NCBI GenBank assembly: GCA_963745035.1
Contig: CAVUVW010000010.1
Location: forward strand, 96,001-160,000
Source of the DNA: an uncultured delta proteobacterium
GTDB taxonomy: Bacteria > Desulfobacterota > Binatia > UBA9968
DNA: 64,000 bases
Direction: 5' to 3'
Both the position numbers and the translations under genes were made by a program. The number at the start of each line of letters is the position of its first letter. The first letter of the stretch is position 1. Under the pieces are notes generated by a model. It was not told the DNA's origin and did not search any database. It worked only from the letters and a program-made list of their open reading frames with translations. Shown here one piece after another: positions 1 through 64,000 of this stretch.

Positions 1-451
1 AGATGGATGCCGGCTTGTTGATCGTGAAGCCGATGCCGACTTTGCCGGTCGGGAAGGTAGCGGGATTTCCCTGAACGAGATGGCGGATCAGCTTCACGCC
101 TTCTTCGAATTCTTTCAGCGGCGTCGCTTTCAATCCCTGGCCGTACACCGGGCCGTCGCCGGTGCCGAGTCCCAGAATGGCACGGCCTTTGGAGATTTCA
201 TTGAGCGATGCTGCGGCGCCGGCGAGCACGGTGGGGTGGCGAAACACCATGTTTGTGACGGCGATGCCGAGCAGCACGCGATTGGTAATCATCGCGCAGC
301 TCGCCAGAGTCTGAAACGAATCGATGGAGCTCAAGTGGCTTTCGCCGAGAAAAATCCCGTCGTAGCCGAGCTCTTCGGCGCGCTTGGCGCGCCGGTGAAT
401 CTCGTCGATGTTTTTGACGCCGCCGTGGACGCTATGGAGACTGAATTTCAT
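1..451 (-). CDS. LLM-class (luciferase-like/Mer) flavin- or F420-dependent oxidoreductase, 3' end runs off the window
   Basis: Not in ORF track. Manual translation from ATG at 451: MKFSLHSVHGG...AKRAEELGYDGIFLGESH...LLGIAVTNMVFRHPTVLAGAAASLNEISKGRAILGLGTGD, the typical LLM N-terminal motifs. Confidence 0.85.
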   Translation of the reverse strand, partial: MKFSLHSVHGGVKNIDEIHRRAKRAEELGYDGIFLGESHLSSIDSFQTLASCAMITNRVLLGIAVTNMVFRHPTVLAGAAASLNEISKGRAILGLGTGDGPVYGQGLKATPLKEFEEGVKLIRHLVQGNPATFPTGKVGIGFTINKPASI

Positions 452-455
452 TTTG

Positions 456-483
456 AGGCAACAGGCATTAGGCAACAGGCAAC
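456..483. repeat. Intergenic heptamer tandem repeat (AGGCAAC x4, one degenerate)
   Basis: AGGCAAC AGGCATT AGGCAAC AGGCAAC read directly. Confidence 0.75.
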
Positions 484-523
484 AGTAAGAATTACTAAAA
501 GATTCGGCAAAGGTGCTCGCTTA

Positions 524-1339
524 TCAGCGGGAGAATTCGACGAGGCCGCAGCCCGTCGCCCACGGGATTACCGGCTCGTAGGCGACGACTTGGGCCTTCC
601 AGCTTTGCACGGCGCCGGCCAGCGCGATCCACGTGCGGATCTCGTGGCCGCCGGAGCCGGCCTCGCTGTTGATTTCTTCGTGCGTATATTCGGTCAACTT
701 GGAGCGCTCGCCGCCGATCAACGTCTCCAAGAATTTCTTATCGAACGGAATATTGATCTTGCCGTGTTTGGCCTCGCCCGGCCAATGGGAAAGCCCGCCG
801 GTCGCGATCACCGCGATCCGCTTTGGGCTTTTTTCGAGGACGCCGCCAAGGAATTGGCCAAAGGCAAAACAGCGCTTCGCCGTCGGCATCGGCGGGGTCA
901 GCGTATTCAGGATGATCGGCACCACGGGCGCTGCCATGTGCGGATTCAGGAAATGCAGAGGCAAGAACGTCGCATGATCGAACAACAGCTCGTCCGAAAA
1001 AGTCGGATCGAAACCGCCGTCGAGGCAGGCGTCGATGAGCTCGACGGCGAGATCTTTATCGCCGGGTACGCGGGCTTTGGGGATGCGCAGCCATTCCTCG
1101 ATCGGGCCGTCATAATGGGCCGCGCGGCCGATGCAGAAAGTCGGCATGCTGTTGAGGAAGAAATTCGCCCAGTGCTCCACCGTCAGCGCCACGATAACGT
1201 CCGGCTTGGACGCGGCGAGTCTCTCGCCGAGACGGCGATAGTTGCCGAGGAAGTTATCCGCTTGTTCCTTGGGCGCAGCCTCGGTCCAGGCGGTCATCCC
1301 CGGCGCGTGGCTGGCGGCGCAGGCAAATACGATCGGCAT
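524..1339 (-). CDS. Class III extradiol ring-cleavage dioxygenase, LigB/MhpB-type catalytic subunit
   Basis: Motifs ASHAPG, EHWANFF, FDHA, TGGLSHWPG, HEIRTW; directly downstream of a LigA-like gene. Confidence 0.88.
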   Translation of the reverse strand: MPIVFACAASHAPGMTAWTEAAPKEQADNFLGNYRRLGERLAASKPDVIVALTVEHWANFFLNSMPTFCIGRAAHYDGPIEEWLRIPKARVPGDKDLAVELIDACLDGGFDPTFSDELLFDHATFLPLHFLNPHMAAPVVPIILNTLTPPMPTAKRCFAFGQFLGGVLEKSPKRIAVIATGGLSHWPGEAKHGKINIPFDKKFLETLIGGERSKLTEYTHEEINSEAGSGGHEIRTWIALAGAVQSWKAQVVAYEPVIPWATGCGLVEFSR

Positions 1340-1342
1340 GGC

Positions 1343-1597
1343 TCACTCCAATCCCTTCAGGGCTTTGGCGTAATCTTCGTTGGAAACTTTGTGCAGCAAG
1401 CTGAACGGTCGGAGCAGCAGCGAATGGACGCCCATGCTGTACAGCGCGCGCACGTCGACGTCGAGCGCCGCCTTCGCCTCGGCTTCGCTGAGCTCGTAGT
1501 TTTTGACGAAGGTCGCCGGGTCCTGGCGATAGCGCTCGCGCTGGGCGCTGTCGCGGTTCACGTGATAGATCAGCTTCTGCAATTGATAGAGGCTCAT
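1343..1597 (-). CDS. LigA-like small subunit of aromatic ring-opening dioxygenase
   Basis: 84 aa, MSLYQLQKLIY...RYRQDP...YELSEAE...GVHSLLL pattern; 3 nt from the LigB-like gene. Confidence 0.8.
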   Translation of the reverse strand: MSLYQLQKLIYHVNRDSAQRERYRQDPATFVKNYELSEAEAKAALDVDVRALYSMGVHSLLLRPFSLLHKVSNEDYAKALKGLE

Positions 1598-1617
1598 CGG
1601 GTGCTACCTTGCTCAAG

Positions 1618-1763
1618 AAAATCCGAAATACGAATATCGAAATTCGAAACTTCAAACGCTAAGAGCGACGTACCAATCAGGAAACGACCGAGTTTTGAGC
1701 ATTCTCTTCCTTGTTTGGGGTTATTCGAATTTGTTTCGGATTTCGAGCTTCGAATTTGGATCT
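1618..1763. repeat. Imperfect inverted repeat built of AAATTCG-type heptamers
   Basis: Left arm AAATCCG AAATACG AATATCG AAATTCG AAAC; right arm GTTTCGG ATTTCGA GCTTCGA ATTTGGAT. Confidence 0.7.
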
Positions 1764-1778
1764 CTCCGTTGACGCTCT

Positions 1779-2870
1779 TTAGTCCAATTTCTCGTGCAAC
1801 CAGCCCAAGACGGTCTTGAAGATATTCGGAATCGCCCCCATGTGGCCGCCGGAAAAGAGCCGGATCGTTTTCGGATTACCGTGCTCCAAAAGCAAATAAA
1901 AATCCTCCAGCGGCACCTGCTTGTCTTCTTTGCCGTTGACGATCAGCAGCGGCGCGCAGGGTTTGTCGAGCCAGCCTTGATCGAGCAACGATAGCGCGGG
2001 CATGACGGCGCAAAGCTCGTTGAAGGTTTTCTTGCCGAAAAGATTGGCGCGGGCCTCAATCAAATCGAACAGGTACGAATCGGCATGGCGCGAGCGTTCC
2101 TGCCACTCGGGTTGAAAGAAATAGTGGATGCCGCCTCCCCAGTTGACCGCCGCGCGCAATTTCTCCGGCGCGAGATGGGCGAGCTTGGTCGACCAGTGAC
2201 CGCCGAAGCTGGCGCCGACGACGGCAACCTTGTTCCGATTCACTTCAGGCCTTTGAAGAAGATAATCGAGCACGGCGGTGTGGACTTGGTGCGCATCGGG
2301 TCCGGCGAGCAGCGGGCATTCGCCTGTGCCGGGGCTGTCGATGATAAAACAGCCCCAGCCTTCCTTGACGAAGGCTTCGCCGAACGAATGGCGCTCTTCT
2401 TTCCAGTTGTCGATTCCGCCCCAGTGCATGATCATCGGCGCCGGAAGATTTGTCGGCAGGCGCAGATGGCCGACGATCGCCTTTCCTTGGAACGGGATCG
2501 ACACGCGCTCGACGGGAACTTCGAAATATTTGGAAGCGGCCAAAAACATGTCGCGAGTCTTGGCATAGCCGTGGTGCTTGCCCGGCGTGCTGGGAAACGG
2601 ATGGCGGGCGATGCCGTAGTAGCCGTAGGATTTCAAGAACGCCTCTTTTGCCTGGCTGGCGTTGTGGCTCTTTTCCGCGGCGACCGCCTTTTCTTCCCAG
2701 CGAGCGCCGAGCGCATTCCAAGCGCCGGCCCAGCTTTCGCCTTCGAAATCGGCCATTTTCGCCAGCGCTTCTTCCGCTTCGTTTTTGTCGGCGTGAAGAA
2801 AGGGGGCGCGGCGGCCGACGCGGTCGCGGATGTCGTCTTTTACTTCTGCAACGGTGCGTGGCTTGCTCAT
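1779..2870 (-). CDS. Alpha/beta hydrolase (FrsA/DUF1100, 2,6-dihydroxypseudooxynicotine hydrolase-like)
   Basis: GASFGG nucleophile elbow, GGIDNWKEE, DSPGTGE, C-terminal GGHMG; start placed at MSKPR. Confidence 0.75.
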   Translation of the reverse strand: MSKPRTVAEVKDDIRDRVGRRAPFLHADKNEAEEALAKMADFEGESWAGAWNALGARWEEKAVAAEKSHNASQAKEAFLKSYGYYGIARHPFPSTPGKHHGYAKTRDMFLAASKYFEVPVERVSIPFQGKAIVGHLRLPTNLPAPMIMHWGGIDNWKEERHSFGEAFVKEGWGCFIIDSPGTGECPLLAGPDAHQVHTAVLDYLLQRPEVNRNKVAVVGASFGGHWSTKLAHLAPEKLRAAVNWGGGIHYFFQPEWQERSRHADSYLFDLIEARANLFGKKTFNELCAVMPALSLLDQGWLDKPCAPLLIVNGKEDKQVPLEDFYLLLEHGNPKTIRLFSGGHMGAIPNIFKTVLGWLHEKLD

Positions 2871-3176
2871 CGCTTCGAACCTCTGACGGACTCTGCGCAA
2901 TTTCAGATGGGTGCCGATCGGCGCCGTCTTTGTCGCGCGAACTAATGTGATCGCCAAAGTCAGGCTATAAAGGGTCACTTTCCGCTTGTCAACTGGCGCA
3001 GCGCCGGTCTCGTTTGCGTGCGCGCGGGAAGCGCAAACGCGCTCTGCAACAGAGCGGCGGCTTGCGCGGCGAATTGCCGGACAAAAAGGTGTTGCATGTC
3101 ATGCGATTAATTTATAACAGTTCTTTACAGGGTTTTTCTTCTTGTGTAGATTCTGCAAACTTGTGACGGAGCAGTC

Positions 3177-4037
3177 ATGGGCGTGATCATCGACGGAAAA
3201 GCCGTCGCCAAGGAAGTCCAGAAACAAATCAAAGACGACGTGGATGGGCTGGAACGGCGCTGGGGACTGGCGCCGGGGCTGGCGGTGGTGTTGGTTGGTG
3301 ACGATCCCGCTTCGCACATTTACGTGCGCAACAAAGAGAAGGCGTGCAAGGAAGTCGGCATCAAATCCTTCGAGCACCTGCTGCCGGCGACGATCACCGA
3401 AAGAGATTTGCTCGCGCTGGTGCATCAGCTCAATAAAGATAAACGGATCCACGGCATTCTCGTCCAATTGCCGCTGCCGCCGCACATTCGCGCCGAGAAA
3501 ATTCTCGAAGCGATCTCGCCCAATAAAGACATCGACGGCTTTCATCCGGTTAATCAGGGATTGCTCGCGCTCGGCGCCGACGGCTTCAAGCCGTGCACGC
3601 CGATGGGCATCATGAAGCTGCTCGAGTCGGTCCACTGCGATCCGAAGGGCAGGAACGCGGTCGTGGTCGGGCGCAGCAACATTGTCGGCAAGCCGGTGGC
3701 GCTGATGCTCCTCGCCAAGCATGCCACGGTGACGATCTGTCACTCGCGCACGGCGAGCCTGCGCGACGAGGTCGGCCGCGCGGATATTTTAATCGTCGCG
3801 ATCGGCAAGGCAGGTCTGGTGCGAGGCGATTGGGTGAAGCCCGGCGCGGTGGTGATCGATGTCGGCGTGAATCGCTCGCCGAGCGGCAAGCTGTGCGGCG
3901 ACGTCGAGTTTGACACGGCCAAGGACCGCGCCTCGGCGATCTCGCCGGTGCCGGGCGGGGTGGGACCGATGACCATCTGCATGCTGCTGTACAATACGCT
4001 CAAAGCCGCGAAAGAATCGCTCCAGCGCGAGCGCTAG
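3177..4037 (+). CDS. folD: Bifunctional methylenetetrahydrofolate dehydrogenase/cyclohydrolase
   Basis: [46 protein letters not shown]. Confidence 0.97.
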
Positions 4038-4065
4038 AACTCCCGTTCACCTCCGTGGCGCTGGG

Positions 4066-5152
4066 ATGAAAAGAACGCCGCTTTATTCGGCGCACCGCCG
4101 GGCGGGCGCGAAAATGGTCGAGTTCGCCGGCTGGGAAATGCCGGTCCAGTATCACGGCGTCATCGACGAGCATCGCGCCGTGCGCCAAGCGCGCGGGGCT
4201 GTTCGACGTGAGCCACATGGGTGAGATCGAAGTTCGCGGCGAGAGCGCCCTGGAGTTCTGCCAGCGCATGACGGCCAACGATATTTCGCGCATGCAAGCC
4301 TCGTTCCAAGCCCAGTACAACTTGTTGCTCAACGAACACGGCGGTGTGATCGACGACGTCATTTTTTATCGTCTAGAGCAGGATAGTTTTTTCATCTGCG
4401 TCAACGCTTCGAACAGCGACAAGGATTTTGCCTGGCTGCGCACGCAGGCCGCGGGGGCGGCGTCGAGGTCGAGAACGTCAGCGACAAGTATGCACAATTG
4501 GCGCTGCAAGGGCCGCACGCGGCCAAAATTCTCCAGCCCCTGACCGCTGTCTCCTTGGCCGAGGTGAAAAGCTTCTCGTTCGTATTCGCCGACGTCGCGT
4601 CGGTGCGCTGCCTGGCGGCGCGCACCGGTTATACCGGCGAGGACGGCTTCGAGCTTTACTGCGCCGCCGAAAACGCTCCGCGGCTATGGACGGCTCTCCT
4701 CGATGCGGGTGCGGCGGACGGGCTGGTCCCGGCCGGTCTCGGCGCGCGCGATACTCTGAGATTGGAAAAGGCCTATCCGCTTTACGGCCATGAGCTCGAC
4801 GACACCACGACGCCGCTCGAAGCGGGCTTGGAGTGGGTGACAAAGTTTTCCAAGCCCGACTTCATCGGCCGGGATGTGTTGTTGAAACAAAAGGAAGCGG
4901 GGCGTGGAGCGCAAGCTGGTCGGACTGGAAATGCTCGAGCCCGGCATCGCGCGCGGCGGCTACCCGCTCTTTAAAAATTCGATCAACATCGGTCGAGTGA
5001 CGAGCGGCACCCATTCGCCGTCGCTCGGCAAAGCGATCGCGTTGGGCTACGTCGGCGCCGAGCACGCCGGGGTCGGCGAAGTCGTCGACGTGGAAATCCG
5101 TAGCCGGAAGGTTCCGGCGAAAATCGTTTCTTTGCCGTTCTATCGCCGTTGA
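4066..5152 (+). CDS. gcvT: Glycine cleavage system T protein (about 3 frameshifts, probable sequencing indels)
   Basis: MKRTPLY...[56 protein letters not shown] found in successive frames. Confidence 0.92.
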
Positions 5153-5182
5153 GGGCGCAGCCAGAGTGTAAGGAGGTTTGTG

Positions 5183-5644
5183 ATGGAGTTTCCCGAAGGA
5201 CTTAAATATTCAAAAGAACACGAATGGGTGCTGGTCGAGGGCAATACGGCTACGATCGGCATCACCGAGTATGCTCAGGAAGAGCTGGGCGATATCGTTT
5301 ACGTGGAGCTGCCGGAGGTCGGCGAAAAAGTCGTCAAGGACGATCCCTTCGGCGCCGTCGAGTCGGTCAAGGCGGTTTCGGATGTTTACGCGCCGGTCAG
5401 CGGCGCGGTTCTCGAAATCAACGACGTGCTGCCCGACAACCCGGAGACGATCAACGATGATCCTTACGGCGACGGCTGGATGATTCGCGTCGAGCTCGCC
5501 GACAAGGACGATCTCACCGATCTGATGGACGCCGAAGAATACGCCGAGTACGTCCAGCAGCAAAAGGAGAACGACGAGGAAGAAGGGGAGGAGGAGGACG
5601 ACGAGGAAGACATCGATGAGGAAGAAGAAGAGAAGGATAAGTAA
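5183..5644 (+). CDS. gcvH: Glycine cleavage system H protein with acidic C-terminal tail
   Basis: YSKEHEWV, GITEYAQEELGDIVYVELP, lipoyl motif VESVKAVSD, INDDPYGDGW; RBS AAGGAGG upstream. Confidence 0.96.
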   Translation: MEFPEGLKYSKEHEWVLVEGNTATIGITEYAQEELGDIVYVELPEVGEKVVKDDPFGAVESVKAVSDVYAPVSGAVLEINDVLPDNPETINDDPYGDGWMIRVELADKDDLTDLMDAEEYAEYVQQQKENDEEEGEEEDDEEDIDEEEEEKDK

Positions 5645-5658
5645 ATAGCCCCGGCTTC

Positions 5659-7007
5659 ATGCGCTACACTCCGCACACGGCAGCCGACCAGGAGCGCATG
5701 CTCCACGCCATCGGTCTGGATGCGATCGATGATCTCTACCGTCATGTTCCCAAATCGCTGCGGGAGCGCGCCAAAATTCATCTGCCCGACGGGCTGAGCG
5801 AACTGGCGGTGCGCAAGCGCCTGGCGGCTTTTGCCGCGCAGAACGCCACGGCGGCGGACTGGAGCCTGTTTCTCGGCGGCGGGATCTACAACCATTTCAT
5901 TCCGAGCGCGGTGGACGCGGTCATTTCCCGCTCGGAGTTCTCGACTTCGTATACGCCGTATCAGCCGGAGGTGAGTCAGGGCACGTTGCAGGCGCTGTTC
6001 GAGTACCAGACGCTGATCTGCCAGCTCACCGGCATGGAAGTTTCCAATGCCGCGGTATACGACGGCGCGTCGGCGGCCGCCGAGGCGGTGCTGATGTCGC
6101 GGCGAATTCAACCGTCGAGCCGCCGCCGCGTGCTGCTTTCCCGGGCGCTTCATCCGCAGTATCGCGCCGTGGTCCGCGTCGTATTTGAAAAATCTCACCG
6201 ACGTTGTCCTCGAAGAAGTTGCCTTCGACGCCGGCGGGATGACCGACCCGGCTCGTCTGGCGGAGCGGCTCGACGATCGCGCGATGTGCGTCGTCGTCGG
6301 CTACCCGAACTTCTTCGGCGTCGTCGAGGACCTCGCGCCGGTGCAATCCGCCTGCGCCACCGCCGGCGCCCAACTGATTTCCGTCACCACCGAGCCCTTG
6401 TCGCTGGGCATGCTCAAGCCGCCGGGCGAATTCGGCGTCGATATCGCCGTCGGGAGAAGGCCAGAGTTTGGGCGTGCCGATGAATCTCGGCGGGCCCGCT
6501 TTCGGCTTTTTCGCCTGTCAAAAGAAATTTGTCCGCAACATTCCCGGACGGCTCGTCGGCGAAACCGTCGACAGCGACGGCCGGCGGGGTTTCGTCTTGA
6601 CCCTCGCCACGCGCGAGCAGCATATCCGGCGCGAAAAAGCGACGTCGAATATCTGCACGAGCCAGACGCTCTGCGCTCTCGGCGCAACCGTGTTCATGGC
6701 GCTGCTGGGCAAGAGCGGCATGCGCCGGCTCGCCGAGATCAATCTCGCGCGCGCGCACCGGGCGCGCGCGCAGCTCGTCGGCGACGCCGGTTTGTCCGAG
6801 GTTTTTCCCGGTCCTTTTTTCAACGAATTCGTCGTGCGCGCGCCGAACCTCAAGCAGCTTCTGGCCAAGTGCGCCGCGGAGAAAATGATCCCCGGCATCG
6901 AACTAGCAAAATGGTACCCGGAGCTGAGCGATTGCCTGCTCGTCTGCGTGACCGAAATGAACGAGCAAGAGGAGATCGATCGACTTGTCCGAATCATCCG
7001 CGACTAG
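5659..7007 (+). CDS. gcvPA: Glycine dehydrogenase subunit 1 (frameshifts near 6180 and 6455)
   Basis: MRYTPHT, YTPYQPEVSQGTLQALFEYQT, LATREQHIRREKATSNICT across frames. Confidence 0.92.
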
Positions 7008-8476
7008 GCAGCCCGCGCCCGCGGCCGAGCCAAAGCTGCTCTTCGAGAGCGGCTCGCCGGGCCGCAGCGCGTTTTTCTGGCCGGAAGAGGCCGGCGGCCG
7101 ATGCCGTTCCGGCGGCGCTGCTGCGCTCGGAGATCGCCGGATTCCCCGAGTTGGGCGAGCTGGAAACCCTCCGGCATTTCACCCGGCTGTCGCAGCGAAA
7201 CTTCGCCATCGAGAGCCAATTCTATCCGCTCGGCTCGTGCACGATGAAATACAATCCCAAGATCAACGAAGTCGTCGCGCGCCTGCCGGGGTTCGCGCAG
7301 GTCCATCCGATGGCGCCCGCCGATCGATTGCAGGGCGCGCTGGCGCTGCTCTTCGAGCTCGAGCGCATGTTGGCGGAGATCAGCGGCATGGAGCAGGTGA
7401 GCCTGCAGCCGTCGGCCGGCGCGCAGGGCGAGCTCACCGGCTTGATGCTGATCCGCGCCTGCCTGACGGATCGGGGCAATCCGCGCAAGAAAATTATCGT
7501 TCCCGACACCGCGCACGGCACCAATCCGGCGAGCTCGACCTTGTGCGGCTACGAGGTCGTGCAGATTTCTTCCACCGAGCGCGGCGTGATCGATGCCGCG
7601 GCCGTGGCGGCGGCCATGGACGAAGAGGTCGCCGCGTTGATGATCACCAATCCGAACACGCTCGGGCTGTTCGAAACCAACATCGAAGCCATCGCCGCAG
7701 CGGTTCACGCGCGCGGCGGCATGGTCTATCTCGACGGCGCCAACCTGAACGCGCTCATGGGGATTGCCAAGCCGGGACACATGGGCGTCGACGTGCTGCA
7801 CATGAACCTGCACAAGACGTTTTCCACGCCGCACGGCGGCGGCGGTCCGGGAGCCGGCCCGGTGGCGGTCAAAAACCATTTGGCCGCCTATCTGCCGGTG
7901 CCGCGCGTCGTCCAAGCCGGCGAGCGCTTCGCGTTGCAAGAAGATTGTGACAAATCGATCGGCCGCGTGCGCTCGTTCTTCGGTAACTTCGGCGTGCTCG
8001 TGCGCGCCTACGCTTATATTCTCTCGCTCGGCGGCGACGGGCTGGAGGAGGTGAGCCGGATGGCGCTGCTCAACGCCAACTATATCCGCAAGAAATTGGA
8101 AAAGACCTACCAGCTCGCCTACAACGAGCCGTGCATGCACGAGTGCATCTTCACCGACCGCGCGCAACAGAAACAGGGCGTGAGCACCCTCGACATCGCC
8201 AAGCGCTTGCTCGACTACGGCTACCATCCGCCGACAATTTATTTCCCGCTGGTTGTTTCCGGCGCGCTCATGATCGAGCCGACGGAGACCGAGACGAGCG
8301 AAACTCTCGACGGCTTTATCGAGGCGATGGTCGCCATCGCCCAGGAGGCGAAAACCGACCCCGCGCTGGTCAAAACCGCGCCGCATACAACACCGGTCAA
8401 ACGGCTCGACGAAGCGCGCGCGGCAAGAAAACCCGTGCTTCGGTGGGAGCCGCGCTCACCTTCCGGAGAGTCTTAG
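6985..8476 (+). CDS. gcvPB: Glycine dehydrogenase subunit 2 (frameshift near 7090; start uncertain)
   Basis: LLFESGSPGR, YPLGSCTMKYNPK, AHGTNPAS, PLP site HMNLHKTFSTPHGGGGPG, EPTETE. Confidence 0.92.
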
Positions 8477-8575
8477 ATTTTTCCATGCAGATGGAACCCG
8501 ACAACCGCGGTTAACAATGACTTGCCCCGCGGAGGCCGAGCCAACTTACGACTGCGCAAACCGGGTTGAAACGCG

Positions 8576-9367
8576 TCAGCGGACGATCTGATAGTTGACG
8601 CGATTGTCGTGATACTCCATCGCGGCCAAAATCGACAGCGGGTTCGGCTTTACCCACGGTGGAATGGGCGGAAACGGGGCCGCGGCTTTGATGGCTCGCA
8701 GGGCCTCGTCGTCCAAGAGCTGGGAGCCGGAGGAGCGGATGACCCGCGCGCGTTCGAGCTGGCCATGGGGGCCGATGGTGAATTCCAGCGAGAGCTTGCC
8801 TTGCAGGCCATAGCGGAGCGCCAACTCGGGATATTCCCAGTTGGCCTCGATCAGTTGCTTGATCTTGGTGAAATAGCTGACATAGATCGGGTCGTTCGTG
8901 TTGAGCCTGACCGGAGCGTCGCTGCTCGAGCGGGATGACCCGCTCGCCGGCGGCAATAGCTCTTTGATCGTCGGCAAGGGCCGCTCGGCGACGATGCTCC
9001 GCTCGGGCACGACTTCACGCGGCGCTGGAGACGGCTGCGGCGGTGCGGGAGGCGGCGGTTCGGCAGGCTCGATAGCTTCGCGCTTTGCTCGCTGTGTATT
9101 CTGCGCCGGATCCGCTTTCGTCCGCGGTCTGGGCGAATCCTTTTTGGCAATAATGGCGGGAAGATCGCGCGCACGAGCGGGTGGTGTTTTCGGCGCCCGC
9201 GGCACCGGCGGCGATTCTCTTTCCGGAGGCGGCAGAATGGAAACCGGAATGATTTCCGGCGCGCTGCCGCTGCGCAGGTGGCGCGGATAAGCCATCAGAA
9301 ACACGATGCCGTGGAGCGCGATGGATACCGCAAAAAAGCGCAGATAGGATAGGTTCCGCAGCGCCAT
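8576..9367 (-). CDS. TonB-family energy transducer protein
   Basis: N-terminal TM SIALHGIV, Pro-rich linker, C-terminal WEYP..A...G..SSG...LDDEALRAIKAAAPFPP. Confidence 0.85.
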   Translation of the reverse strand: MALRNLSYLRFFAVSIALHGIVFLMAYPRHLRSGSAPEIIPVSILPPPERESPPVPRAPKTPPARARDLPAIIAKKDSPRPRTKADPAQNTQRAKREAIEPAEPPPPAPPQPSPAPREVVPERSIVAERPLPTIKELLPPASGSSRSSSDAPVRLNTNDPIYVSYFTKIKQLIEANWEYPELALRYGLQGKLSLEFTIGPHGQLERARVIRSSGSQLLDDEALRAIKAAAPFPPIPPWVKPNPLSILAAMEYHDNRVNYQIVR

Positions 9368-9450
9368 GATTGTATGATATATGCTCACGTAGGCGGGCGG
9401 AAGAGAAGCGCGGATCGCGATCTCATCGTCTCGCCGCGACAGGAGGTTGC

Positions 9451-9630
9451 ATGTTTGGCTTCGGTATCGGCGAGCTGCTGATTGTCCTGGTGATCGTCGT
9501 CGTTCTCTTCAGCCGGCGCTTGCCCGATCTCGGCGAGGGGCTGGGCAAGAGCATCAAGAAGTTTCGTAGAGCGGTGAACGATTCCGACGAAATTGACGTC
9601 ACGCCGAAGAAAGATTCCCAGGATCGCTAA
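9451..9630 (+). CDS. tatA: Twin-arginine translocase TatA/TatE subunit
   Basis: MFGFGIGELLIVLVIVVVLFSRRLPDLGEGLGKSIKKFR; RBS AGGAGG. Confidence 0.88.
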   Translation: MFGFGIGELLIVLVIVVVLFSRRLPDLGEGLGKSIKKFRRAVNDSDEIDVTPKKDSQDR

Positions 9631-9645
9631 AGTTCCCGACCGCGA

Positions 9646-10695
9646 TTAGATCGCGCCTTCAGCCGCCAGTACCTCGCAGCTAAACGCCTTGGCGCTCTTC
9701 GCGGATTTCAAGAAAACAATCGTAAACGACATCGAATCGCCGGGCGGGATTTCGAAAGTCTTGAGCGGCTTGAGGTCCTGCAAATGCGGTATGTCTTCGA
9801 TGGTCATGCCGCGAATGATCTTCGGCGACATCGTGTTGCCGACCCAGATGGTCTGTCGCTCGATCTCCTTGCCTTCCTCGTTGTACGTGATGCCGGAGAG
9901 CTGAATTTCCCGCACCACTTCAGCGTTCTGATTGAGCGCGACGCCGCTGATCAGGAATACCTCGCGATTGCCCTGAATGGTCTGATAGCCGGAGCGCAAC
10001 GATTGCACCAGGATGCCTTCGCGCAAGTGGTTGTTGCGCAGTACCGACCTGCCGATCAGCGGAATTCTCCGGATGATCTCCTCCGAGGTCTGCGGATTCG
10101 CATAGCTGATGACCGAGAAGAGCGTAAAGCCGATGATCAACAGACAAAAAAGCGAGACAAAGGGCAGGATCGACGCTCGTTGGTCACGATACGAAGCGAT
10201 GGCCAGAATGTTGTTGGCGTCCTCGGGCTCTTCGCGGGCTTCGGTTTTCGAGAAAAACGGATCGTTGTCGGGAAAATCCTCGGCGCCGTCGATGATCTTG
10301 CGCAATGCGATCGGCGGATCTTTCTCCGGTAGAACAAAATCCCCCTCGCTCCCGCCGGCGGCTCCGTGGATCGACCAATCATCGCCGGCGTCCAAGCGAG
10401 TTTCACTTGATTCGTGCTCGTGCAGCGGCGGCTGGGCCGGGTTGTGCTCCGCGTTCTTGTCCGGGGAAAGATCGTCCCTGGCGTCGAACGGCAGGCTCAG
10501 CTCTTCGTCGCCGGCTGCGGTTGCGGCCCACGATTCCGCCGGCAGTGCCGCTTCGGGCGCGGGTTCCTGCGCGCTTTGCGACTCCGGCTCAAACGTATGT
10601 TTGCACCGCGAGCAGCGAAACGCCGGCGCCATACCCTTCAGGAGCTCGTCGGAAACTTTGTACGTCGTGCGGCATTTCGGGCAACGAACCAGCAT
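9646..10695 (-). CDS. Zinc-ribbon (MJ0042-type) membrane protein, DUF3426-like C-terminus
   Basis: MLVRCPKC...FRCSRCKHTF, acidic linker, single TM, C-terminal beta-rich domain. Confidence 0.8.
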   Translation of the reverse strand: MLVRCPKCRTTYKVSDELLKGMAPAFRCSRCKHTFEPESQSAQEPAPEAALPAESWAATAAGDEELSLPFDARDDLSPDKNAEHNPAQPPLHEHESSETRLDAGDDWSIHGAAGGSEGDFVLPEKDPPIALRKIIDGAEDFPDNDPFFSKTEAREEPEDANNILAIASYRDQRASILPFVSLFCLLIIGFTLFSVISYANPQTSEEIIRRIPLIGRSVLRNNHLREGILVQSLRSGYQTIQGNREVFLISGVALNQNAEVVREIQLSGITYNEEGKEIERQTIWVGNTMSPKIIRGMTIEDIPHLQDLKPLKTFEIPPGDSMSFTIVFLKSAKSAKAFSCEVLAAEGAI

Positions 10696-10852
10696 GGAAG
10701 ATCTTTCTATGACCTGCGGGGAGGCGCTCAATACTTAAGAGAATCAAGGTGATCTTAGAGGAATTCGCGAAAACGTCAAGGTTTCGTGCTAGTAAGTGCT
10801 TTTGCGCTCTGAATAAACCCAATTTTTGTGGCGTCTAAAGGACAGGATCACC

Positions 10853-11407
10853 GTGGAGCCGAGTGACTGGGAGCTAGTTCAAAAGTGCCAATCCGGGGAG
10901 ATGAGCGCTTTTCAGGAGCTGGTGTCCCGCTACCATCAGAAAGTTTATCTGGTGATTCTGGGATTGTTACGAAATCGTGAAGACGCGCTGGAAGTGGCCC
11001 AGGAAACGTTTTTGCGAGCGTATCGAAAAATCGGCGGCTTCCAAGGCGGCTCTTCGTTTTACACATGGATCTATCGCATCGGCGTCAACCTTGCCATCGA
11101 CGCCCAGCGCCGGCAAAAGCGCAATCCGCTGGATTTTCGCGACAGCATGGATGGCGTTTTCGAATCGCAGAACGAAGTGGCGCGGGATCCGTTCGCCGAG
11201 GAGCACGATCGGGAGCTACGTGAAGGCTTGATCAAGGCGATCAATGATTTGACACCTGAACACAAAGCCGTCATCGTGCTGAGAACCGTCGAAGGACTTT
11301 CTTACAAAGAAATCGCCGCGATTCTCGGCTGCTCGGAAGGCACGGTGATGAGCCGGCTTCACTACGCGCGGAAAAAATTGCAAGAGAAGTTGAGTCCGTT
11401 TTTATGA
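10853..11407 (+). CDS. ECF RNA polymerase sigma factor (RpoE-type)
   Basis: AFQELVSRY, DALEVAQETFLRAY, SFYTWIYRI, GLSYKEIA...GTVMSRLHYAR; GTG start inferred. Confidence 0.93.
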   Translation: MEPSDWELVQKCQSGEMSAFQELVSRYHQKVYLVILGLLRNREDALEVAQETFLRAYRKIGGFQGGSSFYTWIYRIGVNLAIDAQRRQKRNPLDFRDSMDGVFESQNEVARDPFAEEHDRELREGLIKAINDLTPEHKAVIVLRTVEGLSYKEIAAILGCSEGTVMSRLHYARKKLQEKLSPFL

Positions 11408-11937
11408 ACGAGTGTGAAAGCATCGAGCCGTTTATAGAGCGCTGGCTTGACGGCGAACTAAGCGGCGCCGAGAATGAACGGGTGCGCGGTCATGTGGACG
11501 GCTGCGCAAACTGCCGCGCGGCGCAGCGCCGGCTGGAACACATCGGCCACGCCCTCAACCGCGCGCTCGTCGCCGATGCTCCGAAGATCGAGCTCGCGCC
11601 TTTCTGGCGTGAGATCGATCGGCGCATTCATGAGAAGACGCCGTGGCATCAGGAACTCGTGGAGCGGGCGCGCGTCTGGATCGCCGCACCGAGAGCGGCT
11701 TGGGCGGTGCCCGCGCTGATCGCCGTGTTGATCGGGATACTTTCCTACGAGTGGTATTTTCCTGGGGCAAGGTCGCGCAACAATCTCGCGACCGTGGAAT
11801 CGATCGACTCGTATGGGCGCAGTGTCGCACTGCTGCGCGAAGACGAGAGCAAAACGACGGTTATCTGGCTGTACCAAAATCCCGAGGATGATGATGAAGC
11901 TGCTGAAGAAACTCCCCAGCCGAGTCCTGCTTTTTAG
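11404..11937 (+). CDS. Zinc-finger (zf-HC2) transmembrane anti-sigma factor
   Basis: C..I...LDGEL...HVDGCANC (HxxxCxxC), TM segment; overlaps sigma stop. Confidence 0.88.
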   Translation: MNECESIEPFIERWLDGELSGAENERVRGHVDGCANCRAAQRRLEHIGHALNRALVADAPKIELAPFWREIDRRIHEKTPWHQELVERARVWIAAPRAAWAVPALIAVLIGILSYEWYFPGARSRNNLATVESIDSYGRSVALLREDESKTTVIWLYQNPEDDDEAAEETPQPSPAF

Positions 11938-12358
11938 CTGGCTGACTCTTGCCGCCGGAATGCTTTGTGCGGCGGAAAAACAGCCGCAATCGGTTCAAGT
12001 GAGCATCGGAACGATCCTGGCAAGCAATCAGAGCGATGAATTCGACGCTAAGCTCAAGGGGATGGAAAACCAGCTCAGAGTGCTGAAATATCGCTCTTAT
12101 CGCCTGCTCAAAAGCGAGAGTCAAACCGTGCCCTGGCGAGGCGAGAGGGTTTTCGAGATTCCCGGCGGCCGTTCTCTGACCGTCACGCCGCAAGAATTTC
12201 AAGACAATCGGGTTTCGGTGAAGGTTCGCTTGACGCAGGGGCAGAAACCGCTGCTCGACACCACGGTCAAGATACCCAACAAAGGCAATTTCATTCTGGG
12301 CGGGCCGCCCCACGAAGGCGGTGCTCTGGTATTGTCGATCTCCGCCGGGACGGATTAG
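11888..12358 (+). CDS. Exported hypothetical protein, third gene of the ECF operon
   Basis: Signal-peptide-like N-terminus, overlaps anti-sigma gene, ends FILGGPPHEGGALVLSI. Confidence 0.65.
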   Translation: MMMKLLKKLPSRVLLFSWLTLAAGMLCAAEKQPQSVQVSIGTILASNQSDEFDAKLKGMENQLRVLKYRSYRLLKSESQTVPWRGERVFEIPGGRSLTVTPQEFQDNRVSVKVRLTQGQKPLLDTTVKIPNKGNFILGGPPHEGGALVLSISAGTD

Positions 12359-12427
12359 CGCGCCGGCGCGTTTTCTCATCTCACCAAAGATCTCACAAGT
12401 AGGGGTAAAGCGGGCCTTCCCTAAAGA

Positions 12428-13432
12428 TCAGATCGCGAATTTCAGATTTCCCACCGCCATCCGATCGCGCCATCCGACCCAGAGATTGGTGGTCAAATAT
12501 TTGTCGCCGAAATCGGGAAAGATGGTGACGATGGTGCCGCGTCGCAGTCTGCGCGCGAGCTTGATCGCGCCGAACAGGGCGGCCCCGGAAGACTGCCCGA
12601 CGAGAATTCCCTCTTCCTGACTCAAGCGATACACCATCGAGTAGGCGTCTTCCGTGGACACCGGCATCTTCTCGTCCAATTCTTCCTCGTGGTAAATCCC
12701 CGGCACGATCGACGTCGCCATGTGCTTCAAGCCTTCGAGACCGTGCAGCGCGTCGTCGGGCTCGACGGCGATGATGCGAATCTCCGGGTTTACTTCCTTC
12801 AAGTAGCGTCCAGTGCCCATCACCGTGCCGCCGGTGCCGATGCCGGCCACGAAGTGAGTCACGGCGCCGCCGGTCTGGCGGTAAATCTCCGGCCCGGTGT
12901 TTTCGTAGTGGGCCTGGGGGTTCATCGGATTGAAATATTGATCGGGCTTAAAATACTTCTCCACGTCGGCTTCAAGAATCTTGCGGCAGAGACGGATCGC
13001 GCCGTCCGACCCCTCCATCGGATCGCTATAAGTGACTTTGGCGCCGTAGGCGTCGATGATCCGCTTACGCTCGGCGCTGACGTTGCCGGGCATGACCAAT
13101 TCTACGGGATAGTGGAGCACGCTGCTGCCGATCATCGCCAGGGCGATGCCGGTGTTGCCGGAAGTGGAGTCGAGTATGGTTTTCCCCGGACGCAGCTTCC
13201 CGGTTTTGATTCCTTCTTGCACCATTCTCAAGGCCGGCCGGTCTTTCACCGATCCGCCGGGATTCATGCCCTCCAACTTGGCGTAGATCTTCACATCGGC
13301 AGGTAGGCCCTGGGTGATATTGACGATCTCCAGCAGCGGCGTGTTGCCGATCAAGTCGAGGATCGACTCGACTTTGGCGGGCTCTGCGCCGCGGGCAGGG
13401 ACCAGGCGCAAGTTGGGTGACGTGATGGCCAT
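12428..13432 (-). CDS. cysM: PLP-dependent cysteine synthase family protein (CysM-like)
   Basis: IGNTPL, AKLEGMNPGGSVKDR, STSGNTGIALA, GIGTGGT, FPDFGDKYL. Confidence 0.88.
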   Translation of the reverse strand: MAITSPNLRLVPARGAEPAKVESILDLIGNTPLLEIVNITQGLPADVKIYAKLEGMNPGGSVKDRPALRMVQEGIKTGKLRPGKTILDSTSGNTGIALAMIGSSVLHYPVELVMPGNVSAERKRIIDAYGAKVTYSDPMEGSDGAIRLCRKILEADVEKYFKPDQYFNPMNPQAHYENTGPEIYRQTGGAVTHFVAGIGTGGTVMGTGRYLKEVNPEIRIIAVEPDDALHGLEGLKHMATSIVPGIYHEEELDEKMPVSTEDAYSMVYRLSQEEGILVGQSSGAALFGAIKLARRLRRGTIVTIFPDFGDKYLTTNLWVGWRDRMAVGNLKFAI

Positions 13433-13450
13433 TACCGGACTTTGGACCGC

Positions 13451-13729
13451 TCAGCATCCGCCCGCGATCGCCGGCACGATGGAAATGCTGTCGCCTTCTT
13501 TCAACGCCGTTTCCATGTTTTGCAGGAACCGGATGTCGTCGCCGTTCACGTACACGTTGACGAAGCGGCGCACTTTGCCGCTCTCGTCGCAGATCCGTTC
13601 TTTGATGCCTGGATAGTTTTTTTCCAGGTCATCGACGAGCGCTTTGACGCTGGCGCCTTGGCCGTCGACCTCATCGACGCCTTGGGTGAATTTTCTCAGT
13701 GGTGTGGGGACGCGAACTCGCACCGACAT
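13451..13729 (-). CDS. MoaD/ThiS/CysO-family ubiquitin-like sulfur carrier
   Basis: VRVPTPLRKFT...FVNVYVNGDDIRFL...GDSISIVPAIAGGC; RBS GGAGG. Confidence 0.92.
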   Translation of the reverse strand: MSVRVRVPTPLRKFTQGVDEVDGQGASVKALVDDLEKNYPGIKERICDESGKVRRFVNVYVNGDDIRFLQNMETALKEGDSISIVPAIAGGC

Positions 13730-13833
13730 ACAATCCTCCTCAAATGAACTCGATTTAGAATAGTCCGCTGATTCAAGGCGCGCAAGACGGAGTCGCGCGA
13801 CTGTACCATTCATCCCGGCCGCTTGATCTCGCT

Positions 13834-15096
13834 CTAGCCCGCGGCCGCCCGACGCGAAGCCGCCGGCGTCAGCTCGCGAAACAAGTCGTCGAATTTGTCC
13901 AGCGCCGCCGCGATCGTGTACGGCTTTTCGACGCTTCCCGCCACCGCTTCCAAGGTCTTGTAACCGTTGCCGGTGATGCTGATGACGATCGATTCATCGC
14001 GCGGAATGCGGCCGCTGTCGATCAACTTCTTCGTCACGGCTACTTCGGTGCCGCCGGCGGGCTCGGTAAAGATCCCTTCGGTGCGGGCGAGCAGCTTGAT
14101 GCCTTCGAGAATCTCCTCGTCGGTGACGCTCTCGCCCCAGCCGCCGGAGTCCTTCACCGCCTGGATCACGTAGTAGCCGTCGGCTGGGTTGCCGATCGCG
14201 ATGGAGCTCGCGATGGTGTTGGGCTTGACCGGATTCACGACGTCGGTGCCCCGGTGCAGCGCCTCGATGATCGGCGCGCAGCCCGCCGCTTGCGCCGAAT
14301 AGATTTTACAGCCGGTGTCTTCGACCAGCCCGACTTTGACCAGCTCGCCGAACCCCTTGGCTAGCTTTGGCAGGATTGTGCCGCCCGCCGAGGCGACCAC
14401 GATATGCCGCGGCAGCTTCCATCCCAGTTGCTCGGCGATTTCGAATCCGTGGGTCTTGGCGCCTTCGGAATAGTACGGCCGCAGGTTTACGTTGACGAAC
14501 GCCCAGCCGTATTTGTCGCCGATTTCGCTGCACAGCCGGTTCACGTCGTCGTAGTTGCCCTTGACGGCGACGGTCTTGGGGCCGTAGATCGCCGAGCCAA
14601 TAATTTTTCCCTGCTCGAGGCCGTCGGGGATAAACACGTAGCATTCGAGTCCCGCGCGCGCGGCGTGCGCCGCCACCGAGTTCGCCAGGTTGCCCGTCGA
14701 AGCGCAGGACACGGTATCGAAGCCGAACTCGATCGCTTTGGAAATTGCCACCGCTACCACCCGATCTTTGTACGAGAAGCTTGGATGATTGACGGAGTCG
14801 TCCTTGACGTAGAGTTCGCTGACGCCGAGGGCCTCGCCAAGTCGGTGGGCGCGGACCAGCGGGGTAAAACCGGAATACAATCCGACCTTCGGCTCGCCGT
14901 CGATCGGCAACAGCTCGTGATACCGCCACAGATTGCGCGCGCGTCCGGCGATCGCTTCGCGATCGATATTTTTTTTGATCGCCGCGTAGTCGTACTGGAT
15001 TTCCAGCGGACCGAAGCAGACGTCGCAGACGTGCAGCGGCTCCTGCGGATATTGCTTGCCGCACTCCCGGCATTGCAGTCCTGTGACAAAACTCAT
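13834..15096 (-). CDS. Threonine synthase-like PLP enzyme with N-terminal Zn ribbon
   Basis: CRECG..CDVC, LWRYHELLP, NHPSFSYKDR, CASTGNLA, IFTEPAGG, ITGNGYK; symbol withheld because context suggests a sulfhydrylase. Confidence 0.85.
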   Translation of the reverse strand: MSFVTGLQCRECGKQYPQEPLHVCDVCFGPLEIQYDYAAIKKNIDREAIAGRARNLWRYHELLPIDGEPKVGLYSGFTPLVRAHRLGEALGVSELYVKDDSVNHPSFSYKDRVVAVAISKAIEFGFDTVSCASTGNLANSVAAHAARAGLECYVFIPDGLEQGKIIGSAIYGPKTVAVKGNYDDVNRLCSEIGDKYGWAFVNVNLRPYYSEGAKTHGFEIAEQLGWKLPRHIVVASAGGTILPKLAKGFGELVKVGLVEDTGCKIYSAQAAGCAPIIEALHRGTDVVNPVKPNTIASSIAIGNPADGYYVIQAVKDSGGWGESVTDEEILEGIKLLARTEGIFTEPAGGTEVAVTKKLIDSGRIPRDESIVISITGNGYKTLEAVAGSVEKPYTIAAALDKFDDLFRELTPAASRRAAAG

Positions 15097-15911
15097 GAAA
15101 TTTCTTTTTCTGGCGCGTCAAGCCCGGCGGGCGCCGTCGACCGGGAGGCGCCCTCGTCGCCGCAGGCGGCGCAGTTGCGACTTCTAGTTACTTCCACGGT
15201 GTGAAATTTCATTCGCTTGGCGTCGTAGGTGAGCAGCCGGTCGGTGAGCAGTCCCTCTTCGAAGCCCGCGAGATATTTGATCGCTTCGGTCGCCTGGATC
15301 GTACCGAGCGTCCCGGCCACGGCACCGAGAATGCCGGACTGCTGACAGTTGAGAATTTCCTCCGGCGGCGGCGGCGTCTGAAACAGGCAGCGGTAACAGG
15401 CGGTTTGACGCGGCAGCACGGTCATAGTCTGACCCTGCAAACGCACGATGCCGGCGTGAGAGAAGGCGATACCGAGACGAATGGCGATATCGTTGATGAG
15501 AAATTTCGTGTCGAAGTTGTCGCTGCCGTCGACGATAAAATTGTAACCTGCGGCGATCTCCGCGGCGTTGCTCTCTTCGAAGCGCGCGGCGTAGGTTTTG
15601 ATTTCCACGTCGGGATTGAGCTGGTTGAGCTTCGCTTGTGCCGATGCGACCTTTTGGCGGCCGATGTCGGCGGTTGCGTGCAGGATTTGTCTTTGCAGAT
15701 TGGAGAGCTCAACGTTGTCGGGGTCGATGATGCCGAGAGTCCCCACTCCGGCGGCGGCGAGATAGAAGGCCGCGGGCGACCCCAGCCCGCCGGCGCCGAT
15801 CACCAGCACCCGCGCCTGGCGCAAATGGAGTTGCCCTTTGCCGCCGATGTCCGGCACCATGATCTGGCGGCTGTAGCGCTCGATCTGTTCGGTGGTAAGC
15901 CGTGTGTTCAT
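15093..15911 (-). CDS. MoeB/ThiF-family adenylyltransferase (no rhodanese domain)
   Basis: RYSRQI, GAGGLG, D.VELSNLQRQILH, DGSDNF, CYRC and CAAC Zn motifs. Confidence 0.92.
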   Translation of the reverse strand: MNTRLTTEQIERYSRQIMVPDIGGKGQLHLRQARVLVIGAGGLGSPAAFYLAAAGVGTLGIIDPDNVELSNLQRQILHATADIGRQKVASAQAKLNQLNPDVEIKTYAARFEESNAAEIAAGYNFIVDGSDNFDTKFLINDIAIRLGIAFSHAGIVRLQGQTMTVLPRQTACYRCLFQTPPPPEEILNCQQSGILGAVAGTLGTIQATEAIKYLAGFEEGLLTDRLLTYDAKRMKFHTVEVTRSRNCAACGDEGASRSTAPAGLDAPEKEIS

Positions 15912-15920
15912 AGCTCCAGT

Positions 15921-15957
15921 CAAAAAAAAGCCTCTTCTTACATAAGATAAGAAGAGG
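15921..15957 (-). terminator. Intrinsic terminator, expression platform of the SAM-I riboswitch
   Basis: Minus strand CCTCTTCTTA-TCTTATG-TAAGAAGAGG-C-TTTTTTTT just upstream of moeB-like start. Confidence 0.85.
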
Positions 15958-15971
15958 TTTTAAAAAACCTC

Positions 15972-16085
15972 ACCTTATCTTTACTCCCGACGGTCGGGAG
16001 CGGGAATTAGCACCTGCGTTTCGTATTTGAAAACGCGGTTGCTGTGGCTTCGAAGGGCCTATCCCTCCACCACTCTGGATAAGGT
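15972..16085 (-). ncRNA. SAM-I (S-box) riboswitch
   Basis: Minus strand CCTTATCCAGAGTGGTGGAGGGATAGGCCCTTCGAAGCCACAGCAACC...GGTGCTAATTCC...AAAGATAAGG: P1 CTTATC/GATAAG, core GCAACC and GGTGCTAATTCC. Confidence 0.93.
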
Positions 16086-16098
16086 TCCAGTTGCAGAA

Positions 16099-16127
16099 AA
16101 ACTATCCCACGGCGCAGGGACTGTCAA
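16099..16127 (-). promoter_or_regulatory. Putative sigma70 promoter of the riboswitch operon
   Basis: TTGACA-17 nt-TAGTTT about 13 nt upstream of P1. Confidence 0.6.
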
Positions 16128-16234
16128 GGATCAAGGGAAATCGGCTTCTTTCCGCCCTTGAACTTGCGTTTAAGCCGGGGCAATGTTGCGCGAGCCTGTA
16201 GAAGCGTTCGACTTTATCAGTCAACAATAAAGCG

Positions 16235-17705
16235 ATGGCAAGGGATGAAATGGGCCTGACGCAAGAAGTAGCGAGTTATGTCGCGCGTAGCCGTTATCGT
16301 GACATTCCCAAAGATGTCGTGCAGCTGGCGCGCGGATTTATTCTCGACGGGTTGGGTGTGGCGCTGGCGGGATCGACCGATGAATGTTCGCGCATCGTGC
16401 AGCGCCACATTCGCCAAGCGGCGGGGCGCCGCGAATCGTCGATTCTCGGCACAGCCCTTGCGGCGCCGGCTCCGAAAGCGGCGCTCGCCAACGGCGTGGC
16501 CGGTCACGCCATGGATTACGACGACACGCAGCTTTCGACTTCCAAGGAGGCCGTCTATGGCTTGCTCACGCACCCGACCACGCCCGTGCTGGCCGCGGCT
16601 TTGGCCATTGGTGAGACGGAAAAAGTCAGCGGCGAGGAATTCGTTTTGGCCTACATTCTCGGTGTCGAGGTGGAGTGCCGCATCGCCGACGCGATCAATC
16701 CACGCCACTATCAGTCAGGGTTTCATTCCACCGCGACGATGGGCGGGCTGGGCGCGGCCATGTCGGTTGGAAAACTGCTCCGCCTCAAGGAGGAACAGCT
16801 GATTCGCACACTGGGGATCGCCGCGAGCATGGCGTCGGGATTGCGGGAAAACTTCGGCACCATGACCAAGCCGCTGCACGCTGGGCGCGCGGCCGAAAAC
16901 GGTCGTCAACGCCGCGCTGCTCGCGCGCGACGGCTTTACGGCGGCGAACAACATTCTCGAGGCGCGCCGCGGTTTCTTCAATGCCATGGCCGGCGGCTAC
17001 GATGAGACGAAAATCGGCGGGCGCCTGGGCGCGCCTTACTTCATGAAGGAGCCGGGCATCTCGATCAAGCCCTATCCGTCGGGATCGCTGTCGCATCCAG
17101 CTCAAGATCTGATTCTCGATCTGGTCCGCCAGCACGATCTAAAGCCAGCGGATATCGAGCGCATCGACGTCGGTACCAATTCAAACGTGCCCAATGCGCT
17201 CATCTATCCGATGCCCAAGACGGCGCTCGAAGGGAAATTCAGCATACCGTTCTGCATGGCCATTGCCGTGCTCGAGCGCAGGGCCGGCATCGCGCAGTTC
17301 CAGGACCGCAAGGTGCGCGACAAGAAAGTGATCGAATTGATGAAGCGGGTGACCCTCTACGTCGATGATGAGCTGGAAAAGCTCGGCTACGATCAGGTGC
17401 GCTCGCGCGTGCGCATCGCGCTCAAAGACGGCCGCGCCATCGAAGGGCGTTACGACGTGGCGCGCGGCCATCCGCAAAAACCGATGAGCTGGGCAGAGCT
17501 CGGCGACAAGTTTCGCGACTGCGCCGCGCTCGTGCTGCCCGATAAGAATGCGGAAGACATCGTTGAACTGATCGCCAGGGTGGAGGAACTTAAAAGCCTG
17601 AGCCCGCTGATTCGCGCGCTCACTGGCGGACGCGCCAAAAGCGCCCAAAAAACCAAAGTAGGGAAACCGGGGAGTAGAAAGTGGAGCCGTACTCGCAGAG
17701 CATAG
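16235..17705 (+). CDS. MmgE/PrpD family protein 1 (frameshift near 16900)
   Basis: ALANGVAGHAMDYDD, HP, GFHST, GTMTKPLHAG, IKPYPSG, KFSIPF, RGHP. Confidence 0.88.
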
Positions 17706-19073
17706 GGCGCTTCGCGCGTGAATTGAAGCTTGCAGACGTGCCGGCGGCCGTCGTCGATAAAGCGAAGCTGGTTTTTCTCGACACCTTGGGCATCGCCCTG
17801 GCGTCATCGACGATGGATTTCGGCGCCATGGTGACCAAGGTGGCGGAGAAGCTCGGTGGCCGAAGCATAGTTTGCTGATCGGTTCGCGACCCGGGTCGCA
17901 GCCGCCAATGCGGTGATCGCCAATGGCACTTTGGCTCACGGATTGGACTATGACGATACGCTGGAAGAAGCGATCGTTCACACCGGTTCCTGCGCGTGGA
18001 TGACCGCGCTCGCGGTCGGCGAAGAAATTGGCGCCAGCGGGACAGCTGTGCTCGAAGCGGCTATCGCCGGCACCGAAGTTTTGTGCAAAGTCGGTCTGGT
18101 AGCGCCGGGAAAGTTTCACGCGCGCGGTTTTCACCCGACCGCGATCTGTTCGACCTTCGGCGCCGCGGCGGCGGCGGGGAAACTTTACGGCCTCAATCTC
18201 GACCAATGGGTTGACGCGTTCGGTCTCTGCGGCAGCCAAAGCTCAGGCATCATCGAGTACCTCGCCGACGGTACCTGGACCAAGCGTATGCATCCCGGCT
18301 GGTCGGCGCACGGCGGGGTTATCGCGACCATGCTGGCCAAGGAAGGCTTCCGCGGGCCGGCAAAGGTTTTCGAGGGCACCCACGGGTTTTTTAGTGGCTT
18401 CGGCGGCAAGAACGATTATCGATTCGAAAAGCTGCTCGAACTCGGCAAGGACTGGGAGATTCCGCGGCTGACTTTTAAATCTTACCCCTGCGGCTCGATC
18501 TCGCATCCCTATATGGACTGCGCACTCAAGATCAGACAGAAACATGCACCCGATCCGAAAGAGATCGCCGAAATCGTTTGCCGGACGGCCGAAGGACCGG
18601 TGCACCGGCTCTGGGAGCCGCTCGCCGACAAGCAGAAGCCGGTGAGCTCTTATGGCGCGAAGTTCAGTCTGCCTTACAGTATCGCGGTCATGATCGTGCG
18701 CGGCCGCGCCGGGCTCGACGAGTTCACCGAAGAAGCGATTCGCGATTCGGCTGTCCTCGACCTGGCTCGTAAAGTTCGCTACGAGCTCGATCCGACTATC
18801 GATTATCCGCGCCACTTCTCGGGCCACGTCAAGGTGTTGATGAAAGACGGCATGGCGCTCGAAGAGAACCAGCCCCATCCTCGCGGCGGCTTCGAAGACC
18901 CTTTGCCGCCCGCTGAGATCGAAGAAAAATTTCGCGCCAACGCCAGGCTCGCGCTTTCACATGAGCAGGTCGAGGATGCGCTGGGCGCGGTCAAGCGTCT
19001 AGAGGAGTTGCCGTCGGTGCGCATATTGACTGAAACGTTGATTCCGGGTAACCGTGGCTCCACTGGTGGTTGA
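17681..19073 (+). CDS. MmgE/PrpD family protein 2 (frame break near 17870-17890)
   Basis: LDTLGIALA, ANGTLAHGLDYDD, RGFHPT, TKRMHPG, FKSYPCG, AKFSLPY. Confidence 0.88.
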
Positions 19074-19115
19074 CATGTGACTGGTTTCAAAATCTCGCGA
19101 GAAGGAGAAACACCT

Positions 19116-20136
19116 ATGAAAAAGAGTGTTTACTTCGTTACTTTGATCGTCGCGCTGTTCTGCGCATCTGTCCTGGCGGCTCAGGATGCCGCGTTGATTC
19201 AGGCGGCGCGAAAAGAAGGCAAGGTCGTTTGGTACACCTCGCTGGCGATTCCCTCATCCACCGCCATCGCCCATTATTTTCAGAATAAATATAAAGGCAT
19301 CGAAGTCGAGGTGCACCGCAGCGGCTCCCAGCGGGTGTTGCAGCGCACCATGCAGGAAGCGACCGCGGGAATCAAAAATGGCGATATCATTCACACCTCG
19401 GATGCCGGCCATTTCGAGCTACTCAAAGACAAAGGGTTGCTGCTCAAGTTTACGCCGGCGGCCGTGGCTGGGTTTCCCGATGGTTTCAAAGACAAGGCCG
19501 GTTTTTACTACGGTATGCGCGCAACATTATCGGTGATCGCACACAACCCGAAGATCGTCACGGAGAAAGACGCGCCGAAAACCTGGAAGGATTTGTTGAA
19601 CAACCGCTGGAGCGGAAAGCTCGTCACGGCTCATCCGGGTTACAGCGGCATCATCATGACCCACGTGCTGGCATTGGTGAACGCCTACGGTTGGGACTAC
19701 TTTCGCGACCTGGCGAAAAACAAAGTGCACATCACGCAGTCCGCCAACGATCCCGCCGGCGTCGTGGCATCGGGCGAGCGGCCGATCGGGGTGAACGGCG
19801 CGGAATATTTCTATTACAAGACTCAGAAACAGGGTAATCCCGATCAAAATAGTTTATCCAAAGGAGGGCGTGCCGCTAGTCGTTTCGCCGACGGCCATCG
19901 CTAAAGACGCGCCCCATCCCAACGCGGCGAGACTCTTCACCGAGTTCATGTTCTCCAAAGAATCGCAGCAGCTCTTGGCCGACAAGGAAGGTCTTTATAC
20001 CGGGCATCCGGAGGTGACTTATCCAAATGACAAGCCCAAACTTAAGGAATTGAAGCTGCTGCCGGCGGACGCCGACGAGCTGGAAAAGCGCAACAGCGAG
20101 ATCAAGAAGCGCTTCACCGAGTATTTCGGCGCATAG
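19116..20136 (+). CDS. ABC transporter substrate-binding protein, Fe3+/thiamine/polyamine cluster (frameshift near 19840)
   Basis: Signal peptide, AARKEGKVVWYTS, PKTWKDLL, APHPNAARLF. Confidence 0.85.
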
Positions 20137-20154
20137 GCGCCGCTAGCTCGATTC

Positions 20155-21879
20155 ATGGCTATACAAACCGGGACGCTCGATCGGGCCGGCCACGCCGGCT
20201 GGTCCGCGTGGCGTTTCAAAGATCCGACGTTTCCCGTCTGGATCGGCGCGGCGGTGCTGCTGGTTTTTCTCATGCTCCTGCCGCTCGGTGCGATCTTTCG
20301 CACCAGCCTGTGGGATGACAAGGGCTTCACCTTCACTCGTTATCTCGAGGTCTTCACCAACGCGCCATTCCTCAAGGCGATCTGGAACACGCTGATTATT
20401 TCGATCTGGGTGGGGGCCATCTCGGTGGTCATCGGTGGTCTGCTCGCTTGGCTCGTCACGCGCACGGACTTGCCGTGGAAAAAACCGATTCGTGCGCTCG
20501 TCATGGCATCGTTCGTGACGCCGCCGTTTCTCGGCGCCTTTGCCTGGACGTTGCTTGCCGGCCCCAACGCAGGCGCGCTGAACAAATTTTATCGCTTTGT
20601 CACCGGCTCGGAAGAAGCGCTCTTCAATATCTTCACCATGTCGGGGCTGATCTTCGTGATGGCGCTTTATAGCTTTCCGTACGTTTTTTCGATGATCGCG
20701 AACGTCTGCGAGCTGATCTCCTCCGATCTCGAGGACGCCGCGGAAATATTGGGCGCGAACAAGTGGCGCATCGCCTGGAGCGTTACCTTGCCGCTGGCGA
20801 TGCCGGCGCTGATCGGCGGGTTTATTCTCGCGTTTCTCCAGTCGCTCTCGCTGTTCGGCGCGCCCGCGATTCTTGGGTTGCCCGCCGGCTTGCACACGAT
20901 CACCACGCAGATCTGGGCGCTTTTTCAGTATCCGCCGCGACTGGATATGGCGGCCGCGTTTTCGGTGCCGCTGCTGCTGGCGACGATGGGTTTAATCGCC
21001 TTGCAGAAGAAAATCCTCGGGCGCAAGGGCTACAGCACCGTGGGCGGTAAGGGTGCGCAAAAGCGCTTGATTCGCCTCGGCTGGGGTCGCATTCCCGTGC
21101 TCTTGTTCGTGTTTGGAATTCTCTCGCTTTCGGTCTTTCTACCGTACTGGATTCTGCTCAAAGCGGCGCTCTCTCAGGCATGGGCGCTGCCGCTCACCTG
21201 GGATAACTTCACGCTCAAAAATTTGTCCTTCGCTTTTTTCGAGTACGGGGATACCCAACTGGCGATCTACAATACGTTCAAGTTAGGAATACTCACCGCC
21301 ACGATCGGCACCGTGCTCGCAACCATGATTGCCTACATCACCAATCGCAATCTCTTTCGCGGCGCGCGCTATTTGTCCTTCTTCGCTCTCGCGCCGGTAG
21401 TCATCCCGGGAATCGTGTTGGCTGTCGGATTGTTTATTGCCTACACGCGGCCGCCGCTGGTGCTTTACGGCACGGTGTGGATTCTTTTCGTGGCCTACTT
21501 GACGAAGGAGATGCCCATCGGTTTTTCCCAGGCCGAATCGACCTTTAAGAGTATCCACCCGGAGCTCGAAGACGCGAGCCGGATTATCGGCGCCAATCGA
21601 TTGACTTCGCTGATCGACGTCACCGCGCCGCTGGCGCGCTCGGGACTGATCGCGGCGTGGTCGTTTATCTTCATAGGCGTCATCCGGGAGCTGAGCGCGT
21701 CGATTCTGCTTTTTGCGCCCAAGTCGAAGGTCGTCTCCGTCGTTATCTTCGATCTCAAAGAAGAAGGGCAGATCGGCGTGATCGCGGTTTTGGGCATTCT
21801 GCTCTTGCTCGTTTCCTTCGCGGTGATTCTCGCCGTCCATGCGCTCGCGGCGCGGGACGTAGTGGCGACTCGGGAGTAA
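20155..21879 (+). CDS. ABC transporter permease, duplicated domain (FbpB-like)
   Basis: Two EAA loops (LEDAAEILGA, LEDASRIIGA), many TMs. Confidence 0.9.
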   Translation: MAIQTGTLDRAGHAGWSAWRFKDPTFPVWIGAAVLLVFLMLLPLGAIFRTSLWDDKGFTFTRYLEVFTNAPFLKAIWNTLIISIWVGAISVVIGGLLAWLVTRTDLPWKKPIRALVMASFVTPPFLGAFAWTLLAGPNAGALNKFYRFVTGSEEALFNIFTMSGLIFVMALYSFPYVFSMIANVCELISSDLEDAAEILGANKWRIAWSVTLPLAMPALIGGFILAFLQSLSLFGAPAILGLPAGLHTITTQIWALFQYPPRLDMAAAFSVPLLLATMGLIALQKKILGRKGYSTVGGKGAQKRLIRLGWGRIPVLLFVFGILSLSVFLPYWILLKAALSQAWALPLTWDNFTLKNLSFAFFEYGDTQLAIYNTFKLGILTATIGTVLATMIAYITNRNLFRGARYLSFFALAPVVIPGIVLAVGLFIAYTRPPLVLYGTVWILFVAYLTKEMPIGFSQAESTFKSIHPELEDASRIIGANRLTSLIDVTAPLARSGLIAAWSFIFIGVIRELSASILLFAPKSKVVSVVIFDLKEEGQIGVIAVLGILLLLVSFAVILAVHALAARDVVATRE

Positions 21880-21882
21880 TTT

Positions 21883-22968
21883 ATGGCGGTGGTTTCGCTC
21901 CGCGGTCTTACGAAAAAATTTACCGATGCTGCCGCCGTCGATGCGCTCGATCTCGAAATCGGCGACGGGGAATTCGTTTCACTGCTTGGGCCTTCCGGCT
22001 GCGGCAAGACCACGACGCTACGCCTCGTAGCGGGCTTTTTGCAGCCCGACAGCGGCGAGATTCGCGTCGACGGCAATGTGATCTCGTCGTCCGCGCTGCT
22101 CGTGCCGCCCGAGCGCCGCAACATGTCGATGATCTTTCAGAGCTACGCGGTCTGGCCGCACATGACCGTGGCGCAAAACGTCGCCTACGGCCTCAAGTTC
22201 AAAAAACTTTCCAAGCAGGAAATCGATGTCAAAGTGGCCAAGCTGCTAAGTGTCGTCCACTTGGGGGAGCTGAAGGACCGCTATTCCGCCGAGCTGTCCG
22301 GCGGCCAGCAGCAGCGGGTCGCGCTGGCGCGCGCTTTGGTCGTCGAGCCGCAGATTCTCCTGATGGACGAGCCGCTGAGCAACCTGGACGCGAATCTGCG
22401 CGAAGAGATGCGCTTCGAGATTCGCCGGCTGCACGAAGAATTCAGGATCACGACGATTTACGTCACCCACGATCAGGCCGAAGCGATGGCGACCTCGGAT
22501 CGGATTGCGGTGCTCGACCGCGGCCGGTTGGTTCAAGTCGGCCGGCCCGCGGAAATATTCGATCGGCCGAAGACCCGTTTCGTCGCCGAGTTCGTCGGCA
22601 AAGCCAATATCTTGACGGGACGCATGGACGGCGCCGGCCGGCTGGTCTTGCCGGACGGCTCGAGCATTCGCCTGAACGGCGCCGGCGCGGCGGCTGCGAG
22701 CGAAGTGTCCGTCTGCCTGCGCCCGCACAACATCATGCTCGTCGCCGATGCGGCGGCGGCGCGAGATTTTGCGGACCAGGGCTACAATCTCTTTTCCGGC
22801 GCGATTCGGCGCTCGATCTATTTTGGCGACGCGGTCGATTACGCGGTCGAGCTTCCTTCGGGCGCGTTGCTGCGCGTGATTGCGGCGCCGTCTCAGCGCT
22901 TCGATTCCGGCCAGTCGATCCACGCCGCCGCCCATCCCGATCACTGCGTCGTCGTGCGCGACGACTGA
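21883..22968 (+). CDS. ABC transporter ATP-binding protein (PotA/FbpC-like)
   Basis: GPSGCGKTT, LSGGQQQR, LMDEPLSNLD, VTHDQ. Confidence 0.93.
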   Translation: MAVVSLRGLTKKFTDAAAVDALDLEIGDGEFVSLLGPSGCGKTTTLRLVAGFLQPDSGEIRVDGNVISSSALLVPPERRNMSMIFQSYAVWPHMTVAQNVAYGLKFKKLSKQEIDVKVAKLLSVVHLGELKDRYSAELSGGQQQRVALARALVVEPQILLMDEPLSNLDANLREEMRFEIRRLHEEFRITTIYVTHDQAEAMATSDRIAVLDRGRLVQVGRPAEIFDRPKTRFVAEFVGKANILTGRMDGAGRLVLPDGSSIRLNGAGAAAASEVSVCLRPHNIMLVADAAAARDFADQGYNLFSGAIRRSIYFGDAVDYAVELPSGALLRVIAAPSQRFDSGQSIHAAAHPDHCVVVRDD

Positions 22969-23134
22969 TCCCAACGGATTGTTTCGATTTCGCGGATTTA
23001 GCGAAGAGAATTTCTCCGGACGCCCGCGATTTTCTTAAAGACCAGACCCGCCCATGCGCGCTTCGCCCAGCGCGGTCCGGAATTTTTCCGGCGAGTCGAA
23101 ACGAAAAAGGCAGAGCTCTTGCTGAAACGACAGA

Positions 23135-23797
23135 TCAGTGGCCAGGACTTTCCCACACGTTCATCGCGGCGCGGCAGCAGAGCGCGTCTTGCTCGGGCCG
23201 GCTGGCGCCGGCGACGCCGATGGCGCCGACGATGGTCACGCCGTTGAGGATGGGCAAGGCGCCGCCCACGGGCATCATGCGGCCGCGGTGGGAAATCATC
23301 AGGCTGCGCAGCCAGGGTTCGCGCGCCTGGGGAGCGAGCTCCGTGGTCGCCATGTGCAGCGCCGCCGCGGTGTAGGCTTTATGGAATGCGAGCTCCGCCG
23401 AGCGCGGCTCGGCTTTGTCCATGCGCCCGACTGCGATGGGCGCGCCGGCTTCGTCCACGACCACCGCGCTCACCGCGAGTCCGACCATCTGGGCGTATTC
23501 CTGGGCCGAATGAATCATCTCCCAGGCCATGTCGAACGGGACCGGACCGACCGCCGCTTTGTTCTTGCGGAAAAAAGCGGCGTTGACTTCGATCGATCCC
23601 ACATGTTCGGCGGGAATGTCGATGTCTTTGAAGATCGCGTCCACCGGGCAAACGATCTCGCACTGCTCGCAATCGATGCAGACTTCGGGATCGATGTAGA
23701 ACTGCGGCGCGCCCGGCGTGGTGTGGATGCAGGCGACCGGACAGACTTCGACGCACGCGCCGTCGTTGGTGCACAGGCTGGTGATGATGTAGGGCAT
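23135..23797 (-). CDS. Ferredoxin (FdxA-type) fused to a GlcG/HbpS (DUF336) heme-binding domain
   Basis: MPYIITSLCTNDGACVEVCPVAC...CIDCEQCEIVCP, then SAVVVDEAG..RMD..AFHKAYTAA..GGALPI..VGAIGVAG. Confidence 0.88.
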   Translation of the reverse strand: MPYIITSLCTNDGACVEVCPVACIHTTPGAPQFYIDPEVCIDCEQCEIVCPVDAIFKDIDIPAEHVGSIEVNAAFFRKNKAAVGPVPFDMAWEMIHSAQEYAQMVGLAVSAVVVDEAGAPIAVGRMDKAEPRSAELAFHKAYTAAALHMATTELAPQAREPWLRSLMISHRGRMMPVGGALPILNGVTIVGAIGVAGASRPEQDALCCRAAMNVWESPGH

Positions 23798-23887
23798 GGG
23801 TCCTCGCGTTGCTCGGAATCTCACATCTCAGATGTTGAGACGGCCATATGTGAAATTTGAAATTTGCAATCTGTCATGGCCGAAGGG

Positions 23888-24459
23888 CTAGCCGTCGGCC
23901 GCGAGCGGCAGGTCGGTGCGGATCGCGTTGGCGACGTACACGTCAAGCGCCGAATTGCGGCGTGACCAAGCGGCCGTCGGCGTTGAGCGTGCCTAACTTC
24001 GCCCGCACGGCAAGCTTCTCATCGCCAGGCTGCGGCGCCGCCGTGGCGCGAAAGCCCAGCTCTCTGATCCACGCGCTCAAAACGAAGGTGATGAACAAGC
24101 CGTTTTGCACCGGTACTTGGCCGCCGATCCCCGGCGACGTGCGCGGATCGTACTCGGCGCGCACGGCGCAGAGCACGGCAAAAGGCAGGCCTTCGGGATT
24201 TGCGGGGTCGTCGGTATCGAGCTTGGCGATCCCCGTCATGGCAGCGCCGAAGTACTCGGCCATGCCTTTGACGTGCTGCGCGGTAATCTCCGGCGTGTGC
24301 AGCTCGGTTCGCGTCGGGAATATATTCCCTTCGGGGGCCTTGCGGATCATCTCGGTCACCGTATTGGCGAGATCCGCGGGCGGCGTGTTGATGAAAAAAT
24401 CCCAGTAAGGATCGTCCCGGCGCGGGTTTTTCCCGAGTCCAGGGAAGTCGCAAAGCCAC
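23888..24459 (-). CDS. Short reductive-dehalogenase-like paralog lacking the Fe-S domain (frameshifts near 24420 and 23945)
   Basis: HVKGMAEYFGAAMTGIA, LSAWIRELGFRA, LGTLNADGRLVTPQFGA, then in shifted frame DVYVANAIRTDLPLAADG-stop; GTG start overlaps upstream stop. Confidence 0.7.
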
Positions 24460-25776
24460 TAGGCGTCCCGTTTGACGAAGCGGTTGGTGTTCTCCTTGAG
24501 CGGCGCATAGTAACCGACGTTTCCGGTCACGGGAGCCGCCGATTTCTTTTCGTGCGACGCGTTGCAGCCGGCGACGGTGCAGGCGTGCTCGCCCGGCTTG
24601 ACGCCGGAGTCGTAGCCCAGCCAAGTGACGCGGCTGCTGCGCACCACGCCCCAGTAGCGGTCGTCGATCCATTTGAGGAAACGCACGAGAGTCGGCCGCG
24701 CGAAGTAAGGACAGGCATGAAGCAGGGAGACCGTCATCGTGTGCCACCAAACATTGGGTTTAGTGAACGGGCAAACTGCGGCGCAGGTCAGGCAACTGCC
24801 CCAGTGCTCGTGCACGTAGGGTCTCAGCTTGTAGCAGGTGAGCCAGTTGATCTTGTATTTTTCGATGCCGTTGAACACGACCTTGTCGCCGAACGGAATG
24901 CTGTTGGTCGGGCAGGTATTGGCGCATTTGCGGCAGATCTTGCAGAAGTCATCGACGCCGATGTCCACCGGCTCGTCGGCAACGAGCGGCAGGTCGGTCA
25001 GGATCGGGTCCGGCATGTGCACGCGGGCGCCGAAATTTTTGTTGATCACTAGGCCGTTTCTGCCCAGCTCGCCGATGCCGCCGGCGACCCCCGCCGCCTG
25101 CGGCGTCACCACACCGCGCAGGGCCGTATAACCCATTTCTTTGATGTAGCCTTCGAGGGCTTTCAGCACCATCACGCCTTTCATTTGCGAAACGTGATAG
25201 GCGGCGTCGCCGACGTGATGGCGGTGCGCTTGCAGCTTGTTGTAATCCCACGCGGTGGTCGCCTGAATGATGTAGGGAAAGCGGCGCACCAGCTCTTCGG
25301 GCGAATTGCTTTGGAAGTCATCTTTGGCCGTGCCGTCCTGCACATAGCGGCCGCCGCCGGCGGCGTAGAGAAACGACGGATGCGCCTTGGCGATGCCGAC
25401 CACGTCGGCGCCCATGTAAAGAGCGACGGCTTTGATGTGGCGGGCCATCGCCGCCGGATCGTCCACCGCCATTCTCCGTGTATTGATTTTGCCGTTGCTC
25501 GACCGGTTGATGACATTGGTCAGAAAGTGTTTGCGGTCCGCGAAGTGATTCGGCGCGGAGACACGGGTCAGAGGATCTTTGGACACCGTGTTGCGATACC
25601 AGTTGAACAGCGGTTTGCCGAGCTCGCCGCGCTGGTTTTTCGGATGGGGCGACTGGTTCATGTCGACGTTGACGTGCTCGCCGACGATTTTAACGGAACG
25701 TCCCAGATAAGGCGTGGGAAATTCGGCGCTGCCGTTGGCGCGCTTGTGATGGTTCCCGGCTTTGTGCTTTGGACAT
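24459..25776 (-). CDS. Reductive dehalogenase-like cobalamin/2x[4Fe-4S] protein (probable frameshift near 25760)
   Basis: IKAVALYMGADVVGIA, YIKEMGYTA, GIGELGRNGLVI..FGARV..TDLPLVADEP, FCKICRKCANTCP, CLTCAAVCPF. Confidence 0.85.
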
Positions 25777-25871
25777 GTCAGGCCCTCCGTTGTTTAAGGA
25801 TGAAGGATGAAAGCCGCGGGGTCAAATGGCGCCCGAACGGCAAATAAGATCATCCTCTAGCCTTGCGGTTT

Positions 25872-26273
25872 TTACCCTTGGTACGCCGCCAGCGCCACCT
25901 CGGCGCATTTCTGGTCCTGGTCTTCGGTGCCGCCGGACACGGCGATGGCGCCGACTACGTTACCGCCTTCGACAATCGGCAGTGCGCCACCTCCCGGCAT
26001 AATGCGGCCACTGCTCGAAACCACAAGACTCTGAAACCAGGTTTGTCCGGCGACGCCAGCCAGTTCCTTGGTGGGTTGCTGGAAGCTTGCTGCAGTGTAG
26101 GCCTTGTTGAGAGCGATTTCGACCGTGATTGGACGCGCCTTATCCATGCGTCCCAAGGCGATCATGCGGCCGCTTTGATCAACCACAGCCGCGGTCACCG
26201 CAATATCCAGTTGGGTCGCCTGGCTGTGGGCGTTGCGCACCATTTGGATCGCTTTTTCTCCGGGAATAGCCAT
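25872..26273 (-). CDS. GlcG/HbpS (DUF336) heme/cobalamin-binding family protein
   Basis: AAVVDQSG..RMD..IALNKAYTAA..GGGALPI..VGAIAVSGG..QDQKCA; RBS GAGGAGG. Confidence 0.9.
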   Translation of the reverse strand: MAIPGEKAIQMVRNAHSQATQLDIAVTAAVVDQSGRMIALGRMDKARPITVEIALNKAYTAASFQQPTKELAGVAGQTWFQSLVVSSSGRIMPGGGALPIVEGGNVVGAIAVSGGTEDQDQKCAEVALAAYQG

Positions 26274-26467
26274 TGTCGCTGCGGTCCTCCTCGGTGTCGA
26301 TGTCGATTGTCTACTTTAGCAGAGATACGCCATGGTGCGTCAAGGGGATAGGTGCTTGGATCAATGTGTACCGCCCTGTCTTGATTGATTGCCACGCGCG
26401 GAGTCACTATGGAAGAGCGCGGCAGTCTCGCCGAAACTCGTCTACTGCTCACGAACGGAGGTTACCG

Positions 26468-26962
26468 ATGTATTTGCGCACGGTGCTGATTATCCTAGTG
26501 CTCGGCTTGGTGGCGATCTTTGCAATTTTTAACTGGAGCGCCTTCTCGGCGCCGACGACGCTGACCCTGGGCTTTGCCACGGTCGAGGCGCCACTCGGGC
26601 TCATTTTGCTCGGCGTCGTCGGGGTGGTGACCGCGCTGTTTCTCGTCTACGTGGTTTTCTTGCAGTCATCCACCCTTATGGAGAGCCGGCGGCAGGCGCG
26701 CGAGCTGCAGGCGCAGCGTGAGATCGCGGACCGCGCCGAGGCGTCGCGCTTCGAGCAGCTACGATCCGCCATGGAAGACGCACTCAAACAGCTGCAGAAC
26801 CAATCTGCAGAATCCAAAACCATCATACTCACCAGGCTCGACCAACTTGAGAACGACTTGCGCGCAGCGGTGGAGCAGTCGGGCAACACGCTGGCGGCCT
26901 ATATCGGCGAAATTGAAGATCGTCTGGAACGAGCCGGCGGTGGAAAGATCTCGCCTCCATGA
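26468..26962 (+). CDS. LapA/DUF1049-like membrane protein with coiled-coil tail
   Basis: AIFAIFNW..LTLGF..APLGLILL two-TM pattern; RBS GGAGG. Confidence 0.7.
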   Translation: MYLRTVLIILVLGLVAIFAIFNWSAFSAPTTLTLGFATVEAPLGLILLGVVGVVTALFLVYVVFLQSSTLMESRRQARELQAQREIADRAEASRFEQLRSAMEDALKQLQNQSAESKTIILTRLDQLENDLRAAVEQSGNTLAAYIGEIEDRLERAGGGKISPP

Positions 26963-27012
26963 CGCTAGGATAGCTAGTCGGATTTGTGCCGATCAACGGC
27001 CTACCCTTGCAT

Positions 27013-28314
27013 CTACTTCTTGGCGCTGACGCGCCACACTTTGTCTCCGGCGTCATCGGCAACCAGCAGCGAGCCATCGGGCGCGACGGTAACGCCCACC
27101 GGCCGACCATATGCTTCGAACTTCGACTCATCGGAGACAAATCCGGTTAAAATATCTTCGATCGGTCCAGCCGGCCTACCATTGGCAAATGGAATAAACG
27201 CGACTTTGTAGCCGACCATCTTCGAGCGATTCCACGAACCGTGCATGCCGATAAAAGCGCCGCCGTGATACCTTTGTGGCAAGCTCTTGCCGTTGTAGAA
27301 CGCCAACCCTAGAGCGGCGGTGTGGGATCCAAGAGCGTAGTCAGGTTTGATCGCTTTGGCGACCAGATCCGGCCGCTGGCCTTTCTTGCGCGGATCTTCG
27401 ATTTGCCCGAAGTAGGAATAGGGCCAACCATAAAAAGCGCCTTCCTTAACGCTTGTGAGGTAGTCCGGAACCAAATCGTCGCCGAGCAGATCGCGCTCGT
27501 TCACCACCGTCCAGAGGCTCTTGGTTGTTGGCTCCCAATCCATGCCGACCGGGTTGCGCAGTCCGCCGGCGAGCACGCGCATCGCGCTGCCGTCGGGATT
27601 GATTTCCAGAATCGCTGCACGCCGCGGGTCTTTCGCGTCGGCGCCGTCTTCGTCGACATTCGAACTCGAGCCAACCGCGATATAAAGTTTTTTCCCCGCC
27701 GGATCGGCGATGAGATTACGGGTGTAATGCCCGCCCGCGGGTAGATCGAGAACTTTTTGCGGTTGTGCGTCGATTTTCGTTTGTCCGGCTTTGTAGGGAA
27801 AGCGCACTACGCCGTCGGTGTTGCCGACGTAAAACCAGTCGCCCAACAATGCCATACCGTGCGGCATATTCAGTCCCGTCAAGAAAGTCTCGCGCAAATC
27901 CGGCTTGCCGTCCTGATTGGTGTCGCGAAAAAGTGTGATGCGATTGGCCGATTTTTCCGGCCGGTCGGCGCGGCCCGGCCATTCACGGGTGGCTTCCACG
28001 ACCAGGATATCACCGTTCGGCAAAACGTAAGCTTGACGTGGATTGTCGAGTTTGTCCGCGAACAGAGCGACTTCGAGGCCGGCAGCCGCTGTCGGCATCT
28101 TTCCCTGCGGCCACCCGATAACCTTCGAATTATTGCGGGTGGACGGGGTGGCGAAAGGCGGGGGCAGTTGCAGCTGGTCGGCAGGGCCGGTACCCGGAGC
28201 ATAAGAAACTCGAACCGCCTTTTGCTGATCCGCCGCGCAAGAAACAATCAGCATCACAATGACGCTCGCCATTGCGGTGGCCATTGCACTGGATAGATAT
28301 CGATCGAACATCAT
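27013..28314 (-). CDS. Sorbosone/PQQ-dependent sugar dehydrogenase family lipoprotein
   Basis: IVSC lipobox-like, GLRNPVG, VNERDLLGDDLVPDY, FYGWPY, HGSWNR, GRPVGV. Confidence 0.9.
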   Translation of the reverse strand: MMFDRYLSSAMATAMASVIVMLIVSCAADQQKAVRVSYAPGTGPADQLQLPPPFATPSTRNNSKVIGWPQGKMPTAAAGLEVALFADKLDNPRQAYVLPNGDILVVEATREWPGRADRPEKSANRITLFRDTNQDGKPDLRETFLTGLNMPHGMALLGDWFYVGNTDGVVRFPYKAGQTKIDAQPQKVLDLPAGGHYTRNLIADPAGKKLYIAVGSSSNVDEDGADAKDPRRAAILEINPDGSAMRVLAGGLRNPVGMDWEPTTKSLWTVVNERDLLGDDLVPDYLTSVKEGAFYGWPYSYFGQIEDPRKKGQRPDLVAKAIKPDYALGSHTAALGLAFYNGKSLPQRYHGGAFIGMHGSWNRSKMVGYKVAFIPFANGRPAGPIEDILTGFVSDESKFEAYGRPVGVTVAPDGSLLVADDAGDKVWRVSAKK

Positions 28315-28468
28315 ATCATCCTCCTTTTTCTTTCAACTGCCCGATTGCTCGATACGCGTGGAGCGCCGCGATATACAACAATCATGATGGCTCAGCGAAG
28401 GCGGTCGATTCAAGGGTTGTGCGCCGGAGGGCTCCATTCTAATATCGGCAAACTTTGAGGGCATAACC

Positions 28469-29894
28469 ATGCATTACCGGGATTTGCGCGAATGGGTGAA
28501 AGGCGTCGATTCATTCGGCGAGCTGCGTGTCGTCGAAGGCGCCGACTGGAATCAGGAGATCGGCGCGGTGGCCGAGGTCGCGGCGCAGTCCCAGCCGCCG
28601 CCCGCGGTGCTGTTCGATAAGATCAAAGACTATCCTGCGGGCCGGCGCGTGCTCACCGGCATTCACAACCCGACCCTGAAGCGCCAGTGCCTGACCAATC
28701 ACCTGCCGCTCGATTACAGCGCGCGATCAATTCATCGATGCCTGGAAGAAGCGCCTGGACCGTCCGAAGCTGATCCCGCCGCGCGAAGTCGCCTCGGGAC
28801 CGGTGATGGAAAACGTATTCGAAGGCAAGGACATCGATCTTTTGTCCTTGCCGGCGCCACATTGGCATGAAGGCGACGGCGGGCGTTATTTGGGCTCCCT
28901 CGATATCACGATCAGCCGCGATCTCGACGAAGGCTGGATCAATCTCGGCTGCTACCGAGTCATGGTGCATGACCGCGACACTTTGGCGCTTTACATTTCG
29001 CCGGGCCATCACGGCAACATCCACCGGCAAAAATATTTCGACAAGGGGCAGCCGTTTCCAGTGGCGATCAGCTTCGGACCCGGATCCGCTGCTTTGGTTC
29101 TTCGGCCAAATGGACGTGCCGGCGGGCGAGTCGGAGTACGATTATGCCGGCGGCGTGCGTGGCGAAGCCATTCGAGATTATCGCCGGCAAGCACACCGGG
29201 CTGCCGATTCCGGCTTATTCCGGAGATCGCCATCGAAGGCGAAGTGATTCCTGGAACGAAAATTCCCGAGGGACCGTTCGGCGAATTCACCGGCTACTAC
29301 GCCGGCGGGCTGCGCGCCGAGCCGATGCTCAAAGTGAAGCGGCTGATGTACCGCAACGACCCGATCATCACCGGCGCGCCGCCGTTCAAGCCCGCGCCGG
29401 GCGCGGAGAACAATCTGATCCGCGCCGCCTACATCTGGAACTATCTCGACAAGGCTGGGGTGCCGGACGTGCGCGGCGTCGCCTATTATCAGACGCGGCT
29501 GCTGGTCGCGGTGTCGATCAAGCAGCGCTATCCCGGCCATGCGCGCCAGGCGGCGCTGATCGCTTCGCAATGCCGCGCCGCGGCGCTGCTCACGCGCTAC
29601 GTCATCGTGGTCGACGAAGACATCGACATCTGGGACAGCAACGAGCTTTTGTGGGCGCTCTGCACGCGTACGGATCCGGCGAAAGACATCGACATCCTGC
29701 GGCGCTGCTGGAGCAACCCCATCGACCCGATCATTCCGCCGAGTGAGCGCGGCTTTCAGTCGCGCGGCATCATCGACGCCTGCCGGCCCTACGAATGGAT
29801 GAATGATTTTCCGAAAGTCTCCGGCGCAAGCGCGGAGTTGAAGGCAAAGGTGGCGGAGAAGTTCGGCGCGAGTCTAGCGGGGAAGAAGAACTAG
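28469..29894 (+). CDS. UbiD-family prFMN-dependent (de)carboxylase (several frameshifts)
   Basis: YRDLREW, NLGCYR, EGPFGEFTGYY, VVDEDID, WALCTRTDP, IIDACRP. Confidence 0.88.
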
Positions 29895-29977
29895 GAATTC
29901 ACCGGAGAGAACGCAGAGAAAAGATCATCACGAAAGATGAAGGGCGGAATTTTACCTTGATGAATGCGACGCACACG

Positions 29978-30934
29978 ATGAAATCCATTGCCCACTTCGT
30001 TGCGCTCGTGGCGCTGTTGTTTTTCGCCCCGCGGGACGCGCACGCGCAGCAAGAAAAGAAAACGCTGGAGCGAGTGCGGCTCACGGTGCCGGCCAAGTCG
30101 CTGACCTTTTTGCCGTACTATTTCGGCAAGGCGCAGGGCATCTTCGCGCGCGAGGGCGTCGATCTGGAGATTATCGTTATGCGCCCGCCGCTCGGCGTCA
30201 CGGCGCTGGTCGCCGGCGACCTCGATTACACGGCCGCGGGCGGCTTGTCGATTCGCGCGGCGATGAAGGGCGCATCGATTCGCACGGTCACCTTTATCCA
30301 AACGCGCTTGAGCTTCAGTCTGATCGGCCAGCCGGGCATGACGCCGGCGCGCATCCGTAACGTCGCGGTAAGCGGCATCGGTTCCTTGGCGCACTACGCG
30401 GCGACCACTGTGATGAAAAGACTGGGTAACGAAAAGGTCGCTTATATTTCGACCAACACGACCGGCAACAGTTACACGGCGCTGCTGGGTAAAGCGACGG
30501 ACGCTGCGATACTCTCGCCGCCTTTTACTTCCATGGCGGTGTTGGCGGGCTACCCGGATCTCGGCAACACCTTTGACGTGCGCGACCTGCAGGGCGGCCT
30601 GGTCGCGCGGATATCGCATATTCAAGAGCGGCGTGAGCAGGTAAGAGCCGTCATTCGCGCCACGCTGCGCAGCATGGACAGTCTTGTGAAAAACGAAAAC
30701 GAAGTGATTCTGTATCTACAAAAAGATTTCGGCCTGGAGCCGAAAATTGCCGCCGATACTTTCAAAATCCTCAAGCAGGTGGTCAATACCGACGGCGATA
30801 TCGAGGAACCTGTGCTGAAATCGATCGTCGATAAGATCAGGCAAGAGTCGGGCTACGCCGCCGAGGTCTCCCTCGATCGTCTCGTCGATCTATCGGTGCT
30901 GCGGGAGGTTCGGGGCGAGCTGCGCAAGCGATAA
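29978..30934 (+). CDS. ABC substrate-binding protein, NMT1/TauA family
   Basis: Signal peptide, GIFAREGVDLEII, ALVAGDLD. Confidence 0.8.
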   Translation: MKSIAHFVALVALLFFAPRDAHAQQEKKTLERVRLTVPAKSLTFLPYYFGKAQGIFAREGVDLEIIVMRPPLGVTALVAGDLDYTAAGGLSIRAAMKGASIRTVTFIQTRLSFSLIGQPGMTPARIRNVAVSGIGSLAHYAATTVMKRLGNEKVAYISTNTTGNSYTALLGKATDAAILSPPFTSMAVLAGYPDLGNTFDVRDLQGGLVARISHIQERREQVRAVIRATLRSMDSLVKNENEVILYLQKDFGLEPKIAADTFKILKQVVNTDGDIEEPVLKSIVDKIRQESGYAAEVSLDRLVDLSVLREVRGELRKR

Positions 30935-31004
30935 AGTCTTGCATAATTGAGCGATGGTTGAGTAAGATCATTGTGCTTGAAACCAAGCGCAATGGAGGTG
31001 CCAT

Positions 31005-31475
31005 ATGAAGTATTTATTGGTTGTGGCGACACTGGTAATCAGCTTGGCGCTGGGGCAGAGCGCGGCGCTCGCGGACATGTCTCCGCCGCCGAAGGACAAA
31101 CCGGAGAACGCCAATATTGCCGCGGGACGGAAGGCGATCGAGGGCAAGGATTTCAAGGCTGCCGTGGGGCATCTGGCAAAGGCTGTCCAGGAAGAGCCGA
31201 GAAACGCCGACGCGCACAGCATGTTGGGCTACAGCTATCGCAAGGTCGGCACCTTCGACAAGTCGATGGAGCACTATCAAGCCGCGCTCAAGCTCGACGC
31301 CAATCATCGCAGTGCGCATGAGTATCTCGGCGAGCTTTATCTCGATATGAACCAGCTCGACAACGCCGAAAAGCAGCTTGCCTCCTTGAAGAAGGCCTGC
31401 CCGTTCTTCGGCCGTTGCGATGAGTTCGATGACCTGAAAAAGGCCATCGACGCCTACAAAGCCAAGAAAAAGTAG
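31005..31475 (+). CDS. Exported TPR protein
   Basis: Signal peptide; NADAHSMLGYSYRK, HRSAHEYLGELYL. Confidence 0.85.
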   Translation: MKYLLVVATLVISLALGQSAALADMSPPPKDKPENANIAAGRKAIEGKDFKAAVGHLAKAVQEEPRNADAHSMLGYSYRKVGTFDKSMEHYQAALKLDANHRSAHEYLGELYLDMNQLDNAEKQLASLKKACPFFGRCDEFDDLKKAIDAYKAKKK

Positions 31476-31529
31476 TAACAGTTCGATTTCGGGTTCGCGT
31501 TGGCTAGGAGAGAAGTCGAAGGAGATTCC

Positions 31530-32249
31530 ATGGCTGACGGAAGAGCGCGGATAGGGTTTGTCAGCGGCGGCGCCGGCTCGATGCCGCATTACAATAGTTT
31601 TTTGCCGATCGTTCCGAGAGAGATCGAGATCGATTTCCAAGGCTTGGAGCTTTACGGCAAATCGCTTTACGAAATCGCCAACAAAAAGGATTATATCGTC
31701 GGACGAGTTGCACAGCTCGCCGAGCAGCGTGGTTGGCATGGCGTCATTCTCACCGCCGCGCCGACCGAAGTTTTGAACCCCGGGCTCTTTGCCTCTCTTC
31801 AATCGGCGCTGTCGGTTCCATTCACCACAGCTTTGAACGCCTGCGTGGCGGCCCTGCGTGTGTACGCGGCGCCGCGCGTACTGCTGCTCACGCCTTTCGA
31901 TGACCGACTGAACAGGCTGATCGTCGATCACCTGGAGAGGGCCGGTGTGGCCGCGCTCGCGCCGCAGTCGTTTGACGAGCTGGCCGTGCCCAAGCGCATG
32001 ACGCCGGAGGAGGTCTTCGAGCTGACCGCAAAGAATCTCACTGGGGTCGGCGCTGTGGACGCGATTTATTTCCAAGGCGCGGTGCTCGATCCGATCAAGT
32101 GTCTTGATCGGATCGAGTCGGAGCTCCAAAAAACCGTGATCGCCAGCAATCCAGCGATGCTTTGGTATGTTCTCTCCAAGTTGAAACTTTCCTATCCCAT
32201 AACTGGGTATGGCCGCCTGCTAAGAGAATGGCCGGCGCTTCCGAAATAG
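31530..32249 (+). CDS. Arylmalonate decarboxylase/maleate isomerase (Asp/Glu racemase superfamily) homolog
   Basis: RIGFV, VLLLTPF, DAIYF, IESELQKTVIASNPAMLW, GYGRLL. Confidence 0.75.
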   Translation: MADGRARIGFVSGGAGSMPHYNSFLPIVPREIEIDFQGLELYGKSLYEIANKKDYIVGRVAQLAEQRGWHGVILTAAPTEVLNPGLFASLQSALSVPFTTALNACVAALRVYAAPRVLLLTPFDDRLNRLIVDHLERAGVAALAPQSFDELAVPKRMTPEEVFELTAKNLTGVGAVDAIYFQGAVLDPIKCLDRIESELQKTVIASNPAMLWYVLSKLKLSYPITGYGRLLREWPALPK

Positions 32250-32251
32250 TT

Positions 32252-32290
32252 GTTCAAGCCGTTCAAAACGTTTAAATCGTTCAAACCGTT
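32252..32290. repeat. Nonamer tandem repeat GTTCAANNN x4
   Basis: GTTCAAGCC GTTCAAAAC GTTTAAATC GTTCAAACC GTT; second array at 55378. Confidence 0.8.
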
Positions 32291-32306
32291 ACGGCGGGAA
32301 CGCGAA

Positions 32307-32335
32307 TGTCATCCTGAGGCGAAGCCGAAGGATCT
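32307..32335. repeat. REP-like element
   Basis: TGTCATCCTGAGGCGAAGCCGAAGGATCT; same TGTCAT...ATCT frame as copies at 38339-38408. Confidence 0.6.
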
Positions 32336-32354
32336 GCTTTTTTCAGGTCGATCG

Positions 32355-33176
32355 TTAGCTCAGTGTCCGCTTCAGCCAATCCGTTACAATCTCCGACACT
32401 TTGTCTTCCGCGCCGACGTAGAAGTGATCGCAGTTGGAGATGATCGCGATCTCGCACGGGCCGGCGCAGTTTTCCTTGAATCGTTCCGCCGGATAGTTTT
32501 CTCGCGGCTCCTGGTCGCCGCGAATGAATAGCACCGGACATTTGATTCGCTTGGCGTTTTCCACGAGGTCCGGCGCGTTGGTGAGGCGGTCGAGATAGGT
32601 GCGCGCCGAGATCACCCACCACCAGGCGGGAATGAGCATGAGATCGCGCGGTTTGCCGGCGGCGACCAAAGACTCTGCCTGCTTTTTCAGCTCGTCCGGA
32701 TTTCCGGCCAGGGAAAAATTTCGCGCCGAGCGCGGATTGCTCATACGATTGCCGCCGGCGTGTGCGGAGAGCAGGATCAAGGCGCGCGTCTCGGGATGAT
32801 TCGCCACGTGCTCGCTGGCGAGCACGCCGCCGTTGCTGTGGCCGACGACGATCGGACCGGCGAAGCCTTTTCCGGCCAGATATTTCGCCGCCAGCTCGTT
32901 GTCCTCGATTCCTTCGGCGACGGTTTGATAAGCGCCGCCGACGCACTCGCGGCTGTCGTAGGTGCTCACCGAGTCATGGCCGCGCCGGTTGAACGGCATG
33001 AAGACGTAGCCGAGCGAAGTAACATGCGGCGCAAGAAAACGCGCCGCGCACACATAAAAATTCATCTGATTGCCGTGACAATACATCGCCGCGCCCTTGA
33101 TCGGGCCTTCGGGAGTGTAGTACGCAGCATCGAGAGGATGGGTCGGTGTCGGAATACTGATAAGTTCGGTACGCAT
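32355..33176 (-). CDS. Alpha/beta hydrolase
   Basis: HGNQMNF, NRRGHD, GHSNGG, PVLFIRGDQE, CDHFY. Confidence 0.85.
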   Translation of the reverse strand: MRTELISIPTPTHPLDAAYYTPEGPIKGAAMYCHGNQMNFYVCAARFLAPHVTSLGYVFMPFNRRGHDSVSTYDSRECVGGAYQTVAEGIEDNELAAKYLAGKGFAGPIVVGHSNGGVLASEHVANHPETRALILLSAHAGGNRMSNPRSARNFSLAGNPDELKKQAESLVAAGKPRDLMLIPAWWWVISARTYLDRLTNAPDLVENAKRIKCPVLFIRGDQEPRENYPAERFKENCAGPCEIAIISNCDHFYVGAEDKVSEIVTDWLKRTLS

Positions 33177-33255
33177 TTCGAGCTCCTGAAGTATTTTCTA
33201 GCCAAAGTATCGTCGAAGCGAGCTCGAATTCAAAGCATTGAAGAAAGGAATTTCT

Positions 33256-34381
33256 ATGCCGGGAGAAAAGATCGCACCGTTTCGCGCCAATCATGTCGGT
33301 AGCCTGTTGCGGCCACCCGAGCTGCACCAGGCGAGGGAACGGCGTCAAAGAGGGGAGATCGGCGCCGCAGAGCTGCGCGCCGTCGAAGACCGCGCAATTC
33401 GCGAAGTGGTAAAAATGCAGGAAGACGTCGGTATGCAAGGGATCACCGACGGCGAATTCCGGCGCACGCTCTGGAACGCCGACTTCTTGAGCCAAATTCA
33501 CGGTATCAAAGTCGTCGAAGGACTCGCGCCGGATGCGACGAAGAGTTTTCAGAACCCCGATTCCAGCGTGCAGCGCTCGCCGACACAATTCGTCGTGACC
33601 GGGAAGCTGGCGCACGACCACGGTATCGAGACTGAGAATTTCAAATTTCTCGCCTCCGTTACCAAGCAAACGCCCAAGCAGTGCATTCCGTCGCCGTCGC
33701 TGGTGCATTTTCGTACGGGACGCGGCGGTGTCGATAAGACTGCATATCCCGCAGATGGAGGAATTCTTCGCTGATTTGGCGCGAGTGTTCCGCGAAGAAA
33801 TCGCCGATCTAGCCGCCGCCGGCTGCCGCTATTTGCAGATCGACGACGTGAACTTCGCGTATCTCTGCGATCCCAAGATGCGCGAAGGTGCGAGGAAGAT
33901 CGGCGAGGATCCGGATAAGCTGCCGGCTTTGTACGCCAGGCTGATCAACGATTGCATTAAAGACCGGCCTGCCGATATGGCGGTGTGCACCCATCTCTGC
34001 CGCGGCAATTTCGCCAGCGCATGGGTTGCCGAAGGCGGCTACGATCCGGTGGCGGAAGTGTTGTTCAACGAGTTGGCGGTTGACGGCTACTTTCTCGAAT
34101 TCGATACAGCCCGCGCCGGCAATTTCGCGCCGCTGCGTTACATGCCCAAAGGAAAAAAACTGATTCTCGGACTGGTCACCTCGAAATCCGGCGAGCTCGA
34201 GAATCCCGACGACTTAAAGCGCCGCATCGACGACGCGAGCAAGCTCGTGCCGCTCGACCAGCTCGGCATCAGCCCGCAGTGCGGCTTTTCCAGCACGGTG
34301 CTGGGCAACAAATTGACGATCGATGACCAGATCGCCAAGCTCAAGTTGGTCGTTCAGGTGGCGAAGGAGGTGTGGGGATAG
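33256..34381 (+). CDS. Cobalamin-independent methionine synthase II-like protein (MetE C-terminal domain; frameshift near 33750)
   Basis: HVGSLLRP, TDGEFRR, LQIDD, Zn ligands HLCRGN, FLEFD, SPQCGF. Confidence 0.9.
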
Positions 34382-34469
34382 ACACCTGGAACGCTGCCAA
34401 TGCGGCAAAAGAGTTTGTTGCTTCGCCGGGAGTTTTGTGAATAATTTAGTGTTCTAAGGAGGGCATGTC

Positions 34470-34781
34470 ATGAGACGGAAAATTTGTACGACGGCGGCTG
34501 CGATCGTATTGACGTCTGCGCTTTGGGGATGTCAGGCGATGACTGGAAGGACCGCGGGGGAGAATCTCGACGATACCAATGTCACCGCTGCGGTGAAGGC
34601 TCAGTTGGGGCAGGATAAGCTGTCGACGTTGACGCGCATCGAAGTCGATACCAACGACGGCGTGGTGGCGCTCAACGGCACGGTCGAATCTGCAGAGCAG
34701 CGTGCCCGCGCGGAACAATTGGCCCGAAAGGTCAACGGCGTCAAACGGGTGGTCAATAACCTGCAAGTGCAGCGTAAGTGA
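34470..34781 (+). CDS. BON-domain lipoprotein
   Basis: LWGC lipobox, DDTNVTAAVKAQL, IEVDT..GVVALNG, GVKRVVNNL. Confidence 0.9.
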   Translation: MRRKICTTAAAIVLTSALWGCQAMTGRTAGENLDDTNVTAAVKAQLGQDKLSTLTRIEVDTNDGVVALNGTVESAEQRARAEQLARKVNGVKRVVNNLQVQRK

Positions 34782-34882
34782 CTGCCGATTTTTGTTGGAT
34801 CCTGTCGCTGTGAGGACGGACGGAGGATGAAGATCGCGAGTCTTCGATCCTCCAACGCCTTGGCGTAATCTCGGGCCCGCGC

Positions 34883-35869
34883 TTACTTGTTCACCGCATC
34901 GATAAAGCCGCTCTTTTCGAGCTGTTCGACGACCGAGAAGTCAACGAACTGTTCCGGTTTCGGCAGAGGTTTTTTCCCCGCGAAGTGGTTTTCGACCAGG
35001 AACTGCACCGCCTTCAATGACGGCCGCGGGGTTTTCTGCAAGGTCGGTGCGTAGTCCTGCCAAGTTCCTTCGAGTATCTCGTCATCGCTAATTTTGCCGT
35101 ATTTGGCGAGGACCTTCTTGCTGAATGCCTTATCAGTCCGGTACCGGTGCATTCCGCGGGTGAAGCCGCGTAGGAAACGAACGGCTGTGTCGCGGTTTTG
35201 GTTGATGAAGGCTCTGGTCGTGATTACAGTGCCGTTGATGTCTTCGACGCCGAGATCAGCGAAATTGATCAGCTCGCGCATACCGAGCTGCGCTGCCTTA
35301 GGGTACAGCGGAAAGCTCAAAGCGCCGGCTTGAATGGCGCCGCTCTGCAGCCCCGCGAAAACTTCAGGCTGCGCCCCGAAAGAAAGCAGGGCGACGTCTT
35401 TGTTCGGTTCCAGATTGAATTTCTTGAGAGCGATCCGAACCACTTGATCGGAAGTGGAGCCGAAAGTCGTGATGCCGGCTTTCTTCCCTTTCAAGTCCGC
35501 CGGCTGCCTTATTTCGGGGCGAACCATCAAACGAAAGGGGGACACAGTTCCGGTGGCGCCGATGATCACGACATCGCCGCCCGCGGCAGTGGCCGCGACC
35601 GCCGCGGCGGCGCCCGCTTGTATGATCGGCGCGCTGCCGCCGAGCATGGCCGCGACCATGCGCGTGCTGCCGCCGACGCGAATCAATTCGACGTCCAGAC
35701 CCTCATCCAGAAAATAACCGGCTTCTTTGGCAATCCAGGCGGTCGCCCACGAACCGGCGAAGCTGGGGTAGAGGAGCCGCATCGGCATCGGCGCCGAGGC
35801 TGCGAAAGCGGCCGCGGGTACCAAGACAGAAACCATAGATAGAATGATCGTTCGCAACGTTCTTGACAT
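34883..35869 (-). CDS. ABC substrate-binding protein, NMT1/TauA/SsuA family
   Basis: WIAKEAGYF..EGLDVEL, DLKGKKAGIT.FGS. Confidence 0.85.
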   Translation of the reverse strand: MSRTLRTIILSMVSVLVPAAAFAASAPMPMRLLYPSFAGSWATAWIAKEAGYFLDEGLDVELIRVGGSTRMVAAMLGGSAPIIQAGAAAAVAATAAGGDVVIIGATGTVSPFRLMVRPEIRQPADLKGKKAGITTFGSTSDQVVRIALKKFNLEPNKDVALLSFGAQPEVFAGLQSGAIQAGALSFPLYPKAAQLGMRELINFADLGVEDINGTVITTRAFINQNRDTAVRFLRGFTRGMHRYRTDKAFSKKVLAKYGKISDDEILEGTWQDYAPTLQKTPRPSLKAVQFLVENHFAGKKPLPKPEQFVDFSVVEQLEKSGFIDAVNK

Positions 35870-35907
35870 GCATACCTCCGTGCAAAGGTTCGAAAGGGTG
35901 ATTCAGT

Positions 35908-35975
35908 TCAGTTCCCGTTTCCAGCGACTTCGCGAAACAGTCGCATAAAATTTCCGCCGATGATTTTTTGAATTG
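35908..35975 (-). pseudogene. Possible remnant of a membrane dipeptidase (M19) C-terminus
   Basis: IQKIIGGNFMRLFREV-stop with no coherent upstream frame. Confidence 0.4.
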
Positions 35976-36246
35976 GCGCCGTCGGTCGAGTCCGCGAGTA
36001 GCGCTTGGTCGCCAAGTAACGCGCGCAGCAGAGTCGAATCGATGAACACCCCGCCAAGTCCCGCGACGAGGAAGCGAAAAAATCCGCGCCGTGCAATCGA
36101 AGGATGGGCGGCGCGAGACGTTTGCCGTTGAGCTGGTTCGCGAGCAGTCATTGAAATTGTTTGTGACGGGGATGTCTTCCAAATTACACGGCCCTTGTTC
36201 GCATCCGGCACCTCGGCCATGTAAAAAGGAGCGCAGGCGATCCAGG

Positions 36247-37470
36247 ATGCAGCGTGAACATACATCAAAGCCGGCGCTTTTGAAAAGTTCGCAGGAGCGC
36301 CCGGCCGGCTCGGCTTTCAAAGCGCAACTCGGGCCGGTTTATTTTCTCGTCGTCATCTTTTTGCTCAACTTCGTTTCACGCATCATTCTCTCGCCGCTGC
36401 TGCCGACGATCGAAAAAGAATTGGCGATCACCCACAGCCAGGCTGGCTTTTTTTTCTTTTTGACTTCCGGCGGCTATCTGGCGGGGTTGTTGTCCTCCGG
36501 TTTGCTCGCGTCGCGCACGAGCCATCGAGTGACGATCGTCGTTGCCAGCGCGGGCGTCGGCGCCGCGATGTTAGCCGTCGCCTTTGCCGGCGGCTTGGGC
36601 GTGATGCGCTGCGCGCTTTTTAGCGTCGGATTCGCCGCCGGCCTTTACATGCCCTCGGCGATCGCCACCATCACGGCTCTGGTCGATCGCCCGCACTGGG
36701 GCAAGGCGATCGCAGTGCACGAGCTCGCGCCCAACCTGGCATTCTTTATAAGCCCGTTTATCGCCGAGTTGTTTCTCAAATGGGCGAGCTGGCGGTCGGC
36801 ATTGGCCGTTCTGGGCGCTTTGTCGATTCTTGCAAGCGCTGGGTTTGCGCGGTTCGGCAGGGGCGGCGAGTTTCCCGGAGAGTCGCCGCTATCGAGCGCA
36901 TTCGGCGCGCTCGCCCGCATACCGACATTCTGGCTGATGATCATTCTCTTTGGCTTCGGCGTGAGCTCGACGGTGGGCGTATACGCGATGCTGCCGCTTT
37001 ATCTGGTTACGGAACGCGCCTTCGATCCGAGCTGGGCGAACACGATTCTGGCATTTTCCCGTTCCCATGGTCCGATTCTCGGACTACTCGGCGGCTGGGC
37101 GTCCGATAAACTCGGCGCGGGACGCACGATGGTCATTAGCTTGGGATTCACCGGGATCACTACGTTGCTGTTGGGTTTGCTTTCGGACGCGGGCCTCGGC
37201 GCTGTGGTGCTGGTCCAGCCATTGGTTGCCGTGTGGTTTTTTCCCGCGGCCTTTGCGGCGATCGCCATGATCACCCCGCCCAACGCGCGCAATCTCGCGG
37301 TGTCGTTCTCGGTGCCGTTCGGATTTCTTATCGGCGGCGGTCTGATTCCCACCATGATCGGGGCGATGGGCGATGCCGGTTCCTTCGCGACCGGATTCGT
37401 GATCACCGGCTCGCTTATTTTTTCCGGCGGGTTGTTGGCGCTGACGCTGAAATTGCCGGAGAAAGCGTGA
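36247..37470 (+). CDS. MFS transporter
   Basis: About 12 hydrophobic segments, GGWASDKLG motif. Confidence 0.88.
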   Translation: MQREHTSKPALLKSSQERPAGSAFKAQLGPVYFLVVIFLLNFVSRIILSPLLPTIEKELAITHSQAGFFFFLTSGGYLAGLLSSGLLASRTSHRVTIVVASAGVGAAMLAVAFAGGLGVMRCALFSVGFAAGLYMPSAIATITALVDRPHWGKAIAVHELAPNLAFFISPFIAELFLKWASWRSALAVLGALSILASAGFARFGRGGEFPGESPLSSAFGALARIPTFWLMIILFGFGVSSTVGVYAMLPLYLVTERAFDPSWANTILAFSRSHGPILGLLGGWASDKLGAGRTMVISLGFTGITTLLLGLLSDAGLGAVVLVQPLVAVWFFPAAFAAIAMITPPNARNLAVSFSVPFGFLIGGGLIPTMIGAMGDAGSFATGFVITGSLIFSGGLLALTLKLPEKA

Positions 37471-37511
37471 CGCGGTTGTCTTTGCCGCACCGGCTGTTCT
37501 ATAGATTCTTC

Positions 37512-38267
37512 ATGATGACCTTGAATGATTTTGCCGAGAAAATGCGCGCGAGCGAGGATATCGTGGTTTTTACCGGCGCCGGCATCAGCACGGAATCCGG
37601 CATTCCCGATTTTCGCAGCCCCGGCGGCATCTGGACGCGCTATCGGCCGATCACGTTTCAGGAATATATCAGCAGCGAAACAGCACGAATCGAGGCGTGG
37701 AGGCGGCGGCTCGAGGGTTGGGAGCAGTACAAGAACGCCAGACCGAACATCGGCCACTATTTCATCCAGTCGCTCGATGCCAAGGGCAAGCTGATCGGCT
37801 TGATTACGCAGAACGTAGACGGTCTCCACAGTGCAGCTGGTCTTACGGAGGAGAAAATCGTCGAGCTGCACGGCAGCAACCGGCAGGTGCTCTGTTTGAG
37901 TTGCGAACGGACTTACGATCCCGACGAAATCATCCAGCGGTTAGTCGGCGAATTCGAGTCGCCCAAGTGCAGCGCTTGCGGCGGCATCCTCAAGTCCGCG
38001 ACGGTGTCGTTCGGCCAAGCGATGCCGGAAAAAGCCATGCGCCAGGCGCAAGAGTGGACCGCGCAGGCCGAGGTGTTCGTCGTGATGGGATCGTCTTTGC
38101 AAGTGCAGCCGGCGGCGTCGTTTCCGATGACGGCGAAGCGCAATGACGCGCTGCTGGCGATTATTAACCGGGAGCCCGGCCCGCTCGACGACGTCGCGGA
38201 CTTCGTGCACCACGGCGCCATCGGCGAATTTTGCGCGCGCTTCGGCGAGATGATCGCCGACGGATAA
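37512..38267 (+). CDS. cobB: Sir2-family NAD-dependent deacylase
   Basis: TGAGISTESGIPDFR, TQNVDGLH, ELHG, CxxC..CxxC, GSSLQVQPAA. Confidence 0.9.
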   Translation: MMTLNDFAEKMRASEDIVVFTGAGISTESGIPDFRSPGGIWTRYRPITFQEYISSETARIEAWRRRLEGWEQYKNARPNIGHYFIQSLDAKGKLIGLITQNVDGLHSAAGLTEEKIVELHGSNRQVLCLSCERTYDPDEIIQRLVGEFESPKCSACGGILKSATVSFGQAMPEKAMRQAQEWTAQAEVFVVMGSSLQVQPAASFPMTAKRNDALLAIINREPGPLDDVADFVHHGAIGEFCARFGEMIADG

Positions 38268-38280
38268 ATCGAAGCAGATA

Positions 38281-38500
38281 CACCACGAAGTGATTCATGA
38301 GCTCATGCTCGTCCGCAGATGCTGAAAATACGTGCGAAAGATTCCTCACATCCGTTCGGAATGACAACAACAGTAGACAAATGTCATTTCAAAGGAAGTG
38401 AAAAATCTTCTATCTGTTATTTCAAAGGGAGGCCGCGAAGCACACGAAGATCTCAAATAGACGTAATCCAAACTTCGTGATCTTCGTGAACTTCGTGGTG
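38281..38500. repeat. Composite intergenic element: nonamer inverted repeat enclosing a REP-like inverted pair
   Basis: CACCACGAAG (38281) is the reverse complement of CTTCGTGGTG (38491); CTTCGTGAT CTTCGTGAA CTTCGTGGT tandem; inner AGATTCCTCACATCCGTTCGGAATGACA / TGTCATTTCAAAGGAAGTGAAAAATCT. Confidence 0.7.
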
Positions 38501-38542
38501 TGTAAGGAAACCGTGACGAGCGCGCGATAAAGAGGAAACGTT

Positions 38543-39547
38543 ATGACTGATTGGAAACTGATCGACGCCGACGGCCATATCCGCGAAGTGGAAAGCGACG
38601 TATTCGAGTATCTGCCCGATTATTACAAGAGCCGGCGCGAGGCGGTGCTCTATTTCCCGCTGTTGCCGCACCATGGCTGGCACCGGCAAGCCGGGCGCGC
38701 CGGCATCGGCGCTTCATTTATGATTCCCACGCTGGAAGATTGGCGCCGGGCCCTCGACCAAGGCAACATCGAAGCCGCCGTCGTCTATCCCACGCGCTTC
38801 ATGCATATCGGCCAAGTCGGCATGACCGAGTTCGCGGTCGATCTCAGCCGCGCGTACAACGATTATCTGCACGACCGCTTTCTCCGACCGGAGCCTCGCT
38901 TGAAGGGCATCGCCGTGTTGCCGCTGCAGGACGTGGCCGCGGCGGTCGCCGAGCTGCGCCGGTCGGTGAAAGACTACGGCATGGTCGGTGGCCTGCTGCC
39001 GGCCGACGGCTTGCCGCGCCCGCTCGGCCATCCGGAGTTCCATCCGCTCTACGAAGAGGCCAATCGGCTCGGTTGCATGCTGGCGGTGCACTCGCAGAAC
39101 TCTCTGCGCAACAACGATCTATTCATGTGGCGCGGCGAAGCCGCGACGCTCGCTCACGTCTGGCCGCAGATGCGCCAATTTACCAACCTGATGTTTTCCG
39201 GTCTGCTCGGGCGGCTGCCCGACTTAAAAATCGCCTTTCTCGAAGCGGGCTGCGGCTGGGTGCCCTATTTGATGAGCAAGATGGGCGCGCGCATGGGCGA
39301 GGCCTTGCCGCCCGCGAAGTTGATCGAGCGCGGGCAAGTCTATTTTCAGTGCGGCGAGGAGATGACTACGGCCCGCGATGTGGAGCTGCTCGGCGATGAA
39401 TGCTTGTTCTGGGCGTCGGACTTTCCGCACGAAGGCATCGTCGATATGAGCAAGGCGGTGGACGAATTCTTGCGCCGGGAAGATCTTGCCGAGGGCGCGA
39501 AACGCAAGATCGGCTACGACAATCCGAAAAGGCTTTACAGACTTTAA
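38543..39547 (+). CDS. Amidohydrolase_2 family protein
   Basis: IDADGH, YPT, AFLEAGCGW, WASDFPH, DNPKRLY. Confidence 0.88.
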   Translation: MTDWKLIDADGHIREVESDVFEYLPDYYKSRREAVLYFPLLPHHGWHRQAGRAGIGASFMIPTLEDWRRALDQGNIEAAVVYPTRFMHIGQVGMTEFAVDLSRAYNDYLHDRFLRPEPRLKGIAVLPLQDVAAAVAELRRSVKDYGMVGGLLPADGLPRPLGHPEFHPLYEEANRLGCMLAVHSQNSLRNNDLFMWRGEAATLAHVWPQMRQFTNLMFSGLLGRLPDLKIAFLEAGCGWVPYLMSKMGARMGEALPPAKLIERGQVYFQCGEEMTTARDVELLGDECLFWASDFPHEGIVDMSKAVDEFLRREDLAEGAKRKIGYDNPKRLYRL

Positions 39548-39739
39548 AAATTGGCTCCAAGGTTCCAATGATTCAGCTGTTCCAAATGGTCGAAATCCCG
39601 AGTATGTTGCGAAGGTGAATACAAAGGTGAATACAAATGACGCGCGGTAGTCCATAGCCTCTGTGGTTTGCTACGTGCAACAACGTTCGGAACCTGCCTA
39701 TTTCGGTTCATTAAAAACATTATACAAGTTGAGTGTGCG

Positions 39740-40507
39740 ATGAGGGGAAGTCGGTTCGCATCTGCTTCGCTATTTTCGATCTGCTTCCTTGTTTCCACGG
39801 CAGGGGCTTTCGGAACTTCTATTGTCATTATTAGGACCCCTCGAGAGATAGTCGTAGGCGCTGACAGCATGACCACCATCGAGGGACGGGCACCAATCCA
39901 GTCCTGCAAAATTCATAGGCTCAAAAATGGCCTTTACTTTGTTTCAGCCGGTTATGCCAATGATCTTTTGGCCGGCGGGACCTATGACGTTGTGCACGAA
40001 GTCCATCAGGCAGCTGGCGAGGCTCAATCCTTAAACGCAGCTGTTGATGCTACCAGAGTCGCTTTCCGAGCGGCTTTCTTACAGCAACTCGAACAGCGCC
40101 GTTTACAAGAACCCGATCACTTCGAGCGCAATTTTTATCGATTACGGATAGTGCAGGTAGCCCTTTTTGGCATAGAGCAAGGTGATCCGATCGTAGAAAA
40201 ACTCACGTTCAGAGCATTTAACGAAGTACCCGATCTTCGAATAGAGAGTCACAGGGAGCGGTGCCCAGGTGATTGCCCTGGGGATGTGGCCCCTATCTTC
40301 ATTGGAGAAGAGCAAGCCATGCGCAACCATATCGGCGAAACCGAATTTCGCGAGCGCGACTCTCTGACGTCGATAGCAGAGAAGCTAATTCACGTGGCTA
40401 TATCAGCGAGTCCGAACACTGTCGGTCCGCCCGTTGTTGTCTTTCGCCTTCAAGAGCGAGGCGCTTCCTGGGTAAAAGGAGAAACTATCTGCCGCCACGC
40501 TCAATAG
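39740..40507 (+). CDS. Exported protein with proteasome-beta/Ntn-hydrolase-like motifs
   Basis: Signal-like N-terminus, then TSIVIIR...IVVGADS, CKI, FVSAG, C-terminal TVGPPVVV; lower GC than flanks by eye. Confidence 0.6.
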   Translation: MRGSRFASASLFSICFLVSTAGAFGTSIVIIRTPREIVVGADSMTTIEGRAPIQSCKIHRLKNGLYFVSAGYANDLLAGGTYDVVHEVHQAAGEAQSLNAAVDATRVAFRAAFLQQLEQRRLQEPDHFERNFYRLRIVQVALFGIEQGDPIVEKLTFRAFNEVPDLRIESHRERCPGDCPGDVAPIFIGEEQAMRNHIGETEFRERDSLTSIAEKLIHVAISASPNTVGPPVVVFRLQERGASWVKGETICRHAQ

Positions 40508-40544
40508 AACCGATTCACAAAGTAAATAGTCGGAACGCCTGGAC

Positions 40545-40940
40545 CTAAGCCTGCTCGACGTTAGATTCCCTCTGCGCCTGTCGCAAGATATCTTTGCGCG
40601 TCACGTAGTCGATGATCTGGATTTTTTCCGCCGGTCCCGAGCGGTTACCCATCATGATCATCGGCCCGTCGCCGGTGTTCTCCAGCGTGTAGAAAGAACC
40701 CCCCGTGATCAGCGCGGCCTGGCCGGGCTTTAACGTCACTTTGCCGCCGTCCGGAAAGCTCATCGTGCATTCGCCGTCCAAGACGACGAAAGTCTGATCG
40801 GCGTTGTGGCAGTGCATGGAGTCTTTCTGTCCGGGCTTATAATAATGCATCCAGGCATGAAAGCGCGGCGTGTTGAAGACGTTTTTGCGCTTTTGTTCCG
40901 TGTGCGCCATTTCCATTAGATCGATCACTTCGATGCTCAT
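40545..40940 (-). CDS. Cupin domain protein
   Basis: MHCHNADQTFVVLDGE...LKPGQ...LENTG. Confidence 0.85.
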   Translation of the reverse strand: MSIEVIDLMEMAHTEQKRKNVFNTPRFHAWMHYYKPGQKDSMHCHNADQTFVVLDGECTMSFPDGGKVTLKPGQAALITGGSFYTLENTGDGPMIMMGNRSGPAEKIQIIDYVTRKDILRQAQRESNVEQA

Positions 40941-40958
40941 GACAAAATTCCTCCTTTG

Positions 40959-41339
40959 TTATAAGACTGCGATCACTTCGATTTGGAACAATACTTCACC
41001 GCGCAGCTCCGCCTTGAGCGCGTGCCGCGCCGGCCGGTCGTGCTCATCGGGAAACATCTTGAGCCATGCTTTGTTCACCGCATCGCGCAGCTTTTCCTCT
41101 TTCAAGTAAACTTTCATGTAAGCGATATCGCCGGGCGCACCGCCGGCCGCTTCCATGAAGAGATGCAAATTGCGAAACATGGCGGCGGCTTGCTCGTCCG
41201 GATCGGGCGAGAGCACGCCGGTCTTGGCGTCCTTGCCCGAGATCGCCGAAGAAAAAATCATGTTGCCGATGACCGCGCCGTTGGGTATCGGCGCGCCATG
41301 TTCCATGCCTTTGATGTGAAGGCTTTTGCGTTTTGCCAT
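40959..41339 (-). CDS. RidA/YjgF family protein
   Basis: IFSSAISG, VNKAW..FP...RPARHA, QIEVIA. Confidence 0.85.
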   Translation of the reverse strand: MAKRKSLHIKGMEHGAPIPNGAVIGNMIFSSAISGKDAKTGVLSPDPDEQAAAMFRNLHLFMEAAGGAPGDIAYMKVYLKEEKLRDAVNKAWLKMFPDEHDRPARHALKAELRGEVLFQIEVIAVL

Positions 41340-41430
41340 TGTCGCCTCCCGCTCTCTCGCCAGATTGTTTGACTCATAGCATGAGCCGCGCGTGAACGTC
41401 CACAGCGCTGCTTAAGCGATCCCCTTGCAT

Positions 41431-42213
41431 CTACGAAGCAGTCAAGAACTGCGCGACCGCGGCACAAAATTCATCGGCTGCTTCGGCGTGGATCCAGTGG
41501 CCCGCCCGAGGAATCGTTTTCAATTCGGCGCGTGGAAAGACTTCACGAATGGCGGCGAAGTCGTTGTCTTCGATGAAGCTCGAATGTTCGCCGCGAATGA
41601 AACAAGTGGGCTTCGGAAACGGTTTTTCCACGACCACCGCCTCGGTGAGAGCGCTGTAATTGTCGATGATCTCGGCCAGGCCGATGCGCCAGCGAAACTC
41701 CCCGGCGGAATCGCGCGCGAGATTTTTCATGACGAATTGCCGGACCGCCGTGTCGGCGATCGCCGGAGCGAGGGCGGCGTCGATCTCGCCGAAGGATTTA
41801 TATCCGCGCAGATCGATGCCGCGCATGGCCAGAAGCAAAGGGCGGTGCGCCGGAGGATACGCCTTGGGCGCGATATCGACGACGAGCAGGTTTTCGAGTA
41901 GGTCGGGATATCGAGCAGCCAGCGCCATCGCGACTTTTCCACCCATGGAGTGGCCGAGCACGGCCAGCGCGTGAAGACCTTGCTCTTCGCAGCACTCGCG
42001 CACGTCTTGCGCCATAACGGCGTAGTTCATGACCGCGGAGTGCGGCGAATGGCCGTGGTTGCGCAAATCGAGGGAGTAAACTCGGCGAAGCGCGGCCAGT
42101 CGCTTGCTCATGGACTGCCAATTGTCGAGAGAACCGAGCAAGCCGTGGAGAATGACCAGCGGCTGGCCGTCGCCCCGGACTTGGAAATGAAGACGCATCG
42201 TTTTCACGGGCAA
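41431..42213 (-). CDS. Alpha/beta hydrolase, YbfF/ABHD11-like esterase
   Basis: HGLLGS, DLRNHGHS, GHSMGGK, VDIAP, AGHWIHAE. Confidence 0.9.
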   Translation of the reverse strand: MPVKTMRLHFQVRGDGQPLVILHGLLGSLDNWQSMSKRLAALRRVYSLDLRNHGHSPHSAVMNYAVMAQDVRECCEEQGLHALAVLGHSMGGKVAMALAARYPDLLENLLVVDIAPKAYPPAHRPLLLAMRGIDLRGYKSFGEIDAALAPAIADTAVRQFVMKNLARDSAGEFRWRIGLAEIIDNYSALTEAVVVEKPFPKPTCFIRGEHSSFIEDNDFAAIREVFPRAELKTIPRAGHWIHAEAADEFCAAVAQFLTAS

Positions 42214-42504
42214 CGAATGCCTGACTGTTTCAGGATAGCGTGAAACGATCCGTGCTTCGAGCCGCTCGAGACTCGGGCCCGACGCATTACAAGCGCGAGT
42301 AGCAAAAGAAAGATTTACGTAGAAAAAATTCGAATGGGAAAATCGATATCAAAGAATGCGGCGGAAGCTTGCAAGCGGAAAATCAGTTCGCGCCGGGCAC
42401 CCTAACGACGACTTCGCGCCGAATGAATCCCGGTGGGCGGCGCTTGGAATGAATTTCCAACCAACGGCGAGCGCATCGCCTCTTAATATCCGCTTGTTTG
42501 CGGG

Positions 42505-43479
42505 CTAAACGGGTTCCGTACCCTTTGTCGGCTCGGCGAACGTCGAACCGGATGGCTGAAAGCCCTCGGCCGGCGCCGTGATCTGCCGAGCGAACGCGGT
42601 AAGCTCTTCCTGGAGCCGGCGCTGGCGATCGGCAAGCTCGGCATGTCTGGAGAGCAGCTCATTGCACGGCGCTTGCAGCGCGGCGAGCCGTTGGCCGCTC
42701 TCTTCGGCCGCAGCGATGCGCGCCTGCCATCGCGGTATCTCGTCTTCATGGCGGCTGATTTCGGCGCGCAGCGAGCGCTGAACGCCGTCCGCTTCAGCCA
42801 AACGGTCGCGCAGGGTTTGCATTTCCGAAAGATTTTGCTGCTCCATTGCGAGGCGCTTTTCCAGGTTGGAAATCTGCTCCTGGAAAGCCTGCCGCTCCCG
42901 AGCGCGCTCGGCCTCGATGGCGCTCAAGTCGGGAAGGTTTTGCCGGGCGGCTTCGAGCTCGCGTACCTTCGCATGGCTTGTGTCCAGCGTCCGCCTGAGC
43001 TCGTCGATTTCCGACTGCATTTGATTTGTCGTCGGCTGGCCGTTTGGGCGTTGCGCGGCGTGGAGATCGGCTTCGCCGGCGGCGAGCCGGCTGCGCAGCT
43101 CGTCGACTTCGCGAGCGAGTTGATCGTTGGCGCTCATCAGGCGCCGGGTTTCCTCCTGATCACCGGAGTGGTCGCGCTGCGCTGTTTCGAGCGCGTCGAT
43201 AGTTTGTCGGCTTTGCGCCAATTCACTCGAGAGAGAGCTGAGCTTTTTCTCGAGCTCGCGATTCTGCGCGTGCAGATCGGCCGCTGCCGTGGCGCCGCTT
43301 TCGAGCTGGTCCGATGATCCGTCCGACGCGCCGCGCGGAATATTTTCCAGCCGCGCGAGCAGTCCGTCAATTTCACGCCGTTTGGTTTTTAGCTCGCGCT
43401 CCGACGCGATCAAAAAAAGTCCCAGCAAGGCAACCGCCGCTCCAGCAAACATCAAAATCCAGACAAATGTGCTTTCCAT
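42505..43479 (-). CDS. Membrane-anchored coiled-coil protein
   Basis: N-terminal TM, then long E/L/R/Q heptad-rich region; RBS AGGAG. Confidence 0.7.
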   Translation of the reverse strand: MESTFVWILMFAGAAVALLGLFLIASERELKTKRREIDGLLARLENIPRGASDGSSDQLESGATAAADLHAQNRELEKKLSSLSSELAQSRQTIDALETAQRDHSGDQEETRRLMSANDQLAREVDELRSRLAAGEADLHAAQRPNGQPTTNQMQSEIDELRRTLDTSHAKVRELEAARQNLPDLSAIEAERARERQAFQEQISNLEKRLAMEQQNLSEMQTLRDRLAEADGVQRSLRAEISRHEDEIPRWQARIAAAEESGQRLAALQAPCNELLSRHAELADRQRRLQEELTAFARQITAPAEGFQPSGSTFAEPTKGTEPV

Positions 43480-43764
43480 GGTCGATTCTCCTATCGAGTC
43501 GCCGAGATTGGCCAATATCGCCAAATATATGCCAAATTGGAGAAGGTCGTCCATCGGTATCTAAGTGCCTCAATTGGCACTGGTTTTTTTGCCTGGGGAG
43601 CAGCCGGTTTCGCTTCGTCGCGGCACTCGTCAATGAACAAAATCGTGAATCCCGGAGAAAACTGTGTGGAACGCACCGTCGGCCTTTTTAGACATGCGGC
43701 TCACCGCCGCATGCTGGCTCTGGATTGGCGCGTGGGGTATTTCAAAGATGTGTTCGGTTACTTC

Positions 43765-45189
43765 ATGGCAGGTAAGCTCCCAGCCGGCGGCCGTTACCAA
43801 TCCACGGAAGAGCGCGCCATTCTCACGGTGACTTGCCTCGCGGCGTTTTTGTTTTTCAACAGCTTCGGTAGCATTGGCGTCGCCCTGCCGATGATCCAAA
43901 AGCAATTCGGCAACAGTCTGGCGGAAATTCAATGGATCGCATTGATGGGCGTCGTGACGGTCTCGAGCCTCTCATTCTGCTTCGGCCGCGCCGGCGGGAT
44001 ATTGGGTCAAAGAAGACTCTACAAGCTTGGCGTGTTCCTGTACGCCGCGGGCGCCGGCTTGGGCGCGATCTCAACTTCTTTCGTCCAGTTGCTGGCGGCG
44101 CGTGCGGTGATGGCCGTGGGACTGGCCATGGCGTTGCCCATGTCGACGGCGATTCTTGCCGCGAGTTTCCCCGCCGAGCGGCGCGGCCAGGTGCTCGGAT
44201 GGTTCGCGGCGGCGATTGCCACCGGCCGCATGGCCGGACCGACGATCGGCGGCGCGCTGCTGGAACTCGGGGGCTGGCGGTGGGTGTTCTGGATGAATTT
44301 TCTCGTCGGCGCGGCGGTGAGCGCCGCGGTGATCAAAATATTTCGCGGCGCGGGCGAGCGTCGCGCCGCGCCGTTCGACTTTTGGGGTTCCGCGGCTCTG
44401 CTGCTCGGTTATCCGGCTCTGCTCGTCGCGCTCACCTTCGGCGCCAAGCTCGGCTGGTCGTCGCCGGCGGTTGCCGGCTGCTTCGCCGTCGCGCTTGCCG
44501 CAATGGCGGCGTTTGTCGCGATCGAGTTTCGCGCGGCGAGGCCGTTGATCGATGTCCGCCTGTTCAAGCGCGGCGCGCTGACGGCCGCCTTGCTCGCGCT
44601 CGCTTTGAGCCACCTGATCCATCAACCGATCGCGCTTTTCGCGCCGCTGTACCTGCAAAATGTTTTGGGCGTTTCCGCGCTCGCGGCCGGGATCATTCTC
44701 GCGGTCCTGCCGCTGTCTACCGCGTTGGCGTCGCCGCTCAGCGGCCGCCTGGCCGATCGCTACGCGGCGCCCGCGGTCGGCGCCGCGGGATTGGCGATGA
44801 TCGTCGCGGGCATCGCCTTCTACGCTCTTTTGGCCACGGACAGCTCTCTGTGGATGGCGGCCGCCGCGCTGGCGCTGCTCGGCGCCGGCATTGGATTTTT
44901 CACGCCGGCAAATCAGAAAAGCGCGTTTGCCGCCATCGAGCGCGAGGACTACGGCATTCTCGCGGCGATGTTGAGCTCCTTCGCCACCGCCGCCGGCGCC
45001 ATCGGCACCACGCTCACCGTCGCGGTGATGGAAGCCGCCGCGGGAGGGCAGCTTTGGCTGCGCCCGGAGGTGTTCACCGGCGCGCAGCGCTTTGCGTTTG
45101 CTTGTCTGGCGCCCATCGGGGTGCTGGCTCTGGTAATCACCGTCAGGCGGCGGCCAGACGCTACGACCGACGCGGCGCGACGGAAGTAA
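43765..45189 (+). CDS. MFS transporter, DHA2 (14-TM) type
   Basis: FPAERRGQVLG, GPTIGG..GWRWVFWMN, SGRLADRY. Confidence 0.9.
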   Translation: MAGKLPAGGRYQSTEERAILTVTCLAAFLFFNSFGSIGVALPMIQKQFGNSLAEIQWIALMGVVTVSSLSFCFGRAGGILGQRRLYKLGVFLYAAGAGLGAISTSFVQLLAARAVMAVGLAMALPMSTAILAASFPAERRGQVLGWFAAAIATGRMAGPTIGGALLELGGWRWVFWMNFLVGAAVSAAVIKIFRGAGERRAAPFDFWGSAALLLGYPALLVALTFGAKLGWSSPAVAGCFAVALAAMAAFVAIEFRAARPLIDVRLFKRGALTAALLALALSHLIHQPIALFAPLYLQNVLGVSALAAGIILAVLPLSTALASPLSGRLADRYAAPAVGAAGLAMIVAGIAFYALLATDSSLWMAAAALALLGAGIGFFTPANQKSAFAAIEREDYGILAAMLSSFATAAGAIGTTLTVAVMEAAAGGQLWLRPEVFTGAQRFAFACLAPIGVLALVITVRRRPDATTDAARRK

Positions 45190-45226
45190 TGTTCGGCGCG
45201 CGCTCGCGCGCGACGCGGGTGATACC

Positions 45227-45385
45227 ATGGTCATCGATTTTCAACATCATTACATGCCGGTGGAGTTGGCGAAAAAGCGCGGGCTTTACTCCGAGACTGG
45301 CAGGACCATGCTGCAAGAGAGGGCGGCTTGCCGGCCACGATGCACCAGCGTCTGTACGATCTCGACTTGCAGCTCCGCGATAGTG
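45227..45385 (+). pseudogene. Truncated amidohydrolase N-terminal fragment
   Basis: MVIDFQHHYMP...(frameshift) LPATMHQRLYDLDLQLRD, then similarity is lost. Confidence 0.5.
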
Positions 45386-45511
45386 GAAGATTCTCGGGGG
45401 CACTGCCGCGGAGCTGCCGCGCATCTAGTTGGCTACTGAAAAAGATCCATATGCTTCATTGGGCTCAGAGCGGCAGTGGACGTTCATCCGGTCCGGCGGC
45501 GACCGCGCCGG

Positions 45512-46102
45512 CTACTGCTTGGCGGGTTTGGTGAGACTGGCCTCCACATAGCCGGGCTTGTTGCCGCGCTTGGATTGGACTTTGAGCCAGCCCTTGCTCT
45601 CTTCGACGACGTTGAGTTTTGTTCCCTTTGAGATATCCGCAATCACGGGATAGTGAAGTCCCGGGCCGCCTCTAACCTGGGTATCCGTCAACGCTTCGTA
45701 CCGGCCGGCTACATCGGTGGCTCTTTTGTCTTTTTCCGCTCGCTCGTCCTTGCCGGGCTCAGGGTCGCTCTCGGCCGCCTCGCCGGTCCAAGGGTTGACC
45801 GAAGCCATTTCGATGTAGCCCGGCGCGTTGCCCTTTTTGGATACGATCAGCACCCATTCGCCGTCCCTTCCGACGACATTTACTTTTGCGTCGGCGCCGA
45901 TTTCCGCGATGGCGCGAAATTGAGTCCCCGGTCCGCTCCGAACTTTCGTTTTTGAAGTGGTGACGTAGGCGCGAGTCTGTTCGTTGAGATCGGGGAGCTC
46001 CGCGGGGTCTGCCTTTTTTTCTGCGCGGTCGCAGGCGAAAACGCTCAGCGCGACCAAGAAGATCCCTATCCAACCTGCCGGCTTACCCTGGCATCGCTTC
46101 AT
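45512..46102 (-). CDS. Lipoprotein with two bacterial SH3 (SH3b) domains
   Basis: VFAC lipobox; VRSGPG..W..GYI and VRGGPG..WLKV..GYV. Confidence 0.85.
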   Translation of the reverse strand: MKRCQGKPAGWIGIFLVALSVFACDRAEKKADPAELPDLNEQTRAYVTTSKTKVRSGPGTQFRAIAEIGADAKVNVVGRDGEWVLIVSKKGNAPGYIEMASVNPWTGEAAESDPEPGKDERAEKDKRATDVAGRYEALTDTQVRGGPGLHYPVIADISKGTKLNVVEESKGWLKVQSKRGNKPGYVEASLTKPAKQ

Positions 46103-46264
46103 TACGGCCTCCTATTCTTGTTCTTGACGATTGGGCAGGGATTATATCACGCGTTGCGGATTCTTTGGACTTTTCGCCGGAGTTCCAGCGGAGGACTTCG
46201 CATGGCATTGCAGTGATTTTGCGACACAATCCCGGCGCGCGAAGGAGCGCCAGCGCAACTTCGC

Positions 46265-46684
46265 TCAATGGATCTCTTTCCACACTTTGGCAAGGCTGTC
46301 GCCGTAGACGCGCAGGTCCCACGCGCAAAAATAGCCGAAGGGCGTGGTCCACACCTGGTAGCCGCCTTCGCGCAGGCGGCCAGCGAGATCCTCGATGAAC
46401 GAAGCGGCAAAGGCCGGTTCGGCGCTCGCGCCGCCAAGATGGGCGAAGGAGTGCAGCACGATGTTCTTCAACGACCGCTTGTTGGCGAGCCACTTGATAT
46501 GCTTGACGGACTGGCGCAGGACCGCAGGCGAGCGCGCCGCGGCCGCGTCTCCAGCTTCGGCGTGGATAAAGGCGATCACCGCCTCCTCGACTTCCCGGTC
46601 GATCTCCTGATCGGCAACGTCGGGAAGAGTTTTGCTGTGGGCTTGCCAGCGAAAACGTTTGGCCTGGAAGCAGAGGAGCTTCAT
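46265..46684 (-). CDS. Stand-alone archaeal-type threonyl-tRNA synthetase editing domain
   Basis: MKLL, AFIHAE..D, IVLHSFAHL, TPFGY, GDSLAKVWKEI. Confidence 0.8.
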   Translation of the reverse strand: MKLLCFQAKRFRWQAHSKTLPDVADQEIDREVEEAVIAFIHAEAGDAAAARSPAVLRQSVKHIKWLANKRSLKNIVLHSFAHLGGASAEPAFAASFIEDLAGRLREGGYQVWTTPFGYFCAWDLRVYGDSLAKVWKEIH

Positions 46685-46694
46685 AGCCCGGGGA

Positions 46695-47261
46695 TCAATA
46701 ATGAGTGAGGAAGTTTTTGAGTATCTTTTTGCCTTCTTCGTTGAGGATCGATTCGGGATGGAACTGCACGCCTTCCACCGCGAAGGTCTTGTGGCGCACC
46801 GCCATCACCACTCCGTCAGCGGTTTGGGCGCTCACGATCAGGTCCGCCGGCAAGCTCTTGGGATCGATCACCAGGGAGTGATAGCGCATGGCGCCGAAGG
46901 GATTTTTCACTTCGCGGAAAATCGTCTGCGCATCGTGGGTTACGTTGGAGAGTTTGCCGTGCATGATCGACGGCGCGCGCACGATATTGGCGCCGAAGGC
47001 GGCGCCGATCGATTGGTGACCTAAACAGACGCCGAGGATGGGCAGGCGCGGCGCGAAGCGGCGGATGGCGTCGCACGAGATGCCGGCCTCTTTGGGCGTG
47101 CAGGGACCGGGCGAGATGACGATCCTTTCCGGCCCGAGCGCGTCAATCTCGTCCAAAGTGATCTTGTCGTTGCGATACACTTTCACTTCGGCGCCGAGCT
47201 CGCCGAGATAGTGAAAGAGGTTGTAGGTGAAAGAGTCGTAGTTGTCGATCAGCAGGATCAT
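46695..47261 (-). CDS. trpG: Anthranilate synthase component II (glutamine amidotransferase)
   Basis: MILLIDNYDSFTYNL, SPGPCTP, LGVCLGHQ, RYHSL, GVQFHPES. Confidence 0.93.
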   Translation of the reverse strand: MILLIDNYDSFTYNLFHYLGELGAEVKVYRNDKITLDEIDALGPERIVISPGPCTPKEAGISCDAIRRFAPRLPILGVCLGHQSIGAAFGANIVRAPSIMHGKLSNVTHDAQTIFREVKNPFGAMRYHSLVIDPKSLPADLIVSAQTADGVVMAVRHKTFAVEGVQFHPESILNEEGKKILKNFLTHY

Positions 47262-48745
47262 CGTTTCCTCCACTGCTCGGCCAACTCGACCGCCTTCAGC
47301 ATGGCGCGCGCCTTGTTCAGGGTCTCCTGGTACTCCATCTTCGGGTCGGAATCGGCGACGATGCCAGCGCCGGCGGTGATGTAGACTTTCCTGCCTTTCA
47401 TGATGATGGTGCGAATGACGATGCAGGTGTCGAGATTGCCGTTGTACCCGAAGTAGCCGATGGCCCCGGCGTAGAGCCCACGCTTGTGCGGTTCGAGCTC
47501 GGCGACGATCTGCATGGCGCGGATCTTCGGCGCGCCGGACACGGTGCCGGCGGGGAAGGCCGAGACGAAAAGATCCAAAGGCGACTTGTCCGGCGCGAGC
47601 TTGCCGCGGACGTTGGAGACGATGTGAATCACGTGCGAGTAGCGCTCGATCGCCATCAATTCGTTGACCTCGACGGTGCCGATCTGCGCCACGCGGCCGA
47701 CGTCGTTGCGCCCGAGATCCACGAGCATGATGTGCTCGGCCCGCTCCTTGGGATCGGCGAGCAGGTCCGCTTCGAGCTCGCGCTCCTCTTCAGGCGTCGC
47801 GCCGCGCCGCCGCGTTCCCGCGATCGGCCGGAGCTCGATGGTATCGCCGGTGAGCCGCACCATGGTCTCGGGCGAAGAGCCGATGAGCCGTAGGTCTTCC
47901 AGTTCCAGGTAGAACATGTAGGGAGACGGGTTGATAAAGCGCAGGGCGCGGTAGATCTCGAAAGCATCGGTCGGTGTTTCGGTTTCGAGCCGCTGGGCGA
48001 GCACCACCTGAATAATATCGCCGGCCTCGATGTATGCCTTGGCCCGATGGACGATCTTTTCGAAGCCCGCCTGGGTCAAATTCGAACGATATTTTCGCCG
48101 CCCTACGGCTTGGGCGAGATCGCGCGGCTCGATCCCGCGCGGCTTTTTTTGCAGGGTCGAAATCACCGCGCGGATGCGCTTGACGGCCGCGTCGTAGGCG
48201 CGGCGCAAGTCGGTCCGGTCATCGAGGTGGACGTTGTCGATCACTTTGATCGTGTGCTTGAAATTGTCGAAGGCGACCAGAGTCTGCACGAAAAGGAAGA
48301 ATATTTCCGGCAAGCCGAGGGGGTCCGGCTGGCTGCCGGCGATATCGTGAAACTGCTCGACGGCGTTGTACGAAACGTAGCCGAGCGCGCCGCCGAAAAA
48401 CGGCGGCACCCCCGGCACCGCCACCGGCCGATATCCTTGGAGCAAGTTCTCCAGGATCTTGAGCGGCGCATCCGCGGTGAGCTTTTCTGACTTGCCGCGC
48501 TCGATGATCTCCACCTGCTTGCCGCGCGCCTTGAAAATCCGCTGTGGGCGCGTTCCGAGAAAGGAATAGCGCGCCCAGCGCTCGCTGCCTTCGACGCTTT
48601 CGAGCAGAAACGAATAGCGATCGCGCTCGAGACGCTTGAAAAAAGACAACGGGGTTTCCAGATCCATCAGCAATTCCTGATACACCGGGATCAGATTTCC
48701 CTGCTTGGCCAAGCCGCGGAATTCTTCGTAGCTAGGTTGAATCAT
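47258..48745 (-). CDS. trpE: Anthranilate synthase component I
   Basis: LLES, NPSPYM, PIAGTR, EHIMLVDLGRND, GTVSGAPK, AGAGIVADS. Confidence 0.95.
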   Translation of the reverse strand: MIQPSYEEFRGLAKQGNLIPVYQELLMDLETPLSFFKRLERDRYSFLLESVEGSERWARYSFLGTRPQRIFKARGKQVEIIERGKSEKLTADAPLKILENLLQGYRPVAVPGVPPFFGGALGYVSYNAVEQFHDIAGSQPDPLGLPEIFFLFVQTLVAFDNFKHTIKVIDNVHLDDRTDLRRAYDAAVKRIRAVISTLQKKPRGIEPRDLAQAVGRRKYRSNLTQAGFEKIVHRAKAYIEAGDIIQVVLAQRLETETPTDAFEIYRALRFINPSPYMFYLELEDLRLIGSSPETMVRLTGDTIELRPIAGTRRRGATPEEERELEADLLADPKERAEHIMLVDLGRNDVGRVAQIGTVEVNELMAIERYSHVIHIVSNVRGKLAPDKSPLDLFVSAFPAGTVSGAPKIRAMQIVAELEPHKRGLYAGAIGYFGYNGNLDTCIVIRTIIMKGRKVYITAGAGIVADSDPKMEYQETLNKARAMLKAVELAEQWRKR

Positions 48746-48750
48746 CTTGA

Positions 48751-48790
48751 AAAAATAAAAAAGGCCATAAGTTTATCACCTATGGCCTCG
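48751..48790 (-). terminator. Attenuator terminator upstream of trpE
   Basis: Minus strand AGGCCATAGGTGATAAACTTATGGCCTTTTTTATTTTT. Confidence 0.75.
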
Positions 48791-48814
48791 ATCTTGTTGA
48801 AATTATGTGGATAA

Positions 48815-48895
48815 TTAGCCACGGTGAAGACGCTGTTTGATGCGCCGCCACCGCCAGGCAAAGGAAAGAGGTGAAACCGTCACTCGTTCGGGCAT
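48815..48895 (-). CDS. trpL: Putative trp leader peptide (26 aa)
   Basis: MPERVTVSPLSFAWRWRRIKQRLHRG with W-R-W, directly upstream of terminator and trpE. Confidence 0.65.
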   Translation of the reverse strand: MPERVTVSPLSFAWRWRRIKQRLHRG

Positions 48896-49098
48896 GGCGG
48901 CATATTGCCGTATTGCGGTTTGGTGGTCAAGCGCGGTGCACGCTTCGCGGCCCGGGAAACGGCGCTTTGCTCGGCAAAGCGGGTTTTGATTTCGTTTTTC
49001 TTCATGGTTTTCGCCCATACAGTGCTGCGCTCTCGGCTGTCGAGAGTATTCCGCGCAAGCCTAAAGGCGGCGATTTCTCTTGATCTCGGCGCCTGCAT

Positions 49099-49127
49099 TT
49101 GACATGTAAATACCGCTGGGTTAGCTT
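49099..49127 (+). promoter_or_regulatory. Putative sigma70 promoter for the IclR gene
   Basis: TTGACA-17 nt-TAGCTT. Confidence 0.55.
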
Positions 49128-49201
49128 AAAACGCTTTTTTGGAATTGTCCTCTACGATCCGGAAAGCGCGTTGATGCTTGTCCGACTACAGGGAGGAAAA
49201 C

Positions 49202-49981
49202 ATGGTTCGGCGCGAGAAGTCCAACTACGTCATTCAGTCCGTTTCACATGCACTCGATGTGCTGGAACAGTTCTACGGCAACGTCGATGAGATCGGCGTG
49301 ACCGAGTTGAGCAAGCGGCTGAAACTGCACAAGAACAACGTTTTTCGTTTGCTCGCGACGCTCGAAGCGCGGGGTTACATCGAGCAGAACAAAGTTACCG
49401 AAAACTATCGTTTGGGCCTGCGCTGCTTGCAGCTCGGGCAGACGTTTATTCATCAGATGGGCTTGTTGCTGCAGTCGCGCGCGGTGCTCGAGGAGCTGTC
49501 GAAGATGACCAACGAAAGCGCCTACGTCGCGATTCGCAAAGGCAGCGCGATCATTCCCCTCGACTTCGTCGAGCCGGCGCGGGCGGTGCGCGTGGTTTCC
49601 TTTCTCGGCACCGTGCTGCCGCCGCACTGCACGGCGGCGGGCAAAGCGCATCTGGTTTTCGAGGCCGAGGGAACTCCCGGCCAGAGCCTGCCGGAGCGCT
49701 TGGAACGGTTTACCGACCAGACGATCGTCGAGCGCAGCGCGCTGCGAGAGCAGATGAAGATGATCGGCGAAGCCGGCTATGCCGTCGAGCGCGGCGAGTT
49801 CGCCGAAGACGTCAACGCGGTAGCGGTGCCGGTGCGCGATTACACGCGAGCGCTCGTCGGCACTCTGGCCGTGGTCGGCCCGGCGCACCGGTTTAACGAC
49901 GATGCGGTCAACAACGAGATCGCACCGGTGCTGCTGAAAGCAGGGACGGAGCTTTCCAAAAGGTTGGGCTTTCCGGGATAG
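49202..49981 (+). CDS. IclR-family transcriptional regulator
   Basis: QSVSHALDVLE, GVTELS..LHKNNVFRLL, HCTAAGKA, AVAVPV. Confidence 0.93.
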   Translation: MVRREKSNYVIQSVSHALDVLEQFYGNVDEIGVTELSKRLKLHKNNVFRLLATLEARGYIEQNKVTENYRLGLRCLQLGQTFIHQMGLLLQSRAVLEELSKMTNESAYVAIRKGSAIIPLDFVEPARAVRVVSFLGTVLPPHCTAAGKAHLVFEAEGTPGQSLPERLERFTDQTIVERSALREQMKMIGEAGYAVERGEFAEDVNAVAVPVRDYTRALVGTLAVVGPAHRFNDDAVNNEIAPVLLKAGTELSKRLGFPG

Positions 49982-50113
49982 AACGTTAAGAACCTCGTTG
50001 CCGCGCAAGCTCCTTGCGAACCCCGCGGCGCGCCGTCGAGAATCGCTCACGACGGGCGATCAGGAACACGCAAACAGTCTTGAAAAGAGCGGGGGCGCTG
50101 ACCTCGGCACCGG

Positions 50114-50136
50114 CCGGCGGCACGCCGCCGGTTTTT
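50114..50136 (+). terminator. Putative intrinsic terminator
   Basis: CCGGCGG-CACG-CCGCCGG-TTTTT. Confidence 0.5.
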
Positions 50137-50186
50137 GATAAGCGCTTTCTTTGCGCAGATAAGAAGGGAACGATGGGCGAGCCGCT

Positions 50187-52184
50187 ATGCTGACATTGGT
50201 CGAAAAGATCGCCTTTATCTTGCTTGCGTTCGGCTCTTTTTACTACGGCGGAACGAGATTCTACGCCGTCTATCGCGCGATTGCGCGCGGCAAACCCGAC
50301 GCGCGTTTCGGCAATCTGGCCGAGCGGATTCGGCGGGCGATCTGGATCGTCCTCACGCACCAGTCGGTTTTTAAGGCCCGACCGATCGTCTCGTTCCTGC
50401 ACGCGCTGATTTTCTACGGCTTCGTATTTTATTTTCTCGTCAATCTGGTCGATGTTCTCGAAGGCTTTTTCGGCATTCACGCGCGCGGCGGAGCGTGGAA
50501 TCTCTTCAACGTGCTCGCCGACCTTCTGACCGCCGGCGTGCTGATTGGCATCGTCGGCATGGTCATCCGCCGATTGATCGTCCGGCCCAAGGATTTCGAA
50601 TTTCCCGCCAACGTGCCGGTCGAGCCCGAGGTGCGCGCCGGTATTTTTCGCGACTCCAGCGTCGTTGCCGGATTCATCATCTTTCACGTCGGCTGCAGGC
50701 TGCTGTTCAAGGCGACGCAGCTGGCCCAGGAAGGCGCCGATGCGTTCCAGCCGATGAGCTCGCTGTTCGCGCTGCTGTTCGCCGGGCTCGACGCCGATGG
50801 GCTGACGTTGCTGAACCATTTTTTCTGGTGGGGTGCGCTTGGCTCGATTCTCCTGTTCCTGCCGTATTTTCCGCGCTCCAAGCACATTCATCTGTTTCTC
50901 GCCCCGCTCAATTTGGCTCTAAAAAAGGACAATCCGGGCGCGCTCCAGCCGATGGATTTCGAGAAGGAAGAAGTTTTCGGTGCCGCGAAGCTGGAAGATT
51001 TCACTTGGCCGCGCCTGCTCGATTCGTATAGCTGCATCATGTGCAACCGCTGCCAAGACGTCTGCCCCGCGACGGCCACCGGCAAGGCGCTCAGCCCGGC
51101 GGCGATCTTGATCAACGAGCGCTTCGAGCTGAACAAGATCTTTCCTTCCTTTGCCGGCGGCGCGGAGAGTCCGCGGCCGCTGCTCGACTTCGCGCTCAAT
51201 GAAGAAGCGGCCTGGGCGTGCACTACGTGCAACGCCTGCATCGAAGTCTGCCCCGTCGGCAACGAGCAGATGCTGCACATTATCGACGTGCGCCGCGAGC
51301 GCGTGCTCACGGCGGCGGAGTTTCCCAAAGGATTGCAAAACACTTTCAATCACATGGAGCGCGCGGGCAATCCCTGGGGGATGGCGGCGGACGAGCGCAT
51401 GGCTTGGGCAAAAGACCTGCCGTTTTCGGTCCCCACCTTGGCGCAAAAGCCCGACCCCGAGGTGCTCTATTGGGTCGGCTGCGCGGTGGCGTTCGATCCG
51501 CGGGCGCAAAAGATCGCCCGCAGCCTGGCCGCGATCTTCAATTCCGCCGGGGTTGATTGGGCCGTGCTCGGCAAGGACGAGAAATGCACCGGGGACACGG
51601 CACGCCGGGCCGGCAACGAATATTTGTTCGCGCAAATGGCCGAGGAAAACGTCGCCGCCTTGAACGAGGTCAAAGCCAAGACCATCGTGACCACCTGCCC
51701 GCACTGTTTTCATACGATCGCCAACGAGTATCCGCAGTTCGGCGGCAACTACACAGTCAAGCACCACACCGACTATATCGACGAGCTGATGCGAAGCGGC
51801 AGGCTCAAGCTCGCCGCCCACGGCGCCGGCTCGGTGACCTATCACGATCCGTGCTACCTGGGGCGGCACAACGGTCTCTTCGAGCAGCCCCGTGCCTTGA
51901 TTCGAAACAGCGGCGCGAAGCTGACCGAGCCCCGGCGCACTCAAAAGAACAGTTTTTGCTGCGGCGCGGGCGGCGGCCAGTTTTGGAAGGAGGAAGAGAA
52001 AGGCACCGAGCGGGTCAGCACCAATCGCTATCGTGAGCTCAAGCAAACCGGCGCCAAGACGGTCGCCACCGGCTGTCCATTTTGCATGCGCATGATTACC
52101 GAAGAGGCTGCCAAAGAGGAGCCGGACGCCGCCATGGAAGTCCTGGATATCGCGGAAATCGTCGCCAAGCAGCTCGCCAAGTGA
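50187..52184 (+). CDS. Membrane-bound Fe-S oxidoreductase (FadF/HdrD/GlpC-like, CCG domains)
   Basis: N-terminal TMs, CIMCNRCQDVCP, CTTCNACIEVCP, TYHDPCYLGR, CCGAGGG, CPFC. Confidence 0.9.
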   Translation: MLTLVEKIAFILLAFGSFYYGGTRFYAVYRAIARGKPDARFGNLAERIRRAIWIVLTHQSVFKARPIVSFLHALIFYGFVFYFLVNLVDVLEGFFGIHARGGAWNLFNVLADLLTAGVLIGIVGMVIRRLIVRPKDFEFPANVPVEPEVRAGIFRDSSVVAGFIIFHVGCRLLFKATQLAQEGADAFQPMSSLFALLFAGLDADGLTLLNHFFWWGALGSILLFLPYFPRSKHIHLFLAPLNLALKKDNPGALQPMDFEKEEVFGAAKLEDFTWPRLLDSYSCIMCNRCQDVCPATATGKALSPAAILINERFELNKIFPSFAGGAESPRPLLDFALNEEAAWACTTCNACIEVCPVGNEQMLHIIDVRRERVLTAAEFPKGLQNTFNHMERAGNPWGMAADERMAWAKDLPFSVPTLAQKPDPEVLYWVGCAVAFDPRAQKIARSLAAIFNSAGVDWAVLGKDEKCTGDTARRAGNEYLFAQMAEENVAALNEVKAKTIVTTCPHCFHTIANEYPQFGGNYTVKHHTDYIDELMRSGRLKLAAHGAGSVTYHDPCYLGRHNGLFEQPRALIRNSGAKLTEPRRTQKNSFCCGAGGGQFWKEEEKGTERVSTNRYRELKQTGAKTVATGCPFCMRMITEEAAKEEPDAAMEVLDIAEIVAKQLAK

Positions 52185-52186
52185 TT

Positions 52187-52651
52187 ATGTCGCGCCGTCC
52201 AGGTTTCATCTCGCTGGTGGCGGTCGCGGCCTTGGCCGCCGTTGCTTCCTGCGAAGCGCAGCCCAAGGTCACGATTGTTACTCAGGCGGGACGGTCGGTG
52301 GTTTTTCAGGTAGAGGTCGCCGATACACCGGCGAAAAGAACCCTGGGCCTGCAATACCGCAAAGAGCTGGCCGACGGTCGCGGCATGATTTTTCTGTTTC
52401 CCGCCGAAACGCAGCAGTCCTTTTGGATGAAGAACACGCCGCTTCCCCTGGACATGATTTTCATCAATGCGGAGCGAAAAATCGTCGGCATCGTCGAGCA
52501 GACGACGCCGTTCTCGTTGGATTCGCGTTCGGTTGCGGCGCCGAGCCAGTTTGTGCTCGAGATCAACGGCGGCCTGGCGAAGCGGCACGGCATTCGCCCC
52601 GGCGACAGCGTGCGCTTTGAAAACATTTCGACGAACGGCGTCAGAGAATAA
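52187..52651 (+). CDS. DUF192 family lipoprotein
   Basis: VEVADT...GL.YR...GMIF, FWMKNTPLPLDMIF, VLEINGG. Confidence 0.9.
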   Translation: MSRRPGFISLVAVAALAAVASCEAQPKVTIVTQAGRSVVFQVEVADTPAKRTLGLQYRKELADGRGMIFLFPAETQQSFWMKNTPLPLDMIFINAERKIVGIVEQTTPFSLDSRSVAAPSQFVLEINGGLAKRHGIRPGDSVRFENISTNGVRE

Positions 52652-52684
52652 AAAAGGGACCGGAGCGCTGGCCCCGATCCCTTT
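52650..52684 (-). terminator. Terminator between convergent genes
   Basis: Minus strand AAAGGGATCGGGGC-CAGC-GCTCCGGTCCCTTTTTT. Confidence 0.6.
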
Positions 52685-52704
52685 GCATGACGCGCCTCGG
52701 CGCT

Positions 52705-53772
52705 TCAGATCTCGTGGAAGAAGTACGGCCTCACCGGCGCGAGCTTCTCCTCGTAGGAGTCCGGGTACATGAACCACAGCGACGCGGCGATGCTGCTCAG
52801 CAGCGAGTTGCCGTCCTGGGGCGTGAAGCAGGTGCCGACGATTTCTTTATCGCCGCGCATCGCCAGGCTCTGGGTCACGATCACGGTCTGATTCAAGATT
52901 CTCCCGAACATGCCGTGGTCGCGGCCGAACGAAAACACCGAAGCGGAGGATTTTTTGTGCGTGAGCGCTACCCGGGCGTTGCTCTGCAGACGGCGCATGA
53001 GCTCTTCTTTGGCGATGCCGCGGCGCAGCTTCAGGTTGAAGTGGATCGTGTGCATGTACTGCGTGTTCAGCTTCAGCGCCGAAGAATAGATGTCGAGATC
53101 CAAGCCTAGAGTCTTGAACAGGTAATGGGCGTCGCGTCCCTGGTGGGTGCCGAACTGCGGGTCGTCGTGCTTGCCCGCTTCGGGCGCCGGAATAAAATCG
53201 CCTTCCTGGCTCAGATCGTTGGCGCGGCGCATGCACACGAAGCGGCTTTCGGCCAGATTGTCTTCTTTCTCCGGACCCAGGGCGATGGTGTCGATCAGCA
53301 CCGCCAGGTTGTGCGTGTTGCAGCTCACGACTTGGATGAATTGATCCTCGCCCTTTTGCAGCGCTCTGTCGTTGATGCCGCGCGCGTATTTTTTGCCGAA
53401 ACCGTCTTCGCTGCCCTGGGCGATGAAGCCGCGGCCGTTGCCGGTGTATTTGTTGTAGAGCTTTTCCTTGTTTTCGTTGCCTACGGGAGTGCAGTCGATG
53501 ATCACGCTGGCGCGTTCGATGGCTTCTTCGGCCTCGAAGCTCGGCTGCATGCCCATGTCGACGAATTTTTGCCAGCGCTCTTTGTCGACCGCGAGCCTCG
53601 CGCCTTTGCTGCACGAGGCGATGACCTTGGAGCGGTCGGCGAGCAGAGGCGTGCGTTTGTGGAAGGTCACCTCATCGATGCCGAAGGAGTCTTTGAACGT
53701 CGACAAGATGCCGACCAGCGGCTCGCCGATGGTTCCGGTGCCGACAATGTGAACGACTTTTTTTTGCGCCAT
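52705..53772 (-). CDS. Archaeal-type (class II) glyceraldehyde-3-phosphate dehydrogenase-like protein
   Basis: GTGTIG, IDCTP, IAQGSE, VVSCNT, RRAND, THQGRD, YMH, which parallel archaeal GAPDH motifs. Confidence 0.75.
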   Translation of the reverse strand: MAQKKVVHIVGTGTIGEPLVGILSTFKDSFGIDEVTFHKRTPLLADRSKVIASCSKGARLAVDKERWQKFVDMGMQPSFEAEEAIERASVIIDCTPVGNENKEKLYNKYTGNGRGFIAQGSEDGFGKKYARGINDRALQKGEDQFIQVVSCNTHNLAVLIDTIALGPEKEDNLAESRFVCMRRANDLSQEGDFIPAPEAGKHDDPQFGTHQGRDAHYLFKTLGLDLDIYSSALKLNTQYMHTIHFNLKLRRGIAKEELMRRLQSNARVALTHKKSSASVFSFGRDHGMFGRILNQTVIVTQSLAMRGDKEIVGTCFTPQDGNSLLSSIAASLWFMYPDSYEEKLAPVRPYFFHEI

Positions 53773-53921
53773 GGCTACCCGCCTCAGGTTTAATAGGCGA
53801 ATACTAGCCCAACAACATGCAGCGATCAACCGACTTTGCTTCGCGCAGTCGCCGCGATCCAAGGGCAAAACGCGATTACATTGACGATGGTTTAATGGTA
53901 AAAATGCACTACGGAGGCAAA

Positions 53922-55368
53922 ATGGCTGCGACAAATCTGCCAGCGACTTTTTTCGATCAAAACTTTGCCATTCGCTCCGGAGACCTAGAAAAGGTGCTCG
54001 ATCAAGCGTTGGGCAAAAAGGCGGACTACGCCGATCTCTACTTCGAATATCGGCGCAACGAAGGGGTGGGTCTGGAAGAAGGTCTGGTCAAAAACTGCTC
54101 GCAATCCACCGCCAACGGTGTCGGCGTGCGCGTGCTGGCCGAGACCAAAACCGGCTACGCCTATACCGACGATATCACCATCGAGAATCTCGAGATCGCC
54201 GCGCGCACGGCGCGCTACATCGCGCAGAATCGCGCCACCGACACTCCGGCGCCCGTCGGCGCTTCCGGGGGATCGCCGCGCGATCTCTATCCGGTCGCAA
54301 CGCCGGTCAACGACGTCGCTTTGGAAAAGAAAGTGGAGCTGCTCTACGAGATCGACAAATTCGCGCGCGGTCTCGATGCGCGCGTGAAAAATGTCTTCGT
54401 TTCTCTCGGCAGCGAGTACAAGGTGATCTACGTCGCAAGCTCGCAGGGAGTGAGAGTCGGCGATATTCAGCCGCTCACCCGGCTCAACGTGAGCTGCATC
54501 GTCGAAGAGAACGGCAACCGGCAGATCGGCAGCTTCGGCGGCGGCGGCCGGGTGGAGTACGGCTTTTTCGTCGATCATCAGGACTGGCAGCGCTATGCGC
54601 GCGAGGCGGTCCGCCAGGCGATTCTCAACCTCGACGCCATCGATGCTCCGGCGGGCACCATGGACGTGGTGCTGGGCCCGGGCTGGCCGGGAATCTTGCT
54701 CCACGAGGCGATCGGCCACGGGCTCGAGGGTGATTTTAATCGCAAGAAGACTTCGGCGTTCAGCGGTCGTATCGGCCAGAAAGTGGCGTCGGAGCTGTGC
54801 ACGGTGGTCGACGACGGGACGATTCCTTCGCGCCGCGGTTCGATCAACATCGACGACGAAGGCACGCCGACCAACCGGACGGTGCTGATCGAGAAGGGCA
54901 TTCTGAAAGGTTACTTGCAGGACAAACTCAATGCCGGCTTGATGAAGATGCCGCTCACCGGCAACGGCCGGCGCGAAAGCTACGCGCATATTCCCATGCC
55001 GCGCATGACCAACACCTTCATGCTCGCCGGCGAGTCGGCGCCGGAGGATATCATCCGTTCGGTGGATAAGGGGCTCTACGCTGTGTCGTTCGGCGGCGGC
55101 CAGGTGGATATCACCAGCGGCAAGTTCGTTTTCTCGGCGAGCGAAGCCTATCTGATCGAAGGCGGCAAGGTGACTCGGCCGGTCAAGGGCGCCACGCTCG
55201 ATTGGCAACGGGCCTGACGTGCTCACCCGGGTTTCGATGGTGGGTTCGGATCTAAAACTGGATGAAGGCGTCGGCACCTGCGGCAAGGACGGCCAATCGG
55301 TGCCGGTCGGCGTCGGGCTGCCGACCATCAAAATCGACGGCCTCACCGTCGGCGGGACGAGGGCCTGA
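53922..55368 (+). CDS. tldD: Metalloprotease TldD (frameshift near 55200)
   Basis: [57 protein letters not shown] in shifted frame. Confidence 0.93.
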
Positions 55369-55377
55369 AAAGCTATC

Positions 55378-55417
55378 GTTCAAGCCGTTCAAATAGTTCA
55401 AAACGTTCAAGCAGTTT
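55378..55417. repeat. Nonamer tandem repeat GTTCAANNN x4 between tldD and pmbA
   Basis: GTTCAAGCC GTTCAAATA GTTCAAAAC GTTCAAGCA GTT. Confidence 0.8.
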
Positions 55418-55462
55418 TCGGACGGACCTCCGAAAAACGTTTTGAACGAGCCGGGGAGTTGT

Positions 55463-56818
55463 ATGGAACGATTGGAATTGAGCCAGGAGCTGGGCCGGGA
55501 AATCCTGGCCATGGCCAAGGCCAGAGGTGCTTCGGAAGGCGACGTCGTGATGGCGGAGAGCGACTCGTTCTTCGTCACCGTGCGCATGGGTGAAGTGGAA
55601 AAAATCAGTCAGGCGGGCGAGAAGCGCCTGGGCCTGCGGCTCTTTTTCGGCAACAGCTCGGCAAGCGCATCGACGTCGGACATTTCCAAAAAGTCGATTG
55701 AAAAATTGGTCGACGACACGGCGCGGATGGCCAAGGTGACGGCGCAGGATCCGCACGGCGGCTTGCCGGCGCCCCGCGAGCTTGCGCGCGACTTGCCGCA
55801 GTTGGACCTGAGCGACGAAGCGGCGCGCGACGTTTCCGTCGATGAAAAAATTCGGCTGGCTCTGGCGACCGAAAAGAGCGCGTTGGCGTACGACGAGCGC
55901 ATCACTAACTCGGAAGGCGCGGAGTTTTCCAACCAGTTCGGCCGCGTGATCTACGCCAGCAGCGGCGGCTTTGCCGGTGAATATTGCGGTTCTACTTTCG
56001 GCCACTCGGTCGCGCCGGTGGCGTCGCACAACGGCGCCATGCAGCGCGATTACTGGTACTCGTCCAATCGCAAATTCGCCAGGCTCGATTCGCCGGCGCA
56101 GGTCGGCGAGCGCGCCGCGCAGCGGGTGCTGCGCCGGCTCGGCGCCCGCAAGGTGAAAACCTGCCAGGCGCCGGTCGTTTTCGATCCCGAGATGGCGGCC
56201 TCGCTGCTGCGCAATCTGGCCTCGGCCTTGTCCGGCTACTCGCTTTACAAAGGCGCATCGTTCTTGGCGGGCCGGTTGGAAACGGAGATCGGCTCCGAAT
56301 TATTGACGGTGATCGACGACGGCACGATCCCCGGCGCGCTCGGCTCGCGGCCGTTCGACGGCGAGGGGCTGCCGGTCCGGAAAAAAACCGTGGTCGAAAA
56401 GGGGCGGCTGCAAAGTTATCTGCTCGATACCTACAGCGGCAAAAAATTGGGCATGCCGTCCACCGGCAACGCATCGCGCTCGGTCGGCGAGGCGCCCGGG
56501 GTGGCGCCGGCGAACTTTTATCTCGCGCCGGGCAACGAGTCTCCGGAGCAGATCATCGGCACGGTGCAAAACGGCTTCTACGTGACGGAAATGATCGGCT
56601 TTGGCGTCAACATGGTGACGGGAGATTACTCCCGCGGCGCCGCGGGCATCTGGATCGAGAACGGCGAGCTCGCGTATCCGGTGGAAGAGATCACGATTGC
56701 CGGCAATCTGAAAGAAATGTTGCGCAACATCGAAATGGTCGGCAGCGACCTTGAAATGCGCGGCCGCATCGCCGCGCCGACGATCAAAATCTCTCAAATG
56801 ACGATTGCCGGTGACTAG
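55463..56818 (+). CDS. pmbA: TldE/PmbA protein
   Basis: MQRDYW, SRPFDGEG, STGNA, GVNMVTGDYSRGA, EITIAGNL. Confidence 0.92.
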   Translation: MERLELSQELGREILAMAKARGASEGDVVMAESDSFFVTVRMGEVEKISQAGEKRLGLRLFFGNSSASASTSDISKKSIEKLVDDTARMAKVTAQDPHGGLPAPRELARDLPQLDLSDEAARDVSVDEKIRLALATEKSALAYDERITNSEGAEFSNQFGRVIYASSGGFAGEYCGSTFGHSVAPVASHNGAMQRDYWYSSNRKFARLDSPAQVGERAAQRVLRRLGARKVKTCQAPVVFDPEMAASLLRNLASALSGYSLYKGASFLAGRLETEIGSELLTVIDDGTIPGALGSRPFDGEGLPVRKKTVVEKGRLQSYLLDTYSGKKLGMPSTGNASRSVGEAPGVAPANFYLAPGNESPEQIIGTVQNGFYVTEMIGFGVNMVTGDYSRGAAGIWIENGELAYPVEEITIAGNLKEMLRNIEMVGSDLEMRGRIAAPTIKISQMTIAGD

Positions 56819-56826
56819 CAATTCAC

Positions 56827-56891
56827 GAGGATCGAAGATGGAGGATCGAGGATCGCTTTTCCATCTTCCATCATCGATCCTCTATCCTCGG
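56827..56891. repeat. Heptamer inverted repeat (GAGGATC family)
   Basis: GAGGATC GAAGATG GAGGATC GAGGATC / CCATCTT CCATCAT CGATCCT CTATCCT CG. Confidence 0.8.
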
Positions 56892-56899
56892 CTTGTTCC

Positions 56900-57109
56900 C
56901 TACAAGACCTGAAAGCCCGCCTTGAGCGCCGCGCGCAGGAAGTCGTCGATATGCGATTGGCTCGGGTCAAAGTCGAGCACGGCGACGCTGCGCTCCAAGC
57001 TGAAATCGATCTTTTCGATGCCCGGAAGCGCTTGAAAGGCCGTCCGCAGCGCCGGTAGATCTTCCGCTTTGAGCTTAGCGATCGAGAGGATAGCTGTCTT
57101 AGTGCCCAT
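56900..57109 (-). CDS. Small HMA-fold-like protein without CxxC
   Basis: LPGIEKIDFSL..AVLDFDP....AALKAGF pattern; RBS AGGAGG. Confidence 0.6.
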   Translation of the reverse strand: MGTKTAILSIAKLKAEDLPALRTAFQALPGIEKIDFSLERSVAVLDFDPSQSHIDDFLRAALKAGFQVL

Positions 57110-57335
57110 CGCGCCCTCCTTGTTTTGAATTTGCCAAAACTTCCTTCGATTCGCAATTCAGCATCTCGTTTCCCGCAACCCGTTTACGTTTGTACGTGCG
57201 CTCTCGCTTTGCGAAATTTTCTTGACGCGCACGGACGACTTATGTGACAGTACTTTCGCCGATCGGCGCTGGTGTATCTTTCATGGGCGCTCTACTCAAC
57301 GCATTCAAATCCACCAACATGATCAGGAGGGGAGC

Positions 57336-57767
57336 ATGGCTTACGATGTAGAAAAGCTCTTAACCCTATCCCAGGCGGATCTCGATGCTCTCTTTACCAA
57401 GAGCCCGGTAGGGGAAATTCCGGACGGAGAAGCCGATGGTACGGCGATCGTTGCGCCCGGGACAAAATTCAGCTCGACCATTGCTCATTTTGTCAGCCAC
57501 TTCGCCTGGCAAGGAAAGGTGTTCGACGCCAAAAAGGGCCAGCTCAAAAACAAGATTCTTCCTTTCGGACTCAATGCAATTATCGCCAAGGTGTATAAGG
57601 CCCCGAGCTGGCTTGACGGTAAAGAATGTATCGTATTGGATTACTCCGATACTTCGCTTGTCGCTCAATGGATTCGCGATGAGATTCGCCAGATCGAACC
57701 GAAGCTGTATTTAGGAAAAGTGTATTGGGATAAAACGCGCCTGATCGATTTTGCGTTAAAATTCTAA
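57336..57767 (+). CDS. Conserved hypothetical protein upstream of the cytochrome cluster
   Basis: LDALF, WQGKVFD, LDGKECIVLDYS, IRDEIR, YLGK; RBS GGAG. Confidence 0.7.
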   Translation: MAYDVEKLLTLSQADLDALFTKSPVGEIPDGEADGTAIVAPGTKFSSTIAHFVSHFAWQGKVFDAKKGQLKNKILPFGLNAIIAKVYKAPSWLDGKECIVLDYSDTSLVAQWIRDEIRQIEPKLYLGKVYWDKTRLIDFALKF

Positions 57768-57986
57768 GCGTCTGAGAGCGTTCGGGATTTTTCCCGAGCG
57801 TCATTTTCCGGAAATCTGTTCATTGTGCTCGGAAAAGCTCTCTTCCCACCTCGCTCTCTGAGGGCGCGACGGTTTATCGCCGCTACGCGCGTGAATGGGT
57901 CCCCGCAAATTTCTTTGGCGCCGGGATTGGACGATTGTCGGTCGACGATTTGCGCATGGGATTTGGCGCACAATGGATAAACGCGT

Positions 57987-59489
57987 ATGACGCGGATGCA
58001 ACGTTTCTTTACCGGCTTGGGTTATTGTGCAGCGGCCCTCTTGCTCGTTGCCGTCATCGCGGGGGCGTGGTTAGTGGGACGCTTCGGCGCCGATATCCCC
58101 GTACCGTACAAGGACGATCTCGAACATTTCAAATACGGCTCCCTCGGCAGCGAGCACGAGTTCGGCGTGCCGTATTGGATCTGGCGAGCGCTGCCGGAGT
58201 TGTTTCAAGACAAGCTGCCACCGGGCGGCAAAGGCTGGCAGTCGGTCGGTTTTGTTTTCGAAAAGGGCAAAGATCTGCCGGTCGGGATGTCGCAGCGCCG
58301 CTATCTTGGCTTCGACGTTGTCTGGCTCAACTGTGCCTTCTGCCACGCCGGCACCGTGCGCGAGACTCCCAAAAGTGAGCCCAAAGTTTATAGCGCCATG
58401 CCGGCCAACACCTTCGACTTCCGCGCGTTCATGCGCTTTCTCTTCGCCACGGGCGAGGATCGGAGATTTACGCCGCAGGACATTTTGCGCCAGATCAAAA
58501 TCATCCGCCAACGCGAGGGCCTCGACGATTTGCCGCTCATCGATCGTCTGGTGCTGCGTTTCTACGGCATCTACTACATGCGCGAGCGCATCCTTGCGCT
58601 GCGTGACCGCTTACAGTTCATCGCCGAGCAGCCCGAGTGGGGACCGGGGCGCGTCGACACCTTCAATCCGCTGAAAGCGTATTTCAACTTCCCGCCCGAG
58701 CAGCTTGCCAAAGAAGAGCGCATCGGCACCACCGATTTTCCCTCGATCTGGAATCAGGGCCAGCGCGAAACGCTGAAAATGAATCTCCATTGGGACGGCA
58801 ACAACGTTTCGCTGGAAGAGCGCAACCGCAGCGCAGCCATGGGCACCGGGATCACGCCGCCGACCGGTGATCGAAAAAGCTTAAAGCGCGTTGCCGATTG
58901 GCTACGCAATCTGCCGGCGCCGCCGTATCCGTTCGCCATCGACAAGAATCTCGCCGGCCAGGGCGCGCCGATCTACAAACAATATTGTTCCTCGTGCCAC
59001 GGCGCCGACGGCAAAGATTTTCGCGGCGAGCAAGTCGGCAAAGTCGTGCCGATCGCCGATATTGCCACCGACCGTTGGCGTCTCGACTCGTACACGTACG
59101 ACGTCACAGTGAATCAAAATCTCATTTTCGCCGGCTACGAGGGGGAGCGGTTCAGCCACTTCCGCAAAACCTTCGGCTACGCCAATAGCCCGCTCGACGG
59201 CGTCTGGTTGCGCGCGCCGTACCTTCACAATGGCTCGGTGCCGACGTTACGCGACTTGCTCGAGCCAAGCGCACAGCGGCCTAAAACTTTTTACCGCGGC
59301 TACGACGTTTACGATCAAAAGAAGGCGGGCTTTATTTCGGACGTGAGCGAGGAAGGCGGGCGCAAATATTTTCTCTACGACACGGGACAGGACGGGAATT
59401 CCAACAGGGGCCATGAGGGAAAGCGCTACGGCACGGAGCTCACCATGGCGGAGAAGGATGCGCTGGTCGAATACCTCAAGACTTTCTGA
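57987..59489 (+). CDS. Diheme cytochrome c, RoxA/MauG/CcpA-like (copy 1)
   Basis: N-terminal TM, CAFCH, CSSCH, GPGRVD, LDGVWLRAPYLHNGSVPTL, NRGHE. Confidence 0.85.
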   Translation: MTRMQRFFTGLGYCAAALLLVAVIAGAWLVGRFGADIPVPYKDDLEHFKYGSLGSEHEFGVPYWIWRALPELFQDKLPPGGKGWQSVGFVFEKGKDLPVGMSQRRYLGFDVVWLNCAFCHAGTVRETPKSEPKVYSAMPANTFDFRAFMRFLFATGEDRRFTPQDILRQIKIIRQREGLDDLPLIDRLVLRFYGIYYMRERILALRDRLQFIAEQPEWGPGRVDTFNPLKAYFNFPPEQLAKEERIGTTDFPSIWNQGQRETLKMNLHWDGNNVSLEERNRSAAMGTGITPPTGDRKSLKRVADWLRNLPAPPYPFAIDKNLAGQGAPIYKQYCSSCHGADGKDFRGEQVGKVVPIADIATDRWRLDSYTYDVTVNQNLIFAGYEGERFSHFRKTFGYANSPLDGVWLRAPYLHNGSVPTLRDLLEPSAQRPKTFYRGYDVYDQKKAGFISDVSEEGGRKYFLYDTGQDGNSNRGHEGKRYGTELTMAEKDALVEYLKTF

Positions 59490-59525
59490 TTGATCCGATT
59501 GGCCTGGGGCGGCTGCGGAGGAACG

Positions 59526-60990
59526 ATGGCGGAACCGCAAAGGAAAAAATCCTGGTGGAAGATCGTGTTGCTGCTTGTCGTCGTTTTCGCGGCGGTGGGC
59601 GGCGCGATCGGTTGGTATAAGTTCTTTCGCGAAGAGCCGCAGCCGGATTGGATGACGGCCACGCCGGACATGCGCTTCAAGTATGGATCCATTGGCGCGG
59701 AGCATGACGCCGGCATTCCCTACTGGATCTTTTTCGTGCTGCCGCGCATGTTTCCGGAAAAACTGCCGGGCCCGGGCGGTTTGGCGTCCTTGGGCGTCGC
59801 CTGGGAACAGGGCCAGGAACTGCCGATCGGCTTCACGAAAAAAGTCATCGGTTTTGCGCGGGTGGCCAATAATTGCGCGTCGTGCCACACCGCGAGTTAT
59901 CGAAAAAGTCCCGACGAGAATCCGACCTTTGTTCCCACCGGACCGAACCATACACTCAATCTGCAGGCGTTTTTCCGGTTCGTGGTCGATTGCGCCAAGG
60001 ATCCCGCGCTTCAACGCTGACGAGATCATGCGCGAGATCGCGTTGGTCTACGATCTGCCGCTGCTCGATCGCATGATCTACCGCTATTTGCTGATCCCGA
60101 TCACCAAGAAACGCCTGCTCGAGCGAGAAGCGCAATTCAAGTGGGTCTATCACAAGGAATTTCCGTTGTGGGGCCGGGGGCGCGACGACGCCATGAACCT
60201 CACCAAGTATTTTCTCCTCAATTGGCCGATGGACGATACGCTTGGCCCGACCGACATGCCGTCGGTATGGAATCTCAAGAAGTACCGGCCCGAGAAGGGC
60301 ATGCTCATGAATCTCGCCGGCGACAGCCACGACGCGCGCTCGGTGATCATCGATTCGGCCCTCGGCCTGCTCGCCGCCGCGCCCAATGACCGTGACGAGT
60401 TCATGGGAGAGATCGATTGGCTGGTGCAATATCTCAGCGAGAAACAGGCGCCGCGATTCCCGTTTCCGATCAAAGAGGAGCAGGCGAAAGCCGGCAAGGC
60501 AGTCTTCGACGCTAACTGCGCGACGTGCCATGCGAGCGAACGGACGGGCACGCGCGTGCCGGTGGAAGAAGTCGGCACCGACCGCGAGCGGCTCAAGTCC
60601 TGGAGCAAACAGGCCGCAATCGAATCGAACAAGGTGGTGCGCAATTTCGGCATTGAGCGGAAGGGTCTGGTCGAAAACGAGCCGAGCGGTTACATCGCGG
60701 CGTTTCTCGACGGCATCTGGCTGCGCGCGCCGTATCTGCATAACGGCTCGGTGCCGACGTTGCGCGATTTGCTCAATCCCGCCGCTGAGCGGCCGAAGAT
60801 CTTTTACCGCGGCTATGACGTCTACGACCCGATCAAAGTCGGTTTCGTGACCGAAGGCCCGGAAGCGCAGCGGATCGGCACGAAGTACGATGTGAGTGAA
60901 CGGTCCAGCAGTAATCAAGGACATGAATTTGGCGTGCAGTTACCGGCGGCGGAAAAAGAAGCGCTGCTCGAATATCTCAAGACGCTGTGA
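59526..60990 (+). CDS. Diheme cytochrome c, RoxA/MauG/CcpA-like (copy 2; frameshift near 60005)
   Basis: N-terminal TM, FKYGSIG, CASCH, CATCH, LDGIWLRAPYLHNGSVPTL, NQGHE. Confidence 0.85.
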
Positions 60991-61069
60991 GGGTTTGTGT
61001 GCGATTGTGACGCGATGGCAGGGAAAGTCGCAGCCGACGCCGCGCCGTGCTGATGTCTGAGGGGAAAAA

Positions 61070-63467
61070 ATGAGAACACGAGGATGGACGAATTTCGCGA
61101 TTGTTTTGTTTGCGGTGCTCGCTGCTGCAAGCTGCGGCAAAAAATCGCCTGAGCCCGGCACCGTCAAAGACGAGGCGCTCACCGTGGGGCGCACGGCGGA
61201 AAGCTTTCCGGCGGCCGATGAAGATTATTTCAAAGACATGGACGGCGCGGTGACTCTTACGGCCAACGAAGTCAAAGGCCGCAACAATTGGATCGTTTGG
61301 ACCGGCGGTAATGACCGGTTTCTGGGATCACCTCGTCAGCAAGAGCTTCGGTGCCGTGGATCTGCTCAAGATTCTTTCTTCCCATCCGAGCATCAAGCAT
61401 CTGAGCCGGGACACGCGCTGGCAACAACTCGGTTTGGTCAATGAACCGTGCTTCGAAAAGGCCAAGGAGCCTCGCAAAGACCGCTTCGGGTTGTGGCTGG
61501 ATACGCGCCGCGCCGATTGTCCCGGCGATCCTTTCGAGAACGAGCAGAAATATCCCGGCGTCAAGATCGGCGCGCGCGGGAAAAACATGCCCGTGGGCTC
61601 TTACTACGGATACGCTTCCGGAATCGTCGGCCTGCGGCTGTTTCCCAATCCGGACTTCGACGAACAAGCGGCCAAAAAATGGGACGCCGAGAAATTTTAT
61701 ACCGATCCGAAATACTACAACGACCGCAATCTGGTGCGGCCCTATCGGGTCGGCATGTCATGCGGATTTTGCCACATCGGGCCGAGTCCGGTGAAGCCGC
61801 CGGAAAACCCGGAAAATCCCAAATGGGAAAATCTCAACTCCAATCCCGGCGCGCAGTATTTCTGGGTGGACCGAATTCTTTTCTGGGAGCGCGATCCGAG
61901 CAACTTCGTGTTTCAGTTGATCCACACGTCGCTTCCCGGAACTCTCGACACGTCCTTTATCTCCAGCGATTACATCAACAATCCGCGCACGATGAACGCG
62001 GTCTACAACGTCGGCGCGCGCTTGAAGATCGCCGAGCGCTGGGGTGAGGAAAAACTGGCCGGCGGCGGGCTCAAGAACAAGCAGTTTCAGAATTATCCCC
62101 AGACGGCAGTGCTGCCGCAATATTTCAAAGCGCCGGATACGGTGTTCACGCCGCGGGTATTGAAAGACGGCGCCGACTCGGTCGGCGTTCTCGGGGCGTT
62201 GAACCGGGTGTTTATCAACATCGGTCTTTTCAGCGAGGAGTGGCTGCTCCATTTCAATGCGCTCGTCGGCGGCCAAAAAGTTACGCCGATCAAAATCGAA
62301 GACGCCGAGAAAAATTCGAGCTACTGGAATGCCACGGCCGCGCAAACGGCCGACGTCGCGTTATTCTTTCTAAAAACCGCGAAGCCCGACCTGCTCAAGG
62401 ACGCGCCCGGCGGGGAAAAGTATCTGAGCACCGACAAGGCCAAGCTCAACCGCGGCAAAGTGGTATTCGCGGAGAATTGCGCGCGCTGTCATTCGAGCAA
62501 GATCCCCGAAGCGCCGCAGGGAGTCGATGACAAGAATTGGGATCAATACTGGGCGTGGACGAAGACGGACGATTTCAAAAAGAAAATGACTGAAATGGTT
62601 TTGGCCGATGATTTTCTCAACGAGAACTATCTCTCCACCGAGCGCCGCATTCCCGTGACTCTGCTGCAGACCAACGCGTGCAGCCCGCTGGCGACCAACG
62701 CGATCGCGGGCAACATCTGGGATAATTTCTCCTCGCAAAGCTACAAGGATCTGCCTTCGGTCGGCAGCATCACCGTGCACAATCCGATCGACGGCAGCAC
62801 GTCCACGTATCCAATGCCCGCCGGCGGGCGCGGCTATACGCGCGTGCCGTCCCTGATCAGCCTGTGGTCGACGGCGCCGTTCCTGTTGAACAACTCGGTG
62901 GGCAAGTTCAACTCGAGCCCATCGGTGGAAGCGCGCATGGATTCGTTCAACGACTCCATCGAAAAAATGCTTTGGCCAGAAAAGCGCGACAAGGATACGA
63001 TTCTCGGCGATAAGGTTCCCGGATTCATCTATCGAACCACCGAGACCAGCTACATCAAGCTCGCCCCGGGTTTTCTGCCGGATTCGCTGCGCAAGGTGCT
63101 CAGTTGGAACGATTGGCTGGCGAGCTGGTTCCCCTGGCTGTTGAGCGAAGAGGGAATCAGAATCGGACCAATCCCCAAAGGGACGCCGGTGAATCTGCTC
63201 ACCAATATCGATCTGGATAGCAGCAAGCTCGACCTCGCCAGGTTGGTGCTCAAAATGAAATCCGACTTGAAGGAGGTGGAAGGCAAGAGCGAAAAGGAGG
63301 CGGCCGAAGTTTTCAAGGGTCTGGTGCCGGACCTCCTGGCAGTAAGCAAGTGTCCTGACTTCGTCGTCAACAAGGGCCACTACTTCGGCACAGGATTATC
63401 GAAGGAATCGACGCCGTTGAGCGACGACGATAAGCGGGCGCTGATCGAATATCTGAAGACGTTCTGA
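61070..63467 (+). CDS. Large diheme cytochrome c lipoprotein, RoxA-like (copy 3; frameshift near 61320)
   Basis: Lipobox LAAASC, CGFCH, CARCH, SLISLWSTAPFLLNNS, NKGH, ALIEYLKTF. Confidence 0.8.
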
Positions 63468-63483
63468 GCGCTTGGCAAGCAGA

Positions 63484-64000
63484 ATGAGCGAGCCAAGCGA
63501 GCCGCGCGCGGCGCATGACTATATTGTCGTCGGTTCGGGCGCAGGCGGCGGCACCTTGGCGGCGCGCCTTGCCGAAGCCGGCCGTTCGGTGCTGCTCCTC
63601 GAGGCCGGCGGCGACCCGCTTCATCTGACCGGCGACCGGCTCCCCGAAGACTATCAGGTTCCCGCCTTTCATGCGTTCGCGTCGGAGAATCCCGCCATGC
63701 GCTGGGATTTCTTCGTGCATCACTACCGCGACGAAGTTCGGCGCGGCAAGGATTCCAAGTATACGGCGGACCGGCGCGGCGTCCTCTATCCGCGCGCCGG
63801 CACGCTCGGCGGTTGCACCGCGCACAATGCGATGATTCTGATTTATCCGCACAATTCCGACTGGGACTACATTGCCGAGCTTACGGGCGATTCGTCGTGG
63901 CGCGCCGCCAACATGCGCAAATACTTCCAGCAGCTCGAAGAATGCCGGCACCGACCGCTGGCGCGCTGGTTTAAAAAAACGACCGGTCTCAATCCATCTC
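63484..64000 (+). CDS. GMC (glucose-methanol-choline) oxidoreductase, runs off the window
   Basis: Not in ORF track. Manual translation: HDYIVVGSGAGGGTLAARLAEAG..VLLLEAG...YPRAGTLGGCTAHNAMI. Confidence 0.9.
   Translation, partial: MSEPSEPRAAHDYIVVGSGAGGGTLAARLAEAGRSVLLLEAGGDPLHLTGDRLPEDYQVPAFHAFASENPAMRWDFFVHHYRDEVRRGKDSKYTADRRGVLYPRAGTLGGCTAHNAMILIYPHNSDWDYIAELTGDSSWRAANMRKYFQQLEECRHRPLARWFKKTTGLNPS

Follow-up and report, generated by a model that had tools for sequence, protein, structure and literature searches.

A conserved four-gene cassette that probably builds a cytoplasmic B12/Fe-S reductase related to dehalogenases in a soil bacterium

The closest described relatives of the locus analyzed here belong to the class-III cobalamin (RdhA/QueG) superfamily. 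The catabolic RdhAs (NpRdhA, PDB 4RAS and 6ZXU-6ZY1; JtRdhA; BhbA) are cytoplasmic enzymes without a Tat signal or RdhB, and a copy of the core is fused N-terminally to their catalytic core; this vestigial domain is reported to lack B12 and to mimic the dimer interface of PceA (PMC10463259). For NpRdhA, a requirement for ferredoxin in vitro, a catalytic tyrosine with a Lys/Arg partner (Y426/K488) and the loss of activity in the K488Q variant have been reported (PMC7565698). The respiratory RdhAs (PceA, 4UQU; PceA-PceB, 8Q4H) are homodimers that come with a Tat signal, a membrane-anchor gene and an RdhT-like chaperone gene, whereas QueG (5D08, 5T8Y) is cytoplasmic and present as one highly conserved copy per genome. 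The human CblC-CblD pair (MMACHC-MMADHC) follows a similar logic, a B12-binding nitroreductase-like protein being joined by a B12-free paralog of the same fold; the likeness to the present cassette is distant (11-12% identity), and the pair serves cofactor processing and is not an Fe-S redox enzyme. DUF336 (GlcG/HbpS-like) proteins recur beside B12 enzymes, as in PduO and OrfY of K. pneumoniae, form dimers to octamers, and are reported to bind tetrapyrroles: the affinity of HbpS for aquo-cobalamin is low (Kd 34 uM), and PduO-C takes up heme but hardly any cobalamin (PMC4923194). Another DUF336 protein, EfgA, has been described as a formaldehyde sensor (PMC8153426).

The window, that is, the whole analyzed stretch of 64,000 nucleotides, contained four co-directional genes on the minus strand (23135-26273) in the order GlcG/DUF336 protein (GlcG1), RdhA-like enzyme, shorter paralog of this enzyme and 7Fe-type ferredoxin-DUF336 fusion (Table 1). 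The coordinates and the Pfam matches agreed with the preliminary description, which had placed the enzyme and the shorter paralog between two GlcG-domain genes, one of them fused to a ferredoxin. The enzyme gene was listed as an open reading frame of 400 aa at 24459-25661 and the short paralog as 23943-24359, the corrected frame of which runs from GTG 24459 to a stop at 23888. The fusion gene was listed as 23135-23824; its real start is at 23797, and hence the gene spans 23135-23797 and encodes 220 aa. The enzyme stop TAG (24461-24459) and the start GTG of the short paralog (24459-24457) have one G in common. In a hand count of the first start codon of the short frame at each locus, this codon lay at the enzyme stop in 31 of the 51 loci with both genes, overlapping it by one base in 23 and following it directly in 8, which supported the earlier claim that the two genes are translationally coupled. 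No description of the four-gene arrangement was found in the literature.

Table 1. Positions in the window of the genes, domains and motifs of the cassette and of the extra letters that break its frames.
Feature	Positions	Strand	Evidence
GlcG1, stand-alone DUF336/HbpS-like protein, 133 aa	25872..26273	-	PF03928, E 5.9e-31
RdhA-like catalytic subunit, 438 aa without letter 25742 (ATG 25776 to TAG 24459)	24459..25776	-	TIGR02486, NpRdhA match
First Fe-S motif CxxCxxCxxxCP, C240-P251 of the 400-aa ORF	24909..24944	-	Cysteines invariant, 58 rows
Second Fe-S motif, C276 ... C290xxC293xxxC297P	24768..24836	-	C276 invariant, rest nearly so
His215, position of NpRdhA Lys488	25017..25019	-	Clade alignment
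Conserved C-terminal tail of the enzyme, residues 346-400	24462..24626	-	pLDDT 30-46
TAGTG junction, enzyme stop/short-paralog start	24457..24461	-	Sequence
Short paralog, RdhA core without Fe-S domain, 189 aa without letters 24436 and 23947/23948	23888..24459	-	hhalign, model
Fusion: 7Fe-type ferredoxin domain, Cx5Cx3CP ... CxxCxxCxxxCP	23543..23797	-	Fer4, E 2.2e-13
Fusion: DUF336/HbpS-like domain	23162..23533	-	PF03928, E 5e-28
Extra letter, frameshift in enzyme N-terminus	25742..25742		Absent from X5 and X6 contigs
Extra letter, frameshift near short-gene start	24436..24436		Absent from an X6 contig
Extra letter, frameshift near short-gene end	23947..23948		Absent from X6 (23947), X1 and X16 (23948) contigs

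The best sequence and fold match of the enzyme was NpRdhA, with its corrinoid core and two [4Fe-4S] clusters. The sequence of 4ras was matched with an E-value of 2e-29, and the enzyme model aligned over 326 residues to NpRdhA residues 286-637 (Z 30.2, rmsd 3.0); PceA, which has the same fold and the same Fe-S motifs, reached Z 26-29. The score of the 400-aa ORF against the NCBIfam RDH model TIGR02486 was 148 bits (144 bits in the genome search), and it tells against the assignment in that it lies below the cut-off of 160.35; the neighboring proteins P0122 (160.6 bits) and P0143 (164.3 bits) were just above this value and P0128 (155.5 bits) was below it. In a 58-row alignment, C240, C243, C246, C250 and C276 were invariant and C290, C293, C297 and P298 nearly so, and Fer4_7 and Fer4_16 matched residues 240-299; these eight conserved cysteines bear out the two Fe-S motifs noted earlier. 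The predicted corrinoid-type nitroreductase-like core followed by a domain with two Fe-S motifs is as expected of an RdhA. The homologs were 425-456 aa long and ended at the same residues, and each genome had one copy. The C-terminal tail, conserved among the homologs up to its last residues and predicted to be without fixed structure, may be a docking peptide.

An RR motif in the first 70 residues or a hydrophobic stretch of 19 residues was found in none of the 32 full-length clade members. No RdhB-like small membrane gene lay in or next to the operon, the operon encoded no reductase domain, and no other flanking gene family occurred in more than 11 of the 53 loci. The lack of a Tat signal, of an RdhB anchor and of a fused reductase domain was thus found as first described. 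The enzyme formed its own clade apart from NpRdhA in both trees, and the NpRdhA-like protein P0213 (654 bits to 4ras) fell into another starred clade; a single clade of the enzyme and the NpRdhA-like proteins, a group named after the tree had been seen, was rejected by the AU test (p-AU 0.0001). Outside the cassette clade, the closest full-length relatives were the P0128-like proteins (support 99-100, ~40% identity), which have neither the short paralog nor DUF336 and occur in up to six copies in one genome. Compared with the catabolic RdhAs, the enzyme is a single core of 438 aa in another clade, the presumed B12-free core copy is a separate, coupled gene after the catalytic gene instead of an N-terminal fusion, and the probable ferredoxin-type donor, a trait common to both, is fused to DUF336 and accompanied by a second DUF336 gene, with no PDOR reductase domain. 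It differs from the respiratory RdhAs in being present once per genome, in having no RdhT-like chaperone gene beside it and in the probable heterodimer, and from QueG in the weak match described below.

The complete set, with its gene order unchanged, was found at 39 of 53 related loci; 11 loci were truncated by contig ends, and three were exceptions. When the search was started from the fusion protein, the other three genes were found in 45 of 55 loci (8 cut, 2 exceptions), although many of these contigs were in common with the first set. These counts put the arrangement far beyond chance, and the four genes co-occur across genomes, a point on which the preliminary description had made its proposal depend. 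GlcG1 was upstream of the enzyme in 48 of the 49 loci with a testable position, and the short paralog was a separate 189-aa gene in 50 of the 51 loci with this position intact (fragments in L026), and no robust fused form turned up. The ferredoxin-DUF336 fusion was seen solely with this cassette among the 55 loci. In one MAG the fusion gene and the enzyme were on different contigs (L025, L087), which speaks against a single system. The Ka/Ks ratios of the four genes ranged from 0.05 to 0.12 (GlcG1, 0.049; short paralog, 0.123; whole fusion gene, 0.104), which indicates purifying selection on each of them. Contigs of an RNA library matched 23723-24061 and 25785-26121 with 98-99% identity, which is only a hint of expression.

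Here, we propose that the four genes together encode a single cytoplasmic enzyme system belonging to the class-III cobalamin superfamily, a reading that we hold with about even confidence, its mechanism included. The catalytic subunit would carry a base-off corrinoid site in its nitroreductase-like core and two [4Fe-4S] clusters. The 189-aa protein would be a catalytically dead copy of this core that lacks the Fe-S domain and carries a deletion where the tyrosine would be, and it would sit where PceA has its second protomer and the NpRdhA-type enzymes have their fused vestigial domain, so that two genes translated in a coupled way would give a heterodimer. The putative 7Fe ferredoxin domain of the fusion would deliver single electrons to the clusters of the enzyme, and these electrons would reduce cob(II)alamin to cob(I)alamin, which would reductively remove a leaving group, most likely a halide, from one specific and probably natural substrate. 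The two DUF336 domains would be accessory; our first guess at their task in an aerobic cell is loading of the tetrapyrrole cofactor, or maintenance or recovery of its usable redox state.

The electron path is suggested by the fusion protein and by the sister clade. The FdxA_Actino model matched residues 10-93 of the fusion with 69.5 bits; the FdxA models stayed below their cut-offs (69.5 vs 125 and 46.7 vs 65), with the cysteine pattern present and its cysteines invariant in 12 rows. We take Cx(n)Cx3CP for a [3Fe-4S] and CxxCxxCxxxCP for a [4Fe-4S] site, that is, for a 7Fe ferredoxin. A stand-alone ferredoxin of the same type lay directly downstream of five of seven P0128-like copies. Together with the restriction of the fusion to this cassette, this supports by inference the earlier claim that the ferredoxin is a dedicated electron-delivery partner. 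The operon contained no ferredoxin reductase gene and no cobalamin riboswitch was found, both of which count against the proposed system.

The corrinoid handling that the preliminary description proposed for the DUF336 proteins is weakly founded, on the literature about their relatives. GlcG1 and the fusion matched PF03928 with 107.6 and 98.1 bits (gathering cut-off 25; residues 98-221 of the listed fusion ORF). The best solved relatives of GlcG1 were OrfY (2a2l, E 5.6e-21), NahX, the PduO C-domain and EfgA. PduO-C (5CX7), OrfY (2A2L) and HbpS (3FPV) share the Pfam family and the genomic association with a cobalamin enzyme, but the partner here is an RdhA-type and not an adenosylcobalamin enzyme, and the fused copy is joined to a ferredoxin, not to an adenosyltransferase. 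His18 of 5cx7 aligned to Ile9 of GlcG1 and to Trp in the fusion of the window (Trp or Ser across the fusion proteins), so the bis-His heme ligation of PduO-C is conserved in neither. The poor cobalamin binding reported for PduO-C and HbpS also weakens the idea of a cofactor handler. The domains might instead be sensors of small ligands or scaffolds around the same enzyme core, for example binding an aldehyde or another reactive product and thereby gating electron flow through the fused ferredoxin, or simply oligomerizing the complex. This explanation fits the missing heme ligand, the presence of the formaldehyde sensor EfgA (6bws, E 1e-9) among the relatives of GlcG1, the reported methylotrophy of Binatota (PMC8262859) and the oligomers known for the family; the two DUF336 domains of the cassette are 45-56% identical, and a mixed oligomer is therefore conceivable. 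We nevertheless consider it rather unlikely, as the closest solved relative is OrfY and not EfgA, the fused ferredoxin hints at a redox function, and the cassette has no linked regulator or other target gene.

The short paralog matched no Pfam family. Its relation to the enzyme was found by BLASTP (E 6e-10) and by hhalign against the enzyme family (probability 99.8, E 1.7e-30, enzyme residues 24-231); it ends exactly at the start of the Fe-S domain and has a gap at the Tyr155 site. Its model (pLDDT 83.5) resembled both halves of NpRdhA (Z 15.6 with rmsd 1.9 for the catalytic half, Z 15.3 for the other), followed by PceA (Z 13), CblD (Z 9) and CblC (Z 8), and the profile scored 30.2 bits against the vestigial and 26.2 bits against the catalytic half. 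The protein thus resembles the B12-free vestigial domain of the catabolic RdhAs, and the sister group holds a 603-aa protein with a fused N-domain that lacks Fe-S motifs. With the overlapping genes, the coverage of the whole core and this fused analogue, a heterodimer is probable, in keeping with the preliminary description, and the short paralog presumably imitates the homodimer interface of PceA. Two observations sit less well with the heterodimer: a mean column identity of 65% is too high for a mere scaffold, and the catalytic half of NpRdhA was matched as well as the vestigial one.

These observations also bear on another arrangement, in which the short paralog and the ferredoxin domain of the fusion are a second, split RdhA-like corrinoid protein that would serve as corrinoid carrier or add another active site, with the fused DUF336 as its partner as GlcG1 is for the enzyme. 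The gene order can be read as DUF336 + (core-FeS) and then core + (FeS-DUF336), the paralog stops just where the enzyme Fe-S domain begins, and this strongly conserved protein keeps the glycines and the TDLPL residues of the core motif at most positions. We give this arrangement little credence. The ferredoxin appears to be of the 7Fe FdxA type, like the stand-alone one of the sister clade and unlike the Fe-S domain of the enzyme; besides the gap at the tyrosine, the paralog lacks the nearly invariant Glu198 position; and no robust natural fusion of the two was found, since the seven longer hits of the short paralog were all clusters of 1 to 5 sequences. It appears still more improbable that the genes are mere neighbors with related tasks, the enzyme working alone as a monomer or homodimer and the short paralog independently. 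Many cytoplasmic RdhAs of 370-410 aa do without a vestigial domain, as the P0128-like clade does without the paralog and DUF336, and one MAG has the set on two contigs. However, the stop/start overlap and the near-perfect linkage over saturated synonymous divergence argue for a common complex, as in the heterodimer proposed above.

That the enzyme is QueG or another tRNA-modifying member of the superfamily is very improbable, and for practical purposes we regard QueG identity as refuted. One source names the homolog P0104 'epoxyqueuosine reductase QueG', and, like QueG, the enzyme is very highly conserved and occurs once per genome. However, the 400-aa ORF scored 57 bits against the QueG model (TIGR00276; cut-off 200), a true QueG (401 bits) is encoded elsewhere in the genome, on a different contig, the fold match to QueG was Z 14 against 30 for NpRdhA, and QueG was the long outgroup in both trees. 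The bit scores, the fold and the trees support by inference a cytoplasmic B12-family reductase of the RdhA family outside the QueG clade, as had been suspected.

As assembled, the window has three frameshifts in the cassette, which break the enzyme N-terminus and both ends of the short gene. Near-identical contigs of other sequencing runs (X1, X5, X6 and the RNA-library run X16) lack the extra letters, and their omission gave open frames of 438 and 189 aa, so that both genes are intact when read without these letters. We therefore ascribe the frame breaks to errors of the assembly or to changes private to the strain, and not to the system itself. A decaying pseudogene cluster, as three frameshifts in 3 kb could suggest, is hardly credible when the very letters in question are missing from near-identical contigs of three other DNA runs and of one RNA-library run, and when the assembly splits other genes in the same way (UbiD in the window, cobS on a different contig), a sign that it is noisy.

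The Lys488 position of NpRdhA, located in the enzyme by a hand count on the HMMER alignment in which the K488Q entry 6zy0 marks the column, was His in all 33 clade rows; of 22 cytoplasmic RdhAs outside the clade, 21 had Arg or Lys there, and P0128 had Ser. The equivalent of Arg552 of NpRdhA was kept, and the invariant Tyr155 lay one column off Y426 in an alignment that is uncertain by one residue around the tyrosine. As the Lys/Arg partner of the tyrosine is replaced throughout the clade and K488Q is reported to inactivate NpRdhA, classical dehalogenation may not be the reaction.

A bolder reading, for which we see only a modest chance, is that aerobic soil bacteria have in this cassette a B12 enzyme system of its own kind with a housekeeping-like role. 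It would be built on a heterodimer of a live and a dead RdhA-type protein that carries out a reduction, not classical dehalogenation, of a conserved natural substrate at a site with His for Lys/Arg, and the DUF336 proteins would be a dedicated corrinoid chaperone or reductive reactivator wired to a ferredoxin. If this is true, it would be the first defined biochemical role for DUF336 with B12 enzymes.

The cassette comprised four consecutive minus-strand genes at 23135-26273 of the window, as the preliminary description had it: a DUF336 (PF03928, GlcG/HbpS-like) protein named GlcG1, an RdhA-like enzyme, a shorter paralog, and a gene in which a ferredoxin and a second DUF336 domain are fused. 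The coupling described for the two middle genes was confirmed, in that the TAG stop codon of the enzyme (24461-24459) and a GTG have one G in common. This GTG is the start of the third gene, which is a paralog of the core domain of the enzyme. Both Fe-S motifs were recovered as five invariant and three nearly invariant cysteines in a 58-row alignment. The ferredoxin part of the fusion displayed the patterns Cx5Cx3CP and CxxCxxCxxxCP, which we take to be those of the 7Fe type. The cassette is a real, intact and strongly conserved operon. From its sequence it can be described as an RdhA-family enzyme with a vestigial core (a copy of the core, B12-free in catabolic RdhAs) in trans and with electron delivery linked to DUF336.

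Features of the cassette and of its surroundings in the window
Feature	Position	Strand	Match
GlcG1, DUF336/HbpS-like protein, 133 aa	25872-26273	-	PF03928, E 5.9e-31
RdhA-like enzyme, listed 400 aa	24459-25661	-	NCBIfam RDH 148 bits (cut-off 160.35); QueG 57 bits (cut-off 200)
Short paralog		-	no Pfam family
Fusion of ferredoxin and second DUF336 domain, 220 aa	23135-23797	-	best NCBIfam match FdxA_Actino, 69.5 bits, under cut-off
MmgE/PrpD-family gene, then ABC transporter set	17913-22968	+	solute-binding protein, fused permease, ATPase with TOBE domain
LapA-domain-like coiled-coil membrane protein	26273-26962	+
PQQ-type glucose/sorbosone dehydrogenase-like gene	27013-28314	-
UbiD-family decarboxylase gene	28469-29894	+	UbiD_N 28469-28870; UbiD and UbiD_C 28803-29894

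As assembled, the frames of the enzyme and the short gene were interrupted at three points in the window. Homologs of the enzyme were 425-456 aa long and started about 40 residues ahead of the listed ORF; those of the short gene, about 190 aa long, began at the enzyme stop, and their C-terminal end was a conserved TDLPLA(A/P)DG. For a frame check, the contigs of four other public sequencing runs were aligned to the window. Letter 25742 was absent from the contigs of runs X5 and X6, letter 24436 from the X6 contig, and letter 23947/23948 from the contigs of X6, X1 and the RNA-library run X16. Without the extra letter the enzyme frame was open over 438 aa, with 381 of the 438 residues identical to those of the related locus L008, and without the extra letters the short-gene frame was open over 189 aa (152/189 residues identical to L004). 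The UbiD-family gene of the window was split over at least two frames, probably an assembly error of the same kind as in the cassette. The match to cobS (cobalamin 5'-phosphate synthase) in the own genome (G000:C14:713067-713774) lay in three pieces in different frames, one of them with an internal stop. Since contigs of other runs were free of the letters, and the UbiD and cobS genes were split likewise, the frame breaks of the cassette were treated as assembly errors and not as real biology.

The enzyme matched NpRdhA (4ras), a catabolic RdhA, at E 2e-29, the respiratory PceA at 5e-27 and the epoxyqueuosine reductase QueG at 1e-9. Its predicted structure (pLDDT 74.5, core confident) fitted residues 286-637 of NpRdhA with Z 30.2, the PceA-PceB complex with Z 28.8 and PceA with Z 26-27. 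Of the 103 rows of the tree, 97 represented 50%-identity clusters, and the others were the enzyme of the window, four related loci and the QueG of the genome as the outgroup. The enzyme was placed among the nine rows of one starred clade, to which the relative P0128 (39% identity) was nearest and the pair P0137/P0143 next; a more carefully built 45-row tree agreed (support 100/99, then 92/93). The preliminary description had called for such a phylogeny with RdhA and QueG, and the enzyme fell outside QueG. A QueG identity was ruled out by this tree, the 57 bits, a fold match of Z 14 and the true QueG gene (401 bits) found separately in the own genome. NpRdhA-like proteins, for example P0213 (654 bits to 4ras), formed a separate starred clade. 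Membership of that clade was ruled out by the tree and by the AU test on the 45-row set, which rejected NpRdhA-like proteins and the cassette clade as one group (p-AU 0.0001, the group being named post hoc). Scores, fold match, trees and AU test together identified the enzyme, at the level of sequence and model, as an RdhA outside both QueG and the NpRdhA clade. No second RDH-type gene was found in the own genome. The lack of a twin-arginine signal held throughout the clade, with a Tat motif or membrane segment in 0 of 32 members. In P0137 (603 aa), which belongs to the group sister to the cassette clade, an Fe-S-less core N-domain preceded a catalytic RdhA in a compact fusion. In another relative, P0140 (685 aa), the RDH-type match (362.9 bits) fell into two stretches, which may make it a tandem RdhA.

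According to passages of PMC7565698, Y426 and K488 are the proposed proton-donor dyad of NpRdhA; K488, R552 and S422 hold the hydroxyl of the substrate, and K488Q abolishes activity. The active-site positions were counted on a HMMER alignment, with the K488Q entry marking the column. K488 corresponded to His215 of the enzyme (numbered on the listed ORF) and R552 to Arg280, and Y426 was one column ahead of the invariant Tyr155. The His215 column contained His in all 33 clade rows, whereas Arg or Lys was found in 21 of the 22 other cytoplasmic RdhAs of the 58-row alignment. Arg280 and the pair Tyr155-His156 were invariant within the clade. By these residues, the active site looks live but changed, and the presence of His215 may indicate a chemistry other than dehalogenation. 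The final 55 residues of the enzyme were conserved though modelled without structure; our guess is that this tail might be a docking peptide.

The profile of the short paralog aligned with residues 24-231 of the enzyme in a profile-profile comparison (probability 99.8, E 1.7e-30). The alignment ended exactly at the start of the Fe-S domain and had a three-residue gap at the Tyr155 site. The model of the short paralog (pLDDT 83.5) fitted NpRdhA equally at residues 337-502 (Z 15.6) and 65-220 (Z 15.3); matches of Z 13 to PceA and QueG and of Z 9 to CblD, a human chaperone free of B12, came next. Its profile scored 30.2 bits against the vestigial half of NpRdhA and 26.2 bits against the catalytic half, and these near-equal bits and Z values fit an origin from either half alike. 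In catabolic RdhAs, the vestigial core duplication is free of cobalamin and imitates the contact between the two monomers of the respiratory dimer (sections of PMC10463259). It is fused there, whereas in the cassette this element has its own gene, coupled to the enzyme stop codon. By this analogy the role of the short paralog seems clear enough, and the natural reading is that the enzyme and the short paralog would form a heterodimer. Seven longer matches were considered as fused forms of the short paralog and rejected; all were in clusters of 1-5 sequences and were read as gene-calling across frameshifts. All clusters that the short paralog matched in the ESM Atlas bore the name 'hypothetical protein'.

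Relatives in the same class had a clade of P0128-like paralogs that shared about 40% identity with the enzyme and reached six copies in one genome (G002). Those at loci L065-L070, in four genomes (G002, G121, G161, and G175) of the same family as that of the window, were often multi-copy. A stand-alone 7Fe-type ferredoxin gene was located directly after the paralog in five of the seven copies examined, and it matched residues 10-89 of the fusion at 40-45% identity. Neither a DUF336 gene nor the short paralog was found beside these seven copies. NpRdhA requires ferredoxin in vitro and adjoins ferredoxin genes (parts of PMC7565698 and PMC10463259). The stand-alone ferredoxin beside the P0128-like paralogs supports the ferredoxin of the fusion as the putative electron donor of the enzyme.

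The solved relatives of GlcG1 were, nearest first, OrfY (2a2l), NahX, PduO-C and EfgA; our literature search returned nothing on the function of NahX (9jth). PduO-C binds heme via His18 (Kd 0.16 uM) and scarcely any aquo-cobalamin, and HbpS binds heme at 1 uM and aquo-cobalamin at 34 uM (excerpts of PMC4923194). His18 of PduO-C was replaced by Ile in GlcG1 and by Trp or Ser in the fusion proteins, so that the heme-binding mode of PduO-C is not kept in either DUF336 protein. The repeated occurrence of DUF336 next to enzymes that use cobalamin, together with the fusion of one copy in the cassette to an electron carrier, makes it an attractive possibility that these domains maintain the cofactor. 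The own genome contained seven HbpS-like (DUF336) genes, three of which (on contigs C7, C3 and C6) were identical in score and in their 161-aa frame, which may reflect repeated copies.

A word-indexed search with the enzyme gave 641 relatives, and the best 120 of them, at 70-92% identity, were almost entirely metagenomic; the enzyme was very widespread in soil metagenomes. The four-gene synteny, for which the preliminary description had proposed a check, was present in the same order in 39 of 53 loci taken from species-representative genomes. Another 11 were cut by contig ends and had every testable gene, and the remaining three were exceptions. In L026 the short gene was in fragments. L038 (1406-4229), the farthest member (52% identity), came from a marine metagenome MAG and had no GlcG1 upstream, only the enzyme, the short paralog and the fusion; a 107-base gap took the place of the stop/start overlap, the enzyme tail was without the Cys-x4-Cys motif, and the DUF336 domain was 56% identical to GlcG1, closer than the domains of other fusion proteins. 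In L025 the enzyme and short paralog were followed by a pyruvate kinase gene and not by the fusion; the same MAG contained a ferredoxin-DUF336 gene on another contig (L087), behind ABC permease genes. The converse search from the fusion protein, whose contigs overlapped widely with those of the 53-locus set, gave 55 loci with a full-length fusion. The other three genes were upstream in 45 of them, eight were cut, and the remaining two were L038 and the L025/L087 MAG; no full-length ferredoxin-DUF336 fusion was found outside the cassette among these loci. GlcG1 had the lowest Ka/Ks ratio (0.049), followed by the enzyme (0.103), the fusion (0.104) and the short paralog (0.123); these are rough values, since synonymous sites were near saturation (Ks about 1.4-1.6). 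The ratios indicate that selection keeps all four genes, the short one included. Cassette loci were labelled by NCBI as about eight phyla, with Binatota the commonest, MAG labels and binning being uncertain. Copies at least 77% identical were present in 8 of 201 sampled genomes of the window's class (own genome counted), nearly all of one family.

No genes beyond the four were conserved at the flanks of the 53 loci, where the top family, an ABC-type binding protein, occurred in 11. In the window, the operon is immediately preceded by the LapA-like gene on the other strand (it recurred upstream in six of the 53 loci), the PQQ-type gene lies past it, and the ABC transporter set is convergent with the cassette at the 3' end of the latter. 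None of these neighbours was conserved with the cassette across the 53 loci, and the UbiD-like neighbour was not among the conserved flanking clusters. The four-gene set itself contained no regulator and no ferredoxin reductase. A search of 22500-27500 for Rfam families, among them the cobalamin riboswitch, gave no match at E up to 1, and promoter and terminator scans gave nothing usable beyond chance. As for cofactor supply, cobN was not found in the own genome (92.6% complete). Contigs of a rhizosphere RNA library spanned 23723-24061 and 25785-26121 at 98-99% identity, and this partial coverage is a hint, no more, that the cassette is expressed.

In the literature searched, no paper tied reductive dehalogenases to GlcG, DUF336, HbpS or Binatia. 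By domain organization, four kinds of RdhA are distinguished: respiratory, transmembrane, and catabolic with or without a reductase domain (sections of PMC10463259). The cassette would be a fifth layout, with the vestigial core as a separate subunit and the ferredoxin fused to a DUF336 domain. Being soluble, without Tat export or membrane anchor, the cassette system is a clean one in which to ask what the B12-free core copy does in RdhA enzymes, and it also suits the question of what DUF336 does beside cobalamin enzymes, left unanswered in the excerpts of PMC4923194. Because the enzyme is widespread in soil metagenomes and under strong purifying selection, its substrate may be a common natural compound; if so, the cassette would bear on the cycling of halogens or other elements in soils.
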